From Salinispira sp. (GTDB lineage: Bacteria > Spirochaetota > Spirochaetia > DSM-27196 > Salinispiraceae), in the NCBI GenBank assembly GCA_965602015.1, contig OZ271918.1, positions 192,001-256,000 on the forward strand: a stretch of DNA of 64,000 nucleotides, written 5' to 3'. The stretch's first letter is position 1, and every line of letters begins with the position of its first letter. The notes beneath the pieces were generated by a model. That model was not told the DNA's origin. It saw nothing but the letters and a program-made list of their open reading frames with translations, and made no database searches. This document shows, one piece after another, positions 1 through 64,000 of the stretch. The position numbers and the translations under genes are program-made.

Positions 1-489
1 GGAACTGGCATCACCGTCCGGGGATTTTTCGGCTCCCAGCTCGGACCGTCCCTCCAAGCCGCTCCGCAAAAGGGTGCTGCCCTTGGGGAGGCGGAACTCG
101 CGGCGGTGCTGCAGGAATCCTGGAGCGCCGACCTGATTAACGCCATGGGGGGCATTGAGGAGTTTTCCCGCTACGGCATGGGCGTTTTTCTTTACGACGG
201 CGATGAGCTGGTATGCGGGGCATCAAGTTTCTGCCGGTACACAAATGCCATTGAAGTCGAGGTGGATACGAAGCCCGACCGACGAAAATCCGGGTTGGCC
301 AGATGGGCAGGAGCCGCACTGTCGCTGATGGCGGCGGCTCATGATCAGTATTTGTGCTGGGATGCCGCACACCCCAGTTCGGCGAGAATTGCCATTGACC
401 TGGGGTTGGGGTTTTGCGGGCACTACATCTGCAGCGTATACCGCTTTGCCGATGCTTCCAGCACCAGCGCAGGAGGAATCGAACATTGA
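1..489 (+). CDS. GNAT family N-acetyltransferase (5'-truncated by window edge)
   Basis: Frame is open from base 1; contains IEVEVDTKPDRRKSGLA (acetyl-CoA motif A-like) and WDAAHPSS..IA..LG. Confidence 0.7.
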   Translation, partial: GTGITVRGFFGSQLGPSLQAAPQKGAALGEAELAAVLQESWSADLINAMGGIEEFSRYGMGVFLYDGDELVCGASSFCRYTNAIEVEVDTKPDRRKSGLARWAGAALSLMAAAHDQYLCWDAAHPSSARIAIDLGLGFCGHYICSVYRFADASSTSAGGIEH

Positions 490-1196
490 TCCTGACTATC
501 GGCGCCATGGACGGGGAGATTTCCGCCTGTTCGAAAGCCATCTCAAACTCTTCAACGCATCACAGCATTAGCGGAACCAGGCTCATCCTTGGAACACTGG
601 AGGGCTGGGAGGTTGCCCTGGGCAAATCGGGGGTCGGCAAGGCGATGAGCGCCCTCTGCGCTCAGAGCATGATAGAGTATCTCATTTCGTTGGGTAAGCG
701 CCCCCGTGCGCTGGTGTTCACCGGACTTGCCGGAGCCTTGAATCCCCAATACGAAATTGGCGATACGGTAGTCTCCCGGGACTGCGTCCAGCATGATCTC
801 AACGCCACCGAGCTCGGAATTCCCCTGGGCACTGTGCCGTACAGTCCCTACCGCTTTCTTACGGCAGACCCGGTCCTTGTTGCCGCCATGATGAGCTTCT
901 CTCCAGCCGCCGGGGTTCTTCGGGAAGGGCGGATCCTCACAGGGGATCAGTTCATCAGCCGCCGCGACGAGCCGCGTTATGAGTATTTGCGGAAGGAGCT
1001 CAACGGCGATGCGGTTGAGATGGAGGGCGCCGCAGTGGCCCTCTGCGCGACGGTAAACAACATTCCGTTTTTACTCATTCGCACTATCAGCGATAAATCC
1101 GACGGAAGTGCGGCTGTAAAGTTCAGCGAGTTTCTTCCAATCGCAAGCGAGAACAGCCTTATGGCTCTGCGGCATCTTCTCAGAAACCTCGACTAA
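486..1196 (+). CDS. mtnN: 5'-methylthioadenosine/S-adenosylhomocysteine nucleosidase
   Basis: IGAM..E, SGVGK, TG.AG, TGDQFI, VEMEGAA and RTISD motifs; TTG start at 486 after GGAGGA, overlapping the upstream stop. Confidence 0.9.
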   Translation: MILTIGAMDGEISACSKAISNSSTHHSISGTRLILGTLEGWEVALGKSGVGKAMSALCAQSMIEYLISLGKRPRALVFTGLAGALNPQYEIGDTVVSRDCVQHDLNATELGIPLGTVPYSPYRFLTADPVLVAAMMSFSPAAGVLREGRILTGDQFISRRDEPRYEYLRKELNGDAVEMEGAAVALCATVNNIPFLLIRTISDKSDGSAAVKFSEFLPIASENSLMALRHLLRNLD

Positions 1197-1261
1197 GAAC
1201 GCTTCCTTCTTTTGGAAATTGTTCTTGCATTTTCCTCCATAATAGCCAATACAGTATACAT

Positions 1262-3625
1262 ATGGACAATCTAAAACCAGGGGTAGCCCCCATTTCATTT
1301 CCCGATGTCACCGGCCTGATTTCCCGTCTGGCGGATAGTCGCCAGGAGGATTTTTCCATCATCAGCAAACTGCACCTGATGGAGTTGTTTACCGCGGTAC
1401 TGGGCGGGCATTTTACCGTTGCGCCAGGGCCGTCGGATGATGGGGACGAGGAGCCGGTCTCGCTGGAGGATTGCCGAATCGATGCCATGGAAGTACGGCG
1501 GATCAGCATGGCGGATATTCTCTCCCAGGGAATTGCCCTCTACGGCGATTATTACCGTAGGGCGGATGATGCGGGCAGGATGGAGTTAAAGGCCCGGTTT
1601 ATTGAAGCCAGCGGCGCGGCCTGCGACCCCGAGACCCTGAAGCCCTGGTCGGCGAGGGAAGGCGGGGAAGAACTGGCGCTGGTTCTCAGCGGCGGGGCCC
1701 TGCTGGGCAGCTTTCAGCTCGGTGCCATAGAGTACCTGGTTGACGGCTTTGCCGCATCAGGCAGCGGGGCAAACTGGTCCAGGTTTTCACCGGATGCCAT
1801 TGCCGGAACCTCCGTAGGAGCCATCAACGGACTTGCTCTTTCCTGTTTCAAAGAGCAAACCGGAAAACGCCTCACGGCGATATGGGAGTCCATCAAGCGT
1901 CAGGATCATTTCGTTCTCCTGGACCCCGAAATCCAGGCTATACAGAAAGGCGCCAACGCCGTGCCCCTGCTGCGCCGGTCCCCCCTGGACATGCTGTCCA
2001 TGCTCAACCCTTTTCCCAAGCTCCGCGATAAGGCCAAGGGTAAAAGTCCGCTCTTAACTATAGTCGCTTCGTATATTCTGGCCCACGGCAGCCTGATTTC
2101 CTCCCGGACCTGGCGTCTGGTGAAGCGACTGGGTGTTCATAATGACGGCATCGACCTTCTCGGAGCCCTGACACATCAGCCAATACAGAAGATGCTGTAT
2201 GACGCTATTGAGGACGAATACGGCGCTGAACATCCTTCAATTCCCTTTATCTGTCCGGTGACGAACCTGAATGACAGTCATGAATACCTCTTTTCTTCTG
2301 AAGGTATCGTCTACAAGTACTCTAATCACGATGACTTTACCCGTATCATCGCCCGGTACAGGCCGGTGTATCACGAAATGTCCCGCAAATTTGCCGATAG
2401 CTTTCAGCGTCCGGAAAATGCGGAGCTGGTGGAAAAGGATGAAGTCGGCCACCCGGCGGATGACGAAGAAAGCGGCGCTGAAAATACCGCCTACGATCCG
2501 GCCTATCTGAGACTTTGGTCGGATGCTGCCCGTGATGGAGACCAGATTCCGGTAAAATACCGGGTTATGCCAGGGGTTATCGGATCATCCAATATCCCCC
2601 TGGCCCTTGGAACCGTTAATGCCATACTCCGTCCGCTGGACGGCGGTTCATCGGCTGACTCGCGAGAGATATCGGCGCCGCCCATCAGAAAACACATTAA
2701 AATACACGGGGTCGACGGTGCATTGCGTCTCAATTTTCCCATCAACGCCCTGTTGAACCATTTCGAAGACAACCACGACAAGCACATTCCTCCATCACCT
2801 GCCCGGGATTTTCGAAAACTGATCACTATAAGCGCCACAACAAAAAACAAGGAGTACAAGGATTTTCGCGGGGACGGCGAAGAAGGTGTCCAGATCTTCG
2901 AAAACCTCGGCAGGAGCATCGATATCGTTCTGAATCAGATAAATGTAGCCAGCCGAACGAGCCTGAAACGGGTCCACGGCGGAAGGCGGCTTGAAACCGC
3001 CCACATCGATCCGGTGATTCAGATTCACTCGGGATATGTGGTGGACCCGGGACTTATACAGATAAGCAGGGATTACGGGCGGATGAGGGCCTTCGACATC
3101 ATGGATCTGCATGGAGGCTTATCGGAGGGCGGGATTGCCGACGCGGACCTTGTTCCCGCAATGATAATCCTTATGCTCCTCACTCTGGAGATTGCGGTTC
3201 AGCGGAAACGGGCCTGGGAGTTGGAACAGGACATAGTCCTGACCCTCCTCGACCGGGACCCGGGTTTTTGGAACAGCGCTCTCCGTTCGCGGGCTGTGAA
3301 TGTGCGCCGTGGAAAGGACGGTGCCGGCCTGCTTCAGAAGGTAAGCCGGCGTTGGGAAGCCTGCCAAGGATTCGTGGACTGCCGAAAGCGAAAGTACCCT
3401 CACAATGAGCTCAAACGGGAGCTGTACGGCCCCTGCAGCATCGGGACAAACCGAGGGAAGCTACAGACCGCCCGGAACGCCGTGGCCCGTCTGAGCGATA
3501 TTCAAACGGAAATAACCGGCATAGCCGGGATGTGCCGCGGGCCGGCTGACGGCGGTTGTGAGATGCATGTTTCACCGGTTTCCGACCTCATCGAGCTTTT
3601 GAACGCCGCAGGGTGCAGATTGTAG
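1262..3625 (+). CDS. Large patatin-like phospholipase domain protein (787 aa)
   Basis: LSGGALLG oxyanion loop, GTSVG nucleophile elbow, DGA catalytic Asp motif; long unassigned flanks. Confidence 0.75.
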   Translation: MDNLKPGVAPISFPDVTGLISRLADSRQEDFSIISKLHLMELFTAVLGGHFTVAPGPSDDGDEEPVSLEDCRIDAMEVRRISMADILSQGIALYGDYYRRADDAGRMELKARFIEASGAACDPETLKPWSAREGGEELALVLSGGALLGSFQLGAIEYLVDGFAASGSGANWSRFSPDAIAGTSVGAINGLALSCFKEQTGKRLTAIWESIKRQDHFVLLDPEIQAIQKGANAVPLLRRSPLDMLSMLNPFPKLRDKAKGKSPLLTIVASYILAHGSLISSRTWRLVKRLGVHNDGIDLLGALTHQPIQKMLYDAIEDEYGAEHPSIPFICPVTNLNDSHEYLFSSEGIVYKYSNHDDFTRIIARYRPVYHEMSRKFADSFQRPENAELVEKDEVGHPADDEESGAENTAYDPAYLRLWSDAARDGDQIPVKYRVMPGVIGSSNIPLALGTVNAILRPLDGGSSADSREISAPPIRKHIKIHGVDGALRLNFPINALLNHFEDNHDKHIPPSPARDFRKLITISATTKNKEYKDFRGDGEEGVQIFENLGRSIDIVLNQINVASRTSLKRVHGGRRLETAHIDPVIQIHSGYVVDPGLIQISRDYGRMRAFDIMDLHGGLSEGGIADADLVPAMIILMLLTLEIAVQRKRAWELEQDIVLTLLDRDPGFWNSALRSRAVNVRRGKDGAGLLQKVSRRWEACQGFVDCRKRKYPHNELKRELYGPCSIGTNRGKLQTARNAVARLSDIQTEITGIAGMCRGPADGGCEMHVSPVSDLIELLNAAGCRL

Positions 3626-3794
3626 GTCCCCTGAGACCCGGTGAACATGGCCGGCGCGACGGACCTTCTTTCCGGGATTGTCGTCCGGCTACTTGCCAGA
3701 CCTATGCCGATTCCGACGAGGCAGCGCGACGGCAAAAAAATAGCCCGCAGCCGAATTACCGGTCTGCGGGCTGTTTTTGCGAAATAACTCTGAA

Positions 3795-4106
3795 TTATAC
3801 GAATTTTACCGCAGTTCCCCATGCGAGAATTTCAGCTGCGCCGGAAACTACCGCAGAGGAAGCATAGCGGATATTGATGACTGCATCGGCTCCCAGAGCT
3901 TCGGCGTCCTCAACCATGCGTTTTGTCGCAATCGCCCGGGCCTCATTCATCATTTCGGTGTAACCCTTGAGTTCACCGCCGACAATAGTTTTTAATCCGC
4001 TCATTATGTCCTTTCCGATGTTCTTCGACTGAATAATCGAACCGCGAACCATTTGAAGCGTCTGGATGTTTTTCCCGCTGACAAAATCAGTATTTACTAA
4101 GATCAT
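3795..4106 (-). CDS. UPF0145/YbjQ family protein
   Basis: GLKTIVGGELKGYTEMMNEAR..A..RM...A..LGADAVINIRY signature. Confidence 0.9.
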   Translation of the reverse strand: MILVNTDFVSGKNIQTLQMVRGSIIQSKNIGKDIMSGLKTIVGGELKGYTEMMNEARAIATKRMVEDAEALGADAVINIRYASSAVVSGAAEILAWGTAVKFV

Positions 4107-4314
4107 CTTTATCCTCCTGATTGATCTCTTTGAAGCGCTGTACCGCAGCAGTTATAAACGCCGCGAGCAAAGCCAAGGTTCCGATGACGATGAGAATGCT
4201 AATCCATCGAGGCATACCGGGTTGGGAGAAAATCCAGAAATACAGATATCCGAAACCGGCGAAGATCGGAATAAAAATGAGCAGGGTGAGTATTACCCCG
4301 GCGCGTTTGGTCAT
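4087..4314 (-). CDS. Small two-TM membrane protein
   Basis: Two hydrophobic segments; GGAG upstream of the ATG; overlaps the start of the YbjQ-like gene. Confidence 0.65.
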   Translation of the reverse strand: MTKRAGVILTLLIFIPIFAGFGYLYFWIFSQPGMPRWISILIVIGTLALLAAFITAAVQRFKEINQEDKDDLSKY

Positions 4315-4637
4315 TCGCTCTCCTTTGAAATTCATGCAAGCTCCTGAAGGGAACCGTGCCCTTTTTTATGCATTGTACCGAGTGCCCCGAAGCTTGTTGC
4401 TCCAACCTCTCGTGCATAGGCTAGGCGCCTGGGGGCGGTAATCACCTCCGGATATCCCGGTAAAGTCCAGCGTTCAACAAGCTTCCGGGCACCAGATACA
4501 TCATATACCCGGTAGTGAGGAAAATATTCAAAAAAAATTTCGCAAACGGTAGAAATATGCGGCAGTGATCATCGAGCCGAAGCATCAGGACGGGCATCAA
4601 AACCTCTGAGATTTGGGCTCTCCAAGGTCGTCCCGTA

Positions 4638-5540
4638 TCAGGAGGATGGGCATTTTTGCTCAAGTTCTTCAGCGCTGAGAAAACCCCTGGCGGCGCCGTT
4701 TGCCCCAATTTTCCATCCGGCAAAAAAGACGGCCTTTTCCAGGGCTGCAGCCGCCCCGACGCCTTGTGCCCAGAAATGAAGGAAGGAGGCAAACAGGGCG
4801 TCGCCGGCGCCTACGCTGTTCACCATCGGTCTCGGCAAAACCGCCGGTATCCTCACAAAGCTGCGGCTGCTGCGCTGCCACAGCAGGGCGCCGCGGCTTC
4901 CCATACCTACTACTGCCAGATGAAACTGATAGAGATCGGAAAGTTCAAGAATGAACTCTTCCTCCCTGCCGTCAATGGCCTCATTACTGAGAAACAGCAG
5001 ATCTGCGGCAGAAAGAAAGTCCCGGTTGTATTCATCCCGGGAATTACTGAGAACGTGAAGGTCCGTGGCAATGATTTTCCCGGCTTTTTTCGCTTCTGCA
5101 AGAAAGGGTCTAGCAAAATTGATGGGAGTGAGTACGCATACATCAGATCCTGGCAGGGCCGACAGAAAGCGTTCCCTGGGATATTCGGTTTCCTGCACAT
5201 GCTTTAAGTCGACATGAATCTGCCTGCGCCCGCTTTCATCCCGCAATATTACCGAGACCGGGGTTTTTTCCAAAAGGGGCAACACTCCAGCGGCCTCAAG
5301 GCCCAAATCGGCATACTCGGCCATCATCATGTCGCCGGCATAATCACTGCCGGTCATAGAAGCATAACTAACTTCGGACCCCAGGGATTTGAGCGCCAGA
5401 CCCAGGTTGAGGCCGACTCCCGACGCATGAATATCTATGCCGTTGAAGGGATAGCACACCGGAAAATATTCCAGTGGAAATCTCTCTATTTTTAGATTGA
5501 TTTCCACATTGGTGAGTCCGGCGATCAGAAAAGTTTTCAC
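4638..5540 (-). CDS. PfkB/ribokinase family carbohydrate kinase
   Basis: SGVG.N.G.AL..LG N-terminal signature and NSVGAGDA C-terminal signature. Confidence 0.85.
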   Translation of the reverse strand: MKTFLIAGLTNVEINLKIERFPLEYFPVCYPFNGIDIHASGVGLNLGLALKSLGSEVSYASMTGSDYAGDMMMAEYADLGLEAAGVLPLLEKTPVSVILRDESGRRQIHVDLKHVQETEYPRERFLSALPGSDVCVLTPINFARPFLAEAKKAGKIIATDLHVLSNSRDEYNRDFLSAADLLFLSNEAIDGREEEFILELSDLYQFHLAVVGMGSRGALLWQRSSRSFVRIPAVLPRPMVNSVGAGDALFASFLHFWAQGVGAAAALEKAVFFAGWKIGANGAARGFLSAEELEQKCPSS

Positions 5541-5562
5541 TATCAGCGATTGAGGCGAATCA

Positions 5563-6816
5563 TTAGATTTTCTTCAACACCACCGTCGAATTATGTCCGC
5601 CGAAGCCAAAACTATTGGAGAGGACGACGTTTATGGCTTTTTCTACCGGTTCGGTGTTAATCGTCGATTCTTTGAGGGCCACGCCGTCATCAAAGTCATC
5701 AATATTGATATTCGGCGGGACGATACCTTCATTCATCGCCTTGATGCTTAAAATTGCCTCCAGGGCCGCGGTGGCGCCTAAAAGGTGGCCGTGCATGCTC
5801 TTGGTAGAGCCCACATGAACTCGCTCTTCGTTTCCATTAAGCAGCTTGTATACCGCCTTGCTCTCGGCAATATCGCCCAATGGGGTCGATGTGCCATGGG
5901 TATTGATATAATCGATTTCCGAAGGGTCAATGCCCGCCTGCCTAACCGCCATTTCCATGGAGTACAATGCGCCTACCCCTTCGGGATGGGGAACTACGAG
6001 GTCGTGGGCGTCACCGCTCATGCCAACTGCCGCAAGTTCTGCCAGAATGTTGGCTCCCCGGGCTTTTGCGTGCTCGTATTCTTCGATTACAAGAATTCCG
6101 GCGCCCTCGCCCATGACGAAGCCGTCGCGTCCCTTGTCGTAGGGGCGGCTCGCCTTGGTCGGAGTGTCGTTATATTTGGTGGACAGGGCCTGCATGCGGC
6201 TGAAACCTGCGACGGCGATCTCGACAACCGAATCCTCGGCACCGCCGGCCACAACCGTGCTGCAGTAACCGAGCTGAATCATCATGTATGCAACGGCGAA
6301 GGCGTGGTTCGCGGTGGCGCAGGCCGTCTGGGTCGCCATATTCGGACCCTGGGCACCCAACTCCATGCTAACCACACCGCTGGCGATATTCCCGATGGTT
6401 GCCGGAATGTACATGGGGCCGACGCCGCGGGGACCCCGGTTGCCCAGACTGATGGCATTAGACTGCTGGCTGGGAAGTCCGCCGATGCCCGAACCGATAA
6501 CCACACCGACATCCCAGGGATTGGCGGCGATATCGATGCCCGACTGGTCGACAGCCTGGCGGCTTGCGGCCATGGCAAAATGGGTAAACTCATCCAAGCG
6601 TTTCGCCTGTTTGCGGAACTCTTCGCTGTAATGCTCAGCATAGTCAAAGCCCCGAACCTCTCCGGCGATCTGCGCAGCGTAATCGCTGGGGTCGAAGTGG
6701 GAGATGCGGTCTATTCCGCTCACGCCGTTTTTGACCTTTTCCCAACTGTCTTCCACATTGTTGCCCAGGGGGTTCAGGGTTCCCATTCCGGTTATGACTA
6801 TTCGTTTTTTATCCAT
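5563..6816 (-). CDS. fabF: 3-oxoacyl-ACP synthase II
   Basis: RIVITGMG, TACAT (catalytic Cys), HGTST, HGHLLGA, NSFGFGGHN; ATG at 6816 with GGAG RBS. Confidence 0.95.
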   Translation of the reverse strand: MDKKRIVITGMGTLNPLGNNVEDSWEKVKNGVSGIDRISHFDPSDYAAQIAGEVRGFDYAEHYSEEFRKQAKRLDEFTHFAMAASRQAVDQSGIDIAANPWDVGVVIGSGIGGLPSQQSNAISLGNRGPRGVGPMYIPATIGNIASGVVSMELGAQGPNMATQTACATANHAFAVAYMMIQLGYCSTVVAGGAEDSVVEIAVAGFSRMQALSTKYNDTPTKASRPYDKGRDGFVMGEGAGILVIEEYEHAKARGANILAELAAVGMSGDAHDLVVPHPEGVGALYSMEMAVRQAGIDPSEIDYINTHGTSTPLGDIAESKAVYKLLNGNEERVHVGSTKSMHGHLLGATAALEAILSIKAMNEGIVPPNINIDDFDDGVALKESTINTEPVEKAINVVLSNSFGFGGHNSTVVLKKI

Positions 6817-6944
6817 CGTAATTTCTCCAGTACTTCCGCAAGTTTCGTTTAAAATATTGCACATTTTCTTTTTTTAATCAAATGGCGTTCAGTATTATTA
6901 GGCGTTTTCATGTGCCTATGCCAAAAACCGATTAGTGTATTTAA

Positions 6945-6964
6945 ATCAGCTGTTTTCGGGGCAC
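6945..6964 (-). repeat. Dispersed 20-bp REP-like repeat, copy 1 (G subtype)
   Basis: ATCAGCTGTTTTCGGGGCAC. Confidence 0.9.
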
Positions 6965-7143
6965 GGGGAAAAACTTCCCTAAAACACTTGATTAGATAAA
7001 AAAATATCTATACATTTTTACTCATAAATAAGCCGGGGGATCGCTGGACCTTCCGGACAGAATTATCAATACTCGATAAACCTGAGTAAAAATGACAGAA
7101 AAGGTGCAAATCCCAAGCCGGGAAGCACCGGGGAGCACAATAT

Positions 7144-8154
7144 ATGAAGTTAGCAGTGTTCAGTACTAAGAACTGGGTCCGCAGTGCGTTCGACCAGGCG
7201 GTCGGCACAAGCGAACTCGAATTAAACTATCTCGAACCCAGGCTGGACATTCACACGGTCAGTTTGGCAGCGGGTCACGATGCGGTGTGCGTTTTTGTAA
7301 ACGATGTTCTGGATGCGCAGGTGGTGCGCCGCCTGGCCGAGCTGGGCGTAAAAACCATTGCCCTGCGCTGTGCGGGTTTTAACAATGTGGATATCAAGGT
7401 CGCCTACGAGCTGGGAATACATGTGGTTCGGGTTCCGGCTTACAGTCCCTATGCGGTTGCTGAACATGCCGTAGGGCTGATTTTGGCCCTCAATCGCCGC
7501 TATCACCGGGCATACAATCGTATACGCGAAGGCAATTTCAGCCTGGACGGGCTGTTGGGATTCGATATTCATGGGAAGACCGTCGGCATAATCGGCACCG
7601 GAAAAATCGGACAGATTTTCGCCGGAATCATCCAGGGATTCGGAACCCGGGTGTTGGCCTACGACAAGTATCCCAGTGAAGATCTCAAGTCGAAGGGCGT
7701 GGAATATGTTGAACTAAAACAACTGTACGAGCAGTCTGACATTATCAGCCTGCATTGCCCGCTTAATCACGAGACCTATCACATAATAAATGAGTATGCC
7801 ATCAAGGATATGAAGCGGGGAGTCACGGTTATAAACACCAGCCGCGGGCCTCTCATCGACTCCAACGCAGTGATAAACGGTTTGAAAAGCGGACAGATTG
7901 CCTATCTCGGGCTCGACGTGTATGAGGAGGAGGGTGACCTGTTCTTCGAGGATCTCTCGGATCAGGTAATTCAGGACGATACCTTTGTTCGGCTCCAGAC
8001 GTTTCCCAATGTGCTGATTACCGCCCACCAGGCGTTTTTTACCAGGGAAGCAGTGGACAATATCGCCGATACCACAGTCGCGAATCTCGCAGAGCTTTAC
8101 AATGCGGGCGAGTGTAAAAATGCCGTCCTGCCCGAATCAGCCTACGGTAAATAA
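7144..8154 (+). CDS. ldhA: D-lactate dehydrogenase (D-2-hydroxyacid dehydrogenase)
   Basis: LRCAGFNNVD, VPAYSPYAVAEH, GTGKIG, NTSRG, DVYEEE, HQAFFT; next to a lactate permease. Confidence 0.9.
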   Translation: MKLAVFSTKNWVRSAFDQAVGTSELELNYLEPRLDIHTVSLAAGHDAVCVFVNDVLDAQVVRRLAELGVKTIALRCAGFNNVDIKVAYELGIHVVRVPAYSPYAVAEHAVGLILALNRRYHRAYNRIREGNFSLDGLLGFDIHGKTVGIIGTGKIGQIFAGIIQGFGTRVLAYDKYPSEDLKSKGVEYVELKQLYEQSDIISLHCPLNHETYHIINEYAIKDMKRGVTVINTSRGPLIDSNAVINGLKSGQIAYLGLDVYEEEGDLFFEDLSDQVIQDDTFVRLQTFPNVLITAHQAFFTREAVDNIADTTVANLAELYNAGECKNAVLPESAYGK

Positions 8155-8180
8155 GGGACTTCCTTAGAGGAGATACAAAA

Positions 8181-9851
8181 ATGATACTCGAAACCATTGT
8201 GAGTTTCCTTCCCATAATTCTGCTGATATGGATGATGACTAAAAAGGATGCGGTTCCATCGGCAAAGGCTTTGCCCATCACCGCTCTCATCAGCTACGGC
8301 ATTATGCTTCTGGTCTTTCGCCGTGATCCTAACCTGGTTCATGCAAATGTTCTCGATGGGCTGCTCACAGCTTGGACGCCTATCCTTATTATTTGGGGAG
8401 CAATTTTTCTGTTCAAAACGATGGAAGCCAGCGGCGCCATGGATAGCATCCGGCGCTGGCTGAACAGCGTCAGCCCCAACAAGGTGGCTCAGCTAATGAT
8501 TGTCGGATGGGCATTTCCCTTTTTGATCGAGGGAGCCAGCGGGTTTGGTACGCCGGCAGCCCTGGCCGCGCCGATACTTGTGGGTCTGGGATTCCCCGCG
8601 ATGAGGGTGGCAATCATGGCCCTGATCATGAACACCGTGCCGGTTTCATTCGGAGCGGTCGGTACACCGACCTGGTTCGGATTCGCCGGAATAGATTTAA
8701 ACGCAGCGGAAATTCTGGAGATCGGGGTGAAGTCCGCCTTCATTCACGGTGCCGCGAGCCTGATAATTCCCATCATCGCCCTTTCGTTTTTGGTTAAGTG
8801 GCGGCATATCCGGAAAAATCTGGGCTTTATCCTGCTGTCAGTAGCTGTCACCGTCATCCCCTATATTGCGGTAGCCTTCTTCAACTACGAATTTCCCGCC
8901 CTGGTGGGTGGAGGCATCGGTCTCATTTTGTCAGTGCTCATCGCTAAGCTCGGCTGGGGACTCGATCGAAGCGAAGGGCATCTGATTGAAACTCTGCGGG
9001 AACAGGGCGAACTGCCGGCCTCCAATGCGGAAACCCCGTCGTTGATCCAGGGCCACGGCGGGGTCGGTCTCTCCGACAGGGCTCCCGGTCCTGCGGAACT
9101 GGCGAGGGCAACCTTTCCCTTATGGGGCACCATTGTCATTTTGGTAATCACCCGAATACCCCAACTCGGCCTCAAGGCCCTGTTAAACCTTGAAGAACCG
9201 GCTTTGCGTCTCGCCCTGGGTAGCCTCGGCGAGTTTTCTCTCAGCCCGGCACTGAGCCTGGGGTTGTCGGAGATTTTCGGCACGACGGTGAGCTGGAGCC
9301 ACAAACTTCTCTATGTGCCGAGCATAATTCCCTTTGGGCTCATAGCGGTTTTGACCTTCTTCTGGTTTCGGATGGACCGGAAAGCCGCGGCTTCAGTGTT
9401 TGGTGACTCGGTCCGACAGCTGAACGCACCCGCAAAGGCGCTATTGGGAGCCCTGGTTTTTGTCAACCTCATGATGATGGGCGGACAGGGTTCCGCGGTG
9501 GCGCTTATCGGATCGGCTCTCTCGGGGGCAACCGGAGGAGCCTGGAAATACTTTTCAGCACTTCTCGGCGTCCTGGGAAGCTTTTTTAGCGGCTCGAACA
9601 CCGTCAGCAACCTGACCTTCGGGCCCATCCAGGATTCCATCGCCGCAAATCTCGGCCTGAATAGGACAACCATTCTGGCGCTACAGTCGGTAGGCGGTGC
9701 AATGGGGAATATGGTTTGCATAAATAACATCGTCGCCGTCAGTTCGGTACTGGCCCTGGAAAAAAGCGAAGGCTACATCCTCACCCGGACCGTCCGGGCC
9801 CTCGTTGTCTATGCTGCAGTCGCCGCCTTTATGGCTTTTTTCCTGGCGTAA
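8181..9851 (+). CDS. L-lactate permease family transporter (LctP)
   Basis: IEGASGFGTPAALAAP and GSNTVSN motifs; polytopic membrane protein. Confidence 0.9.
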   Translation: MILETIVSFLPIILLIWMMTKKDAVPSAKALPITALISYGIMLLVFRRDPNLVHANVLDGLLTAWTPILIIWGAIFLFKTMEASGAMDSIRRWLNSVSPNKVAQLMIVGWAFPFLIEGASGFGTPAALAAPILVGLGFPAMRVAIMALIMNTVPVSFGAVGTPTWFGFAGIDLNAAEILEIGVKSAFIHGAASLIIPIIALSFLVKWRHIRKNLGFILLSVAVTVIPYIAVAFFNYEFPALVGGGIGLILSVLIAKLGWGLDRSEGHLIETLREQGELPASNAETPSLIQGHGGVGLSDRAPGPAELARATFPLWGTIVILVITRIPQLGLKALLNLEEPALRLALGSLGEFSLSPALSLGLSEIFGTTVSWSHKLLYVPSIIPFGLIAVLTFFWFRMDRKAAASVFGDSVRQLNAPAKALLGALVFVNLMMMGGQGSAVALIGSALSGATGGAWKYFSALLGVLGSFFSGSNTVSNLTFGPIQDSIAANLGLNRTTILALQSVGGAMGNMVCINNIVAVSSVLALEKSEGYILTRTVRALVVYAAVAAFMAFFLA

Positions 9852-9864
9852 GCGCTCTCTGGAT

Positions 9865-9893
9865 TCCGCCGGTCTGCATCACAGACCGGCGGA
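9865..9893 (+). terminator. GC-rich hairpin after the lactate permease gene
   Basis: TCCGCCGGTCTG-catca-CAGACCGGCGGA, 12-bp perfect stem; no clear U-tract. Confidence 0.55.
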
Positions 9894-9917
9894 GGTTCCC
9901 CTGGAGAATAATTCCCA

Positions 9918-9961
9918 GTGCCCCGAAAACAGCTGAATTAAATCAGCTGTTTTCGGGGCAC
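9918..9961. repeat. Palindromic doublet of the REP-like repeat (copies 2 and 3)
   Basis: GTGCCCCGAAAACAGCTGA-attaaa-TCAGCTGTTTTCGGGGCAC, 19-bp perfect arms. Confidence 0.92.
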
Positions 9962-10084
9962 AACCCAAATATATCTACATTTGTTGAGTTTTTTCTTACG
10001 CCGCCAATAAAGATTCTGACTATTTTTCTCAGGAAAATGAAAAGATCCCTCCAAACAATCACTATATGTGATTATTCTATACCT

Positions 10085-10318
10085 ATGAAAGAAATGACGC
10101 GTCACAATGCCGGCAGGATCTACCTGTTTCTCCTGCTATTGTCGGTAATCGGGTTTATCACCTTCCTGGCCATCGGCGGAACCCAAACCGCCCCGGGTGA
10201 AGAACCCTTTTTACTGTTCGGGTGGATGACCATTCAGTTATTCATAGGAGTCATTTTCGTACTCTTTTGGCTGGTCAGCTACATAATCTACTTCTTTTTC
10301 TTCTGGCCGTACCGATAG
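10085..10318 (+). CDS. Small two-TM membrane protein, probable accessory subunit of the SSS transporter
   Basis: Two hydrophobic helices; immediately upstream of a sodium:solute symporter, a common arrangement. Confidence 0.65.
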   Translation: MKEMTRHNAGRIYLFLLLLSVIGFITFLAIGGTQTAPGEEPFLLFGWMTIQLFIGVIFVLFWLVSYIIYFFFFWPYR

Positions 10319-10326
10319 GAGGTCCC

Positions 10327-11880
10327 ATGGCTTTTACACTTATTGCTCTCACGCTCTTTGGGGCTGTCATCGTGTTTATGGCGGCCTACGGTTACCGAAT
10401 CAGCGCCAAAACTGCCGAAGACTTTATGCTCGGCGGTCGAACCATCGGCGTCGTCGTTATGTTCTTTTTTGTACTCTTTGCGATTTCTTCAGCCTGGACC
10501 TTCTACGGATTTCCTGGTCTTCTGTATACCCAGGGACCAGGATACGTTATGTTTATCTGGGGTTCGGTAGTCGGTTTTGCCGGGCTCTATATGTTTCTTG
10601 GTCCCCGGCTGTGGGCATTGGCCAAGATAAACCGTTTTCTCTCTCCGGTTGAAGTTTTAGGTGAGCGCTATCAGTCCAAGACCCTTCGGCTCATCCTCTC
10701 TTTGAGTATTCTCGCATTCATCGTCCCCTACGTCGGCATTCAGCCCTTGGGTGTTGGAGCGGGATTCGAAGCCCTCACCGGCCTGCCTGCAGTCTGGGGT
10801 GCAGTTTATACCGCCGTCATATTAATTGTGCTGGTAATGCTTGGCGGGATGCGCATTGTGGCATGGGTTAATATCTTTCTGGGAGTCATTTACATGACTG
10901 CACTTTTGGGGAGCCTGCTATGGGCGGTAAACGTCCTGTTCCCCGACGGTGGTCTTGCCCAGGCGGCGAGCATCGTCGCCCAAACGCGACCTGAACTGCT
11001 TTCGGACCCTGGCCCTGCGGGTGCCTACACGCCGGTTGTCCTCGGAGGCACCTTCGTCGTCGGGATTCTGGCGTTCAGCTGGCCCCATGTGGCTATCGGC
11101 TGTATGACTGCCCGGGACAAGAGCCTGTTCAAGTGGTTCCCCCTGCTGATCTTTGTGTTTGGAGGCCTGTTCTTCTATATTCTTCCCTTTATTTGGGGAT
11201 CCTTGGTTGCTCCCGCGGCGATGCCCCTGGAGGAATTGCAGGCCCTGGCCAATAGCAACGGGGTTTCCCTTCAAACAGAGGCTGACCGGGTGGTTCAGAC
11301 GGTTATCAGCCGCACTCTGCCAGAATGGTTCGGCGTGTTTGTTCTGCTCGGAGTAATCGCCGCTGCGGTAAGCACCGCTGCCGTACAGCTGATGACCTCA
11401 AGCGTCATTGTCAGCCGGGACGTCATTCAGGGACTATTTAAACCCGATGCCAGTGACAAGCAGATTACCACCTGGGCCCGCTGGGCGGTTATCGGGGTTG
11501 TTGTCTTGAGCCTGATCGTCAGCTTTTTAAACCAGGGAGCCATGGCCCTCTACCTTACCGACGTGAGCGTTCCGGGATTCGCCCAGTGGGCGCCGGCCCT
11601 TGTCGGTGGGCTTCTGTGGAAACGGGGTACCAAGCAGGGAGCCATCGCGGGAACCCTTGCCGGCGTTATCTACCTGGTCCTCAGTCTGGTTATTGTCGTT
11701 AACGGCGAACGGCCTTTGGTAATCGGGCACCCGGTTATTCCCAGTCTCCTGGTGAATACCCTGGTGTACATTTTCACCAGCCTCTTTACCCGTCGGCCAA
11801 GCGAAGATATTGAATCTCAGTTCTTTGATGAAGTCGACGCCTATCTCAAGGCCGAATCAGCCGGCAAAGCGAATTCTTAG
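10327..11880 (+). CDS. Sodium:solute symporter family protein
   Basis: EDFMLGGR, SAWTFYGFPG, ERYQS, AAAVSTAA..L..S..VSRD motifs; many TM segments; GGAGG RBS. Confidence 0.9.
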   Translation: MAFTLIALTLFGAVIVFMAAYGYRISAKTAEDFMLGGRTIGVVVMFFFVLFAISSAWTFYGFPGLLYTQGPGYVMFIWGSVVGFAGLYMFLGPRLWALAKINRFLSPVEVLGERYQSKTLRLILSLSILAFIVPYVGIQPLGVGAGFEALTGLPAVWGAVYTAVILIVLVMLGGMRIVAWVNIFLGVIYMTALLGSLLWAVNVLFPDGGLAQAASIVAQTRPELLSDPGPAGAYTPVVLGGTFVVGILAFSWPHVAIGCMTARDKSLFKWFPLLIFVFGGLFFYILPFIWGSLVAPAAMPLEELQALANSNGVSLQTEADRVVQTVISRTLPEWFGVFVLLGVIAAAVSTAAVQLMTSSVIVSRDVIQGLFKPDASDKQITTWARWAVIGVVVLSLIVSFLNQGAMALYLTDVSVPGFAQWAPALVGGLLWKRGTKQGAIAGTLAGVIYLVLSLVIVVNGERPLVIGHPVIPSLLVNTLVYIFTSLFTRRPSEDIESQFFDEVDAYLKAESAGKANS

Positions 11881-11889
11881 GAGTGTGTT

Positions 11890-13398
11890 GTGAGCGAAAC
11901 GAGTAAAAAGCGCTGGAGGCTGATTTATAATCCAGAAGGGGATGTGTACGACGTCCCCAGCTACGGCGCCTCGGTAGCCGAGGGCCGCATTGCGGGAAAG
12001 TATCAACTTTCCAACACCCTGGTCCCCGACACCGTAGTGCTTCAGGCTGTAAAGCGGCCGGGAATTGTCGCCGGAGCTGATGTTACCGTCGACCGTTCCC
12101 AGGCCGAGCGCTACGGCATCGAGATCGCCCGGCTCCCGCGAAGCGGCCGCAACGGAGCCAAATCGGTGGGAACCATTCAACTCAGCGACCTCATGGCTAA
12201 ATCATCGAAAAAGTTTGAGGCCGAGGAAACCCGGCCCGATGATCCGGCAGTCCTGATTTACACCTCCGGCACTACCGGCTTGCCCAAAGGCGCGATGCTG
12301 ACTCACAGGAACTTTCATTTCCAGTGCAGCACCATTGTCACATCGCTGCTCGACTTTAAGTCCAGCGACCGGGTAATCGGAACCTTGCCGCTGTATCACA
12401 TTTTCGGCTTGGCGAACTCCATGATTTCTGCTGTCTTTTTTGGCGCAAGCCTGGTGATGATTCCCCGCTACTCTCCGCAGATACTTCTGGAGACAATAGA
12501 CAAACACAAGGCGACAATACTTCCGGCGGTTCCCACCATGTATCAGCATCTCATGTTGGCCGCCCGGATGGCGCGCAACAAATCTGTGGTGCCCAAGAGC
12601 CTTAACCACTGTATTTCCGGAGGCGCGCCGTTGAGTCAGCGCCTGTACGAAGATTTTGGCAAAACGTTTAATACGAACATCATGGAAGGCTACGGCCTCA
12701 CCGAGTCCACCTCTGCGGTGGCGGCCAACGGGGTAAACGGTGAATACCGCGACGGGTCTATCGGCAGACCGGGGAATGGCGTCGAAATGAAGATTTTCGA
12801 TGACAACGGCGAGGAAGTAGCCGCCGGAACCGAAGGGGAAATCGCCATCCGGTCCACCACTATTTTCAAGGGATACTGGAACAACGCCGAAGCGACCAGT
12901 CAGGTGCTGAGAAAAGACGGTTGGCTTCTTACCGGTGATCTTGGCTATGTCGATAAGGACGGCTTCTTTTTTATCACCGACCGCAAAAAGGACATCATCA
13001 TCCGCAGCGGTTATAACATCAGCCCGAGGGAGATCGAAGAGGTTCTGGATCTCCATGAAAACGTCCTGGAATCCGCGGTTATTTCCCGCAAAAGCGCAAA
13101 GGGCGACGAAGTGGTTGTGGCCTTTATCGTCCCCAGAAACATCCCCGAAGAGTTCGGCAGCGAAGCCTCGGACATCGACCCCGAAGCCCTTCACAACAGC
13201 GACTACGCCAGCAAAATGATCGGTGAAATGAGGGATTATGCGGATACCGGTCTTGCGCTGTACAAACAGCCCCAGGAGTACCGCATAGTGCCGAGTCTCC
13301 CCAAAACCGCAACCGGAAAGGTGCTCAGACGGGAGCTCCGTCAGAATGTGGAGGATGCGCGGCTTATTGCGAAGAGGAAGGAACATGTTCAAAGCTAA
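11890..13398 (+). CDS. Chimeric protein: LplA/LipM-like N-terminal segment (aa 1-86) fused to an acyl-CoA synthetase lacking its N-terminal subdomain
   Basis: YTSGTTGLPKG, LPLYHIFG, EGYGLTES, TGDLG, DRKKD and PKTATGK motifs; N-terminus WRLI...PDTVVL...VDRSQAERYGIEIARLPRSG resembles the start of lipoate ligases. Confidence 0.8.
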   Translation: MSETSKKRWRLIYNPEGDVYDVPSYGASVAEGRIAGKYQLSNTLVPDTVVLQAVKRPGIVAGADVTVDRSQAERYGIEIARLPRSGRNGAKSVGTIQLSDLMAKSSKKFEAEETRPDDPAVLIYTSGTTGLPKGAMLTHRNFHFQCSTIVTSLLDFKSSDRVIGTLPLYHIFGLANSMISAVFFGASLVMIPRYSPQILLETIDKHKATILPAVPTMYQHLMLAARMARNKSVVPKSLNHCISGGAPLSQRLYEDFGKTFNTNIMEGYGLTESTSAVAANGVNGEYRDGSIGRPGNGVEMKIFDDNGEEVAAGTEGEIAIRSTTIFKGYWNNAEATSQVLRKDGWLLTGDLGYVDKDGFFFITDRKKDIIIRSGYNISPREIEEVLDLHENVLESAVISRKSAKGDEVVVAFIVPRNIPEEFGSEASDIDPEALHNSDYASKMIGEMRDYADTGLALYKQPQEYRIVPSLPKTATGKVLRRELRQNVEDARLIAKRKEHVQS

Positions 13399-14326
13399 GC
13401 TATTCGGAAAGAACGAGCCCGATGTCCAGGAGCTGCCTATCGGACTCGGGAAAATGTTTGAAACCATCAGCACCCAGTTTAAACGCAAGGAAGCCATTCG
13501 ATACGAAAATCAGGTAATGAGCTACCAGGAAGCCGATGAACAGGCTAGCCGGGTCGCCGGCGGATTAAAATCCCTGGGAATCGGTCCAGGAGACAGGGTG
13601 GCAATAATGCTCCCCAACATTCCTGAGTTCTACTACAGTTTTTTCGGCATACAAAAACTCGGTGCCGTTGCAGTGCCGTTTAACACCATGTACAAGGGCC
13701 GGGAGATTACCCATATCCTTCAGGACAGCGGCGCACGGGCGGTCATCTGCCTTTCCAATTTCGCCAGTCTCATACAGGAAATTCAGCGGGACTGCCCCGA
13801 TCTTGAAAATGTCATCATTACGGGACAGCGCACCTTCGTCTACGTCGATCCCGGCTCCTCGGTGAACATTCAGATGGTTTTCGAAAAATCGAGGTTTGAA
13901 AATTTTGACGCAGCCTACCACGCCATCGGCGATGTGCTGGTGAAGACCTTTCACAGTCTCGGTGTTGTAGAAGCCTGGTACAGCCACATCGGAGCAATCC
14001 GGGCAAGCGGAAAAAAGCTCGGCACCATATTGTTGAATGAAATCGAAAACCTCTACGTGGCAAACATCGTTACCTTCCTGAAGGACATGGATAACGGACC
14101 ACTGTTCAAGGTCCTGTACATCCCTCCGGAGTTAAAAGAACGGGCGCTGGAACCCATGACGAGCATTCGGACCGAGATCGGTTCGCAGGTCAGCCTTGAA
14201 GAGTTCAAGGATGTCCTCGTCAGAAAACTCAGCGATGCTTTCGAGATCCAGTTCGATGAAGGTGGACTGACCAGGGACGAGCTCATCGCCTATGAAAAGA
14301 ACCGGGCATTGGCCGGACGGGTATGA
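13385..14326 (+). CDS. Chimeric protein: acyl-CoA synthetase N-terminal subdomain (to about aa 147) fused to an LplA/LipM-like C-terminal half
   Basis: SY.E.DE.ASRVAGGL..LGIGPGDRVAIMLPN.PEF...FFG..KLGAVAVP.N, then VYVDPG...LGV.EA...I..SGKKLG...MTSI..E.G..V..EE...GGLT.DEL; ATG at 13385 after GAGGAAGG. Confidence 0.75.
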   Translation: MFKAKLFGKNEPDVQELPIGLGKMFETISTQFKRKEAIRYENQVMSYQEADEQASRVAGGLKSLGIGPGDRVAIMLPNIPEFYYSFFGIQKLGAVAVPFNTMYKGREITHILQDSGARAVICLSNFASLIQEIQRDCPDLENVIITGQRTFVYVDPGSSVNIQMVFEKSRFENFDAAYHAIGDVLVKTFHSLGVVEAWYSHIGAIRASGKKLGTILLNEIENLYVANIVTFLKDMDNGPLFKVLYIPPELKERALEPMTSIRTEIGSQVSLEEFKDVLVRKLSDAFEIQFDEGGLTRDELIAYEKNRALAGRV

Positions 14327-14480
14327 TTTTACGGCGGTTCAGCGCCTAATATATGGAAATGAAGGCAGAGTGAATATATACTAACAGTAGCGAAGGCGGT
14401 TAACTGCGCTTAACTGACTGTGCTGCTCATCACAACATGTCATGCCCCGGTCCTCCGCAATTATTCTGGAGGCATGTACC

Positions 14481-16940
14481 ATGAAAACACTCTACCAAAT
14501 CTCGCGGGCGGCTATTCTGCTGCCCCTCATTTTCACCCTGGCTGCCTGTGATTTTTTTCCCGGTCCCTTTGGGGATGAGGCTGAAATTCATTTGTTTCAC
14601 GGTGACCGGGAAATCCTCGGCAACGACACTTTGGATTTCGGTACTGTCGGGGAGTCCGAAGTTAGCCGGCTTGTCCTGACTATACGAAATCTCGGGGAAG
14701 CCGAGCTACGCTTTACCGCGGCTCCGGAGATCAGCGGCAGCGATGCCCTGCAATTCGAAATCATCGAGGCACCGGCCTCGACCGTTGCGCCTCGGTCGAG
14801 CGGCAGCCTCAGCATAGAATTTCACCCAACGGACGCCGGTCAGATGAGCGCCGTGTGCACCCTTTATTGTAACGACCCTGTTCTGAACATATTCAGCTTT
14901 ACGTTAACCGGAAGCATGGAAGCATCAACATCGGGTGCGCCGAATCTATCAGTGAGTTCCGGCAGCGGCACGCTGTTTTCCAGCGGTGATGAAATCGATT
15001 TCGGAACCGTTACAACGGCGAACAGCACAGTCGGGTATAATCTTATTTTGGCTAACGACGGTAATGCTGATCTTAATCTCGACGGGGATATCATTATTTC
15101 CGGGGTCGATGCCGGACAGTTCGGCGTTGCCGCTCAACCGTCGGAAGCTCTCATCGCTTCGGGGGAATCGATAGATTTGATTGTGAACTACGCCCCGACG
15201 GCCGCTGGTGAGGCGCTGGCCACGGCCACCATCAGCAGCAATGATCCCGACACTCCTGATTTTGTCCTGCAGCTTCGGGGAAACTATACGCCCCCGGATC
15301 CTGTGCCTGAAATCCGGGTGGGTATTGGCGCGACGGTACTCTCCGACGGTGATACGGTTTTTTTCGGCGAAATTACCGATGACTCGAGTTCCGCAAGAGT
15401 TTTCCGCATAGAGAACCTGGGAACCGGCGATCTGGCATTATTCGGCGTTGGCATAGACGGGGACGCCTACAATGAGTTCTCACTTACCGCGGCTCCTCCT
15501 GCCAGCATACTTCCGGGCGAATGGGCTGATGTCGAGGTCATATATGATCCGGCGGAGCCCGGGGAGTCTTTGGCCGCGCTGAATATCACAAGCGATGACG
15601 CCGATGAGGGAAGCGTTTCCTTGATACTCCGGGGTGTATACTCGCCGCCGGCCCAGCTTTTCTACGTGGAATTCGACAGCCTTGGAGACGACTCTTTTAT
15701 CCTCGCTGCGGATATCGCCGCAAACGGAGATATCTACATGGCGGGGCGAACCTATGTCACCGCCGATCATGCTGACATATTCGTCGCGAAAGTCTCCTCC
15801 GATGGAGTTCCCGATGCCGGCTTCGGCAGCGGCGGATTTTTTATCTTTCCCGGCAGCGCCGATAAACTGGACAGCGTGCGCAGCATCGAGCTGATAGAGA
15901 GCGCCGGTGTGGTACAGAAAATCCTCCTCGGAGCATACACCTACCTGGGAACATCATCGACATACAACGATTCCACGGTCATTCAGCTAAACGCCGACGG
16001 AACTCTCGACACAGCCTTCGGCGGCGGAGACGGATACTATCTGGTAGATAACCCAACCAGGCCATCCAGCGGGTTTATCTGCCGCGATCCTTCCACCGGA
16101 AACATCTATGTGCCCTACGGCGAAGTTGGCGGAACATTTAATGCCAGAATCATCCGCCTGAACTCTTCAGGCGCCCTGGACAATAGCTTCAACGGAAGCG
16201 GATATCTTGATATTGACGCCTACGGCTGGACAGACTATTCACGATGGTTTTATTGCTACGGAGGAATGCTGTACTATCCGGTCTATTCATACGTCTACGG
16301 CAACAATGACAAGGCCTACGGGGGCATTCTTCGCTACAACCTTGACGGCAGTCTGGATACGAGCTTTGGGGAAACCAACGCCGGGGCAACGAACTACGGA
16401 GCCACCAACTCCGGCAAGCAGGGCTGGGCCATGTGGCCGCCGTATAACGACGTTGCCAGCGGTCAATGGGAAGACGCATCCAGTTATATCGCATTCGGAG
16501 CGGACGGTACCCTCTACCTCACCGGCCGGGACGCTCTTTCGAACAACGGGGCGACTCAGCGGGGCTATGTGGTGAAATTCAGCAATGACGGCGTCTTGGA
16601 CAGCTCATACGGTACCGGCGGAGCCTATTATGACACCGGCGGAACCGGAAGCGACAACGCTTCCACCCACTACCTTTGCATCGACTCCCTGGGAAACGCA
16701 TATGTGAGAGGGGCGGACTACAATCTTGATCCCCGGGATGACTATATTTTCAAACTGGATGCCAATGGAGATTTGGATACGACCTTCGCCGGCGACGGAT
16801 ATCTTCGCAACAGCGAGCGGAATTTTAATCACGGAACGCCGGTGTATGTGGATGATGATCACATCCTCATTCTCGGTCGCAACGAACTTACAGGAAAGCC
16901 CGCGGCATATATGATCGATGCCCAGGGAAATCCGAAATAA
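14481..16940 (+). CDS. Surface lipoprotein with three Ig-like (choice-of-anchor D/ASH-like) domains and delta-60-like repeats
   Basis: Lipobox LAA-C; three repeats of (D/F)FG.V...(I/L).N.G...L...I.G.D...F...P; repeated (L/Y)N.DG.LD..FG motif. Confidence 0.75.
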   Translation: MKTLYQISRAAILLPLIFTLAACDFFPGPFGDEAEIHLFHGDREILGNDTLDFGTVGESEVSRLVLTIRNLGEAELRFTAAPEISGSDALQFEIIEAPASTVAPRSSGSLSIEFHPTDAGQMSAVCTLYCNDPVLNIFSFTLTGSMEASTSGAPNLSVSSGSGTLFSSGDEIDFGTVTTANSTVGYNLILANDGNADLNLDGDIIISGVDAGQFGVAAQPSEALIASGESIDLIVNYAPTAAGEALATATISSNDPDTPDFVLQLRGNYTPPDPVPEIRVGIGATVLSDGDTVFFGEITDDSSSARVFRIENLGTGDLALFGVGIDGDAYNEFSLTAAPPASILPGEWADVEVIYDPAEPGESLAALNITSDDADEGSVSLILRGVYSPPAQLFYVEFDSLGDDSFILAADIAANGDIYMAGRTYVTADHADIFVAKVSSDGVPDAGFGSGGFFIFPGSADKLDSVRSIELIESAGVVQKILLGAYTYLGTSSTYNDSTVIQLNADGTLDTAFGGGDGYYLVDNPTRPSSGFICRDPSTGNIYVPYGEVGGTFNARIIRLNSSGALDNSFNGSGYLDIDAYGWTDYSRWFYCYGGMLYYPVYSYVYGNNDKAYGGILRYNLDGSLDTSFGETNAGATNYGATNSGKQGWAMWPPYNDVASGQWEDASSYIAFGADGTLYLTGRDALSNNGATQRGYVVKFSNDGVLDSSYGTGGAYYDTGGTGSDNASTHYLCIDSLGNAYVRGADYNLDPRDDYIFKLDANGDLDTTFAGDGYLRNSERNFNHGTPVYVDDDHILILGRNELTGKPAAYMIDAQGNPK

Positions 16941-16984
16941 GGTATGATGCTGATCTGACAGCTATGTTTCCGCACGTCTCACAG

Positions 16985-17011
16985 GCGGCGCCGCAGGGCG
17001 CCGCTTTTTTT
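16985..17011 (+). terminator. Rho-independent terminator
   Basis: GCGGCGCC-gcag-GGCGCCGC followed by T7. Confidence 0.85.
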
Positions 17012-17053
17012 ACATAGCGATAGCTTCAACAAGCTTTGGGGTACTTATGTTGA

Positions 17054-17082
17054 TTGCCCGTAAGGTTTCACCATCCTATACT
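17054..17082 (+). promoter_or_regulatory. sigma70-type promoter, probably leaderless
   Basis: TTGCCC-N17-TATACT, 6 nt before the ATG at 17089. Confidence 0.6.
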
Positions 17083-17088
17083 GTTTCT

Positions 17089-17634
17089 ATGAGTAGAATA
17101 TCCAACGCAGCAAGCATACTTCCCTATGGCGATATGATCCCCCGGATTCCCGAGGACGTTTTTGTTGCCGACGGGGCGAGAATAATCGGCGATGTTGAAA
17201 TCGGACCGCTTTCAAGCATCTGGTACAATACAGTGATACGGGGCGACGTTCATTTTATCAGATTAGGGGCGAGAACGAATATTCAGGACAACTCGATGCT
17301 TCATGTCACCCACGACACGGCGCCGCTGAATATCGGAGAAGGGGTTACCGTCGGCCACAGTGTTACCCTGCACGGATGCACCGTTGAGGATCACTGCCTT
17401 ATCGGAATCGGAGCTATAGTGCTGGATCACGCACGGGTTTCCTCAGAGTCCTTTGTTGCCGCAGGGGCGGTGGTCACCCCGGGGTTTACCGTTCCATCGG
17501 GTACGCTGGTTGCCGGAGTTCCTGCGAAGATCGTCAGAGATCTGCGTCCGGAAGAAGTTGCCGATTTACACGCCAGCGCAGAACGCTATGTAGCGTATGC
17601 CCAAAAAACCTGGGCCTCGCTAAAAAACAGCTAG
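17089..17634 (+). CDS. Gamma-carbonic anhydrase family (hexapeptide repeat) protein
   Basis: IIGDV.IG..SSIWYN.VIRGD, NIQDNSMLH, VGHSVTLHGC. Confidence 0.9.
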   Translation: MSRISNAASILPYGDMIPRIPEDVFVADGARIIGDVEIGPLSSIWYNTVIRGDVHFIRLGARTNIQDNSMLHVTHDTAPLNIGEGVTVGHSVTLHGCTVEDHCLIGIGAIVLDHARVSSESFVAAGAVVTPGFTVPSGTLVAGVPAKIVRDLRPEEVADLHASAERYVAYAQKTWASLKNS

Positions 17635-17650
17635 ACTTTTTTCAAACAAC

Positions 17651-17679
17651 TAGACATAATAATTCCCGGGAGCTATACT
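17651..17679 (+). promoter_or_regulatory. sigma70-type promoter for the DNA methyltransferase
   Basis: TAGACA-N17-TATACT. Confidence 0.55.
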
Positions 17680-17753
17680 GTTCTCCATACCGCAGATGAG
17701 GTGCCGGTGCTGTACCGGGGCCACTGTCGGGACGGAAGCCAGGACCAAATCAG

Positions 17754-18860
17754 ATGATTGACGCCACAGAACATATCGTCCGCAATGACAGTTCGCTGAC
17801 CATGACGGACCTGGGTGACGGCAGCATTGATTTGGTGGTCACTTCACCGCCCTATCCCATGATTCAGATGTGGGATGAACAGTTCGCCGGATTCGATAGC
17901 GATATCGACGAACTTGTTGAACGGAACCAAGGTTCGGAAGCATTTGAGCGAATGCACGCAGTGCTCGACTCAGTCTGGGAGGAATGCTTCCGTGTCCTGA
18001 TTCCCGGGGGAATCATCGCTATTAATGTTGGAGATGCGACGCGCAAACTGGGAGCGCATTTCCAGCTGTACCACAATCAAAGCAGAATCGTCCAAACCTT
18101 GCGCGGTTTGGGATTTCATATTCTGCCCCAAATTATCTGGCGCAAACCGACAAATGCGCCGAACAAGTTCATGGGGAGCGGCATGCTGCCCGGCGGCGCG
18201 TACGTAACCCTGGAGCACGAGCACATCATTCTCGCCCGAAAGGGAGGAAACCGACGGTTTTCAACCACCGGAGCAAAAGAGCTTCGCCGCCGTTCCGCCT
18301 TTTTCTGGGAGGAGCGAAATGCCTGGTTCTCCGACCTGTGGGAAATTCGCGGCGCCCGTCAGCACCTGAGCATTCCAAAATTTCGAAGCGACAAATTGTT
18401 CATGCGCACCAGATCGGCTGCCTTTCCCCTTGAAATTCCCCTCCGCCTGATTCAGATGTTCAGCATGCAGGGCGACAGGGTTCTCGATCCGTTTCTGGGA
18501 ACCGGTACAACCAGCCTTGCGGCCATCTCGGCGGCCCGATCCTCAGTCGGATACGAGGTGGATCCCCGGGTTCTGGCAAATATCGAAGAGGATTTTGTGG
18601 GATCCAGGGATTATCTGCTGGGACTTCAGTTTCAGCGTCTTCAGGAGCATCTGAGCTTTGTCCAGAAACGCCTGGCGGAAGGGAAGGAACTAAAACACCG
18701 AAATGAATACTACCGCTTTCCGGTTATGACCAGTCAGGAGCGCAAGCTTATTATTCCCATGGTTTCGGGCATCTCTCCCGCCGTGAAGCGTAATAATCGG
18801 AATGACGTGATTTTCCGGGCAGCCCATGAAGCCGCCCTCGATTCCATCATGACCGACTAG
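17754..18860 (+). CDS. Site-specific DNA methyltransferase, beta class (probably N4-cytosine)
   Basis: Motif IV DLVVTSPPY precedes motif I VLDPFLGTGTT. Confidence 0.85.
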   Translation: MIDATEHIVRNDSSLTMTDLGDGSIDLVVTSPPYPMIQMWDEQFAGFDSDIDELVERNQGSEAFERMHAVLDSVWEECFRVLIPGGIIAINVGDATRKLGAHFQLYHNQSRIVQTLRGLGFHILPQIIWRKPTNAPNKFMGSGMLPGGAYVTLEHEHIILARKGGNRRFSTTGAKELRRRSAFFWEERNAWFSDLWEIRGARQHLSIPKFRSDKLFMRTRSAAFPLEIPLRLIQMFSMQGDRVLDPFLGTGTTSLAAISAARSSVGYEVDPRVLANIEEDFVGSRDYLLGLQFQRLQEHLSFVQKRLAEGKELKHRNEYYRFPVMTSQERKLIIPMVSGISPAVKRNNRNDVIFRAAHEAALDSIMTD

Positions 18861-18876
18861 TCTATTCCATTCTATA

Positions 18877-19022
18877 GTGCCCCCAAAACAGCTGATTTAA
18901 ACTCCCTAATTATTGCTCTTGCAAAAATGTACAAGCGAACCGACATATGAACGTCCCGCTCATTACACTATTTCTTTACATGATAGTATTTGCACCATCC
19001 CCATCAGCTGTTTTGGGGGCAC
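18877..19022. repeat. 146-bp REPIN/MITE-like element (repeat copies 4 and 5 as terminal inverted repeats)
   Basis: TA|GTGCCCCCAAAACAGCTGAT...ATCAGCTGTTTTGGGGGCAC|TA with an AT-rich interior. Confidence 0.8.
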
Positions 19023-19107
19023 TAAGATTTCATTCGCATTTTTTTTGGCAATGCCGGCATTCTTAGAATATGTGCCAGCTTATCGAATCCAGGAAACGGC
19101 TTCCGAA

Positions 19108-20502
19108 CTATATCGTCTCGGGATCGAGCTTTTCGCTCCAGGGTCGGTAGATCATGAGAAGAAAGGCAACTCCTGCGGTTACCATGTTGGAGCTGATCAT
19201 TCCAATCCAAATTCCCTGGGGCCCGATCCCCACCACAACGCTGAGAATAAATGCCACGGGCACCCGAATTCCCCACAGCCTGAGAGCATTGAGCGCCGCC
19301 ACCGGTTTGGTATCGCCGCTGCCCTGAAAGGCTCCGTTGAAAACAGTGAACAGGGCGAAGAAGATAACCGAGGGGCTGACCAGGCGGAACAGCACTGCAC
19401 CCCATTCAATTACCTCGGGATCATTCACGAAAAATCTGGTGACCTGATTCCCCCAGAAAAAAGTGATGGTCATGCTCACGGTGATCATAATGAGTACCGC
19501 CGAGGCGGCCTGCCTGACGGCCAGGAAGGCTCTGCTGCGCTCGCCGGCCCCGAGTTTTTGCCCTACCAGCACTGCGGTGGCCTGGCTGAATCCCAGGGCA
19601 GGCATCATAAACAGGTTTATTATCCGGTTACCGACGCCGAAGGCCGCTATGACCGCTGTGCCGTAGCTGTTTACCACTCCCTGAAGTACCGTGAATCCCA
19701 GTGCGGAGGCGCTTTGACCAAGACTGGTGGGTAGGCCGATTTTGAAAATAAGGGCAAAAGCTTTCCGATCGGGTCTCATATTCTCCAGGCGCAGCCTGAG
19801 CCCGCTTCGACGGTTCAGCAGTACCACGGCCAAAGATATTACCGCATTTAAAACCCGGGCGGTGAAGGTTGCCCAGGCAGCGCCTTGAACTCCCATGGCC
19901 GGAAAGGGGCCAATACCAAAAATGAGCAGCCAGTCCAGGAGAATATTTAGGCCGACGGTGAACAGATTGATATAGAACGGGATATCGCTGCGGCCGATCC
20001 CCTGCTGCGCCGCCTGGAGGGCGAAACTCATGAACAGGAAGGGCATTGCGGCCAGGACAACCCGGAGATAACCGGTGGCAGATCCGAGAATTTCCGAGGG
20101 GACTGCCATCGTCCGAAAGATTACCGGCACAAGCAGTTGAAACAGCGGCATGAGAAAGAGACCGAGGATCACCATAATGGAAACCGTCTGCCCGAGGTAG
20201 AAATCAACAGCCTTGTTGTCTCCCTTTCCCAGGCTTTGGCTTATAAGGGTTCGGCCGGCCTGGCTGAAGCCACCGCTGAACAGCAGCAGCATAAACACAA
20301 TGCTGAAGCTGGTGCTGGGGCTGCTGACCTCTGCGGGCCCGAGCTGGCCCAGAAAATAGGTGTCGGTCAGATTGTACAAAGATTGAAGAAAATTGGTGAG
20401 CATGATGGGGCCGGCAATGACGAAGAGGCTGCGCAGCATGCCTTTCTGCTCATCCCTGGGGATACCCGGATCTTTGGCAAGAAAATTTGGTGTTTGCATC
20501 AA
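19108..20502 (-). CDS. MATE family efflux transporter
   Basis: P.ML.N.LQSLYNL.DT.FLGQLG, NILLD.LLIFG..PFP.MGV.GAA.AT; about 12 TM segments. Confidence 0.9.
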   Translation of the reverse strand: MMQTPNFLAKDPGIPRDEQKGMLRSLFVIAGPIMLTNFLQSLYNLTDTYFLGQLGPAEVSSPSTSFSIVFMLLLFSGGFSQAGRTLISQSLGKGDNKAVDFYLGQTVSIMVILGLFLMPLFQLLVPVIFRTMAVPSEILGSATGYLRVVLAAMPFLFMSFALQAAQQGIGRSDIPFYINLFTVGLNILLDWLLIFGIGPFPAMGVQGAAWATFTARVLNAVISLAVVLLNRRSGLRLRLENMRPDRKAFALIFKIGLPTSLGQSASALGFTVLQGVVNSYGTAVIAAFGVGNRIINLFMMPALGFSQATAVLVGQKLGAGERSRAFLAVRQAASAVLIMITVSMTITFFWGNQVTRFFVNDPEVIEWGAVLFRLVSPSVIFFALFTVFNGAFQGSGDTKPVAALNALRLWGIRVPVAFILSVVVGIGPQGIWIGMISSNMVTAGVAFLLMIYRPWSEKLDPETI

Positions 20503-20588
20503 TTGGGTCCTTTTTTACATGGGGCAGGCTGTGCCCCTGCCCGGGTAATATAGCGAAAAAACCCGATTCCGGCAGGAAAACTTGACGT

Positions 20589-20608
20589 GTGCCCCCAAAA
20601 CAGCTGAT
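20589..20608 (+). repeat. REP-like repeat, copy 6 (C subtype)
   Basis: GTGCCCCCAAAACAGCTGAT. Confidence 0.9.
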
Positions 20609-20682
20609 GGCCCCTGCGCCCGTAAACCGCATTCCACCGTTCCCGTTTGCGCTCTTGTTTAAGCGGGTTTAGAATGAGAGAT

Positions 20683-21567
20683 ATGAAGGATACCCGGCCA
20701 TTACAATTTGCCGGCAGCTGGTATCCCGCCGATGCCGGAGACCTCGAGGCGCTATTCGCGGCATTCCCCCGGCAGCCCGATCCCGATCTTGTTGGGGGCG
20801 CGGTGCCCCATGCGGGACTGAGCTACTCCCGCAAGGGACAGTCCGCGCTTTTCTCCCGTCTTCCGGAGAACCAGTCAAATATTATTCTTCTTTCCCCGAG
20901 CCACTATCGGGCGATTAGCGGTTCCTCCTTTGTCGCCGGTCTTTACGGCGGCTATGAAACGGGTATACGCCGGGTGCGGGCTGCCGACGACGGGAAACAG
21001 TTTGAGGCACTGGGAATCGCAGTGGACCGGGGGGCGGCGGATGCGGAACACGCTGTGGAACTGACTCTGCCCGGGCTGGCGGCAGTTCTTCATGATTTCT
21101 CCCTGTGCGCCCTGCTCACTCCCCAACTTGAGGGGCACGGGCAGATCGAGGCGTTGGCGGATCAGCTGATAGACCTGGCAGGCAGACTCTTTCACGGAGA
21201 GAAATGGTTTCTCTTGGCCAGCAGCGATTTTACCCATTACGGGCCCCGATTCTCCCATCAGCCCTTTGGTCCCCTGAGTGATGATTCAGCCAGGCTTGAA
21301 ATACAAAAACGGGATCTTTATGTCGCCGCTGCGCTATGCGAGGGGCGATGGGAGTCGGCTCTGGAAACAATGAGCCAGGCCGGAGCGCCGACCATTTGCG
21401 GAATCGTCCCTCTGGCGGTTCAGTCTGCGGTGGCTTCCCGACTCGGATGGAAGGGAGAGATTTTATCCTACTATAGTTCCTCCCAGATGCGAGGCAGCTA
21501 TGACGGAAGCGCCGATTCCGTCGCATACGGAACTCTGGGGTATTGGTCAGAGGGAGGGGGAGGATGA
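20683..21567 (+). CDS. amrB: AmmeMemoRadiSam system protein B (MEMO1 family)
   Basis: AGSWYP, PHAG..YS, EHAVE, SSDFTHYG, TICG. Confidence 0.85.
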   Translation: MKDTRPLQFAGSWYPADAGDLEALFAAFPRQPDPDLVGGAVPHAGLSYSRKGQSALFSRLPENQSNIILLSPSHYRAISGSSFVAGLYGGYETGIRRVRAADDGKQFEALGIAVDRGAADAEHAVELTLPGLAAVLHDFSLCALLTPQLEGHGQIEALADQLIDLAGRLFHGEKWFLLASSDFTHYGPRFSHQPFGPLSDDSARLEIQKRDLYVAAALCEGRWESALETMSQAGAPTICGIVPLAVQSAVASRLGWKGEILSYYSSSQMRGSYDGSADSVAYGTLGYWSEGGGG

Positions 21568-22193
21568 AACCCGCCAACGAGGCATTGGATTCCCTGAGCT
21601 CGGAACAGCGTCGGACCCTTCTCTCGATAATGCGTGGGATTCTTGAAGACCATTACCGTTCAGATACTCCTCACTCGACCCGGACCCTGCAATCCGCCGG
21701 AGACTACAGCCGCATATCCGGATACCGGGAACTGCGCCATGTGCTGTCTGCTCAATGCGGGCTTTTTGTTACACTAAAACTCCCTCATCTGGGGGGGCAG
21801 CTGAGAGGCTGTATCGGACGGATGACTAGCACCCGGCCGTTGCGGGAAAGCCTGCCCGAGGTGGTGCTGGATGCCGCCTTGAAGGATCCCCGATTTCCTC
21901 CGCTTGGCGAGGATGAGCTGCCCGCAGTTCGCCTGGAGTTAAGTCTTCTCAGCCCGATGCGAGAGGTTGAAGGGGTAGATCATATAGTCATCGGCCGGCA
22001 TGGAATATATTTGCGCTGCGGCGGAGCCTCGGCGGTCTTCCTCCCTGAGGTTGCATTTCAGCAGGGTTGGAACCTTCAAACCACCCTGGGTCACCTGAGC
22101 CTCAAAGCCGGCCTGCCTTCCGAGGCCTGGAGACGGGACGATGCCCGCTTTTGGGTTTTTACCAGTGTACATTTTGCAGAAGGTGAGGAGTGA
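21564..22193 (+). CDS. amrA: AmmeMemoRadiSam system protein A (AMMECR1 family)
   Basis: GLFVTL...LRGCIG, DPRFPP, LPEVA...GW, KAG. Confidence 0.9.
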   Translation: MKPANEALDSLSSEQRRTLLSIMRGILEDHYRSDTPHSTRTLQSAGDYSRISGYRELRHVLSAQCGLFVTLKLPHLGGQLRGCIGRMTSTRPLRESLPEVVLDAALKDPRFPPLGEDELPAVRLELSLLSPMREVEGVDHIVIGRHGIYLRCGGASAVFLPEVAFQQGWNLQTTLGHLSLKAGLPSEAWRRDDARFWVFTSVHFAEGEE

Positions 22194-23284
22194 GAGCCCC
22201 GCTGAATCCGCCCGGAGGGCCCCAGGACAGAGGGTCCCAGGCCGGAGGGCCCCAATCCGGAAGGCCCAAAGCCGTCGACCGGTCCGGCAAGCCCGGGACC
22301 ACGGCACACACGCCGTCGGGGGTGCGATGCGATTATTGCGCGTTCGCCTGCATCATACCTGACGGGCAGACCGGGCGCTGCGGGGTGCGGGAGAATGCCG
22401 GCGGAACGTTGCGCACCCGCCATGCAGGAAAATACGTGGGTCCGGCCCTCGATCCGGTGGAAAAAAAGCCGCTCTACCACTACCGTCCCGGAACTCAGAC
22501 CTTCTCGCTCGCCCGTTTCGGCTGTAACTTCAGATGCGATTTCTGTCAAAACTACCACCTGGTTGATGAGGTCTATCGCAGCGATGCCCATTATCGCCAT
22601 CGGTCTGAGGACGAGCTGATGTCCCTATGGAGGGAGTCGGGCAAGCCGACGGTTGCCTTCACCTATTCGGAGCCCGCAGTCTGGCAGGACAGTCTCCACC
22701 GGTTTTCAGCATTGGTGAGAGGAGAAGGCGGCCGGTGCATCGTGGTAAGCAACGGGTTTTACGGTAATCCGGCCCTGGATGCAATGATGGAGAGCGCCGA
22801 GGCCTTTAATATCGATTTAAAGGGCAGCGAGGATTTCTATAAGCGGTGGGTTTCCGGGCGTCAGGGGCCGGTAATGCACACTATTTCTGCCCTGGCGGGG
22901 TCGGACGATCATCATCTGGAGGTGACCAGCTTGTTAATCGAAGGCGAGCACAGTGCGGATGAGATTCTCCGCCTGGCGGATCAGCTTGCTGAGGCCGGGG
23001 TGAGGGTATGGCACCTGTCGTTGTTTCATCCGGCCTACCGCATGGACAACTATCAAGCTACCAAAGCTTCATTTGCGCTGGAGATTCTCGATGAAGTCCG
23101 CCGGCGTGAGCTGATTCCTCATCTGTACCTGGGTAATGCCCGCATTGATGAGTACAGCCATACAATGTGTCCCGCATGCGGCCTGACCCTGATACGCCGC
23201 AGCGGCCTGCGAGTACTGGATAATCATATTGATGCGGGCCGCTGCCCGAACTGCAAACACATTATCTATGGCAGTTTTTTGTGA
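22190..23284 (+). CDS. amrS: AmmeMemoRadiSam system radical SAM enzyme
   Basis: C..C...C....G..G.CGVR.N, DPVEKKPLYHY, CNFRCDFCQN, C-terminal CPAC/CPNC. Confidence 0.9.
   Translation: MRAPLNPPGGPQDRGSQAGGPQSGRPKAVDRSGKPGTTAHTPSGVRCDYCAFACIIPDGQTGRCGVRENAGGTLRTRHAGKYVGPALDPVEKKPLYHYRPGTQTFSLARFGCNFRCDFCQNYHLVDEVYRSDAHYRHRSEDELMSLWRESGKPTVAFTYSEPAVWQDSLHRFSALVRGEGGRCIVVSNGFYGNPALDAMMESAEAFNIDLKGSEDFYKRWVSGRQGPVMHTISALAGSDDHHLEVTSLLIEGEHSADEILRLADQLAEAGVRVWHLSLFHPAYRMDNYQATKASFALEILDEVRRRELIPHLYLGNARIDEYSHTMCPACGLTLIRRSGLRVLDNHIDAGRCPNCKHIIYGSFL
22214..22273 (+). repeat. 4 x 15-bp imperfect tandem repeat in the 5' end of amrS
   Basis: GGAGGGCCCCAGGAC / AGAGGGTCCCAGGCC / GGAGGGCCCCAATCC / GGAAGGCCCAAAGCC. 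Confidence 0.75.
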
Positions 23285-23362
23285 TTGATCCCGGTGGATC
23301 ACAGTTTGTGCTGATTAATCTATCGATACTAAAGTATTTATAAAAAAATATCACAATTATGT

Positions 23363-23391
23363 TTGCCAGATCTCTCATGTGCCTCTATAGT
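23363..23391 (+). promoter_or_regulatory. sigma70-type promoter of the sdhA/TCA cluster
   Basis: TTGCCA-N17-TATAGT in an AT-rich intergenic region. Confidence 0.65.
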
Positions 23392-23428
23392 GAAGAAAGC
23401 TGACTAAAACACATAGTTATTTTGCCCA

Positions 23429-23448
23429 AACTGAACGATTGTTCAGTT
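23429..23448. promoter_or_regulatory. Palindromic operator-like site
   Basis: AACTGAAC-gatt-GTTCAGTT, downstream of the predicted promoter. Confidence 0.55.
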
Positions 23449-23614
23449 AATTTTTTTTGGATGTGAACAGCTGATGCTGGTTTTTATCTGGCCCGCGGCA
23501 TAGACGGCGTTGACGGTTTTTTTGTGGGCATTACGCATTGTTTAGTCTTATTCTATTTATATAGAGGCAATACATGCGGCGCGTTTTTCCGCCGCACAAA
23601 CTGAGGAGCAGGTC

Positions 23615-25345
23615 TTGGTACATGAATTTGATGCAGTGATTGTTGGCGCCGGAGGAGCCGGGCTTTATGCGGCGCTGGAAGCCAGCAAGGGTTCGAAAAC
23701 CGCGGTAATTTCCAAACTTTACCCTTCAAGGAGTCACACCGGCGCAGCCCAGGGAGGCATCGGGGCGGCCCTGGGTAATTACGAAGAAGACAAGCCCGAA
23801 TGGCACGCCTTTGATACCGTGAAAGGCGGGGACTATCTTGTGGACCAGCAGGCAGCGATGATACTGGCTGAGGACGCCGTTCGCGCTGTCTATGATTTGG
23901 AGAACAAGGGCTTGCCGTTTTCCCGGACCCCCGACGGAAAAATCGGACAAAGAAGGTTCGGCGGTCACACCCGGAATTTCGGCGAGGCGGCGGTACGCCG
24001 TTCATGCTACGCCGCCGACCGAACGGGGCATATGATTCTCCAAACCCTGTATCAGCAGTGCATTAAAAATGACGTCTCCTTTTTTGATGAGTTTCAGGCC
24101 GTTGATCTTATCCTCGACGGAACCCGGGTGGCGGGAATCGTCGCCCTTGAACTAAAAACCGGTGAAGTACATATATTCCGCGCAAAAGCTGTGCTTTTTG
24201 CCACCGGCGGATTCGGGCGGATGTTTAAAACAACTTCCAATGCCCTGGCAAACACCGGTGACGGCCCTGCGCTGGTCGCCCGGGCGGGAATACCCCTCAT
24301 GGATATGGAGTTCTTCCAGTTCCATCCAACGGGCATATACAAAATGGGCATTCTGATCACCGAAGGGGTCCGGGGAGAAGGCGGCATACTTCGCAACTCC
24401 AAGGGCGAGCGCTTCATGGAGAAGTACGCGCCGACCCTGCTTGACTTGGCGCCGAGAGACATGGTGAGCCGGGCGATTATGACCGAAATCGCCGAAGGCC
24501 GGGGAATCCGGGGCGATAAGGCGATTGATGATTATGTCTATCTGGACGCGACTCACCTTGGACGGGAAGTCGTCGAGGAGCGTATTCCGGACATCGCCGA
24601 TTTCTGCCGGACATATCTGGATGTCGACCCCGCCGAGAAACCAATGCCTGTTCAACCGACGGCCCACTACGCCATGGGCGGTATTCCCACGAATGTCGAC
24701 GGAGTGGTGAATACCGGTGCGGTTACCTACCATGGACTGTATGCCGCCGGGGAAGCGGCCTGTGTCAGCGTTCACGGCGCAAACCGCCTGGGAACGAACT
24801 CCCTTGTCGATCTTGTTGTGTTTGGTCGCCGGGCGGGCCAGCATATCGCTCAGTACGTAAAAGAGGCGGATATGCCTGCCTGGCCCTCGGGAGCAGAGGA
24901 CGCGTTCAAGGAAAAACTGGCCAGATTAAAAGACGGAAAGAAGGGCGCCCATCCCGGCCCGATTTTCACGGAAATGCAGGAAAGCATGATGAAGAATGTC
25001 GGGGTGTACCGAACCCAGGGTGAAATGGAGCAGGCCGTCAAGGACGTGCAGAAGCTTCGCGATCGCTGTCATGAGTTGCGGGTGGAAGATCCTTCGGCGG
25101 AATTCAATTCCGATATTCTCGGCATTCTCGAGCTCGAGAATCTCCTGGACCTCAGTCTGGTGACCGCTGCCAGCTCGCTGAACCGAAAGGAAAGCCGGGG
25201 TGCCCACAGCCGGAAGGACTTTCCCGACCGGGATGACAAACAGTGGCTCAAGCATACCCTGGCGAATATCGACGGCAATGATGTGAAGATCGACTACAAG
25301 GAAGTGGACTGCAGTATCTGGGAACCCAAGCCCCGGAAATACTGA
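23615..25345 (+). CDS. sdhA: Succinate dehydrogenase/fumarate reductase flavoprotein subunit
   Basis: [16 protein letters not shown] (covalent FAD His), QFHPTG, HYAMGG, HGANRLG. Confidence 0.95.
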
Positions 25346-25373
25346 TGAAAATCCGATGCGGAGGAATGACCGA

Positions 25374-26168
25374 ATGAAAATAACCCTTGAGATACAGAGA
25401 ATGAACCCGGCAGAGGATGCGGCGCCGTTTTTTCAGAAATACGATGTGGAAGTGAAGCCCACTGATCGGGTGCTCGATGCAATCATCGATGTAAAGCGCA
25501 ATCAGGACGGCTCCCTGGCGTTTCGCCGGAGCTGCGCCCACGGAGTCTGCGGCTCCGACGCCATGCTTATCAACGGCAAGGAAACCCTGGCCTGCAAGAC
25601 CCTGGTGCAGGATGTGGCGGATGCTGATGGCGACGTGGTGCGCCTCGAGCCTCTGAAACATCAACCGGTCCAGCGGGACCTCATGGTTGATCAAACGGGT
25701 TTCTTTCAGAAATACCGGGCGGTAAAGCCGTTTTTCATCGCCGTCGAAGACGAGCTCAAGGCGGAAAAAGAGCAGGTTCAAAGTGTCGAGGAGCGCGAGC
25801 TGTTTGACGAACCGACCAAGTGTATACTCTGCTCGGCCTGTTACTCCGCCTGTCCGGTGCTCGATAAAAATCCCGACTTCATCGGACCGGCGGCAATTGT
25901 TCAGGCGGCCCGTTTTGTCAATGACAGCAGGGATCAGGGCCTGGAACCCCGCCTCGATATTCTGGATCAGCCCAACGGAGTATGGCCTTGCGAAAACAAT
26001 TTCCATTGTACAGAGGTCTGTCCCCGGGAAATCCCCATCACCAAGCTGATTAATCAGACCAAGCGGCAAATCAAAAAGTACCGTCAGGAACGCGGCGAAT
26101 CAATCAATGACGACGGTCAGGATGAGGCTCAAAAAGCAGCCCGGAAAGCCGCCAAGGAAAAATCTTAG
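25374..26168 (+). CDS. sdhB: Succinate dehydrogenase iron-sulfur subunit
   Basis: SCAHGVCGSD, CILCSACYSACP, CENNFHCTEVCP. Confidence 0.95.
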   Translation: MKITLEIQRMNPAEDAAPFFQKYDVEVKPTDRVLDAIIDVKRNQDGSLAFRRSCAHGVCGSDAMLINGKETLACKTLVQDVADADGDVVRLEPLKHQPVQRDLMVDQTGFFQKYRAVKPFFIAVEDELKAEKEQVQSVEERELFDEPTKCILCSACYSACPVLDKNPDFIGPAAIVQAARFVNDSRDQGLEPRLDILDQPNGVWPCENNFHCTEVCPREIPITKLINQTKRQIKKYRQERGESINDDGQDEAQKAARKAAKEKS

Positions 26169-26190
26169 GTAGTCAATCAAACCCCGCAAG

Positions 26191-26218
26191 CCGCGGACCT
26201 CAGGGTTCGCGGTTTTTT
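26191..26218 (+). terminator. Terminator-like hairpin between sdhB and sucC
   Basis: CCGCGGACC-tcag-GGTTCGCGG followed by T6. Confidence 0.6.
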
Positions 26219-26252
26219 CACGGGAACAATAAAGAAGGAAACGGAGTATTAG

Positions 26253-27383
26253 ATGAACATTCACGAGTATCAGGGAAAAGAATTGTTTCAGTCCTACGGT
26301 ATCGATGTGGGGCCCCAGTACCTGGCAACCACTGCCGCTGAAGCCAGGGCTGCCTACGAAAAATTGGGCGGAACCGTCGTGGTGAAGGCTCAGGTCTTGG
26401 TCGGGGGCCGGGGAAAGGCCGGCGGGGTAAAGGTCGCCAAAAGCGCCGATGAGGCCGAGCAGCGGGCTTCGGATATTCTGGGCCTGGATATAAAAGGGCT
26501 GACCGTTGAAAAGGTTCTCGTCGTTCCCGCTTCCGATATAAAGAAAGAGTTCTATATGGGGCTTACCATGGACCGGTTTAACAAATACCTGGTTCTCATG
26601 ATGAGCGCCGAAGGCGGAGTGGAAATTGAACAGCTCGCGGTGGACAAGCCTGAAGCCATCAAGAAGTTTCCCATCTACCCCGCCAAGGGTATCGACTGGG
26701 ACGCCCTCAAGCCCGTGCTCAAAGAGGTATTCGGGAGCGATGAGCATGTCGCGCAGGCTGCGGATCATGTCGAAAAGCTATTTAAAATATACATGGAAAA
26801 AGATTGCACCCTTGTGGAGATCAATCCCTTCGCTATCGTCGATGACGGAAAGCTGATGGCCCTGGATGCCAAGGTAAATTTCGACGATAACGGACTGTTC
26901 AAACATGCCGATGTGGAGGCCATGCGGAATCCCGAGGAAAACAGCCAGGACGAGCTGGACGCAAAGGAAGCGGGCTTGAGCTTCGTGAGCATGGATGGAA
27001 ATATCGGCTGCATCGTCAACGGCGCGGGCCTGGCCATGGCCACTATGGACATTATCAAACTCTTCGGTGGAGAGCCGGCGAACTTCCTCGATGTGGGCGG
27101 CAGCTCTAATCCGAACAAAATGGTGAGCGCGATTAAAATCATCCTCAATAATCCGAAGGTCGAGGCCATCCTCATTAATATCTTCGGCGGTATCACCCGC
27201 TGCGACGACATAGCCAACGGACTGCTGATGGCCATGGAACAGGTGAAGCTCGAAGTTCCCCTGGTAATTCGCCTTATCGGCACCAACGATGAAGAGGGGA
27301 GGGCGATTCTGGAGAAAGCGGGATTAAAGGCCTCAACCGACCTGAATGAAGCGGTTAAATCCGTGGTGGCGAGCATTAAGTAA
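26253..27383 (+). CDS. sucC: Succinyl-CoA ligase beta subunit
   Basis: MNIHEYQGK, KAQV..GGRGKAGG, NGAGLAMATMD, NIFGGITRCD. Confidence 0.97.
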   Translation: MNIHEYQGKELFQSYGIDVGPQYLATTAAEARAAYEKLGGTVVVKAQVLVGGRGKAGGVKVAKSADEAEQRASDILGLDIKGLTVEKVLVVPASDIKKEFYMGLTMDRFNKYLVLMMSAEGGVEIEQLAVDKPEAIKKFPIYPAKGIDWDALKPVLKEVFGSDEHVAQAADHVEKLFKIYMEKDCTLVEINPFAIVDDGKLMALDAKVNFDDNGLFKHADVEAMRNPEENSQDELDAKEAGLSFVSMDGNIGCIVNGAGLAMATMDIIKLFGGEPANFLDVGGSSNPNKMVSAIKIILNNPKVEAILINIFGGITRCDDIANGLLMAMEQVKLEVPLVIRLIGTNDEEGRAILEKAGLKASTDLNEAVKSVVASIK

Positions 27384-27470
27384 ACCGCTGGCCCGCACAT
27401 CGCTGGCGGACCGGTCGGCTCCACGGAAAGCCTCCGCCGCCGCGAAGATCAAACTGTAAGGACGAATGCA

Positions 27471-28343
27471 ATGAGTATACTAATTGATGAAAAAACCAAT
27501 GTTATCGTGCAGGGAATTACCGGCCGCGACGGATCCTTCCACGCCCGGACCATGATCGGTGACGGGACCAAGATCGTCGCCGGCGTTACGCCCGGTAAGG
27601 GCGGACAGAAAATGGACGACGTGCCGGTGTACAACTCGGTGCAGGATGCCATGGCCCAGCACCGGGTGGATGTTACGGTGATTTTTGTCCCCCCGAAGTT
27701 CGCCAACGCCGCAATAATTGAAGCGGCGGATGCGGGAGTTCCGCTGATAATCGCCATCACCGAAGGTGTTCCGGTTAACGAAATGCTCGACACCTACCAC
27801 TATGTGAAGAGCAAGGGTTTGCGGATGATCGGACCGAACTGTCCGGGAGTTATCAGCCCCGGTAAAAGCAAAATTGGCATTATGCCCCTAAAAATTCACA
27901 AACCGGGACGAATCGGCGTCATCAGCCGATCCGGAACACTGACCTATGAAGTGGTGCACGCCCTGACCACGAACGGAATGGGTCAATCCACCTGCGTGGG
28001 TATCGGCGGCGATCCGGTGGTCGGTTCCAGTTTTATCGACTTGCTGAAGCTGTTCAACGAAGATCCGGACACCGATGCGGTGGTAATGATCGGAGAAATC
28101 GGCGGAGAAGATGAAGAAGCGGCGGCGGAGTTTATTAAGAATTCCATGAAAAAACCTGTGGCCGGTTTTATCTCAGGCCGCACAGCCCCTCCGGGAAAAC
28201 GCATGGGTCATGCGGGAGCCATCATTTCCGGCGGCAAGGGCACCCCTGAAGCCAAGGTTCAAGCGCTTGAGGCAGCGGGTGTGAAGGTTGCCAACACGCC
28301 GAGCGAAATCCCCGCTATATTAAAAGAGAAGCTCGGACTGTAA
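27471..28343 (+). CDS. sucD: Succinyl-CoA ligase alpha subunit
   Basis: [27 protein letters not shown]. Confidence 0.97.
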
Positions 28344-28415
28344 TCCTGTACGAGGGCCGACGCAGACTGCTGCGCCGGTCCGTTCGACCGGCGGTGAGCG
28401 TATGAGGCGCATGCG

Positions 28416-31301
28416 ATGATTGGGAATTACTTACATCTCAGCAACGCGGATTTTGTAGATGATTTGTATCGGGAGTGGCAGGAAGATCCCGAATCGGTGG
28501 ACTCCGACTGGAGGGCCTATTTTGAGCGCCTTTATTCCGGCGAACTGGACCCGGTTCTCGAGGGTCACGGACAGCGCGATCCTCACGCGAACGGCCGCAG
28601 GGTCTTGGATCCCTCCGGCCTGATCAGCGTTGCCGACCCGGAAAAGGGCGCCCGGCATGCCACCGGTCAGGACGGCAATCAGCATATCGATAAGAACAGC
28701 CATGCCTACAAGCAATCCCGGGTCAATGCGATGATCTGGGCCTTTCGGGACATCGGTTATTTGTATGCCGATCTCAATCCTTTAAAAGGCTATATCACCC
28801 CGGAACTCTGGTACATGATGTTCGCAGTCGAGGGGAACTATGAGTCCCTTACCCTGGAAGAATTCGGTCTGGAAGAAAGCGATCTCGACACCCCCTTCCT
28901 CACCGGCCGCTTCATTGAAGAAGAGACCCTCACTCTCCGGGAAATTCTGGAAAGAATGCGCCGGGTATATTGCGGCACCATGGGCTCGGAAGTTCTTCAT
29001 ATCCAGAACAAGGCGGTGCGAAACTGGCTCATCAGCCGTCTCGAGGGCCCCAAAGCCCACCAGGGCTGGCAGCCCGAGGCGAAGATCCAATTCCAGCAGG
29101 ATCTCATCAGGGCTGAGGAGTTCGAACGCTTCATCCACTCGAATTTTATCGGCCAAAAGCGGTTCTCCCTGGAAGGCGGAGAAGCCCTGATACCCGGGCT
29201 CCATCATCTCTTTATCGCCATGGCCAAACAGGGGGTAGAAGAAGCCGTGCTCGGCATGGCTCACCGGGGCCGGCTGAATGTGTTCGTCAACGCAATGAAC
29301 AAACCGGCCGTCGATATTTTCGCCCGATTCGTTGACAACTATTCTCCCCACACCTACGGCGGCAGCGGAGATGTGAAGTATCACCTGGGATACTCGGTCG
29401 ATTTTTCCCCCGCGGACATCGACAGGGTCATGCACATCGGGTTGGTTGCCAATCCGAGTCATTTGGAAGCCGTAGATCCCGTTGTCGAGGGAAAGGCCCG
29501 GGGCGTTCAGCGCCGGCGAAAAGACCGGCACCGCAAAAAGGTCATTCCCATCCTTATACACGGCGATTCGGCGTTTTCAGGGCAGGGAATAGTCGCCGAA
29601 ACCTTGAACCTCTCCCAGCTCAAGGGCTACCGCACCGGGGGAACCATTCACATCATCGTGAACAATCAAATCGGATTCACCACGGCCAGTCAGGACAGCA
29701 GATCGACATTTTTTGCCACGGATATTGCGAAATCCATCAGCATTCCGATTTTTCACGTAAATGGGGATGATCCGGAAAGCGTTACCCGGGCGATGGATCT
29801 GGCATTGAGCTTCCGGCAGAAATTCGGCCAGGACGTTATTGTGGATATTATCTGCTACCGGCGCCTGGGCCACAATGAAGCCGATGAGCCCAGTTTCTCC
29901 CATCCCCGGATGTACGAGCGCATAAAAAACCATAAAAGCGCCCGGCAGCTGTATGCCGAGCGCTTGCTTAGCGAAGGCGTGTGGTCCAAACAACAGCAGC
30001 AGGAGTTCACCGAGCAGTACACAGGACAATTAAAAGAACATTTGCAGCAGGCAAAAGACGGGTATGAGCCGAGCATGAACGACGCATACCAGGGCGATGT
30101 GTGGAGGGATTTTCAGCGCACCTACACCTTTGCTCCGGTGAATACTGCGGTGGAGCGGGAGCGCCTGGAGCATATTGCCCACAAGCTTGTCACCGTGCCC
30201 GAGAATTTCAATGTTCACCCGAAACTAAAGCGCTTCACTTCAGGCCGGGAACAGCAGTTCTTCACCGACAACGCCATTGATTGGGGCTTTGCCGAGAGCC
30301 TGGCATTCGGCAGCCTGCTTGCCGAGGGTCACGCCATCCGTCTGTCGGGAGAGGACTGCCGCCGGGGCACCTTCAGCCATCGGCATGCGGTCTGGTGGGA
30401 TATCGCCAGTCCGGTTCCCAAGAGCTATGTGGCGCTCCGTTCGCTCTATCCCGATCAAGCCTGGTTTTCCGTGTACGACAGCCCGTTAAGCGAATTTTCC
30501 GTACTTGGTTTTGACTACGGGTACACCCTGGCAACTCCCAACAGCCTCACTGTGTGGGAGGGCCAGTTCGGCGACTTCGTCAACGGCGCTCAGGTTATTA
30601 TCGATCAGTTCATCGCCGCCAGCGAAACCAAATGGTTCCGCTCGTCGGGACTGGTCCTGCTGTTGCCCCACGGGTATGAAGGGCAGGGCCCCGAGCATTC
30701 TTCGGCATTTCTCGAGCGGTTCCTCAGTCTGTGCGCCGAAGACAACATGCAGGTAATCAACGCCACGACACCGGCCCAGTACTTCCACGTTCTCAGGCGG
30801 CAGATGAAACAGAAGTACCGCAAGCCCCTCATCATCATGAGTCCAAAGAGCCTGCTGCGTCTGAAAGAGTGTGTCAGTCCCGTCGAAGAGTTTATCGAAG
30901 GGCACTTCCGCACGGTTATCGATGACGCCGATCGCAGCGGCGGGGAAACGCGCATTCTGTTTTGCAGCGGGAAGGTATATTACGATCTGATCTCTGAAAA
31001 ACGCGAGCGGGGGCGAAAGGACGTGGCAATAGTCCGCCTCGAGCAGATCCATCCCTTCCCCGAGGAGGAGCTTACAAGACTGGTGAGCGAATACCCCAAG
31101 GCCGAAGAGTTCTTCTGGGTCCAGGAAGAGACGGAAAACCGGGGCGCCTGGATGTTCGTCCAGTACCGACAGCGGCGCTTTTTGCCCGACGGAAAAGAAC
31201 TGCGTTACATCGGACGGGGGCCCTCTCCCAGTCCCGCTACCGGGTCGCATAAGCAGCACACCCAGGAACTTCGGGATTTTCTCGACAGTGCCTTTGAATA
31301 G
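28416..31301 (+). CDS. sucA: 2-oxoglutarate dehydrogenase E1
   Basis: KRFSLEG, GMAHRGRLN, GDVKYHLG, HGDSAF.GQG, HGYEGQGPEHSS. Confidence 0.95.
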   Translation: MIGNYLHLSNADFVDDLYREWQEDPESVDSDWRAYFERLYSGELDPVLEGHGQRDPHANGRRVLDPSGLISVADPEKGARHATGQDGNQHIDKNSHAYKQSRVNAMIWAFRDIGYLYADLNPLKGYITPELWYMMFAVEGNYESLTLEEFGLEESDLDTPFLTGRFIEEETLTLREILERMRRVYCGTMGSEVLHIQNKAVRNWLISRLEGPKAHQGWQPEAKIQFQQDLIRAEEFERFIHSNFIGQKRFSLEGGEALIPGLHHLFIAMAKQGVEEAVLGMAHRGRLNVFVNAMNKPAVDIFARFVDNYSPHTYGGSGDVKYHLGYSVDFSPADIDRVMHIGLVANPSHLEAVDPVVEGKARGVQRRRKDRHRKKVIPILIHGDSAFSGQGIVAETLNLSQLKGYRTGGTIHIIVNNQIGFTTASQDSRSTFFATDIAKSISIPIFHVNGDDPESVTRAMDLALSFRQKFGQDVIVDIICYRRLGHNEADEPSFSHPRMYERIKNHKSARQLYAERLLSEGVWSKQQQQEFTEQYTGQLKEHLQQAKDGYEPSMNDAYQGDVWRDFQRTYTFAPVNTAVERERLEHIAHKLVTVPENFNVHPKLKRFTSGREQQFFTDNAIDWGFAESLAFGSLLAEGHAIRLSGEDCRRGTFSHRHAVWWDIASPVPKSYVALRSLYPDQAWFSVYDSPLSEFSVLGFDYGYTLATPNSLTVWEGQFGDFVNGAQVIIDQFIAASETKWFRSSGLVLLLPHGYEGQGPEHSSAFLERFLSLCAEDNMQVINATTPAQYFHVLRRQMKQKYRKPLIIMSPKSLLRLKECVSPVEEFIEGHFRTVIDDADRSGGETRILFCSGKVYYDLISEKRERGRKDVAIVRLEQIHPFPEEELTRLVSEYPKAEEFFWVQEETENRGAWMFVQYRQRRFLPDGKELRYIGRGPSPSPATGSHKQHTQELRDFLDSAFE

Positions 31302-31322
31302 ATTGAGTTCAGGAGTTGGAAC

Positions 31323-32669
31323 ATGACTGACATAGTGGTTCCCAATGTAGGAGAATCGGTTAGCAGCGGTATAATTGCGAGCTGGCTTGTTGAAGACGGC
31401 GCATTTGTATCGGAGGGTGAAAATCTCTTCGAGCTGGAAACCGACAAGGCGACAATGGAAGTGCCGGCCACCGTCAGCGGAGTGGTGAAGATCGGCGCTG
31501 CCGAGGGCGACGAGGTTGAAGTCGGCGCTTCGGTGGGCAGCATCGACGAGAGCGCCGAAGCACCCGGTAAATCCGACCAGGCCTCCGAAGCGGATGCAGC
31601 CGGTGCCGGTGAATCAAACAAACCTCCGGCCGCGGCAGATTCTTCTTCAGTGCCAAAACCCGAAGCGCCCAATAAGCCTTTGCCCGAACCGGTCGAATCA
31701 AATTCTGCCCCGGCAAAACCCGCGCCTTCGAAATCCGCCGCCTCAAAACCGGCTCCGGCGGCTAAAGTTGCTAAACGAACTCTTGACGATCTCTCCCCGG
31801 CGGTCCGTCGTTTGGTAGAGGAACTAAGCCTCGATCCGTCCGCCATTCCCGCCGCCGACCCCTCGGGGCGGCTCACCAAGGAAGACGTCCAGAATTACGT
31901 AAAAGGCGCCTCATCGGGAGGCTCAGCGGGGGTAAAACGACAGCCAGCCCTCAGCGGCGATATTAATCCCCAGCGCCAGCGTCGGGTTCCCATGACCAAT
32001 CTCCGCAAGCGCATCGCCGAGAAACTGGTTGAGAGCAAACAGACTTCCGCCCATTTGACGACGTTCAACGAGGTCGACATGAAGGCTGTAATGGATATAC
32101 GGAAGGCGTACAAGGAGAGTTTTGAGAAAAAACACGGGGTGCGCCTGGGCTTTATGAGCTTCTTCCTCAAGGCGGCGGTAAAGGCCCTCCAGGAATATCC
32201 CGAGGTGAACGCCTTCGTAGACGGCACCGATGTCATCTACAATGATTTTTACGACATCGGTGTTGCCCTGTCATCAGACCGGGGGCTTATGACCCCGGTT
32301 GTCCGGGATGTAGACCATCTGGGATTTGCAGACATCGAATCGACCATCATGGACTTTATTCAGCGTGCCCAGAAGAAAAAAATTATGCCCGACGAGCTGA
32401 TGGGCGGGACATTCACCATCTCAAACGGCGGGGTGTTCGGCTCCATGCTTTCCACGCCCATACCAAATCCGCCGCAAACCGCGGTGCTGGGAATGCACAG
32501 CATCCAGCAAAGGCCGGTGGTACGCGACGGCGAAATCGTCATCCGTCCCATGATGTATCTGGCGCTTACCTATGACCATCGGATTCTCGACGGACGGGAA
32601 GCAATTGGCTTTCTCAAGAGCATTAAGGATGCGGTGGAGGATCCCAACAGCCTGCTGTTGGATGTATGA
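31323..32669 (+). CDS. sucB: Dihydrolipoyllysine-residue succinyltransferase E2
   Basis: Lipoyl domain [11 protein letters not shown], Ala/Pro-rich linker, YDHRILDG. Confidence 0.95.
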
Positions 32670-32695
32670 GCCTGCACTGAGCTGAGGATAGAAAA

Positions 32696-34189
32696 ATGAG
32701 CGACGAAAAAAACTTCGATCTGATAGTAATCGGCGCGGGCCCCGGCGGGTATGTGGCTGCCATCAGGGCGGCCCAGCTCGGCATGAGTGTGGCGTTGGTC
32801 GAAAAGATGGAGAGTCTCGGGGGAACCTGCCTCAATGTCGGGTGCATCCCTTCCAAGGCCCTGCTCGATTCTTCGGGCCATTTCCACAGCGTTCAGCACC
32901 GCATTGCTGAGCACGGTATTTTGGTGAAGGCCGCTGACGTGAACATGGAGACCATGATCGGACGCAAGGCCGCTGTGGTAAAAAAGCTGACCGACGGGGT
33001 CGCCGGTCTTATCAAGGGACGCAAGGTCAGCCGCCACCAGGGAATCGGCATTCTCCGTCCGGGCGACGGTAAGCATCGGGTGGAAGTGTATGACAACCCG
33101 CTCCCGTTATGGGAGCGTTCAATCGGCGGCCTTGACCAGGCAGCTCAGAAGTCCGACAGTGAAGCGGCATCAGCAAAGCCCCTAGAGGTTTTGTTGGCGA
33201 AAAACGTGATTTTGGCCACCGGCAGTCAACCCGTGGAGCTGCCCTTTATACCTTTCAACGGTAAGTCGGTCATCTCATCCACCGGAGCCTTAAGCCTTAT
33301 CGACATACCCAAATCCATGGCGATTATCGGAGCCGGCGCTATCGGGCTGGAAATGGCCCAGGTGTGGGCTTCACTGGGGGCAAAGGTGACGGTCATCGAA
33401 ATGATGAAGCAGATCCTTCCCGGCTGGGATTCCCAGATCGCCAAAACCCTCATGAAGGAGTTCAAGGAACTCGGGGTGGAATTTCTGCTTGATAATTCGG
33501 TGAAATCCGCAAAGGTTTTGAAAACCGGGGTAAAATTGAGTCTTGAGAAGGATCCCGGAGAACTAAAGGTCGACAAGGTACTGGTAGCCGTCGGTCGTCG
33601 GCCCGCCCTTGACAGCGCAGGTATTCCGGAAGCCGGCATCAAACTCAGCGAGGACCGCCGGCGGATTGCCGTGGATTCGGACTACCGGACATCGGTGCCC
33701 GGGGTCTACGCAATCGGCGATCTGGTTCCCGGTCCCATGCTGGCCCACAAGGCTGAAGACGAGGCTGTGGTCTGCGTCGAACGCATGAACGATATACCCG
33801 CGCACCTGGATTATGACGCGGTCCCCGGGGTCGTCTATACCCATCCGGAAGGCGCAACCGTCGGCTGGAGCGAGGAACGGCTCAAGGAAGCGGGGATGGA
33901 GTATAACAAGGGGAACTTTCCCTTGGCAGCCAACGGCCGGGCCCTGGCCCTTGGCAGCAGCGGGGGGTTCGTAAAAATTCTCGCCGATAAAACTACCGAC
34001 CGCATTCTCGGCGCCCACATCGTCGGCCCCTGGGCAAGCGACCTAATCGCTGAGATTGTCGCGGTCATGGAAATGAAGGGAAGTGCCGAAGATATCGCGC
34101 GCATCGTGCACGCCCATCCGACCCTCCCCGAAGCGGTGAAGGAAGCCGCCCTCGGGGTTCACGGACGAAGCATACACTCGCTGCGCTGA
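32696..34189 (+). CDS. lpdA: Dihydrolipoyl dehydrogenase E3
   Basis: GAGPGGY, GGTCLNVGCIPSK, HAHPTLPE. Confidence 0.95.
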   Translation: MSDEKNFDLIVIGAGPGGYVAAIRAAQLGMSVALVEKMESLGGTCLNVGCIPSKALLDSSGHFHSVQHRIAEHGILVKAADVNMETMIGRKAAVVKKLTDGVAGLIKGRKVSRHQGIGILRPGDGKHRVEVYDNPLPLWERSIGGLDQAAQKSDSEAASAKPLEVLLAKNVILATGSQPVELPFIPFNGKSVISSTGALSLIDIPKSMAIIGAGAIGLEMAQVWASLGAKVTVIEMMKQILPGWDSQIAKTLMKEFKELGVEFLLDNSVKSAKVLKTGVKLSLEKDPGELKVDKVLVAVGRRPALDSAGIPEAGIKLSEDRRRIAVDSDYRTSVPGVYAIGDLVPGPMLAHKAEDEAVVCVERMNDIPAHLDYDAVPGVVYTHPEGATVGWSEERLKEAGMEYNKGNFPLAANGRALALGSSGGFVKILADKTTDRILGAHIVGPWASDLIAEIVAVMEMKGSAEDIARIVHAHPTLPEAVKEAALGVHGRSIHSLR

Positions 34190-34256
34190 CCGGCAATACC
34201 GCATACGCGGGCGGCTGAGACGGGGCAGTAATCAGTACATACACTCGGAGGATAGA

Positions 34257-35399
34257 ATGGCAACAGTTGAGTATTCAAAAGGTCTTGAGGGGGTGGTGGC
34301 CGCCGAAAGTTCCATATGCCGGATTGACGGTCAAAACGGGGAATTGTATTACCGGGGGTACCCCATCTCTTCCCTGGCCCGAAAGGTCAGTTTTGAAGAG
34401 GTGATATATCTCCTGCTGTACGGCGATCTGCCGAACAAGGCGGAGTACGAGAAATTTCATTTGAAGGTGCGGAGCCAACGGGACATTAACCCCTCAATTC
34501 TGGAGATGATCAAGAACTTCCCCAAGGATAGCCATCCAATGGAGCTTCTCCAGTCGAGCATCGCCTACCTGAGCGCATACATCGATCACCGGATTGTTCA
34601 CTCCGCCACCTGCCACTGTACATCCACCCTGCATCAGGTTACACAGTTGGCGACGGTTGTCGCGGCCTTTCACCGAATCACAAACGGTCTCGAGTACGTG
34701 GCGCCCCGGAAGGATTTGAGTTTCGGTGCGAATTTTCTGTATATGCTGCGTGGCGAGGAGCCGGGAGAACTCGAGGGGAAGGTCATGGATGCCTGCTTTA
34801 CCCTGCATGCGGAGCATCATTTTAACGCGTCGACGTTCACCGCCAGGGTAGTGGCTTCCACCAACTCAACCTGCTACAGCAGCATTTCCGCAGCAATCGG
34901 AGCGCTCTACGGAAGTCTTCACGGCGGGGCTAATGAAAAAGTAATGAATATGGTCGATGATATCGGCAGTCCCGAGAATGCCGAAGCCTGGGTAAATAAC
35001 GCCCTGGCGAATAAACAGAAAATCATGGGAATGGGCCACCGGGTCTACAAGGCGAAGGATCCCAGGTCGGTAATCATGGAAGACTTTCTCGAGACCCTCT
35101 CAAAGGAAAAGGGCGACGACAGCAATCTTCGCATCCTCAAAACCGTGGAGCGGGTTGCCGGAGCCCACATGAAGGAAAAAGACAAAGACGTCTATCCGAA
35201 TGTGGATTTCTTCTCTGGCGCAGTATACGGACTCCTTGGAATTCCCAAGAAGCTCTACACGCCGATTTTTGCTGCCTCCCGGGTAGCCGGCTGGCTTGCC
35301 CATATTCTCGAACAGAGGGAAGACAACCGGCTCTACCGCCCCACGGCGATATACACCGGCCCGGAAGGAAAGAAGGTGGTTCCCCTGTCGGAACGCTGA
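34257..35399 (+). CDS. gltA: Citrate synthase (citrate/2-methylcitrate synthase family)
   Basis: HAEH.FNAST, LHGGANE, GMGHRVYK..DPR, PNVDF. Confidence 0.88.
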   Translation: MATVEYSKGLEGVVAAESSICRIDGQNGELYYRGYPISSLARKVSFEEVIYLLLYGDLPNKAEYEKFHLKVRSQRDINPSILEMIKNFPKDSHPMELLQSSIAYLSAYIDHRIVHSATCHCTSTLHQVTQLATVVAAFHRITNGLEYVAPRKDLSFGANFLYMLRGEEPGELEGKVMDACFTLHAEHHFNASTFTARVVASTNSTCYSSISAAIGALYGSLHGGANEKVMNMVDDIGSPENAEAWVNNALANKQKIMGMGHRVYKAKDPRSVIMEDFLETLSKEKGDDSNLRILKTVERVAGAHMKEKDKDVYPNVDFFSGAVYGLLGIPKKLYTPIFAASRVAGWLAHILEQREDNRLYRPTAIYTGPEGKKVVPLSER

Positions 35400-35435
35400 A
35401 ACCACTATGGCACTCGCCACTTTTGGCGTCTTGGT

Positions 35436-36419
35436 CTATTTCAACCAGCGGAGGACGTATTTCCACACTCCATACCATACAATCGACCGGGTCAATGATT
35501 TGATCATTGCCCGGTTTTTTTTATCTCCGATTGCTTGGCTCCCCGCGGTGCTCTCATTGATTTCTTGGCGGACCGGAGGGCGAAATCCTTCGGACAGCAT
35601 TGAGAAGCTCATATAGGAGGGTGAAAGGGCCCCCTCCGGACAGCCGTAAAGACAGCGCATGCATAACACGCAACTGTCGGAAAAAACGGGAAAGCTCGAT
35701 TCCTCCATGGATATGTTTCCTACAGGACAGCTTCTCGAGCACCAGCCGCAGGAACTGCAGCTGTGATTAACCTCGATGCCTCTGCCAAAGCGGCTTGCCC
35801 CCCGCTGCTCAAGTGAAGCCAGCCAACTGACCGCCGCCGAGCCCGCCGCGAAGCCGCTTCGCCGGCGGGTGCCGTTGTGTATTTCCCGGGCAATGGTGGC
35901 GATATGGCGGTAAGCGGCGGTGAGGATGAAGGGCACCAGTTTAGGTGGAGTTGATACCGTCCAATTGGACGGCATCACCAGCATATCCTCGTAGTCCACT
36001 TCGAATCCTCTGAGCTCCAGGCCGCGTATGACCCGACGGCGGCAGTCATTATTCGGCCACAGGGCCCCCCCGGCTGAGACTGACAGTACTGCGGCTAGTA
36101 CCGGTTTTGTCTCCTGCCGGCCATCCGCATCAGGCCATGGGGCGGAGGGATGTTCCAGGCTTTCCACCCAGCGGCGCACCGGAGCCGGCGGCCCGCCGGC
36201 GTATACGGGATACATTAGAATCAGTCGGTTGCAATTCTTGGGAAGGACTATTTCATCAATGCTTTGGACCGACTTTTCGCTTCTCCCATATGCGCTGAGG
36301 TCCAGGGGGATGAGTCGGCAGCAAGCGCTGCCCTCCGCCGCCTGGATTCTGTCGGCCAACAGCCTGGCGCAGTATGCAGTCCCCCCGGTGCCGCTGAAAT
36401 AGGCGACGGCGCCGATCAC
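35436..36419 (-). CDS. EFR1-like protein: flavodoxin-like N-terminal domain plus 2x[4Fe-4S] ferredoxin
   Basis: YFSGTGGT; CSSCGWCSRSCP and CVLCMRCLYGCP; GTG start overlaps the upstream stop. Confidence 0.8.
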   Translation of the reverse strand: MIGAVAYFSGTGGTAYCARLLADRIQAAEGSACCRLIPLDLSAYGRSEKSVQSIDEIVLPKNCNRLILMYPVYAGGPPAPVRRWVESLEHPSAPWPDADGRQETKPVLAAVLSVSAGGALWPNNDCRRRVIRGLELRGFEVDYEDMLVMPSNWTVSTPPKLVPFILTAAYRHIATIAREIHNGTRRRSGFAAGSAAVSWLASLEQRGASRFGRGIEVNHSCSSCGWCSRSCPVGNISMEESSFPVFSDSCVLCMRCLYGCPEGALSPSYMSFSMLSEGFRPPVRQEINESTAGSQAIGDKKNRAMIKSLTRSIVWYGVWKYVLRWLK

Positions 36420-36988
36420 AGGTATTTCTCCACCCAGCTGACCTCGCTGATTCGGTACCCCTCCCGGACGTACATTGCCCGTGCCGCCGCATTTTCCAAG
36501 CCAGTGAGGCATGCGATATATAGCGCTCCCCGCTCCCGTGCCCAGGATTCAATTGTTGTGAGAAGACCGCTGCCGATGCCCCGCCCGCGGGCATTCCGGG
36601 CAACATGCAGTTCATTGAGCCAGAGGTACTCGCCGCCGGATTCCAGGCCGCAGCAGCAGTTCGCGAAGGCGAAGCCCAACAGTGTCGACTGATTCACAAG
36701 TTCCGCGGCCCCGGGATCCGGGGCCTTCGGGTCCAAATACTCCGACGGAATATCCTCTAAAGCGAAGGCGAAAAGCGGGTCCGCTCCCCCCGCTTCCGCC
36801 GATCGGCGTACCGCAGCCACGCGCCGTTCCGCCTCGGACTCGGACGGACCATTAGTATCGGTTTGCAATTGTGCGCAGATCAATTGCGTTAGAGCTGCGG
36901 GAGTAAACTCAAGTTCCGATGCCCGGGCGGTAATAAAAACCGGCGCAGATCCCCGGCTATTAACTGACTGCTTCGATAAACTTTTCAT
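36416..36988 (-). CDS. GNAT family N-acetyltransferase
   Basis: LHV...ARGRGIGS, N.AA..MY...GY. Confidence 0.8.
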   Translation of the reverse strand: MKSLSKQSVNSRGSAPVFITARASELEFTPAALTQLICAQLQTDTNGPSESEAERRVAAVRRSAEAGGADPLFAFALEDIPSEYLDPKAPDPGAAELVNQSTLLGFAFANCCCGLESGGEYLWLNELHVARNARGRGIGSGLLTTIESWARERGALYIACLTGLENAAARAMYVREGYRISEVSWVEKYL

Positions 36989-37109
36989 TGAGATATCCCG
37001 TTAGTCATATTATACATAGTATACCGGACCGGGCAGGACCGGCGACAAGCAATCCGGGCGGGAAACCAAGCCCGACGATCTAATACCACACACAATATCT
37101 GGAGAAAAC

Positions 37110-38498
37110 ATGGCAGAATACCGTAGCGAATCAGACAGCATGGGGCAAATCAATCTTCCGTCGTGGGCGTATTGGGGAGCGCAGACCCAGCGGGCTGTGG
37201 AAAATTTCAAAATTTCTGGCATACCCCTCCCGCTTCCGATGATCAGGTCCATCGCCCTCATAAAGAAGAATGCAGCCATTGCCAACATGAAGCTGGGGCT
37301 GGTTGAGAAGCATCTCGGCGATGCGGTGGTCCAGGCCGCAGAAGAAGTAATCAAGGGTAAGTGGGACGAACACTTTCCCATCGACGTCTTCCAGACCGGA
37401 AGCGGCACCAGTAGCAATATGAACACCAATGAAGTGATTTCAAACAGGGCCAACGAGATCCTTGGAGAGCCCATCGGCAAACGGCATCCGGTGCATCCCA
37501 ATGATCACGTAAACCGGGGACAGAGCTCTAACGACGTGATTCCGACGGCGGTTCATATCTCCAATCGCATTGAAGCGGAGCAGCTGGTGCAGGCCATCGA
37601 CGACCTGGCCGCTGCTTTTCGTGAAAAGGAACGGGAGTTCGAAGGAGTCATAAAACTCGGGCGCACCCATCTGCAGGACGCCGTACCCATGACCCTCGGT
37701 CAGGAGTTTTCCGCCTATGCGGTCCAAATGGAAAAATGCGCTGCCCGACTTCGGGGGACCTTTGGAAACCTCGAGGAGCTGCCATTGGGAGGAACGGCAA
37801 TCGGCACGGGACTGAACACTCACCCCGACTTTTCAGCCCTGGCGGTGGAAGGCATCGCAAAGGACAGCGGTATTCCCTTCCGTCCGGCCAGGAATCTGTT
37901 TGAGGGCATTGCCGCCCGGGATGCCCAGGTTGAGTTTATGGGCGCGGTAAACGTGCTCGCCACTGCCCTGATGAAAATCGGCAATGACCTGCGCATACTG
38001 GCCAGCGGCCCCCGGGGCGCTTTGGGAGAAATCGTCCTGCCTAGCCTCCAGCCCGGGTCTTCCATTATGCCCGGCAAGGTGAATCCGGTTATTCCGGAGA
38101 TGCTGATACAGGTTGCCGCCCACATTCATGGAAAAGTGCTGTCGGTTACCATGGGGGGGCAAAATTCCCCCCTTGAGCTGAATATGATGAATCCCCTCAT
38201 CGCGTATGAGGTATTGGGTTCCATTGAAATACTGACCAATGCAATTCGCACCCTTGCGGATAAGGCTGTCAGGGGAACCACAGCGGATGTGGATCGCTGC
38301 CGCCATTGGATCGACTGGAGCCTTGCCATGGTGACCCCCCTGGCCATCAAAATCGGTTATGACGAGGCCACCAGGCTTGCATACAAGGCGTACAAGGAAA
38401 AAAAGAAAATCCGCGAGGTCGTTCTCGAAGCTGGGGTGATGGATGCCGCCGAGCTCGATGAGGTTCTCGATCCCGTCGGGATGGTTAAAAATTCTTGA
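37110..38498 (+). CDS. fumC: Class II fumarate hydratase
   Basis: GAQTQRA, QTGSGTSSNMN, GRTHLQDA, GSSIMPGKVNP. Confidence 0.92.
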   Translation: MAEYRSESDSMGQINLPSWAYWGAQTQRAVENFKISGIPLPLPMIRSIALIKKNAAIANMKLGLVEKHLGDAVVQAAEEVIKGKWDEHFPIDVFQTGSGTSSNMNTNEVISNRANEILGEPIGKRHPVHPNDHVNRGQSSNDVIPTAVHISNRIEAEQLVQAIDDLAAAFREKEREFEGVIKLGRTHLQDAVPMTLGQEFSAYAVQMEKCAARLRGTFGNLEELPLGGTAIGTGLNTHPDFSALAVEGIAKDSGIPFRPARNLFEGIAARDAQVEFMGAVNVLATALMKIGNDLRILASGPRGALGEIVLPSLQPGSSIMPGKVNPVIPEMLIQVAAHIHGKVLSVTMGGQNSPLELNMMNPLIAYEVLGSIEILTNAIRTLADKAVRGTTADVDRCRHWIDWSLAMVTPLAIKIGYDEATRLAYKAYKEKKKIREVVLEAGVMDAAELDEVLDPVGMVKNS

Positions 38499-38546
38499 GA
38501 AAACGCTCCGCAGCGTTTAAGCTGAAAGCAGAAGGGACGGTAATAC

Positions 38547-39227
38547 ATGAAACACTTGAATCAGACAGATCCGGCATACATCTCCGCGATGACGGAGTTT
38601 ATGGAAGGCGATTGGCAAGCCGCTGAAAAATCCTTTTTGGGTTTGAAGGAGCAGTATCCCGAGAGCAGCTTTATCCGGCTCACCCTGGGGAATATCTATT
38701 ATTCCATGGGTCGCTTGAACAAGAGCATAGAGTTTTATGAAGAAGCCCTTGAAATCGAACCTGAATGGGGAGTCGCCTACTATAAAATCGGCGTGACCTA
38801 TTTCCGGGCGGGAAAACTGGTTAAATCACTGGCGGCATTTAACAAGGTGTTGGATTTAAAGAACCAGAGCCACGCCATGGCTTCCTACTTTGTCGGACTT
38901 ATCAACTTTTTTTTGGGCCGTGACGAGGTCTCCGATACGGCCTTCACGAATTTTCATGAAATAGCTCCGGAATCCATGATTGCGAACTATTTTCTCGCCG
39001 AGATCAAAATAAAAAAGAACCATTTTAATGAGGCCATTGCCCTTCTTGAAGAGCTTCTCGAGGAGACCCCGAAGCTCGCCGAGGCATGGTATATGCTCGG
39101 CCAGTCATACTACGGTCTGCATCGCAACACCGATGCCATCAAAGCCTTCAGAAAGGTCCTGGAAATTAACCCAGAGGATTCCCGGGCGAAGACAAAGCTC
39201 ACGCTTATGACTGATGTCGAATGGTGA
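38547..39227 (+). CDS. Tetratricopeptide repeat protein
   Basis: Repeated LG..Y...G....A...F...L.I.P pattern. Confidence 0.85.
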   Translation: MKHLNQTDPAYISAMTEFMEGDWQAAEKSFLGLKEQYPESSFIRLTLGNIYYSMGRLNKSIEFYEEALEIEPEWGVAYYKIGVTYFRAGKLVKSLAAFNKVLDLKNQSHAMASYFVGLINFFLGRDEVSDTAFTNFHEIAPESMIANYFLAEIKIKKNHFNEAIALLEELLEETPKLAEAWYMLGQSYYGLHRNTDAIKAFRKVLEINPEDSRAKTKLTLMTDVEW

Positions 39228-39266
39228 TCCGTTAAGCCCCGGATTCGGGGCCTGAGGAGATAAATC

Positions 39267-40595
39267 ATGCTGTCTATCCTTCATATCGATCGGTCCAAGT
39301 TCTTTCAAAAAATCGTGCGGGACATCATTTCCGCCAACGGACTGAGTTACAGCTCATGCACCACCAAAAGCGAAGCTTTGAACATTCTGGAAAGCATGAA
39401 TGTCGATCTGATAATCACCGGCCTGGAACTGGATGACGGCAGCGGCGAAGATTTTGTGGAGGAAGTAAACCGCAGCAGATTCAGGACTATTCCGGTAATC
39501 GTGGTGACCGCAACCGAAAGCCTAAAGCTCCGCCAGCGGCTGTTCACCCTCGGCGTCGTGGACTACATGCTCAAAAAGGATATGAACACCGAGCGGCTTT
39601 CCAGTTATATCCAGACCTTTGTGCGGGGAGATGAACTTCTCTCGGATCTCAGGAGGTTGCGCTTCGCAATTGTGGACGACAGCCAGGTCGGCCTCAATAT
39701 CGTGCAGAATATTTTTCACCTCAACTCGGTCAGGCAGGCCCGGTTCTTCTCCAGCCCCCGGGAGCTGCTGGCCGAGGAGAATCCCTATGATGTGTTCCTG
39801 GTAGACCTGGTTCTACCGGAAATGTCCGGCGAGGAATTGATAATCGAGCTTCGGCGGCGCTATCCGAATGCCATTATCATCGCCATGTCGAGTATCTCAA
39901 ACACCAAAACCATATCAAATGTTCTCCTTTCGGGTGCCGACGATTACCTTATCAAACCCTTCGACGCAATGATTTTTATGGCCCGGATAAAAACGAATGT
40001 TCGGGTCTATACCCTCATGCGCGATCTGCAGGAGAAAAAGGCGGTCCTTCAGCAGATGGCCGATTACGACGGTCTTACGGAAGTGTTTACTCACCGCAAA
40101 ATTGTCTCCTATCTCTCCCAGCAGCTTGCGGAGCCACCATCTGACGGCGCGGCTCATCCTGCCGGCCCGGCTCATCCTGACGGCGGGGTAATCACCGCCA
40201 CCATTCTGTTCGACCTGGATAACTTCAAAGCGGTGAACGACAACTACGGACATCAGCTGGGCGATGAAGTGCTGAAGCGTTTTGCCGCCATTTTGAAGAC
40301 CCATATAAACTCCCGGGGAGCCGCCGGACGGTACGGGGGCGAGGAATTCCTGGCGGTCGTCAAGGTTTCCGGAGAGGATGAGGCCCGGGACATACTCACC
40401 CGGCTGTATGAGGAACTGCACCTCGTTCGGTTTGAACAGGACGATATTAAGCTTCGCTGCAGCGCCGGCGTTTCCCTGGCGTTGTGGGGCAACCCGCAGA
40501 AGCAGCTCCACCTCGCTGATATGGCGCTGTACAAGGCAAAACGGGACGGTAAAGACCGCTTTGAATTTGCGGCGGAAGGTCTGGACCCGCAGTAG
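39267..40595 (+). CDS. Response-regulator diguanylate cyclase (REC-REC-GGDEF)
   Basis: Two receiver-like domains, the first degenerate; DLDNFKAVND.YGH..GD, RYGGEEF, AD.ALY.AK. Confidence 0.9.
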   Translation: MLSILHIDRSKFFQKIVRDIISANGLSYSSCTTKSEALNILESMNVDLIITGLELDDGSGEDFVEEVNRSRFRTIPVIVVTATESLKLRQRLFTLGVVDYMLKKDMNTERLSSYIQTFVRGDELLSDLRRLRFAIVDDSQVGLNIVQNIFHLNSVRQARFFSSPRELLAEENPYDVFLVDLVLPEMSGEELIIELRRRYPNAIIIAMSSISNTKTISNVLLSGADDYLIKPFDAMIFMARIKTNVRVYTLMRDLQEKKAVLQQMADYDGLTEVFTHRKIVSYLSQQLAEPPSDGAAHPAGPAHPDGGVITATILFDLDNFKAVNDNYGHQLGDEVLKRFAAILKTHINSRGAAGRYGGEEFLAVVKVSGEDEARDILTRLYEELHLVRFEQDDIKLRCSAGVSLALWGNPQKQLHLADMALYKAKRDGKDRFEFAAEGLDPQ

Positions 40596-40715
40596 CTTAC
40601 GTTGCACAGCTTTTGCCGCGCGGCTGCCACTTGGTGGCCTTGCACTGCCCGGCTGCCGCTCTTGCCCCATGCTCCTGACCTGGGTATATTCTCCCGATAA
40701 CCGCCCACCCCAGGA

Positions 40716-43700
40716 GTGTACATGTCATTAAATAATCTCAGCAGCTCAATACCCGAAGTCGGCACCCGCATCGGGAGATTCATCCTCGAGTCCGTAGACC
40801 GCCTTGAGGAGTATCAAAGTTTCGGGCTGCTGTTCCGAGAGGAAAACAGCGGATGCGAAATATATCATGTGGTCAATGAAGATGAAGAAAACCTCTTCAG
40901 CTATAACTTCAAAACAATTCCCGAGGACAGCAGCGGCGTAGCCCACATTCTGGAGCACACGGTTCTCTGCGGCTCGGAGAAATATCCGGTAAAAGACCCC
41001 TTTGTTATGTTGTACAAGGGAAGCATGCAGACCTTTCTCAACGCCATGACCTACCCCGACAAGACCCTGTATCCCGCAAGTTCCACGGTGCCCCGGGATC
41101 TTTTTAACCTTATGTCGGTGTATACCGACGCGGTGTTTTTTCCTCTTCTCAAGGAAGATCACTTCAGACAGGAGGGGCACCGTCTTGAGAAAAACCCCGA
41201 AGGTGAAATTGAGATAACCGGCGTGGTATACAACGAGATGAAGGCCAATTACTCAACCCACGACGACATAGCTTCTGACCATACCTTCAGGACGGTCTTT
41301 CCCGACACGCCCTACGCCTTCGATTCGGGGGGGGATCCTGCTGAGATTCCTAATCTCCGCTACTCCTACTTTCTGGATTTCCACCGCCGCTATTATCATC
41401 CGTCCAACTGCCGAATTTTTCTCTACGGAAACATTCCAAGCCGGGACTATCTCGATTTTCTTGACCGGGAGCTGTTCTCCCGCTTTTCACCTGATGCTCT
41501 CAAGAACAGGGGAGAGGTCGAAGTACCCCTTCAGAAAACCTGGGATGCCCCGAAAAGCATGGAAGTGAGCTATCCGGCTTCCGCTGATGAACCGGGAGGC
41601 GGGGCAACCTCGGTGAATCTGACCTGGCTCCTTGGGCCGGTTTCCGACCGAAAGACCGCACTGGCCGTGGAGCTGCTCAGTGATGTGCTCCTGGGAAACC
41701 CCGCCAGTCCGATCCAGAAACTGATAAATGAATCGGATCTGGGAGAAGATTTGAGCAGCACCAGCGGCTACGAGAACGAATTCCGCCAAATGCTCTTTTC
41801 CGTCGGCATGCGGGGCACCAAGCCCGAACGGGCGCAGGCCGTGGAAGATCTGATAATGGGGGGGCTGCGCGATGCAGCGGAGAATGGCATACATCCTTCC
41901 CTTCTCGAGGGCTCATTGCGCCGCTTCGAGTTCCGCAGCCGGGAGATAAAAGGCGGGGGACCCTTCGGTCTGCGCCTGCTTTCCAGGAGCATGAGGAGCT
42001 GGCTCCACGGCGAACAGCCCCGCCACAGCATGGATTTCGCTCCGGTGCTCCAAGAGGTCAAGGCGGAGCTGGAGACGAACCCCCGTTACCTTCAGGACCT
42101 CATCCGCGAGCTCCTTCTTGATAACACCCACCGCTGCCGGCTGACGGTATACCCGGACAGCAGTCAGAATGAGCGGGAATCCCGGGCAGAACGGGAAAGC
42201 GTGGACGCCAAACTTGCGGCCCTCGGCAAAGACGGCGAGAACATCGTGGGGCAATGGACCGAAGAGTTCGCCCGCTTCCAGGGCACTCCCGATACCCCGG
42301 AGGCCATTGCCAGCCTGCCGTTTCTCACGGTAGAGGACATTCCCGCCGAGGTGAGAAGCATACCCAATAGCCGTCACCGGCTCGATGCGTCCCAGCCGCT
42401 TTACTATCATGAGGTATTTACCAACGGCATCAGTTATGTGGACCTCGGATTTTCCATCAGCGACCTCCCCCCGGAGTATCAGCTCTTCGTTCCCCTGCTC
42501 ACCCACATGCTCCCCCAAATCGGGAGTACTTCGAGGTCTTACGAGGAAGTCAATCTCGACTGGGGTTTGAAGACCGGCGGTTTTTCGGCATACGGGGAAA
42601 ATTCCTCAACGGTGGAGAAAACCAATCTTCAGCACTGCTACCTCAGGCTAAAAACCCTCGATGATATGAGCGACCAGGGCATCGACCTTGTGGGGGAGGT
42701 TACCCGCAGCGCGGATTTTCAAGACCTGAAGTATCTCTGGGAGCTGTTCAGCGAGTTCCGCAACGACATGCGAAGCGGCATTGTTCAGTCGGGAACCAAC
42801 TATCCGGCCACCCGGGTGAGCCGGGCCCTCAACTCCAGGGCATATGTTGATGATATCTGGCGGGGGGTTATACAGCAGCGCTTTTTGGAGGCCCTTCACC
42901 AACTGGCAATGGCGGACCGGAGCTCGGCCATGTTGTTTCTGTCCTCCAGGCTCAGGGAGTTGGCAGACTGGATTTTCAGCTCGGATGCGTTGATTGCGAA
43001 TGTCACCTGCGAAGCCGGTCAGTTCGAGCAGCTGAGAGCCCAGGTTTCGGCCTACGCCGCTTCCCTGAGTAGTCGCTCCGCTGCAACGCTACCGGTCGCC
43101 GAGGTTCGGGGGATGCTCCCTGAGATCGGCGGGTTGCTCGACGAGGAACCCGCGGGCCGGGAGCTGATAATTCATAGTACAAAGGTCAATTTTACCGCCA
43201 TGGCGCTGAGAGCCTCTCATCTGAGGGAACGGGAGCAGGTCGCTGAACTGATTTTAGCCCATATTTTGCGCACCGGACTGCTTTGGGAGAAGATCCGTAT
43301 GGAGGGCGGTGCCTACGGCGCCTTTGCGGTGCCCGACGGGTTATCAGGGCTGTTCGTTTTCGGCAGCTACCGGGATCCGGCGATAGAAAAGAGCTGGGCG
43401 GCATATGCCGAGAGTCTTGAGATTATCGCCGCCGGCGCGCTGGATCAGCAAACTCTGGACTTGGCAAAAATTGCAATTGCTGGCAAAGAGCTTCGCCCCC
43501 TGTCGCCTGCCGAGCAGGGCCTGATAAGCTTCAAGCGGGAAAAATACGGCATCAGCGATGAACTTCGCCAGCAACGAAGAAGGTGGCTCATCGGCTGCAC
43601 CCTTGACGATGTGCTCGCCGCGGCGAAACGGCTCTCCGAGAATTGCCGGGACGCGGTTTTCGCGGTTCTCGCCGACGGCAGCGTCGCGAATGACCTGGCT

Positions 43701-43739
43701 GCCCGTTATCCCGACCTCAGGCAAACAGCGATGCACTAA
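40716..43739 (+). CDS. M16C (presequence protease/insulinase-like) metallopeptidase
   Basis: GVAHILEHTVLCGS.KYPVKDPF, FLNAMTYPDKT, IRMEGGAYG. Confidence 0.92.
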   Translation: MYMSLNNLSSSIPEVGTRIGRFILESVDRLEEYQSFGLLFREENSGCEIYHVVNEDEENLFSYNFKTIPEDSSGVAHILEHTVLCGSEKYPVKDPFVMLYKGSMQTFLNAMTYPDKTLYPASSTVPRDLFNLMSVYTDAVFFPLLKEDHFRQEGHRLEKNPEGEIEITGVVYNEMKANYSTHDDIASDHTFRTVFPDTPYAFDSGGDPAEIPNLRYSYFLDFHRRYYHPSNCRIFLYGNIPSRDYLDFLDRELFSRFSPDALKNRGEVEVPLQKTWDAPKSMEVSYPASADEPGGGATSVNLTWLLGPVSDRKTALAVELLSDVLLGNPASPIQKLINESDLGEDLSSTSGYENEFRQMLFSVGMRGTKPERAQAVEDLIMGGLRDAAENGIHPSLLEGSLRRFEFRSREIKGGGPFGLRLLSRSMRSWLHGEQPRHSMDFAPVLQEVKAELETNPRYLQDLIRELLLDNTHRCRLTVYPDSSQNERESRAERESVDAKLAALGKDGENIVGQWTEEFARFQGTPDTPEAIASLPFLTVEDIPAEVRSIPNSRHRLDASQPLYYHEVFTNGISYVDLGFSISDLPPEYQLFVPLLTHMLPQIGSTSRSYEEVNLDWGLKTGGFSAYGENSSTVEKTNLQHCYLRLKTLDDMSDQGIDLVGEVTRSADFQDLKYLWELFSEFRNDMRSGIVQSGTNYPATRVSRALNSRAYVDDIWRGVIQQRFLEALHQLAMADRSSAMLFLSSRLRELADWIFSSDALIANVTCEAGQFEQLRAQVSAYAASLSSRSAATLPVAEVRGMLPEIGGLLDEEPAGRELIIHSTKVNFTAMALRASHLREREQVAELILAHILRTGLLWEKIRMEGGAYGAFAVPDGLSGLFVFGSYRDPAIEKSWAAYAESLEIIAAGALDQQTLDLAKIAIAGKELRPLSPAEQGLISFKREKYGISDELRQQRRRWLIGCTLDDVLAAAKRLSENCRDAVFAVLADGSVANDLAARYPDLRQTAMH

Positions 43740-43820
43740 AAAACCCTCATGCTCCTGCGGCAGGCCGTCGATGTATTAAAAGAGGCATTGGCCGGGCTGC
43801 CGGCCTGCCGACGGGAGTGA

Positions 43821-44279
43821 ATGGTGAAAGCATATATACGTCGAGTAACAATATTTTTATTAGTCGCAGCGATGTGCTCTGCGGCATACGGTCAGGACGG
43901 CAGCGAGGCAGACCCCAGCCTGGTGGCGGTTGGTTCCCTATCGGCCTCGAATCTGTATTTAAGCTATCTCGTCCTGGGAACTGTAGCCGACGGCTTTGTC
44001 AGCGGAAGCTATGATCTGGAAACCACGAAGAGCATCGCCCTGGAAACCATCTTTCTCAACGGCAACTCCAAATCCGCCCTCGAGTCCCTCATTGACTCGG
44101 ATGTCATCGCGCCTGAAGAAAGCATGGTCGTCAATGAAATGATTCAGAGCTACATGGTCCTGGACAATATGGCTGAAGCTCTTATCAGATTCGTTGAGGA
44201 CGATGAGGACAATGGAGCGGCATATCAGGTGTTTCGGGTGGAAGCCTGGGAACGCATATCGAGACTTCTGGGCCTTTGA
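43821..44279 (+). CDS. Hypothetical exported protein
   Basis: Signal-peptide-like N-terminus; GGAG RBS. Confidence 0.6.
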   Translation: MVKAYIRRVTIFLLVAAMCSAAYGQDGSEADPSLVAVGSLSASNLYLSYLVLGTVADGFVSGSYDLETTKSIALETIFLNGNSKSALESLIDSDVIAPEESMVVNEMIQSYMVLDNMAEALIRFVEDDEDNGAAYQVFRVEAWERISRLLGL

Positions 44280-44319
44280 CAAGAGTCTTTCACCCGCCCG
44301 ATAGCCGGGCGAAAACGCG

Positions 44320-44892
44320 CTAACTGCTGGCCTGGACCGTAAGAAGCAGGCTGTACACCCCGCCTTCCCCGAGAAATGAAAAATCGACCACAACTCTTCC
44401 GTCAGGTATTCGCCACTGGGCTTCCTTCACCTTGTAACCCCGGTGCGCCTTTTCGGCCGGATTGATGAACTCATTATGACCCTGATCTTCCCTCCAGGGC
44501 GTACCGTAGAGCACGCTGTACTTGTTGATAAAATCATTGGCAGCCTGATACGTCCGTTCGAACAGATCTGCAGACACATCGGTCTGGTGAGCGTTGAACA
44601 TAAACCAGCTGAGTCGGTCTCCGTGAAATGAATATACCCAGCGGCCGGGAATGCCGAACTCCCTGCTTTGGCGGATGAACTGATCCCCCTCATTGACCCG
44701 GGCCTGGGGGTACAGAGCACGAAAATCATCAATACTCATTCCCAGCCGTATTCCGCGTTCCGCATCGGACGAGGAGGAATACCCTTGGGATATTTCCTGT
44801 TCTGAAGGATTGCAGGAAAGCAGCGCAAAACTAATTGCCGCAATAAGGGCGGACCTCATGATGAATCTCAGCGGGAGCGTAAACCTGGTCAT
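44320..44892 (-). CDS. Hypothetical lipoprotein
   Basis: Hydrophobic stretch ending in lipobox LLS-C. Confidence 0.6.
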   Translation of the reverse strand: MTRFTLPLRFIMRSALIAAISFALLSCNPSEQEISQGYSSSSDAERGIRLGMSIDDFRALYPQARVNEGDQFIRQSREFGIPGRWVYSFHGDRLSWFMFNAHQTDVSADLFERTYQAANDFINKYSVLYGTPWREDQGHNEFINPAEKAHRGYKVKEAQWRIPDGRVVVDFSFLGEGGVYSLLLTVQASS

Positions 44893-45045
44893 ACGGGTGT
44901 GTATCCTGAAGTGAATTGGGTATGATTTTATATCAGAAAATCACCACCGCTGTCAATTTAATATGAAGTGATGGTATGAAAGCGGTGCCTCCCCCGAGAT
45001 CCTGCCAGTCAGGGTCTATATTAAATACCGGAGGAGGACAACCAA

Positions 45046-46098
45046 ATGAGTAGTATTATTATATCCCTCGACAGCCATAAACGGTATACCGTGGCTGCAA
45101 TTGAGGACGAAAAAGGAAGGAAATCCTCACAGCGCATAGAACATTCTCACGGGTGTATTCGTGATTTTCTCCAACAATTTGAGCCGGGACAGGAAGTCGC
45201 ACTTGAAACAATCGGAAGTTGGTACTGGATTGTGGATGAGATTGAGGAGGCCGGCATGAACCCCTTGCTGGTACATGCCGGTAAGTCAAAATTGATGATG
45301 GCCATGTTTAACAAAACTGACAAACTCGATGCTGAAGGTCTCAATAAACTTCAAAAAGCAGGCACACTGCCTACTGTGTGGATTCCACCAGGAGAATTGC
45401 GTGATAAACGAGAACTCTATCGAACCCGGATGCAGTTCGTTCAGGAGTTGATACGTGAAAAGAACCAAATTCATGCCGGGTTCGAGAAATATGGGTTTCG
45501 ATTCAATGATGTGAGCGATCTGTTCGGAAAAGCAGGTACAGAAGCCATGAAGAAGGTAATGCCAAAACTCCCCGAGCATACCCGCACCATGATGAAACTC
45601 AAGCTCGATAATCTCGCGTTTATTAAGCAATCTATCACCGACTGCGAACAACGAATGCATGAAGCGTTTGATGAAAATGCTGAAATGAAGTTGGTGAAAT
45701 CCATTCCCGGGATCGGATTTATTCTCAGCGCAGTCATTGTGCATGAAATTGGAGACATACATCGCTTTAAGACCGCTGAACATTTTGCATCATACTGTGG
45801 TACAACGCCGCGCGTTCACTCGAGCGGAGGTAAAACTCATTATGGTCGAACATCGAAAGCATGTAATCGATACTTGAAGTGGGCACTTACTGAAGCAGCT
45901 AATGTAACCTGTCTTAATCAAAGAAATTGGGCGAACCGACATACGGTAAAACTCTACAAGAGAGTTCGTACTAAACGTAATCATAAGGTTGCAATAATCG
46001 CCGTGGCACGGCACTTAGCAGAAGCAATATTTTGGATATTGCAGAAAGAACAGCATTACAAAGATCCTGCATTAGCGGGTTTGTCCAGACAGGGGTAA
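45046..46098 (+). CDS. IS110-family (IS1111-type) transposase/recombinase
   Basis: DEDD domain (LDSHK, ETIG, KTDKLDA), SIPGIG, HSSGG catalytic Ser; GGAGG RBS. Confidence 0.93.
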   Translation: MSSIIISLDSHKRYTVAAIEDEKGRKSSQRIEHSHGCIRDFLQQFEPGQEVALETIGSWYWIVDEIEEAGMNPLLVHAGKSKLMMAMFNKTDKLDAEGLNKLQKAGTLPTVWIPPGELRDKRELYRTRMQFVQELIREKNQIHAGFEKYGFRFNDVSDLFGKAGTEAMKKVMPKLPEHTRTMMKLKLDNLAFIKQSITDCEQRMHEAFDENAEMKLVKSIPGIGFILSAVIVHEIGDIHRFKTAEHFASYCGTTPRVHSSGGKTHYGRTSKACNRYLKWALTEAANVTCLNQRNWANRHTVKLYKRVRTKRNHKVAIIAVARHLAEAIFWILQKEQHYKDPALAGLSRQG

Positions 46099-46200
46099 GC
46101 GCGTTTTTGGGGCTACAGCGCGAATACGAGGCTGTGCAAAGTGATTGCGACACCCCTGGAAGGACATTTTCATGCCACGTGGATGGCGGAGATATGACTC
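46090..46200 (+). ncRNA. Predicted bridge RNA/seekRNA of the IS1111-type element
   Basis: Nested stems with an internal loop whose two strands match the target; a second pair of segments matches the element ends (see findings). Confidence 0.7.
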
Positions 46201-46273
46201 GGACAAAACCGATTTGCAGAATTTTTGTAATAGAACATTGAAAACTCTTGCGGGGAGGCACCGCTTTCAGATA

Positions 46274-46416
46274 TGCCCCCAAAACAGCTGATATTGTGCG
46301 CTAAGTATCAATCCTGGCTGGAAATGCAAATGAAGTGACAAAAAACCTTGAGATTAGTCCCTTACTTCTTGTTCTTAAGGCATTTGCATCAATTCCATCA
46401 GCTGTTTTGGGGGCAC
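46274..46416. repeat. ~144-bp REPIN/MITE-like element (repeat copies 7 and 8), abutting the IS right end
   Basis: TGCCCCCAAAACAGCTGAT...ATCAGCTGTTTTGGGGGCAC|TA. Confidence 0.8.
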
Positions 46417-46445
46417 TACCAATTTGACAAAGGCCGGGGAGGCAA

Positions 46446-47303
46446 TCAAAGCAGCTCCCGCAGCTTACCGATGCTCAGGGGGGCACAGCCTTCGTAGTGA
46501 TTATTAACATTGATAATCGTTTCAATACCCCGTTCTTCGAGCATGCGGGCAGCCTTGGCTATGAGCATCAGGTCGTCATCCATGGGGCGGATTATTCTTC
46601 CCCATTTTTTTTCGCTGAGCCGGTCCATTTCTTTGCGTTCGGGCCCGTGCAGACGAAGCACCACGGGGGCCTTTGTGCCAATATCTGCAATAAAGCTCTC
46701 AATGGTTTTGTATGCCGGAGGCAGGTAATACCCATGGATCAGTACCGGTGAAATCGAGTATCGGTCGAGCAGACGGAAAAATCCGCCGCTGAAATACTGG
46801 GGATTGCGGATTTCGACGCCGAACCAGGGTTCATTTTCCGAACGGATATCTTCGGGGAGTGAGGAGAAAAAATCCTCCAGAAGATTCATAAAGCTGTCGG
46901 CGCCGGTCATCTTCCGCTTATTCAAATACTCAAACTGGAACATCAACACCCGGGTTTTGGGAATTATCGGAGAGAGTCTTCGCAACACCTCCTCCAACAC
47001 ACTCCGGGATAAAAAGTCCGGGTTGATTCTCAGGGGACCGCCGGATCCCCGATAGTGGGTGAGGCTCAGGCTGTCCGGGAGCTTAATGGTGAAGCGGAAA
47101 TCCTCGCCCACGCTTGCCGAGTAATCCAGCGCCGTTGCGCTGTCGGGAAGCTTTGTTCCCCCGTCAAATAGGCTCCAGAACCACTGATCTATTTCAACGG
47201 TGGAAAAAAGACGGGAGTACTCGGAAAGATAGTTTTCGCAGTCCGGGGAATATACGATGTCAGTCCATTCAGGATACTTCCAGCTGCAGGTTCCAATACG
47301 CAT
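46446..47303 (-). CDS. DUF72 domain protein (YecE-like)
   Basis: RIGTCSWKY..W, TVEID, F.FTIK.P..L...H, VEIRN, RLHG, NNHYEG.A. Confidence 0.88.
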   Translation of the reverse strand: MRIGTCSWKYPEWTDIVYSPDCENYLSEYSRLFSTVEIDQWFWSLFDGGTKLPDSATALDYSASVGEDFRFTIKLPDSLSLTHYRGSGGPLRINPDFLSRSVLEEVLRRLSPIIPKTRVLMFQFEYLNKRKMTGADSFMNLLEDFFSSLPEDIRSENEPWFGVEIRNPQYFSGGFFRLLDRYSISPVLIHGYYLPPAYKTIESFIADIGTKAPVVLRLHGPERKEMDRLSEKKWGRIIRPMDDDLMLIAKAARMLEERGIETIINVNNHYEGCAPLSIGKLRELL

Positions 47304-47367
47304 AACTACAGTATAGTGTTTCCCGAGAAATTTGACCCGGAGCATGCTTACTGATATAACGGATGGT

Positions 47368-48783
47368 ATGAGTTTTATTATTGTCGGTGCCGGCGTGGTC
47401 GGCCTTCAGGTAGCACGAAGGCTGATAGAAGAGCAAAAAGACGTCACCATAATAGAACAGAGCGAAGAAGCGGCCCGATATGCCGCATCCCGCCTCGACT
47501 GTATGGTTATTACCGGTCAGGGGAACAACCTTGAGGTGCTGAGACACGCGGGAGTCGAACGGGCCGAATACTTCATTGCCCTGACCGGCTCCGATGAGAT
47601 CAACATGATCTGCTGTTCCCTTGTAGCCGCCGAGTTCCAGGTTCCCCATAAGGTCGCCCGGGTGCGGGCGGTGGAATATCTGGAAACCCAGATGACCGAA
47701 CAGCGCTACCTGGGCATCGACTATGTCATCAATCCCGAGACCGAGGCCGCAAAGACCATAATTCAGCAGCTGGATACCGGGGCCCGCAACTATGTCATGG
47801 TTTTCGAAAACATGGACATTCACATCCAGCGCATTCTTGTGGATGACGACTCCCCGTTCGCCAACAAGGCCATCCATCAGCTTCCCGCCATACTTCCCTT
47901 TTCCTTTGTTGTTCCCGTAATTCAAAGAGATTCCAACATCATTATCCCCGATGGTAACACCATGGTCCTGGAAGGCGACGAGATGTATGTGGCCGCAAAG
48001 GAGAATGACGTCAAACGGATTTTCCAGGTCCTGGGAGAGAAGGAAAGTCAGGCCAAACGCATTCTCCTGGTCGGTGGCGGTACCATCGGCCGGCTGGTGC
48101 TTCACCACCTGTTGGGTGACGGGCTGAGCGCCCCCGGCTTTTTCAAACGCTTGACCAGACTGGTCCGGCGCAGGAGTTCAAGAACCGTCAAAATTGTCGA
48201 GAGGGATTACCAGAAGTGCAAAATGCTCAGCGACCACTATCCGGAAGCCCTGGTCATTAATGCGGATATCTCCGAAGAAAATATTTTTGAGGAAGAAGGG
48301 CTTTCGGAATGCGACCTGATGATAACTGCCACGGAAAACTCGGAGATGAATATCGTCGCAGGACTGTATGCCCGCAAGATGGGCATAGACCGGGCTATCA
48401 CCCTGGTGCGTTCTGAGAACTACGCGCACATTGCCGAAGAACTCGGCATTAATGTGGTGGTCAGTTTAAAACACACGGTGGTCAATTCCATTCTCCGATA
48501 CCTGCTAAAGGGCAATATAAGCACCATTCAGACTGCGGGCCGTGGACTGGTTGAGTTTCTCGAGCTTCAGGTCGAACAGGGCAGCCGGATTGTGGGAGAG
48601 CAGATAAAAAATCTCCGTCTGCCGCCGGAGACCCTCATTCTATACATCAACCGGGGGGAGCGCACTTATATTCCCGATGGAAACAGCGTACTTGAGAGCG
48701 GTGACCACATCATTATTCTTGCAAGGAAGGAATTTGTGCCCCGCATAGAAGATTTGGTGACCAACTCCGCTTCGGGGCAGTGA
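47368..48783 (+). CDS. trkA: Trk potassium transporter NAD-binding subunit
   Basis: Two RCK_N domains (GAGVVG, GGGTIG) and RCK_C domains; upstream of trkH. Confidence 0.92.
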   Translation: MSFIIVGAGVVGLQVARRLIEEQKDVTIIEQSEEAARYAASRLDCMVITGQGNNLEVLRHAGVERAEYFIALTGSDEINMICCSLVAAEFQVPHKVARVRAVEYLETQMTEQRYLGIDYVINPETEAAKTIIQQLDTGARNYVMVFENMDIHIQRILVDDDSPFANKAIHQLPAILPFSFVVPVIQRDSNIIIPDGNTMVLEGDEMYVAAKENDVKRIFQVLGEKESQAKRILLVGGGTIGRLVLHHLLGDGLSAPGFFKRLTRLVRRRSSRTVKIVERDYQKCKMLSDHYPEALVINADISEENIFEEEGLSECDLMITATENSEMNIVAGLYARKMGIDRAITLVRSENYAHIAEELGINVVVSLKHTVVNSILRYLLKGNISTIQTAGRGLVEFLELQVEQGSRIVGEQIKNLRLPPETLILYINRGERTYIPDGNSVLESGDHIIILARKEFVPRIEDLVTNSASGQ

Positions 48784-48802
48784 CCATGCAGAGGAAAACT
48801 TC

Positions 48803-50254
48803 GTGAAGGGAATAGCGATTACCCGGGCTCTATCCGCCATCGTGCTCATGGTAGCCCTGTTTATGGTGTTTCCCGTATTGGTGGCGGTTTTTGAGGGTAC
48901 GCCGGAGCATATTATGGCATTCGTCTGGCCGGCCCTCGGAGCGATTGTGTTTTCCGGCGCCATCCTGCTTTCCACCTGGAACCACCGGGGCGATATTAAT
49001 CCCAAAAGCGGTTTCCTCCTGGTGAGCCTGGGATGGGTCCTGGTTTCCGCCTTCAGCGCCATTCCCTTCGTCATCAGCGGGTCTATTCCCTCCTACACCG
49101 ATGCGTTTTTTGAAACAATGAGCGGTTTTACTACTACGGGGGCATCCATACTCACGGCCATCGAGAGCATGCCCCGCCCCTTTTTGTTCTGGCGATCCCT
49201 TACTCACTGGCTGGGTGGAATGGGAATCGTGGTTTTGGCTGTTGCCCTCTTCCCCCTGCTGGGAATCGGCGGTCTCCAGCTCATGAAGGCCGAAGCGCCG
49301 GGTCCCGATGTAGACCGGCTTACCAGCAGGATTACCGGAACAGCGAAAATCCTCTGGCTGATATATCTCGGAATGACGGTTCTGGAAACCCTGCTGCTCA
49401 TGCTCGGGGGGATGGATCTCTTTGAGGCCTTGACCCACACCTTCGGGACCCTGGCCACCGGAGGGTTCAGTCCGAAAAACGCCAGTGTGGGCCATTATTC
49501 CAGCCCCTACATCCAGAATGTCATAACCGTATTTATGGTTCTGGCCGGAACCAATTTTATTATGCACTACCGGCTGTTAACCGGTCGGTTCAAGCTTCTG
49601 TGGCAGAACTCGGAACTCAAGGCCTATCTGGGTATTTTCGCCGTTACGGCGCTGATCATGGCCTGGAATCTCTATCGGGAAAATGTGTACGGGAGCTTTC
49701 CCACAGCCCTGCGCTACGCCGGCTTTCAAACAGCAAGCATAATTACCACCACCGGCTACGCAACGGCTGACTTTGCCCTGTGGCCCGGACTGAGCAAGGC
49801 ATTGCTTCTGGCTACCATGTTTATCGGCGGCTGTGCGGGGTCCACCGGCGGCGGGCCCAAGGTGGTGAGGATCATCGCCCTGCTCAAACAGGGTTTTACC
49901 GAAATGAAGTACCTGCTGCACCCCAGGAGTGTGTTCACCGTAAAGCTCAACGGCGCCAGACTCAGGAAATCCGTGGTGTACACCATTGCCGGTTTTATCG
50001 TGCTCTACCTGTTTTTCCTGATTCTCACGACCATTGTGGTGTCCACCGGGGGATATGATCTGGAAACCAGCTTTTCTACCGCACTGGTGACCCTGGGAAA
50101 CATCGGTCCCGGATTCGGGCTCGTCGGACCCAGCCAGAATTACGCGTTTTTTCCCGCCGGCGTGAAGTGGTACCTCAGCTTTATCATGATGCTCGGGCGG
50201 CTCGAGCTGTACACTGTTTTGGTGCTCTTTTCACCCCAGTTCTGGCGGCGTTAG
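48803..50254 (+). CDS. trkH: Trk potassium uptake membrane protein
   Basis: FETMSGFTTTG, WLGGMGI, TGGFS, GSTGGG.K, GNIGPG, GRLE. Confidence 0.93.
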   Translation: MKGIAITRALSAIVLMVALFMVFPVLVAVFEGTPEHIMAFVWPALGAIVFSGAILLSTWNHRGDINPKSGFLLVSLGWVLVSAFSAIPFVISGSIPSYTDAFFETMSGFTTTGASILTAIESMPRPFLFWRSLTHWLGGMGIVVLAVALFPLLGIGGLQLMKAEAPGPDVDRLTSRITGTAKILWLIYLGMTVLETLLLMLGGMDLFEALTHTFGTLATGGFSPKNASVGHYSSPYIQNVITVFMVLAGTNFIMHYRLLTGRFKLLWQNSELKAYLGIFAVTALIMAWNLYRENVYGSFPTALRYAGFQTASIITTTGYATADFALWPGLSKALLLATMFIGGCAGSTGGGPKVVRIIALLKQGFTEMKYLLHPRSVFTVKLNGARLRKSVVYTIAGFIVLYLFFLILTTIVVSTGGYDLETSFSTALVTLGNIGPGFGLVGPSQNYAFFPAGVKWYLSFIMMLGRLELYTVLVLFSPQFWRR

Positions 50255-50299
50255 GCAACCCATTTTGCCTTATCCTGAATAATATCGTAGTATTAATCC

Positions 50300-52219
50300 A
50301 TGAGCTCAGAGCCTCCGAAACCCGGCGGTGCGACGCTTGCCTGGCACCAACGTTTAAATTACCAGCTAGCCACCGTGATCAGCGCCATGGTTTTCCTGAG
50401 TCTGCTCATTTTGGGAAGCGTCAGCGCTGGCCTGACTCAGGAAGCCCTGTTGAGCCGGGAGTTCTACTATCTTTCGTCCTTAAGCCAAACCTACGCCCTT
50501 CATTTGTCCCAGCAAATCGACAAGACAAGGGCTATTGTGAATGCCTACTCCTACGACAGCAGCCTTCGGGATGCCCTGATTGACGAAGATACCAGGCAGG
50601 CGTTTTTCCTTCTTGGGTTCGCCCGGGAGGCATCGGCCTACCTTGAGGATATTGTTCTCGTTCGGCCCGACGGCCGGGTGCTGGTGTCCGGCAGTCTGCG
50701 GATGGAAGGTGAACGTATTGATGAATACCCCTCTTTTTTGGCCAGCCTGGAAAGCGGCCGGAGCAGCATCGGAACCGCGGCGGTTCTTTCAAGAGGACTG
50801 GCGCCGTCTATCGGAATATCCGCGCCGGTTATTCTGGACGGAGAGGTAATCGGAGTGTTGCTCGGAGTGTTTAATCTCGAGCGCTTTGGCATCGATGTCC
50901 TGACATCGAGCCTTACCCGGGATCAGGCCGAGGTGTTCGTCATTGACGAGTCGCGTCAGTACGTGGTCCATCCGAACCGTAGAAGGCTTCTTCAGGCCGT
51001 CGAGGAGGAAATAAGCGCGACTCTCCCTGAAGCATCCGGAAAAACCCTGCTGATGGATGGAGAACGGAGAATTTCAGCTCTCGAACCGGTATCAGTCCTG
51101 CCCTGGTATCTCGGAGTGCATCTGGATGCCCGATCGGTAAAGCAGCCTATACGCAGGATCATCATCGTCTTTTTTGTCCTTTCGCTGATTATTGCCATTT
51201 CCCTGTCTATGAGCCTGTTTTATTACCTTCGCCGGCTCATTGTCTCCCCGATTCTGTCCATGCGAGACCGGGTTGCGGAATTCGACCGCAAACTCGAACC
51301 GATTGTCCCCAGACTCGAGCGTCGTAATGAACTTCAGCTGCTCGAACGCCAGCTCTCGTTGATGTCCTCTGATATCGCCGAGCGCAACCGCAAGATCAGT
51401 GCTATTTACCGCCAGCTGTTAAGATCGGAGAAGCTCGCCTCTCTGGGCGCCCTGGTGGCGGGGCTCTCCCATGAGATGAATACACCCCTGGGAAACGCGG
51501 TGACTCTGGTGAGCAATTGCAGTCAGACGATAACTGATTTCCGCGATCGGGTCGGCTCCCAGAATCTCACCCGGACCGAGTTGGATAATTTCATCGGGTA
51601 CATCGAAGAGGCAGTAGTTCATGTTCAACTGAATATCAACAGGGCGGCGGGGCTGGTCCGCGATCTCAAGCAGGTGGCCGTTGATCAGGGAAGCATGAGG
51701 CGCAGGGAGTTTGACCTCAGGGAAGTTACCGAGGAGGTCATCCATACCATCTTCCACATGGTCAAGAACCGCCCCATAGAAATTACCAATTCCGTCGAGG
51801 GAGATATCAAACTCAATAATTATCCCGGTCCGCTGGAACAGGTAATCACTAACCTCATAAGCAACAGCCTCGCTCATGGTTTTGGCCCCGAGGATTCCGG
51901 TGAGATTCAGATTTCCGGCAAAAAAAATGGCGGGATGGTGTATCTGGAATACAGCGATGATGGAATAGGAATTCCCGAAGATTTGAGGGAACGGGTATTC
52001 GAACCGTTTTACAGCTCGAAAATCGGCCAGGGGGGAACCGGGCTGGGGCTGTTTCTGGTTCAAAACATCGTTAGCGGAGTGTTTAACGGTCATATTATTC
52101 TCGAGGCCGCTCAACCCCGGGGCGTACGGATTCTTATTGAGTTTCCCGCCGAGCCGCCCGAGTCACCCCGGGAAACCCTGGATTTTCTCTCTCTGTCGGA
52201 CCCCAGCAACATACTTTAA
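50300..52219 (+). CDS. Membrane sensor histidine kinase (Cache-like periplasmic domain, HAMP-like linker)
   Basis: EKLASLG.LVAGLSHEMNTPLG H-box; N, D/G1, F and GTGLGL boxes. Confidence 0.9.
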   Translation: MSSEPPKPGGATLAWHQRLNYQLATVISAMVFLSLLILGSVSAGLTQEALLSREFYYLSSLSQTYALHLSQQIDKTRAIVNAYSYDSSLRDALIDEDTRQAFFLLGFAREASAYLEDIVLVRPDGRVLVSGSLRMEGERIDEYPSFLASLESGRSSIGTAAVLSRGLAPSIGISAPVILDGEVIGVLLGVFNLERFGIDVLTSSLTRDQAEVFVIDESRQYVVHPNRRRLLQAVEEEISATLPEASGKTLLMDGERRISALEPVSVLPWYLGVHLDARSVKQPIRRIIIVFFVLSLIIAISLSMSLFYYLRRLIVSPILSMRDRVAEFDRKLEPIVPRLERRNELQLLERQLSLMSSDIAERNRKISAIYRQLLRSEKLASLGALVAGLSHEMNTPLGNAVTLVSNCSQTITDFRDRVGSQNLTRTELDNFIGYIEEAVVHVQLNINRAAGLVRDLKQVAVDQGSMRRREFDLREVTEEVIHTIFHMVKNRPIEITNSVEGDIKLNNYPGPLEQVITNLISNSLAHGFGPEDSGEIQISGKKNGGMVYLEYSDDGIGIPEDLRERVFEPFYSSKIGQGGTGLGLFLVQNIVSGVFNGHIILEAAQPRGVRILIEFPAEPPESPRETLDFLSLSDPSNIL

Positions 52220-52253
52220 TCACAGGGTACTTTTCGTTATACTGCTGCCAATT

Positions 52254-53903
52254 ATGGCTAAGTATCACGAAAACCTGTCCCACTGGGCAGATCAGAACGC
52301 ACAAAAAATTATCGGCAGCAGAAAGACCCCCGAGGGCACTCCGAAGAATCGCTATGTCTGCGCCTCGGGCATTACGCCGTCGGGTACGGTCCACATCGGA
52401 AATTTTCGGGAAATTATATCCGTCGATCTGGTACATCGGGCGCTCCTGGACCGGGGTGTGAATTCCCGGTTTATTTACAGCTGGGATGATTACGATGTCT
52501 TCCGGAAAATTCCGAAAAACATGCCAAAGCAGGATGTCCTTGAAAAATATCTTCGCTGGCCCATCGTGGATGTACCGGATCCCTTTGAAGCCGAGTCGAG
52601 CTATGCCCGGGCCAATGAGGTCGCGGTGGAGAAGGTCCTGCCACTTCTGGGAATCACCCCTGAATATCTCTATCAGGCGGAAAAGTACCGTTCATCTACC
52701 TACGCCGAGGGAATACGTCGCGCCCTGGAAAAACGTGACAAAATCCGGGAGATTCTCAATGAGCACCGCAGCACTCCCCTGGAGGAAAACTGGTGGCCTA
52801 TCTCGGTGTTCAGTTCATTTACCCAAAGAGATGAGACCACTGTCCTTTCCTGGGACGGCGAGTGGGGGATCAGCTACCGCTGCAATGACAGCGGCAGGGA
52901 AGAAACCCTGGATATCAGGAATGCGTCCGGGGTGAAACTGTTCTGGCGGATAGACTGGCCCATGCGCTGGCAGTACGAAGGGGTTGATTTCGAACCCGCC
53001 GGCAAAGAGCATCACAGCGCCGGAGGATCCTTCGATACCGCAAAGCAGATATCCGAAGCAGTGTACGGCTATTCGGCCCCGGTAACCTTTAAATACGACT
53101 TCATCAGCATCAAGGGGCAGGGGGGAAAGATCAGCTCTTCTCTGGGAAATGTGGTGAGTATTTCCGATGTGCTGGAGATTTATCAGCCGGAAATCGTCCG
53201 CTACCTCTTTGCGGGAACCCGGCCGAATGCGGAGTTCGCCATAAGCTTTGACCTTGACGTCATAAAGATTTATGAGGACTACGACCGCTGCGAGCGTATC
53301 TACTTCGGTCTGGAAGAAGCCAATGAAAAGCGCCGGGGCAAGGAGGGGCGGATTTACGAGCTCAGCCAGATAGACCCCGACTCCCTGAAACTTCGTGAGG
53401 AAGCGGCTGCCGGAACCATCATCCAGCTGCCCTTCAGGCATCTGTGCAACCTCCTTCTTATCCACAACGGAGATATTGCAGCGGCCATCGATTCCTTTCC
53501 CGGGGTCGCCGAAGCCCGCAGCGCCGGGACCTTCACACAAGAAGATCAGCTGCGTGCCGAAGACAGGGCCCGTTGCGCCTGGAACTGGATACAGGAGTAT
53601 GCTCCCGAGGACTTCCGGTTCAGCGTTAAAACCGGCCGGGAAGAACCCCTTGAGTTAAGCTCCGAACAGCGTTCGGCGGTAAGCGCCTTGAAGGAACTCA
53701 TCTCCTCCGGAATCGCCGACATTGACGATAAGGAACTGCAGGACCGGATTTACCAGGTCTCCCGGGACAACGGCATCGAGCCCAAGGATTTTTTCACCCT
53801 GTTGTACCTGCTGCTTATCGGCAAAGAGAAGGGCCCCCGTCTTGCGGGTTTCCTTAAGACCCTTGGCCCCGACCGGGTATTGGGCATCCTGAAGCCCTAT
53901 TAA
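52254..53903 (+). CDS. lysS: Lysine--tRNA ligase, class I
   Basis: HWAD, ASGITPSGTVHIGN, WRIDWPMRW, KISSS.G, KGPRL. Confidence 0.95.
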   Translation: MAKYHENLSHWADQNAQKIIGSRKTPEGTPKNRYVCASGITPSGTVHIGNFREIISVDLVHRALLDRGVNSRFIYSWDDYDVFRKIPKNMPKQDVLEKYLRWPIVDVPDPFEAESSYARANEVAVEKVLPLLGITPEYLYQAEKYRSSTYAEGIRRALEKRDKIREILNEHRSTPLEENWWPISVFSSFTQRDETTVLSWDGEWGISYRCNDSGREETLDIRNASGVKLFWRIDWPMRWQYEGVDFEPAGKEHHSAGGSFDTAKQISEAVYGYSAPVTFKYDFISIKGQGGKISSSLGNVVSISDVLEIYQPEIVRYLFAGTRPNAEFAISFDLDVIKIYEDYDRCERIYFGLEEANEKRRGKEGRIYELSQIDPDSLKLREEAAAGTIIQLPFRHLCNLLLIHNGDIAAAIDSFPGVAEARSAGTFTQEDQLRAEDRARCAWNWIQEYAPEDFRFSVKTGREEPLELSSEQRSAVSALKELISSGIADIDDKELQDRIYQVSRDNGIEPKDFFTLLYLLLIGKEKGPRLAGFLKTLGPDRVLGILKPY

Positions 53904-53960
53904 GCGCACGGTAGTCCGGGACACTCGTGAGTTTCAGATTTCCGGAAGAGGGAGAATGCG

Positions 53961-54692
53961 ATGAGCAGCGATGACTTGAAAAGAGCCTGCGGCTACGCCG
54001 TGGTGGACGAAGTGGTGCAATCCGGCATGAAGCTGGGTCTTGGCACCGGAAGCACGGCAAATTTCGCCATTGAGCGACTGGCCGAGCGCATTTCCAGCAG
54101 GGAACTGAGGGATATATCGGCAGTTGCCACAAGTTTTGGCACCCTTACCCTGTGCCAGGAGCTGGGCATACCGGTATACAGCATGAATGACAGCAGGATC
54201 CGCGGCCAGCTCGACCTCGCAATTGACGGCGCCGATGAAGTGGATTCCAAAAACCGGCTCATCAAGGGCGGCGGCGGCGCTCACCTCCTTGAGAAACTCG
54301 TCGAGTATAATGCCCGGGAGTTTTACGTCATTGTCGATGAGGGCAAGCTGGTTGACCGGCTTAACCTCAAATTCCCCATTCCCGTCGAAGTCATACCCGA
54401 AGCCCGGGTCGCCGTGCAGCGATCGCTGGTAAACATGGGATTTTCCGTCAAGCTTCGGATGGCCAAGGCAAAGGTCGGGCCGGTGGTTAGCGACAACGGC
54501 AACCAGATCCTGGACATCCTCTCCCCCGATGGCTTAGTCGACGGAGGACTTTTTGATCCGGCAAATCTGGAGAGAAGTTTGAACTGCATTCCCGGAAGCG
54601 TGGAAAACGGGCTGTTCACCCGGCGGGTTAATGCGGTATACATCGGCACTGAAGACGGAGTTCAAATCCGAAGAGCCTCCGCCGCTGAGTAA
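53961..54692 (+). CDS. rpiA: Ribose-5-phosphate isomerase A
   Basis: GLGTGST, DGADEVD, KGGGGA...EK. Confidence 0.95.
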   Translation: MSSDDLKRACGYAVVDEVVQSGMKLGLGTGSTANFAIERLAERISSRELRDISAVATSFGTLTLCQELGIPVYSMNDSRIRGQLDLAIDGADEVDSKNRLIKGGGGAHLLEKLVEYNAREFYVIVDEGKLVDRLNLKFPIPVEVIPEARVAVQRSLVNMGFSVKLRMAKAKVGPVVSDNGNQILDILSPDGLVDGGLFDPANLERSLNCIPGSVENGLFTRRVNAVYIGTEDGVQIRRASAAE

Positions 54693-55255
54693 ATCTTGGC
54701 GAACACCCGGGGGTCGCCCCCGGCGTCGGGGTGGTGAATCAGACAGAGTTCACGGTAGCGGCGAATGATTTCCCGCCGGCTCACGGGATCTCGAAGCCCC
54801 AGGGTTTCGAGATGTTCAGACCGGTGAACCCATCGTTCTATGCGGTTTTGGGCATCGGTCAGCATTGACTGTATTTCCTCTTCTCCGGTGGAATCGAAGT
54901 TTCTCCAGTCCAGATAATACTCTTCAAGGGGGTCCGCCGGGGCTATATCCCGATCGCCCGGGGTTTTCCAGGGCATAATGCGGATATCAAGGCAAAAGAT
55001 ATGGATGTCCAAACCCCTGGTCCGCCGCAGTTCATTCCTCACCACATACAGGCTGTGAAACAAGAAAAAATGTGACCGGAAAACTCGAAGCAGCGCATTA
55101 TTGCGGGAACCCTCGGTTTCCTCCGGGTCATCGGAGAAGGGGGGTACACCCCGCTGTTGAAGCAGCTTCATCAGATTGTATTCGCTGATACCCTCGGGTT
55201 GCCCTTTGAGAATCTCGTACACTGTATCAGAAAGCCGGGTGAAATATTCCCGCAT
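54662..55255 (-). CDS. DnaJ-related protein with C-terminal J domain
   Basis: F..HFFLFH.LY, YYLDW.N, HHPD.GG. Confidence 0.8.
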   Translation of the reverse strand: MREYFTRLSDTVYEILKGQPEGISEYNLMKLLQQRGVPPFSDDPEETEGSRNNALLRVFRSHFFLFHSLYVVRNELRRTRGLDIHIFCLDIRIMPWKTPGDRDIAPADPLEEYYLDWRNFDSTGEEEIQSMLTDAQNRIERWVHRSEHLETLGLRDPVSRREIIRRYRELCLIHHPDAGGDPRVFAKIYSAAEALRI

Positions 55256-55349
55256 AGTAAAATGATAGCCGCCGGCTCAAAAATGATCCAGCGGCTTGAG
55301 AACAGAGTGGAAGCCGGGCTGGCTGATTTTCCCAACCCGGATAGAAAGT

Positions 55350-56219
55350 TTAGCGGATAGTAATTCCTGCGGTGAAACTCAGGGTTGCGAGGTTGTTCAT
55401 GCCGTAATCATTTACTGCCTGTGTCCAGAAACGGTCTTCAAACTCGCTGACTCCTCTCGAAGTTCCCCCAAGAAATCGCACATTCACAAAACTGGAAACG
55501 CCCCGCTGAAGAGGAACGCTAAAGCGCAGGGAACTGTCCAAAATGCTCCCTTCGAATTCGAAATCCGCGCCATTAATAAAAGCCGCCGATGCGTACAGTC
55601 CCGTAGCTTCGAATCCCAGTTCAAACCCCGACTCGAACCGGTAATTGACCTGGGTGAACAGGGCCGGAACCAGCCCGAGGTTCTGGTTGGTGGTTGATTG
55701 GCCGCCGCCAACCTCCCTGAAGACAATCGACGCATTGCGGAATTGCAGGGCAGCTCCGGCGTATACGTCCAGGGAATCCGACGGGATAAAATCATATCCG
55801 TAGGTAAATCTCCAGAAGGGAAAGCCGTACTTCAGTTCCATGGGAGTTCCGGAAGCAAAGGTAACCCCGTCGATGGTGACGTCGTCCCTGAAGGTGACCT
55901 GGGTGTTTATGGTAAGGGGCTGGTAGAGGGTATTAATCTGGTGACGGCCGCCGAGAATCGCCCCGAGACGGACCCGGCTTACGGGGAAAAGGATTTCCTG
56001 TCCCCCCTGGGTGACGAAGTTGAATTGGCTCCCGGTATCCGCCGATGCCGAGGACTGGAATACGTGGCTCACTACCTTGACCGCTCCGCCTTCCAGGTCG
56101 GCGAAAACCTGGACTGGACTGTCCGGTAGATTGATGAAGCTGCCGGTCTGGGACTGTGCCGAGAGTGAAATGCTCGCTATCAGCAGAATGACGCCAGCAG
56201 CTACCAGAGGTTTTTTCAT
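55350..56219 (-). CDS. Hypothetical exported protein, possibly an outer-membrane beta-barrel
   Basis: Signal peptide; alternating amphipathic beta-strand pattern; GGAG RBS. Confidence 0.6.
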   Translation of the reverse strand: MKKPLVAAGVILLIASISLSAQSQTGSFINLPDSPVQVFADLEGGAVKVVSHVFQSSASADTGSQFNFVTQGGQEILFPVSRVRLGAILGGRHQINTLYQPLTINTQVTFRDDVTIDGVTFASGTPMELKYGFPFWRFTYGYDFIPSDSLDVYAGAALQFRNASIVFREVGGGQSTTNQNLGLVPALFTQVNYRFESGFELGFEATGLYASAAFINGADFEFEGSILDSSLRFSVPLQRGVSSFVNVRFLGGTSRGVSEFEDRFWTQAVNDYGMNNLATLSFTAGITIR

Positions 56220-56294
56220 TAGTTTCTCCTGTGATATTTCAGTATGTGATGAAACTACTGAAGAAATGTCCGCGAGGCAAGAAGATGTACGTAA

Positions 56295-56313
56295 ATCAGC
56301 TGTTTTCGGGGCA
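56295..56313 (-). repeat. REP-like repeat, copy 9 (G subtype)
   Basis: ATCAGCTGTTTTCGGGGCA. Confidence 0.88.
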
Positions 56314-56317
56314 GTAC

Positions 56318-56356
56318 AAAAAAACACCGACGGGAGCACAAACTCCAGTCGGTGTT
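56318..56356 (-). terminator. Rho-independent terminator of the rubrerythrin gene
   Basis: AACACCGAC...GTCGGTGTT stem with an adjacent A-run (U-tract on the minus strand). Confidence 0.75.
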
Positions 56357-56378
56357 ACCTATTGAGTCGGTAGAAATT

Positions 56379-56954
56379 CTACCAGTTTTCCCGGATCAGT
56401 TCAAAATATGCCTGGGGAAAACTGCACGCGGGGCATTTCTTGGGAGGCTCGGTGCCTTCATAGATATATCCGCAGTTGAGACATGCCCAGGTCACGGTTT
56501 CCTTCTTTTTGAAGACTTCGCCGTTTTTCACGTTTTCCATGAGGGCCAGGTATCGTTTTTCATGCTGTTTCTCGGCTACGCAAATTGCATTGAATGCTGC
56601 GGCCACCTGAGAAAAGCCTTCCTCTTTGGCGATTTCGGCGAACTCCTTGTACATGGTGGTCCACTCGTAGTTTTCCCCTGCTGCCGCGGCCTTGAGATTC
56701 TCCTCGGTGCTGAGAACCTGACCGGCGGGGAATTCCGCCTCTACTTTCACCTCGCCGCCTTCCAGGAAATTAAAGAAGCGCTTTGCGTGCTCCCGTTCCT
56801 GATTGGCGGTTTCTTCGAATAGCTCTGCTATCTGCTCATATCCCTCTTCGCGCGCCTTGATTGCGAAATAGGTATATCTGTTTCGGGCCTGGGATTCCCC
56901 CGCGAATGCGGTTATGAGATTTTTCTCGGTCCGTGTTCCTTTGAGACTAGCCAT
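56379..56954 (-). CDS. rbr: Rubrerythrin
   Basis: AFAGESQARNRY, EREHA, EKQHE, C-terminal CLNCG...CPAC; GGAGG RBS. Confidence 0.95.
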   Translation of the reverse strand: MASLKGTRTEKNLITAFAGESQARNRYTYFAIKAREEGYEQIAELFEETANQEREHAKRFFNFLEGGEVKVEAEFPAGQVLSTEENLKAAAAGENYEWTTMYKEFAEIAKEEGFSQVAAAFNAICVAEKQHEKRYLALMENVKNGEVFKKKETVTWACLNCGYIYEGTEPPKKCPACSFPQAYFELIRENW

Positions 56955-57067
56955 GTAATCCTCCTGTCTCTGGTAGATTGGTACCTTTACAGTGTGGACC
57001 AAATTTGTAATCAATGCAAATAATTTATTCTGAGTAAAAGACTTATGTATTCCGGGGGAATTACCGG

Positions 57068-57087
57068 GTGCCCCGAAAACAGCTGAT
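57068..57087 (+). repeat. REP-like repeat, copy 10 (G subtype)
   Basis: GTGCCCCGAAAACAGCTGAT. Confidence 0.9.
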
Positions 57088-57096
57088 TTTCACAGC

Positions 57097-59133
57097 CTAG
57101 AACTCGACCTCGGAAATATAATCCCCAAGCTGACGACGGCGGCGGCCCAACTCTTCCTCCAGCTGAGTTAGCAGAACCTGTATCTGCTCAATTCTGTCCT
57201 CCTGGGAGTTCAGGCTTTCGGTATATCGCCGGTAGAGAGCGCTTTCCGCTTCGAGTGCTTCGAGGTTGCGGATGATGCGGTCCTGTTCACTGTAGATCCT
57301 CCGAAGTTCGCCCTGCAGCGATGATATCGACTGCTGGGTTTCATCAACAGCCCTCCTCAACGCGGTAATTTCCGAAAGAACTGCGGTTTGACGCTCATCG
57401 AGCACGCCGCTGGCGATGAACAGTTCGAGATTGGCATCTTGCAGATTTACCAGCTGGTAGCTTCGCGACAGTTCGCGGGTTTCCAGAAATTCCAGGACGC
57501 TCTGTTCTTCGGCCGGCAAATCGATGATAAATTCCGCATAGCCCTCGTTATCGTCGAATTCAGGAGCACCTGAAATCTCCCAGCCCGGGCTGCGCCTGTG
57601 AAGCAGCCGCAAAGCCAGTTCCTCGTTGCCGTTGTTTTCTATGGAGTAGCGGTAGTTCCTCAGTTGCCGATATCTGGTTTCCAGAATCCCGCCGCTTGCC
57701 CGGATTTCGAAAATCGAGTCTTCCCGGTTCTGGTTTTGGCTTTTAATGCTTACCCGGTCTTCAAGGGCGTATTCGATCCGACGGGTACCGCCGGGGGCCA
57801 TGAAGTCGAGAATGGCTTCGCCTGCAAATTCCCCTTGGTCATATATGGCCATGGGGCCGGCGGTAAAGAAGTATCCGCTGCTGTTTACGATGTTCAATGC
57901 CCGGTATACCGGCGCATTCGCGTCGGACCGCCATGTGAGATAGCTTTCGACGTCCAGCGGAGCGTTTACTGTGGGAATCATGGCTGACTTTTGAGCGCCG
58001 AGACTCACTGGGCCCTCAATCTGATAGGAAAATACCGACGCGAGGCTACCGCTGATTTGGCCATCAGCCCGAGCCGGAGCTGAATCCGCAACTGAATACT
58101 CTTCGCTATGGTCGTCGGCGAATCCGTCATAAGCCCTCGGGGCTTCGGCGAGCATCGGCGCTTGAGCGGCCTCATTCCCGGCGAAGGACCGGGCGCTTTC
58201 CCGGCGAGGCGCGCTGGCAATGGGCGAGGGTACCGGGGCCGCGCTGAGTCCCGGCGGAGGAAGGTTTGGCCGCGAGACATAACGAGGGGTATACAGGTCC
58301 ATGACGAAGGAGACGGGGTTGGCGGTTGAAAGGTTGAGCTCTATGTCCCGCCAGTCTTCAGAACCGGTGTTTTCAATGACGGCCCAGCCCTGGATGGTCG
58401 AACCGCTGTTTCCGCTGAACAACCGGTAGCTTGGTTTCCACACGGGAGTGCTTCTGATGTAGGAGATCCGTAGCCGTCGATTTCCCAGCCCGCTATAGCT
58501 GATTACCACAGTTTTAAGCCCCCCGGAATCACCGATGAGCTCGAGGGCCGTCTCCACATCGCTGGATGCCTGTGCGGAGGGATAGCTGATTCCTTGAATT
58601 TCAGAGAGGGGGAGGGAGGTGATCTGCCCGCGGGACAGTAGGTTGACGTGTTCCCCGCTTCCCGAAGGTGAGCTGCGGTTTTCCAGGCCCATGATTACTC
58701 CGGAAATGCTCGATTCAGCGGCCTGCACCCGTACTTCCATTCCGCGGCTGCGGATTAACAGGTCGCGTATGCCCGGATTTCCGCTTAAATCAATGGACAG
58801 CCTGCCCAGGGTCCGGTTTATGGGATCTTTCGCGGGAAATTCGGCGGAACTGACGGTACCCCCGTCGAGATCCTGGACAACCAAGGTTTTGAGAATATCC
58901 AGCATATCTTCACCGGAAACCGGCATTTCCAGCGTACCATCTCCATCCACCACAGCCTCGTAAGTGACCAGGGAGGTTCCGTTGGTAAACATGGTTACCG
59001 AGTGCACCTCAGGTGCGTATGCCGGTTCAGCGCTGCCTGCGCCGAAGGCTGTCATTGCCAAGAAAAGGGACGTCAGAATAGGCAGAACGCGCTTTGACAT
59101 GGTCTCGGTGATTTTGACTTTGAGAGTATTCAT
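57097..59133 (-). CDS. DUF4139/DUF4140-like exported protein with C-terminal coiled coil
   Basis: V.MF.NG, W.PSYRL, QGWAVIENTG.EDW..I.L.L.T; start may be about 11 codons later. Confidence 0.7.
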   Translation of the reverse strand: MNTLKVKITETMSKRVLPILTSLFLAMTAFGAGSAEPAYAPEVHSVTMFTNGTSLVTYEAVVDGDGTLEMPVSGEDMLDILKTLVVQDLDGGTVSSAEFPAKDPINRTLGRLSIDLSGNPGIRDLLIRSRGMEVRVQAAESSISGVIMGLENRSSPSGSGEHVNLLSRGQITSLPLSEIQGISYPSAQASSDVETALELIGDSGGLKTVVISYSGLGNRRLRISYIRSTPVWKPSYRLFSGNSGSTIQGWAVIENTGSEDWRDIELNLSTANPVSFVMDLYTPRYVSRPNLPPPGLSAAPVPSPIASAPRRESARSFAGNEAAQAPMLAEAPRAYDGFADDHSEEYSVADSAPARADGQISGSLASVFSYQIEGPVSLGAQKSAMIPTVNAPLDVESYLTWRSDANAPVYRALNIVNSSGYFFTAGPMAIYDQGEFAGEAILDFMAPGGTRRIEYALEDRVSIKSQNQNREDSIFEIRASGGILETRYRQLRNYRYSIENNGNEELALRLLHRRSPGWEISGAPEFDDNEGYAEFIIDLPAEEQSVLEFLETRELSRSYQLVNLQDANLELFIASGVLDERQTAVLSEITALRRAVDETQQSISSLQGELRRIYSEQDRIIRNLEALEAESALYRRYTESLNSQEDRIEQIQVLLTQLEEELGRRRRQLGDYISEVEF

Positions 59134-59167
59134 AGTGTTTTCCTCGAATGACGGGATTTACGGTACC

Positions 59168-60067
59168 TTACTGTATTAACCGCCGGATTAGGTGATCGTT
59201 ACGGCGCCATTTCGGATTGGTTTTTACCCTCAGGTCCAGATGTACCCGGTACGGAAAAACCCGTCCGATTTCTTTCTGGCTTTCCACCCTGATGGCCTTT
59301 ATGCCGGCACCGCCCTGTCCGACCACCATGCCTACCTGGCTCTTGCTCTCGACGCACACTGATGCCCGAATCCAGAGCTGATCGGCCTTTCCCGTTTCCC
59401 CGCCTTCCGCCGGTTTGATCTCCAGGTCGTGAATTTCCACATATATAGCGTGGGGCAGCTCCTGCCTTGCCCGGAGCATCGCCCGTTCCCGGATGATTTC
59501 AGCGATGCGGAATTCCGGCTCCTGATCTGTGTAATATTCTTCGGGGTACATGGGCTCGCCCTCGGGGGCCAGGGCGAATACCGAATCTACCAGCGCCTGC
59601 CTGCCTTCGCCGGTCGCTGCGGAGATACGATGTATCGATGCGAAATCTTTTTCCGACTGCACTAGAATTTGCTTTTCAAGGGCGTCTGGAGAGGCGAGGT
59701 CGCATTTGTTGAAAACGAGAACGACCGGAACCGCCTGACGGGAGAGGATGCCCAGGAGTTCCAGTTCTTCAGCGCCGATATCCCGGGATGCGTCGATGAT
59801 GTACAGCACCAGGTCGCAGTCTTCAAGGCTTTCGGTGACCAGGCTCATCAGCTGCTGGTTGAACTTTTTTACCGAATGGTGGAAGCCCGGGGTGTCGAGA
59901 AAAACGATTTGCCCGGCATCATCGTTGAGAATACCCCTGATCCGGTTTCTTGTGGTCTGGGGGACCGGAGTAACGATGGAGATTTTTTCTCCGCAGAGAA
60001 GATTCATCAGGGTTGATTTTCCCGCCGAGGGTCGGCCGACGATTGCCGTCATTGCGCTTTTTTTCAT
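59168..60067 (-). CDS. era: GTPase Era
   Basis: GRPSAGKST, QTTR, DTPG, NKCD, KH-like C-terminal domain. Confidence 0.95.
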   Translation of the reverse strand: MKKSAMTAIVGRPSAGKSTLMNLLCGEKISIVTPVPQTTRNRIRGILNDDAGQIVFLDTPGFHHSVKKFNQQLMSLVTESLEDCDLVLYIIDASRDIGAEELELLGILSRQAVPVVLVFNKCDLASPDALEKQILVQSEKDFASIHRISAATGEGRQALVDSVFALAPEGEPMYPEEYYTDQEPEFRIAEIIRERAMLRARQELPHAIYVEIHDLEIKPAEGGETGKADQLWIRASVCVESKSQVGMVVGQGGAGIKAIRVESQKEIGRVFPYRVHLDLRVKTNPKWRRNDHLIRRLIQ

Positions 60068-60169
60068 GCTTTAATCATAGCAGAATTGCAGTGTATAATA
60101 TGGCCGCGACGGGGACATTTTCACTATATTAAGCGGACTCATCCAAAAACGACAAACATGGAGAACACA

Positions 60170-60775
60170 ATGAATGTATATTCGGGGATTCGGCTCGAAG
60201 ATGAAAAGGACGGCGGAGAAAACAAGGAATCTGAAAACCTCATCGGAAAAATGATGAAGACCCGCTCAATTTTACTGAGCGGTGAAGTAAACAAAGATCT
60301 CGCCGAGCGGGTTATCCGCAGCCTTCTGATTCTTGAAGCGAACGGGGACGATCCCATAAAAGTATTTATCGATTCACCCGGGGGAGACGTCGACGCGGGG
60401 TACGCGATCTTCGACATGATCCGCTTCGTAAAACCCCAGGTCTACACTATCGGAATGGGTCTGGTGGCCAGCGCCGGCGCCCTTATTCTTCTTGCGGCTC
60501 ACAAGGACCGCAGGGTCGGCCTTCCAAACAGCCACTATCTCATTCATCAGCCCCTGAGCGGAATGCGGGGGGTGGCAACCGACATCGAAATACATGCCAG
60601 GGAGCTTGAAAAAACCAAGGCGAAAATCAACAGGCTCATTGCCGAGGAAACCGGAAAGGATCTCGAGCAGATTGAAAAGGATACCGACAGGGATTATTGG
60701 CTGAATGCCGAGGAAAGTCTGGACTACGGGCTGATTTCGAAGGTTGTGGCAAACCGGATGGAACTCGACGCGTGA
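60170..60775 (+). CDS. clpP: ATP-dependent Clp protease proteolytic subunit
   Basis: IDSPGG, GLVASAG (catalytic Ser), IHQP, DRDYW. Confidence 0.92.
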   Translation: MNVYSGIRLEDEKDGGENKESENLIGKMMKTRSILLSGEVNKDLAERVIRSLLILEANGDDPIKVFIDSPGGDVDAGYAIFDMIRFVKPQVYTIGMGLVASAGALILLAAHKDRRVGLPNSHYLIHQPLSGMRGVATDIEIHARELEKTKAKINRLIAEETGKDLEQIEKDTDRDYWLNAEESLDYGLISKVVANRMELDA

Positions 60776-61782
60776 CCAGGGAGGAAATCCCCTCGCTGGA
60801 AACCCGGGTATTTCCCGGCTTTGCTCCGCCGGGTCAGAGGCTGAGCCACGGCATTCCCGCCCTTGACCTGCCAAATGACGCAGCTTCCCGCATTGCCGGG
60901 GGCGAAATAAGCCTCTACCGCGGAAAGGTCCGTGACAGTTTTACAACTTCCCGGGGCATCCTCATGGTAACCACCGACCGGATCAGCGCCTTTGACCGCA
61001 TACTGGACGTCATACCCGCTAAGGGCGAAATTCTCAACCGCATCTCGCTCTATTGGTTCGGGCAGACCGAGGATATCATAGAAAGCCACATCCTCGAAGC
61101 TCCCGGCGGCCGCAGCGTCTTTGTTAAACCCGCCGCGGTCCTGCCCGTAGAGGTCGTTGTCCGCGGTTATCTCACCGGTTCGGCATGGCGGGATTACCAG
61201 TCCGGCCGGCGGATTTCAGGCATCGGCCTACCATCGGGCATGAGAGAAAATCAGCGTTTCGATGAACCTCTCATAACACCGTCGACCAAGGCAGCCGTCG
61301 GCACCCACGATGAACCAATATCCTCCGAGGAAATACTGGCCCGCGGCCTGGTCAGTCCCGACATCTGGGGCCAGGTGGTCACGACCGCAACTGCATTATT
61401 TGCCCGGGGCCGTGAGCTCGCGGAAAAACGCGGACTGCTCCTGGTAGATACCAAGTACGAGTTCGGTATTTTTGAAGACCGGCTCATCCTGGTTGATGAA
61501 ATACACACCCCCGACAGTTCCCGTTACTGGTTGGCTGACAGCTACGACGAGGCCTTCTCAACCGGACAGCCTCCGGCAAAACTGGACAAGGAGTACCTTC
61601 GGCGCTGGCTGATGGAGCAGGGCTTTATGGGCGACGGCCAGGCTCCGGAAATTCCCCCGGAGGTACGCCGGGAGCTCGCATGGAAGTATATCCAGGCCTT
61701 TGAAATGATCACTGGTGAAAAATTCTCCCCCGTATTTTCAGATATTGAATCAGAACTGGAAGTAATAGGGTCTTACCTGTAG
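60772..61782 (+). CDS. purC: Phosphoribosylaminoimidazole-succinocarboxamide synthase
   Basis: YRGKVRD, TDRISAFD, VRGYLTGS, DTKYEFG, DEIHTPDSSR; GTG start overlaps the clpP stop. Confidence 0.93.
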   Translation: MTREEIPSLETRVFPGFAPPGQRLSHGIPALDLPNDAASRIAGGEISLYRGKVRDSFTTSRGILMVTTDRISAFDRILDVIPAKGEILNRISLYWFGQTEDIIESHILEAPGGRSVFVKPAAVLPVEVVVRGYLTGSAWRDYQSGRRISGIGLPSGMRENQRFDEPLITPSTKAAVGTHDEPISSEEILARGLVSPDIWGQVVTTATALFARGRELAEKRGLLLVDTKYEFGIFEDRLILVDEIHTPDSSRYWLADSYDEAFSTGQPPAKLDKEYLRRWLMEQGFMGDGQAPEIPPEVRRELAWKYIQAFEMITGEKFSPVFSDIESELEVIGSYL

Positions 61783-61822
61783 CGACCCTTCCCGGCACTG
61801 TAGAAGGGTCGGGGAGGCAGCT

Positions 61823-62956
61823 GTGATTATCAGGTCGTACCAAAGAATCCCAAGTAATCCATACCCTCAATTGTTGCGCCCGATTTTTCTCTGGGGGTTC
61901 GCTCTGTTTGCCTGCATGGCATGTGCATGCTCCAATCCCCTGGCTGATACAGACCAAGCGGTCAGAATCTTCAGCTATAATGCCCAGACCCTCTTCGATG
62001 ATGTGCTGCAGGGGAATGAGTTCCCCGAGTTTCGTCCTTCGCTGGATGGTTGGGGCAGCAGGGAGTACCATGGCCGTCTCCGCAACCTGGCACGGGTAAT
62101 CAGGGAGAGCTGCCCGGGTGGGCCGGACATCGTTGTCCTGCAGGAAATCGAAAATCTGTCCGTATTGCAGGATCTGCGCCGGTATTTCCTTCGGGGCCTG
62201 GGCTACCATGATCTGGCTGCGGGAGCCAGCAAAAGTGCATCCATGGGAATCGGTGTGCTCAGCCGGCACCCCATATCTTCGAGCAGACTGGTATCTGCGG
62301 TTCATCCGGATACCTCGCTCAGGCCGGCTCTTGAACTGGAAATCCGCCTCGGGGAAAACCGGGAGTTGCGATTGTTTGCAGTTCATTGGAAAAGTAAGCG
62401 GGGAGACTCGGAAGAAGAGACCGAGCCGCTGCGTCTGCTTCAAGCCCATAGCCTCATCAGTCGCATAGAGGCGCTCAAGGCGCAGGGAGACAGCCTGCCG
62501 CTTATCATCGCCGGGGACTTCAATGAGACGCTTCAGGATTTTTCCGGCCGGGAATCCCTGCGCTATGCTACCGCCACAGTATTACTTGAGGAATATGGGC
62601 AATGGAGAGATTCGCCGGGCAGCGATGGTTTGAAACCGGTGGTGGTCAGCATCGCCCCCGATCCGTCCACGCTTGTAATGCATGCAATCGACCTCCCGGG
62701 CTTTCTGCTTCCCCTTGAAAATTTGTCGGAGGAGTCAGTCCCCTCGGGGAGCTACCACTACGACGGCAGCTGGGAGCTCATAGATCAAATACTCATCAGT
62801 CCGTCTATGCTTGATACATGTTTTAGCTCCGCACGGTTTTTTATCGTTTCCAACCCATGCCTGGTGGACAGCGGGGGAAGGCCGCGCCGCTGGAGTCCCG
62901 GCCGCAGCGGAGGGTTTTCTGATCATTTGCCGGTATTGCTGGAACTTTTTCCCTAG
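61823..62956 (+). CDS. Endonuclease/exonuclease/phosphatase family protein, probably exported
   Basis: SYN...LFD, LQEIEN, HWKS, AGDFN, IDQI, SDHLP; start uncertain. Confidence 0.85.
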   Translation: MIIRSYQRIPSNPYPQLLRPIFLWGFALFACMACACSNPLADTDQAVRIFSYNAQTLFDDVLQGNEFPEFRPSLDGWGSREYHGRLRNLARVIRESCPGGPDIVVLQEIENLSVLQDLRRYFLRGLGYHDLAAGASKSASMGIGVLSRHPISSSRLVSAVHPDTSLRPALELEIRLGENRELRLFAVHWKSKRGDSEEETEPLRLLQAHSLISRIEALKAQGDSLPLIIAGDFNETLQDFSGRESLRYATATVLLEEYGQWRDSPGSDGLKPVVVSIAPDPSTLVMHAIDLPGFLLPLENLSEESVPSGSYHYDGSWELIDQILISPSMLDTCFSSARFFIVSNPCLVDSGGRPRRWSPGRSGGFSDHLPVLLELFP

Positions 62957-63057
62957 CGAACCTATACTATGGAATAACTGCCGGACGACGGGCCGGCGAC
63001 CCCCTCAATACTGCCGGGTGTAGAGACCGGCTGGAAAATGAGTAAACGGGGTATATC

Positions 63058-63624
63058 ATGTCCGATACTTCCAGCACACAAACCGCAGGAATAAAAAATT
63101 CCTATCCATCTGAAAAGGCCCTCATTGCAGTCAGCGACGTTTTGGCCTTTACCCGGCTGGCCGGGAGCGCTACGCCCGATGAGCTCGGGCGCTTCCTCAG
63201 CTTCCTCGCAAACCATCACAGCCGATGGCTTGAAGGCAGCAGCGGTGAAATTATCAAGTTTATCGGCGATGCCTGCCTGATGGTCTTTCCCGCTGACGAC
63301 GCCGACAAGGGAATCAACATTCTCAAAGAAATGAGGGAGTCATTTGTCGTCGAGACCCGGCGTCAGTTCGATCATAGCTGGCTCGGCATGACGGTTCAGG
63401 CCCATGTCGGATTGATTTATCGGGTGGCCATGCCCCCTGAAATGCGTTCGGATATTTTCGGCATAGATGTTAATACGGCCTTCAGGCTGGGTGCCGAAGG
63501 GGGCAACTACGCCAGACCCAAAGGCGGGGAAATCATTCTTTCGCCCCAGGCGTTCCGGAGTCTGGAACCCGCAAGCCGCAAAGCCTTCAGGAAATATACC
63601 CCGCCAATGTATTATCGGGGGTAA
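63058..63624 (+). CDS. Stand-alone class III nucleotidyl (adenylate/guanylate) cyclase domain protein
   Basis: SD..AFT, IKFIGDA, DIFG.DVN.AFRL. Confidence 0.75.
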   Translation: MSDTSSTQTAGIKNSYPSEKALIAVSDVLAFTRLAGSATPDELGRFLSFLANHHSRWLEGSSGEIIKFIGDACLMVFPADDADKGINILKEMRESFVVETRRQFDHSWLGMTVQAHVGLIYRVAMPPEMRSDIFGIDVNTAFRLGAEGGNYARPKGGEIILSPQAFRSLEPASRKAFRKYTPPMYYRG

Positions 63625-63694
63625 AGGGCCCGGGGCCGGTCAAACCAGACAAGGCAGAGATTCGGGGAGCCGCCGCCGAGAGCGGCTTGCCGGA

Positions 63695-64000
63695 TTACCT
63701 GCGCCAGATCCCGATTTCTATTAACCGGCTTTCGGCCTGCTCCGCCCATCCCCGGTTTGCCGCCGGGCTGGCGGGGCTCGGGTGGAGAATGCTGTACACC
63801 GGAATATCCAGCTTGCCCATGCGGGCCACGGCGCTCAGTCGTTTTTCCGCGAACTTCCCCACGCCGATCAGGGTTTTTGGCTTGAGCGCCCGGATTTGTT
63901 TCACGAGGGCGCCGTCGCACAGGCTGAGAACGCTGTTCTGCTCTGAGGCGGGAAGCTTGTCGGGGGTGCGGTTTCTCCCGCCCTCCTCCATAAAGACAAG
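63695..64000 (-). CDS. SMUG1-type uracil-DNA glycosylase (5'-truncated by window edge)
   Basis: F.EE.GRN.TPDKL, IGVG.FAE, LHPSPASPAANRGW. Confidence 0.85.
   Translation of the reverse strand, partial: LVFMEEGGRNRTPDKLPASEQNSVLSLCDGALVKQIRALKPKTLIGVGKFAEKRLSAVARMGKLDIPVYSILHPSPASPAANRGWAEQAESRLIEIGIWRR

Follow-up and report, generated by a model that had tools for sequence, protein, structure and literature searches.

This locus raises the question of whether two adjacent genes may together encode a single enzyme, with the halves of two unrelated folds exchanged between them, and, if so, what that enzyme might do. The locus is found in the window, that is, the whole 64,000-nucleotide stretch of Salinispira sp. 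DNA that was analysed, and all of its features lie on the + strand. Gene 1 (11890-13398; 502 aa, GTG start) begins with what an HHalign profile identifies as the N-terminal third of a lipoate-ligase (Lpl) catalytic fold of the LplA type (residues 1-86; 11890..12147), and then continues as an acyl-CoA synthetase (ACS) which is missing its first subdomain (residues 87-502; 12148..13398). Gene 2 (13385-14326; 313 aa), which overlaps gene 1 by 14 nt, begins instead with that missing ACS subdomain (residues 1-147; 13385..13825), and ends with the C-terminal two-thirds of the LplA-type fold (residues 148-313; 13826..14326). As each gene is half ACS and half Lpl, the prediction is that their products interlock to make a single enzyme. 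Existing annotation describes both genes as ‘long-chain acyl-CoA synthetase’ or ‘AMP-binding protein’, i.e., annotation to which the swapped architecture is invisible. Two further genes, overlooked in the original prediction, are members of the same unit: a small membrane protein (10085..10318; 77 aa, an ORF read from sequence) and a Na+/solute symporter of the SSF family (10327..11880; 517 aa, Pfam SSF E 2.5e-29). The usual unit consists of these four genes in the order of small membrane protein, symporter, gene 1, and gene 2. Salinispira pacifica has a close homolog on record.

The ACS is readily recognized, and is recognized in pieces. Pfam AMP-binding matches gene 1 over profile positions 151-384 only (residues 103-330, E 1e-65) and gene 2 over positions 2-115 only (residues 26-136, E 6e-31), such that neither polypeptide possesses a complete ANL N-terminal domain; gene 1 also matches Pfam AMP-binding_C. 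With the ACS 3R44, the gene 2 AlphaFold model aligns over its first 136 residues (Z of 14.9, rmsd of 2.3, 134 aligned), and this first subdomain corresponds in structure to about the N-terminal 135 residues in ANL enzymes; for gene 1, the modelled match to those enzymes starts at about chain residue 140-150. The gene 1 part possesses the P-loop, A5, A7, A8, A10, and the C-domain. Among 133 gene 1 homologs, the P-loop, A5, A7, Gly374 of A8, and Lys477 of A10 are invariant or nearly so, with Gly374 and Lys477 each found in 72 of 73 paired loci, the remaining one being a gap. The split ACS bears in addition a conserved extra C-terminal tail in which Arg491 is invariant. As to its acid substrate, family scores point to one that is fatty or aryl, with NCBIfam NF004837 the best family, yet below its cut-off.

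Detection of the Lpl fold is less direct for one half than for the other. Gene 2 matches Pfam LplA-B_cat above cut-off (profile positions 68-199, residues 152-282, E 1e-7), and its AlphaFold model matches Thermoplasma acidophilum LplA, 2ARS, over chain residues 77-250 (Z 13.2, rmsd 3.3, 148 aligned). A profile of this C-half, as compared with PDB sequences, finds only 2ARS and 3R07 (E 0.4-0.5). Residues 1-86 of gene 1, by themselves, have no matches in Pfam or NCBIfam, and the N-half profile reaches an E of only 0.5 against canonical bacterial LplA. A reference set of 12 unsplit LplA-like proteins was found, however, using the gene 2 half alone. Against these, the N-half profile aligns over residues 1-76 with an HHalign probability of 97.4 (E 9e-12) and the gene 2 Lpl half over residues 82-243 with a probability of 99.9, versus 0.3 and 1.0 for the two ACS parts as controls. 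With hmmsearch of 11,395 sequences, unsplit LplA-like proteins occupy all of the top five non-self ranks, the best at an E of 3e-7, versus an E of 0.91 for the best background match. Residues 1-86 are modelled as beta-alpha-beta-beta-alpha-beta, and in a fold search with the gene 1 model the matches listed were all ANL enzymes. The LplA/BPL catalytic fold is present in the non-synthetase segments, its C-half as seen in predicted structure and its N-half as seen in profiles, as the original prediction had supposed. That prediction's central claim, i.e., of a reciprocal swap in which gene 1 is Lpl-N plus ACS-C and gene 2 is ACS-N plus Lpl-C, is borne out by the Pfam, HHalign, and AlphaFold-model matches, and both of the claimed junctions stand as well, including the Lpl break at the RRxxGGG loop.

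What has become of the Lpl active site? The RRxxGGG lipoate-binding loop is not intact, as the chain break lies inside of it; its first position is Arg in 58/133 homologs, and at its second Ala, Thr, Met, or Tyr predominate. There is shortening of the GxxQ stretch as well. In LplA, a conserved Asp before the lysine strand has a role in ATP/Mg binding; that Asp is found in 0/126 homologs (Ala204 occupies the position here) and, by tree rows, in 0/23 split versus 26/26 unsplit forms. An LplB domain, present in 10/12 unsplit relatives, is seen neither fused nor adjacent, with gene 2 ending with the catalytic domain and no recurrent downstream gene found among 77 loci. The Cys/Lys dyad of LipB/LipM octanoyltransferases (PMC9307952) is missing also, i.e., there is no conserved Cys, the best column reaching 15/73 in the C-half and 1/73 in the N-half. 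Retained is the position of the catalytic lysine, Lys133 in E. coli LplA (PMC9307952) and Lys211 here (Lys in 122/126, Arg in 4/126), as too is an aromatic at the Phe78-equivalent position (F in 112 and Y in 12 of 126). The Gly of KxxG is Thr in 95/126 and is retained by deep-branching members. Five residues close to the former active site, W198, Y199, G203, R206, and E221, are newly invariant, which together with the kept Lys211 suggests ligand binding or chemistry. The host also encodes LplA, LipB, LipA, and GcvH. A link to lipoate auxotrophy was rejected, with lipA found in 34/39 cassette genomes versus 15/22 others, i.e., it is not depleted. The original suggestion that an acyl-adenylate might be channelled to a transferase-like site thus is weakened, given this presence of host LplA, LipB, and LipA in combination with loss of the Arg pair, glycine loop, Asp, Cys, and LplB, and is weakened as well by 81 loci that are without a lipoyl or GcvH gene and by retention of the A8 glycine by the ACS.

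The upstream genes offer a different perspective. A symporter is found upstream of gene 1 in 57 of the 60 loci with room for one, and a homolog of the small membrane protein, likely an accessory symporter subunit, in 47 of the 50 loci that have 2 kb or more of sequence ahead of gene 1; the latter has no significant Pfam match. The symporter falls below every cut-off for NCBIfam PanF, PutP, MctP, and ActP (at best 122.8 vs 328, for PanF). Its subfamily is largely confined to the four-gene cassette, with close relatives found in 8 of 301 genomes: five are cassette hosts, two have the relative beside an ordinary ACS gene, and one relative is distant. One lineage bears an ActP/MctC-like monocarboxylate symporter in place of the cognate one. 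Within the Lpl N-half, at gene 1 residues 31-41, there is a family-specific inserted motif. Each of the 61 loci that bear the cognate symporter scores 5-10 of 10 for it (51 perfectly), as against 2-4 of 10 for four genomes in which that symporter was not found, a link whose basis is four incomplete metagenome-assembled genomes. Of the five genomes in which no cognate symporter was found, four, that is, have a degraded motif, representing at least two independent losses, and other regions in these four are about as conserved as in controls. A third is found beside a 77%-identical relative that retains both motif and symporter, and five further, new symporter-bearing loci retain the motif core. 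In genome G471 the cognate symporter is absent and the motif is kept, gene 1 there being 5'-truncated. Deep-branch controls score only 5-7 of 10. One motif-loss copy has a P-loop substitution too, such that general decay is possible.

The reading which I prefer, and only tentatively as a whole, is of a predicted interlocked heterodimer, likely an acyl-CoA ligase, whose Lpl half, short of key catalytic residues, is likely a non-catalytic module that docks the ligase on the upstream symporter. Very probably the chains cross at two points, the RRxxGGG loop of the Lpl fold and the ACS loop preceding the P-loop, and rebuild both folds. From an imported carboxylic acid the ACS would then, in all likelihood, make acyl-AMP followed by acyl-CoA, and it may be held with similar confidence that the Lpl half would not be self-sufficient as a lipoate ligase. 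More evenly poised is the suggestion that the symporter or its small subunit is bound by a surface which gene 1 residues 31-41 form, perhaps together with the final gene 2 helix, and that this docking couples uptake to activation. In a broader and somewhat more speculative account, an ancient reciprocal swap gave rise to a cross-braced, two-chain enzyme, both folds existing only in trans, with the Lpl half a symporter coupler and its lysine site perhaps sensing or passing on the activated acyl. If true, a pseudo-ligase would here have been built into a bacterial transporter-ligase complex for vectorial acylation.

Could the arrangement instead be artefactual, either misassembly or a recent, reversible rearrangement of ordinary lplA and acs genes? 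Gene order alone, in resembling that of an integrated circle, would be compatible with this, but the possibility is effectively already refuted. Both genes, in the same order, are present in 64 of 77 independent loci spanning several phyla, i.e., the architecture is not unique to this assembly; split forms make up one clade (support 100/100) nested within the unsplit LplA-like family; and all four parts are under similar constraint, the purifying selection that had been proposed earlier (dN/dS about 0.03 for gene 1 residues 1-86). Together these exclude misassembly. Junctions are conserved at a dS of about 2, and contigs from two of four sequencing runs, all four from one sample that is possibly the source, span 11400-14600 unbroken, both junctions included, and with zero differences. 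No in-register repeat is found across the two junctions, their only shared 9-mer being out of register, and site-specific recombination or a phase switch therefore was rejected. The gene order fits insertion of a circularised ACS gene into an lplA-like gene. No intermediate between unsplit and swapped genes was found, and, among the matches listed for 35 neighbouring proteins scanned, none of 18 parent-family loci had the cognate symporter or an ACS directly adjoining, i.e., as an ancestral unsplit operon. It is very improbable, too, that the product of gene 1 functions on its own, in the manner of phenylacetate-CoA ligase and with homodimerization compensating, such that the genes would be linked without being an obligate pair. 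A natural ANL enzyme that is missing this subdomain, which corresponds to residues 1-150 in the reference structure, has been described as functional (PMC4432964), and each chain, modelled singly, has a pLDDT of about 86. The ACS N-subdomain on gene 2, however, is the most conserved of the four parts (mean column identity 79%). Of 61 related genomes, moreover, 36 have both halves and 18 have neither, with six of the seven discordant genomes involving contig ends; their copy numbers match; and an intact lone gene 1 is never seen away from a contig end, all as expected were both chains likely needed. Among 956 candidates of 549-2000 aa, there was no natural single-chain fusion, which is weak evidence, and inter-chain covariation (74 paired rows, i.e., 73 loci plus the window, with an effective number of about 42) places 13 and 29 of the top 100 pairs in the cognate blocks versus 9.4 and 36.8 expected, with no enrichment of those blocks overall.

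The remaining alternatives accept the heterodimer and differ in what the Lpl half does. It may, in what is a somewhat unlikely scenario, be a ligand sensor or be purely structural, making no transporter contact within the same acyl-CoA ligase, either by binding AMP, CoA, or acyl-CoA product allosterically or by persisting because the swap is irreversible. Retention of Lys211, of the Phe78-equivalent aromatic, and of the new invariant residues is consistent with this, as are the similar constraint across all four parts and the binding of CoA and C8-CoA by LipB, a protein of the same fold (PMC9307952). The decay of residues 31-41 alone, where the symporter was not found, is left unexplained, however, and invariant Arg, Trp, and Tyr would not be expected of a domain that is structural only. 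The nearest non-cassette relatives of the symporter flank ordinary ACS genes that are without any Lpl domain, so an Lpl module is not essential for uptake-activation coupling. Quite unlikely is that the Lpl half is a transferase, taking the acyl group off acyl-AMP or acyl-CoA and placing it on a protein lysine once the ACS has activated lipoate, octanoate, or another acid. There the ACS would replace the lost adenylation, resulting in a symporter-fed two-step salvage or a novel acylation system. The missing Asp and LplB indeed concern adenylation, which the ACS could supply, the catalytic Lys is retained, deep-branching members keep the KxxG Gly, and LipB accepts C8-CoA (PMC9307952). Against this, the lipoate-binding loop, crucial as described in PMC9307952, is cut and without its Arg pair; Gly has mostly become Thr, Lys occasionally Arg, and no Cys is conserved; and canonical LplA, LipB, and LipA coexist in the host. 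The 81 loci lacking an acceptor gene, versus GcvH in 3/6 control loci, are a weak point since 0/30 short canonical LplA loci have one either.

What is new here is the architecture, with the core chemistry probably that of an ordinary acyl-CoA ligase. Searches of open-access PMC and bioRxiv brought up no description of the reciprocal split, and the ligase tables of PMC10332631 may hold these proteins unrecognised. In this natural arrangement, conserved over a long time, two enzyme folds unrelated to each other are halved mid-fold and exchanged between adjacent genes; it shows a route to obligate heterodimers and pseudo-enzyme domains, marks tolerated split points in two folds of use to protein engineering, and supplies a compact four-gene system for testing physical coupling of uptake and CoA activation.

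Among known systems, the two genes in combination resemble class I adenylate-forming acyl-CoA ligases (FadD/LcfB type; 4CL, FadD13, 4-chlorobenzoate-CoA ligase) in possessing all core motifs and the two-domain fold, but differ in that the enzyme is divided between two chains, encoded in reversed order, with half of an unrelated fold attached to each. The acs-yjcH-actP operon has a layout of the uptake-plus-activation type, similarly placing a small membrane protein, an SSS symporter, and an acyl-CoA synthetase in one unit; here, though, the SSS subfamily is another one and the synthetase comes in two pieces with an Lpl fold attached. With LplA (T. acidophilum 2ARS, E. coli LplA) are shared the fold and the conserved lysine but not the Arg pair, Asp, or LplB domain, nor are the split at RRxxGGG and the motif inserted at residues 31-41. 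The unsplit LplA-like family that encloses the split clade has proteins of ~365 aa and occurs in Asgard archaea, Sulfolobales, and certain bacteria. In the known bipartite LplA-LplB and permuted Lpl(BA) forms (PMC10332631), the rearrangement is between domains rather than within the catalytic domain. As in interrupted NRPS adenylation domains of the a2-a3 type, such as TioN, a foreign domain precedes the a3 P-loop, a known site for insertions (PMC8341866), with placement of the cut relative to a2 being inferred. Those domains, as described there, each consist of one chain into which an intact and active methyltransferase is inserted, whereas here the guest fold is halved and there are two chains; recurrent NRPS genes are absent among locus neighbours. 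Gene 1, lastly, is without the same first subdomain as phenylacetate-CoA ligase, which, as described in PMC4432964, has lost it and relies instead on homodimer contacts, whereas here that subdomain is found, highly conserved, on the very next gene.

Gene 1 (11890-13398, + strand, 502 aa) and gene 2 (13385-14326, + strand, 313 aa), which overlap by 14 nt, carry reciprocal halves of an acyl-CoA synthetase (ACS) and a lipoate ligase (Lpl). The Pfam AMP-binding profile is shared between the two genes back to front: gene 1 matches positions 151-384 and gene 2 positions 2-115, with Pfam LplA-B_cat positions 68-199 following the AMP-binding part of gene 2. Gene 1 residues 1-86 have no match in the Pfam or NCBIfam libraries and do no better than E 0.5 when compared with canonical bacterial LplA. 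A profile of this N-half aligns at residues 1-76 (probability 97.4, E 9e-12) with unsplit LplA-like proteins, i.e., the 12 found among 34 proteins returned by a full HMMER search using the gene 2 C-half as query. As the N-half played no part in finding those proteins, this test is an independent one. The C-half aligns with the same 12 at residues 82-243 (probability 99.9), and the ACS parts, as controls, score probabilities of 0.3 and 1.0. The predicted gene 2 model (pLDDT 86.8) matches an ANL N-subdomain over residues ~15-150 and the LplA/BPL fold over ~150-313 (versus 2ARS, chain 77-250: Z 13.2, rmsd 3.3, 148 aligned), and for the gene 1 model (pLDDT 86.2) the matches to ANL enzymes mostly begin near chain residue 140-150. 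The exchange of halves, as originally predicted, is confirmed, and the interpretation placed on it is supported in part.

This two-gene architecture is genuine, ancient and under selection. When the two Lpl halves served as queries, 109 and 108 homolog clusters were recovered, almost all of them equal in length and with Pfam AMP-binding present. Among 77 genome loci, 73 show the gene 2 architecture, 65 that of gene 1, and 64 both in this order, two of the latter with frameshifts (L082, L088); of the remaining 13, nine are cut off by a contig end, two are ordinary ACS genes, one (L085) is an aberrant in-frame form and one a small fragment. By their record titles, hosts are mostly Spirochaetota, and also Fibrobacterota, Latescibacterota, Clostridiales and deltaproteobacteria. 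Strong matches are found in 8 of 301 genomes of a second phylum, both genes being seen in 7, and matches in 6 of 151 genomes of a third, plus one TA06 cluster member. Among 61 related genomes the C-half is present in 39 and the N-half in 40 (both in 36, neither in 18, one only in 7; in six of these seven the locus meets a contig end, and in the seventh, G004, gene 1 is damaged). In a C-half tree of 49 rows, the 23 split forms make up a single group (support 100/100) that branches from within the unsplit family; those members of the unsplit family that carry a name are Asgard and Sulfolobus proteins. One genome pair, its dS near saturation, gives a dN/dS of 0.03-0.06 for each of the four parts. 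An artefact has a negligible probability, with contigs from two of four sequencing runs, all four being of one sample, spanning both junctions.

The defects seen in damaged or aberrant copies (L085, L082, L088, L208 of G004, L214 of G471) are frameshifts, internal deletions and a gene 1 cut short at its 5' end, with L085 (3235-4332) joining an ACS-C fragment in frame to gene 2; these may represent decay or assembly errors. The parent family of unsplit proteins (~365 aa, with both an LplA and an LplB domain; loci L146-L149 and L153; proteins P0232, P0236, P0238, P0239, P0240, P0245-P0247, P0249 and P0250) is itself atypical and scores under every NCBIfam ligase cut-off. One lineage has it within a beta-oxidation cluster (acyl-CoA dehydrogenase, enoyl-CoA hydratase, thiolases, SCP2, ACS), and none of 20 parent-family loci has a GcvH or lipoyl gene.

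The conserved unit comprises four genes. Where enough upstream sequence is available, gene 1 is preceded by a Na+/solute symporter gene at 57 of 60 loci and by a gene for a small membrane protein at 47 of 50; no other neighbour recurs widely among the loci compared. The symporter scores below every named SSS cut-off. Its close relatives occur in 8 of 301 genomes, i.e., in five cassette hosts, twice directly after an ordinary ACS gene, and once at 29% identity, and in one lineage an ActP/MctC-like symporter substitutes for the usual one. This arrangement suggests that a carboxylic acid is taken up and then activated with CoA. Genomes G010 (L041/L050) and G055 (L044/L055) each hold two divergent copies of the gene pair, with a symporter upstream of one copy only in the loci fetched. 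Ordinary-length ACS genes at L090 (7983-9494) and L091 (7947-9452) have the gene 2 N-subdomain motif with deviant P-loop and A5, and precede glmS- and kdsA-like genes.

Neighbours outside of the conserved unit include a D-2-hydroxyacid dehydrogenase and L-lactate permease directly upstream (7144-9851, +), which do not recur among related loci, and an 832-aa protein (14442-16940, +) with Ig-like (HYDIN/ASH) repeats and a DUF5122 beta-propeller, a probable surface protein. An FdrA/AllG/AllH-type cluster lies downstream of the cassette, on the - strand, in about six related loci (e.g., L053, L044, L031). A 431-aa antisense ORF over gene 1 (12202-13497, -), with similar frames in most loci, is probably a shadow of the coding strand. 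Short matches at 11597-11621 and 11770-11787 to an unrelated 6.5-kb contig, leading to loose ends in the sequencing runs, are probably chance.

The original prediction held that an acyl-adenylate could be channelled to a transferase-like site, read here as acyl transfer to a protein lysine. Its reciprocal architecture and selection stand, and its transfer site is weakened. The lysine of the Lpl fold itself is present in 122 of 126 homologs. The conserved Lpl Asp is found in 0 of 126 homologs (among the tree rows, none of the 23 split ones has it and all 26 unsplit ones do), and the chain break falls within the RRxxGGG loop, which PMC9307952 describes as lipoate-binding, with its Arg pair variable in split forms. 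The KxxG Gly is Thr in 95 of 126, deep branches retaining Gly, and the Lpl part of split forms has neither a conserved Cys nor an LplB domain. By motif tests the split protein is outside both LplA and LipB/LipM. The host encodes separate LplA, LipB, LipA and GcvH, and lipA occurs in 34 of 39 cassette hosts versus 15 of 22 other genomes. No GcvH or lipoyl-domain gene is found in 81 cassette loci, with biotin-carrier-type matches in three; as controls, GcvH is found at 3 of 6 other Lpl loci and at none of 30 loci with a short canonical LplA. Acyl transfer onto a protein lysine is judged unlikely. Because new invariant residues surround the old active site, the Lpl domain probably binds something rather than being dead. 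It could be a ligand sensor or scaffold making no transporter contact, a reading which is rather doubtful, if less so than transfer.

Bearing on transporter contact is an N-half insertion relative to the parent family, located inside a conserved motif at gene 1 residues 31-41. Scored out of 10 across 73 paired loci, the motif reaches 5-10 in all 61 that have the cognate symporter and is perfect in 51 of these. Among the 12 loci without that symporter, four break off ahead of the motif, three keep it (two being second copies, the other copy having the symporter, and one at a contig start) and five score 2-4. Those five represent four genomes, their other regions being about as conserved as controls, and the cognate symporter was not found in any of the four, which are incomplete; two of them have also lost the gene 2 last-helix motif. 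A tree of 27 ACS C-parts implies at least two motif losses, with three intended rows absent from it, one of these 77% identical to a copy keeping both motif and symporter. The core of the motif is retained at five new loci that have the symporter (5-6 of 10), and also at one that lacks it (G471), although gene 1 is 5'-truncated there. With genomes so few and incomplete, this link is a lead, not proof.

The most likely reading, held tentatively, is that the two chains would interlock as a heterodimeric acyl-CoA ligase, which the pseudo-ligase domain would dock on the symporter. A heterodimer is suggested by the complementary halves and their co-occurrence. The ACS motifs are intact, Gly374 and Lys477 included. 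That gene 1 might instead work alone, by analogy with phenylacetate-CoA ligase (PMC4432964), is quite improbable; of the four parts, conservation is highest in the ACS N-subdomain that gene 2 carries. The gene 1 tail past the ACS C-domain (13340-13398), with Arg491 invariant (133/133) and Asp489 nearly so, may contact the partner chain, since it is of low confidence in the single-chain model. As to origin, the gene order agrees with a circularised ACS gene having entered an lpl gene, and also with excision from an lpl-acs operon followed by reinsertion; no intermediate form came to light.

Searches of open-access PMC and bioRxiv literature turned up no description of swapped halves, and the architecture is, as far as searched, new. 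Its chemistry is probably conventional, and it would work like an ANL ligase within an uptake-activation operon. Known rearranged ligases (PMC10332631) are instead split or permuted between LplA and LplB domains, and known a2-a3-interrupted A domains (PMC8341866) are single chains with their inserts intact.

Follow-up and report, generated by a model that had tools for sequence, protein, structure and literature searches.

The window, a 64,000-nucleotide stretch of contig OZ271918.1 from Salinispira sp. (positions 192,001 to 256,000 of the forward strand, assembly GCA_965602015.1), contains an insertion sequence of the IS1111 type whose recombinase gene is followed by a non-coding stretch that can be folded and read as a guide RNA (Table 1). 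The recombinase matches the Pfam families PF01548 (E 3.7e-10) and PF02371 (E 9.1e-27), and reaches 226.8 bits with the NCBIfam model NF033542, 'IS110 family RNA-guided transposase' (cutoff 140). Its C-terminal domain matches the structure of the IS621 transposase (8wt6, E 1.7e-11), with the segment ..TPRVHSSG.. aligned to ..TPRRYESG..; the G--P----S/T-G motif is present as GTTPRVHSSG (residues 252-261), the SSG of which aligns with the ESG of IS621. When the protein is aligned with 19 homologues of 53-60% identity, D9, E54, D92, D95, P255 and G261 are invariant and S260 is nearly so. The catalytic residues of IS621 are given as D11, E60, D102, D105 and S241 in the available excerpt of Hiraizumi et al. 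(2024, PMC11208158), and by analogy with that enzyme the residues conserved here would fill the DEDD and Ser catalytic roles. Relatives of the recombinase number in the thousands in the databases, the nearest being at most 61% identical.

Table 1. Features of the insertion sequence, its predicted guide RNA and the interrupted target (positions within the window)
Feature	Position	Strand	Description
Left target remnant AAG + core TG	44966..44970	+	Outer tip of the MITE terminal repeat split by the insertion
IS1111-type insertion sequence	44971..46275	+	1305 bp; defined by comparison of occupied with empty sites
Left extension ATGGTA	44971-76	+	Precedes the left subterminal repeat
Left subterminal inverted repeat TGAAAGCGGTGCCTCCCC	44977..44994	+	18 nt, 100% complementary to 46252-46269
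Recombinase gene, 350 aa	45046..46098	+	DEDD/RuvC-like N-domain and Tnp C-domain; stop 46096-98
Stem-loop 1, predicted target-binding loop	46090..46158	+	MFE fold and covariation
Outer stem CAGGGGT/ACCCCTG	46090-96 / 46152-58	+	Stem-loop 1
Inner stem CGCG/TGCG	46100-03 / 46146-49	+	Stem-loop 1
Predicted 5' target guide UUUUUGGGGC	46104..46113	+	DNA form TTTTTGGGGC
Apical hairpin TACAGC/GCTGTG	46114-19 / 46131-36	+	Stem-loop 1
Predicted 3' target guide (A)AAG + core UG + AU	46138..46145	+	Same sense as left target + core + 2 left-end nt
Predicted 5' donor guide ACAUUUUCA (register A)	46164..46172	+	Pairs with core + left end, TGATGGTAT (44969-77)
Hairpin 2 GCCA/UGGC	46174..46187	+	Between the two donor-guide strands; 4 pairs, 94.3% of cells paired, 3 compensatory
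Predicted 3' donor guide AGAUA + core UG + AC	46190..46198	+	Same sense as right end + core
Hairpin 3 UCGG/CCGA	46199..46212	+	Downstream of the donor loop; MFE fold; weakest helix
Right subterminal inverted repeat	46252-69	+	Followed by extension GATA + core TG (46270-75)
Target MITE, ~140 bp	46274..46415		Terminal inverted repeats TGCCCCCAAAACAGCTGAT at 46274-92 and 46397-415, 19-nt perfect

Eleven matches to the element were found in the genome, with 10 left ends and 10 right ends, and 10 copies stand at 99-100% identity. The region proposed to encode the RNA is likewise present 10 times, eight copies being identical and two carrying one substitution each (at 46181 and at 46162). The dinucleotide TG shared by the two junctions is counted at the right end by convention, and the boundary of the element is ambiguous by 0-2 nt. 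At 18 bp, the subterminal inverted repeats agree with the roughly 11-13 bp or more that is characteristic of the IS1111 group. The extensions outside these perfect repeats measure 6+6, 7+5 or 8+4 nt according to how the TG is assigned; the rule for IS1111 elements is 7 (or 6) bp on the left and 3 bp on the right, from which 6+6 and 8+4 depart, but this rule depends on how the ends of the repeats are drawn. As is usual for the group, the longer of the two non-coding ends lies downstream of the recombinase gene (177 nt at 46099-46275, compared with 75 nt at 44971-45045 on the left). To judge by its sequence, then, this is an intact IS1111-type insertion sequence.

When empty and occupied sites in the genome are compared, the point of insertion is found to be AAGTG^CCCC[C/G]AAAA. 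Every one of the 10 left ends has AGTG immediately before it, the DNA farther out being variable. On the right, CCCC[C/G]AAAA comes directly after 8 of the 10 ends, with the orientation unchanged. The right-end flanks comprise seven that read CCCC[C/G]AAAACAGCTGAT, one that reads CCCCGAAAAC and then continues into other DNA, one that begins with CCCCTAAGC and one that begins with GCATATAAC; both variants of the right target are occupied, four with C and four with G. The empty sites run directly from AGTG into CCCC, and the 126 empty sites with TG+CCCCNAAAA show that insertion produces no duplication. The left junction reads AG-TG-ATGG and the right junction GATA-TG-CCCC, so that only TG is common to both and is therefore the 2-nt core, without target duplication. 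Insertion is thus specific for both site and orientation and leaves no target duplication, as expected of the IS1111 group. The insertions are also biased within the available sites: AG precedes TG in only 65 of the 126 empty sites (28 have AC) but in all 10 insertions. Because two copies share a duplicated flank, nine of the ten insertions were counted as independent, and the chance that all nine would carry AG, calculated from the empty-site counts, is 0.52^9 or about 0.003. Such a bias agrees with the AG carried by the 3' target guide.

The sequence-only reading of this DNA had given the sequence to the right of the element correctly, treating it simply as a flank. It is in fact the terminal inverted repeat of another transposon family rather than arbitrary DNA. 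With up to 2 substitutions allowed, the 18-mer at the end of this repeat is found at 129 places in the genome, usually as inverted pairs that are either ~138 bp apart (MITEs) or ~1243 bp apart. The 1.24-kb form carries a 377-aa ORF with a sub-threshold match to an NCBIfam IS1-family model (35.2 bits, cutoff 100) and no match in Pfam. With reserve, we suggest that the host transposon is a distant IS1-like element, of which the ~140-bp MITEs are miniature copies.

Since the recombinase ORF ends at 46096-98, the proposed RNA begins inside the last codons of the recombinase gene. Folding of 46090-46158 (ViennaRNA) gave a minimum free energy of -27.1 kcal/mol (z -2.47, with 4 of 200 shuffles as good) and exactly the stems that the earlier reading had drawn; each of the strings that it had named is also found at the position it had assigned. 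The 124-nt stretch 46090-46213 gains two further hairpins (z -2.58, 5 of 200 shuffles), and a fold of 196 nt is only modestly better than its shuffles (z -1.1). This last value, a terminator-like hairpin called at 46079-46100 and the result from Rfam 15 (no match for 44800-46500 even at E values as high as 1, which shows only that the database contains no matching family) would suit a much plainer view, according to which the recombinase gene simply has its 3' untranslated end and terminator here and the likeness of the region to a guide RNA is due to chance or composition. We find this view scarcely credible in light of the relatives of the element.

A scan of one genome per species yielded 80 loci with 45-56% protein identity to the recombinase, of which 42 were retained as having both repeat anchors at least 30 nt from the end of the locus; at the others an anchor was absent, a contig edge intervened, or there was no complete ORF or flank. 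The 34 retained loci with TG at both junctions were used together with the window copy, making 35 sequences. Eight loci were dropped (L017, L023, L053, L061, L062, L075, L077 and L078), which are mis-anchored, have an extension 1 nt longer, have a degraded right end or have a CG core (L077 and L062); those that can be read agree with the model developed below. All 35 elements share one architecture, with the left side composed of flank, TG-AT-NN-TA and TGAAAGCG.., and the right side of ..CGCTTTCA, GA(G/T)A-TG or TA(C/G)A-TG, and flank. The flanks themselves differ among the 35, the elements being inserted in different targets.

An alignment of these sequences made with MAFFT (A2) was used to derive a consensus fold, which was extended to 27 pairs in 5 helices. 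Across the 35 sequences, 88.7% of the cells in these pairs are paired, a share that falls to 34-40% once the partners are shifted by 1-3 columns. Changes on both sides of the pair are seen in 21 of the 27 pairs, which speaks against a fold that arose by chance, and none of 500 shuffles reached the observed value of any of five measures. Compensatory pairs make up 9 of 9 in helix 1 and 5 of 6 in the apical hairpin. Hairpin 2 is GCCA/UGGC here and GCCG/CGGC in relatives, and even hairpin 3 has 72% of its cells paired in relatives, with compensatory changes in two pairs. The region therefore has what is expected of a seekRNA or bridge RNA, namely a secondary structure with internal loops that is supported by covariation. 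Covariance across homologous elements had been named in the earlier reading as a check on its proposal, and the scaffold is indeed conserved, with compensatory changes, in the 34 relatives.

For the guides, positions were fixed relative to the scaffold, and each element's match to its own DNA was compared with its matches to the DNA of the others in 20000 permutations of the element labels. Permuting labels ignores relatedness and so inflates significance, most of all in the two tests of donor guides, in which the ends show little variation. A position-free search for the best match between guides and flanks over the whole non-coding regions was too noisy to be of use (own 7.8/10, cross 7.5).

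In the first loop, the 5' strand TTTTTGGGGC (46104-13) agrees at 9 of 10 positions with the reverse complement of GCCCCCAAAA (46275-84), as had been claimed from the window alone, and among the 35 elements this strand tracks the top strand of the element's own right flank (7 non-core nt; own 5.71, cross 3.46, 0/20000 permutations). It ends in C-U here and in C-A in most relatives, which leaves the core T unpaired in the window copy, and against half of the occupied targets it forms a U:C mismatch. The 3' strand has the same sense as the left target and hence would pair with the bottom strand; it too follows the element's own flank (left-flank sense, 5 nt; own 3.91, cross 1.30, 0/20000 permutations). 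The heptamer AAGTGAT at 46139-45 is identical to 44966-72, the left junction, just as the sequence-only reading had it, but it is a composite of AAG from the left target, the core TG and two nucleotides of the element's left end. The AU that follows the core equals left-end positions 3-4 in 29 of the 35 elements, and the only element with G at left-end position 3 also has G in its 3' target strand. By analogy with IS621, this may be a handshake-like position. Both strands of the target loop are thus complementary to the two strands of the target, and both change with the target among relatives.

The window copy can also be judged by itself. In 20000 dinucleotide shuffles of the 153-nt non-coding stretch, AAGTGAT was present in 180, AGATATG (which is identical to the right junction) in 160, and a 10-mer with at least 9 of its bases paired to the right flank in 490, and the three strong matches occurred together in a single shuffle. 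Added to this, the guides follow differing targets through 34 relatives at a level that none of 20000 permutations attained. This covariation of guides and scaffold effectively refutes the view that the region is an ordinary untranslated end with fortuitous matches, and we return to the reading of it as a guide RNA.

The second loop holds the predicted donor guides. On its 3' side, AGATATG (46190-96) is identical to 46269-75, and the earlier claim that this strand copies the right junction is borne out by the relatives: in 34 of 35 elements the 4 nt ahead of ATG are those of the element's own right end, and among them are elements with the variants GATTTG, GAATTG, TACATG and TAGATG (right-end sense, 4 nt; own 3.89, cross 3.06, 0/20000 permutations). 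In 23 of 35 elements (cross 0.32, 0/20000), the base that directly follows the core in this strand is also the one with which the right target begins. The window copy has A at this place, in agreement with its own left end, where the target has C. The available excerpt of Hiraizumi et al. (PMC11208158) describes that in IS621 pairing of the handshake positions with the cognate DNA blocked or hindered strand exchange.

On the 5' side of the second loop, the sequence-only reading had proposed TTTCATGCCA (46168-77) as a guide because it matches the reverse complement of TGGTATGAAA (44972-81) at 9 of 10 positions, the remaining one being a G-T pair. String and count are correct; the register is not. 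In a register scan in which RNA positions were numbered from the A of a conserved UCA, left-end position 5 was found to pair best with RNA position -4 (own 0.89, cross 0.52) and left-end position 6 with RNA position -5 (own 0.77, cross 0.49). In the register that these two pairings define, which we call register A, UCA pairs with the core TG and the following A, in parallel with the 5' target strand, which in most relatives closes with CA, and the guide that covaries is ACAUUUUCA at 46164-72. Its agreement with left-end positions 4-9 exceeds that between elements (own 3.86/6, cross 3.17, 0/20000 permutations in the 35 elements), as it does at the variable positions (own 2.43, cross 1.76, 0/20000). 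In the window copy itself, register A gives 7 of 9 pairs with two wobbles, a match that was reached by 19977 of 20000 shuffles and is thus weak alone.

The register first proposed, with TTTCATGCCA set against left-end positions 4-13, performed little better on an element's own end than on the ends of others (own 6.86/10, cross 6.75, 1539/20000 permutations; at variable positions own 1.91, cross 1.78, 385/20000). Its GCCA (46174-77) was rejected as a guide, being the 5' arm of hairpin 2 with its compensatory changes. A contact between the conserved UCAU and ATGA may exist in that register; those bases never vary. With the register so amended, the strands of the donor loop match the ends of the element around the same core in the 35 elements, the left-end guide being weak in the window copy. 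In the CG-core elements L077 and L062, CG replaces UG in both 3' strands, which is covariation of the core itself.

It is on this second loop that the most serious alternative bears. Here the RNA would be a short seekRNA in which only stem-loop 1 (46090-46158) guides and 46164-46198 is not a donor guide, so that the latter would resemble the ends of the element because it contains protein-binding sites or repeats the right end at the level of DNA, with the recombinase recognising the ends through the subterminal repeats. This would be in line with ISEc11, for which an 82-nt RNA alone supported transposition, and did so better than a 154-nt form (PMC11187229). With the first loop sufficient in ISEc11, a guiding role of the second loop is a prediction for the IS1111 group. 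The 5' donor guide of the window copy does not rise above chance, and the small variation of the ends among relatives leaves few independent changes in the donor tests, both of which favour this alternative. It accounts poorly, however, for a 3' donor strand that copies the right end through at least five end variants (34 of 35 elements), and in the CG-core elements as well; for variable left-end positions 5 and 6 that are complementary to fixed positions in the RNA; and for a hairpin with compensatory changes placed between the two donor strands. Donor loops in the RNAs of the IS1111 group are, moreover, predicted in the available part of Durrant et al. (2024, PMC11208160). We consider the short form improbable.

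We therefore regard it as highly probable that 46090-46213 is the DNA for a bridge RNA or seekRNA of an intact IS1111-type element, predicted to guide the recombinase into AAGTG^CCCC[C/G]AAAA, where the terminal repeat of another transposon has its tip. The earlier description of a complete, apparently intact element with a deducible specificity holds at the level of sequence, where a covarying two-loop scaffold is found, and fails for the guide set in the one register discussed above. That the element is programmable and that it is active we infer. By analogy with ISEc11 and IS621, the element would excise as a circle whose joined ends would form the donor site and probably also a promoter, and a tetramer of the recombinase would hold the RNA. 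Each strand of the target and of the donor would be paired with the two loops around the shared TG, and the DEDD and Ser active sites would exchange strands without target duplication. The first strand exchange would fall on the antisense strand if the layout of IS621 is read on the opposite strand.

The joined ends do give a promoter-like arrangement of TTGCGG, an 18-nt spacer and TATGAT, in which the -10 hexamer spans the junction (8 of 12 matches, a weak match to consensus). No sigma-70-like promoter was detected on the + strand just upstream of the RNA, and processing from the transcript of the recombinase gene is therefore the likely source of the RNA.

The IS1111-group RNAs that have been studied provide the closest comparison. 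In these seekRNAs, which are encoded downstream of the recombinase gene, the match to the top strand lies 5' of the match to the bottom strand, and both overlap (Siddiquee et al. 2024, PMC11187229). The RNA described here resembles those of ISEc11, ISKpn4, ISPa11 and ISPst6 in its place just downstream of the recombinase gene, and the element resembles these four in its subterminal repeats, the lack of duplication and the promoter-like -35/-10 at the joined ends (PMC11187229). It differs from them in that the protein is only distantly related, as judged from its nearest database relatives (at most 61% identical), and in its predicted target, which is the tip of a transposon repeat.

A second comparison is with IS621, for which we draw on the available excerpts of Durrant et al. 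(2024, PMC11208160) and Hiraizumi et al. (2024, PMC11208158). According to the former, the 5' strand of each loop in IS621 pairs with the bottom strand (left) and the 3' strand with the top strand (right), the core is CT, and 93% of IS1111 elements are predicted to have a bridge RNA in their right end; both describe handshake guides in the IS621 RNA. As far as these excerpts extend, the RNA here is like that of IS621 in having two internal loops, for target and donor, in each of which one strand is assigned to each DNA strand with the 2-nt core inside the pairings, and in carrying, beside the core of one target-loop strand, two bases that match the non-cognate DNA in a handshake-like manner. 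It is unlike the IS621 RNA, within the same limits, in lying in the right rather than the left end; in the reversed order of strands in each loop, such that the 5' strand pairs with the top strand; in its core, TG on the strand of the recombinase gene instead of CT; in the long subterminal repeats of its element; and in the base after the donor-loop core, which fails to match the target. The order of the guides fits that of the IS1111 seekRNAs, and it equals the IS621 architecture read on the opposite DNA strand, handshake positions included.

A more general proposal follows the same lines, and we offer it tentatively, as an idea whose chances fall a little short of even. The whole IS1111-type subfamily to which this element belongs, with thousands of relatives and a TG or CG core, may use a true two-loop bridge RNA of the IS621 design on the opposite DNA strand, with the handshake bases on the guides that pair with the bottom strand and the first exchange on the strand antisense to the recombinase gene. 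In this genome the element would then act as a parasite of a parasite, splitting and so probably disabling the terminal repeats of the IS1-like transposon and its MITEs.

The element is a clean new example of a mechanism that was described in 2024; the mechanism itself is not new. What the genome offers is a fully readable natural guide RNA of the IS1111 type together with its target, in the form of 126 empty and 8 occupied sites, from the less-studied branch of the bridge recombinases. The 34 relatives amount to naturally reprogrammed guides, and the set provides material from which rules might be drawn for guide length, choice of core (TG or CG), tolerance of wobble pairs and handshake positions. 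It also documents one mobile element homing into the ends of another, while leaving the known mechanism unchanged.

Homing into the terminal repeat of another transposon is reportedly known from a 2003 study of IS4321 and IS5075. The present element is like these two in being of the IS1111 type and in occupying one position, in one orientation, inside another transposon's terminal repeat, and unlike them in its host family, here a distant IS1-like element and its MITEs. A further parallel is found in Coxiella burnetii, where, according to the available excerpt of Wachter et al. (2018, PMC5896051), IS1111 lies almost only inside copies of QMITE2 and splits off 10-20 bp of the MITE. Both cases involve an IS1111-type element homing into a MITE family; on that account the target in Coxiella is a REP-like palindrome within the MITE, whereas the insertions described here fall 2-5 bp from the tip of the terminal repeat.

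Where the recombinase gene ends, there is a terminator-like hairpin with a T-run behind it. It shares bases with the stop codon, and also with the 5' arm of the outer stem (stem 1) of the target-guide loop in the predicted guide RNA; the guide-RNA fold and this hairpin are competing structures. The end of the host MITE/IS1-like repeat occurs 129 times genome-wide, and the full-length form of the repeat measures approximately 1243 bp and carries a 377-aa ORF, for which a Pfam search returned no match and an IS1-family match was found at sub-threshold level only.

Additional features in the window
Feature	Position	Remarks
Terminator-like hairpin, then T-run	46079-46100	
MITE	46274-46415	repeat end TGCCCC[C/G]AAAACAGCTGAT

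Two related elements from MAGs (loci L077 and L062) have CG rather than TG as their core. In each of them CG is present in both 3' guide strands, in step with the core, which has therefore been naturally reprogrammed; in L062 a 5-nt TGAAA is duplicated at the start of the left repeat. Among relatives in Rokubacteria MAGs, the element at L065 has a left flank reading ..cacgggttcgaatcccgt and a right flank that is the inverted complement of the left one, and the left flank is common to the element at L059. This flank sequence resembles the T-arm region of tRNA, and these two elements may therefore target a tRNA-like sequence or a palindrome.

Outside the window, the same genome contains a perfect tandem duplication (G000:C1:3399413-3402534) of a 1560-bp unit, consisting of 255 bp of left flank and the 1305-bp element, and the two IS copies differ by 0 mismatches. 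At the new junction (..ATTCC-TG-GCATATAAC) the right end of the element is joined to an upstream site with which the TG core is the sole sequence in common. The junction looks like the product of recombination at the bare core, with neither target guide matched.

A further locus in this genome (G000:C1:1706985-1709287, loci L010 and L011) is a single, interrupted copy of the element, in which approximately 1.3 kb of other DNA stands in place of query positions about 70-388; its right flank, CCCCTAAGC.., matches the usual target in part only.
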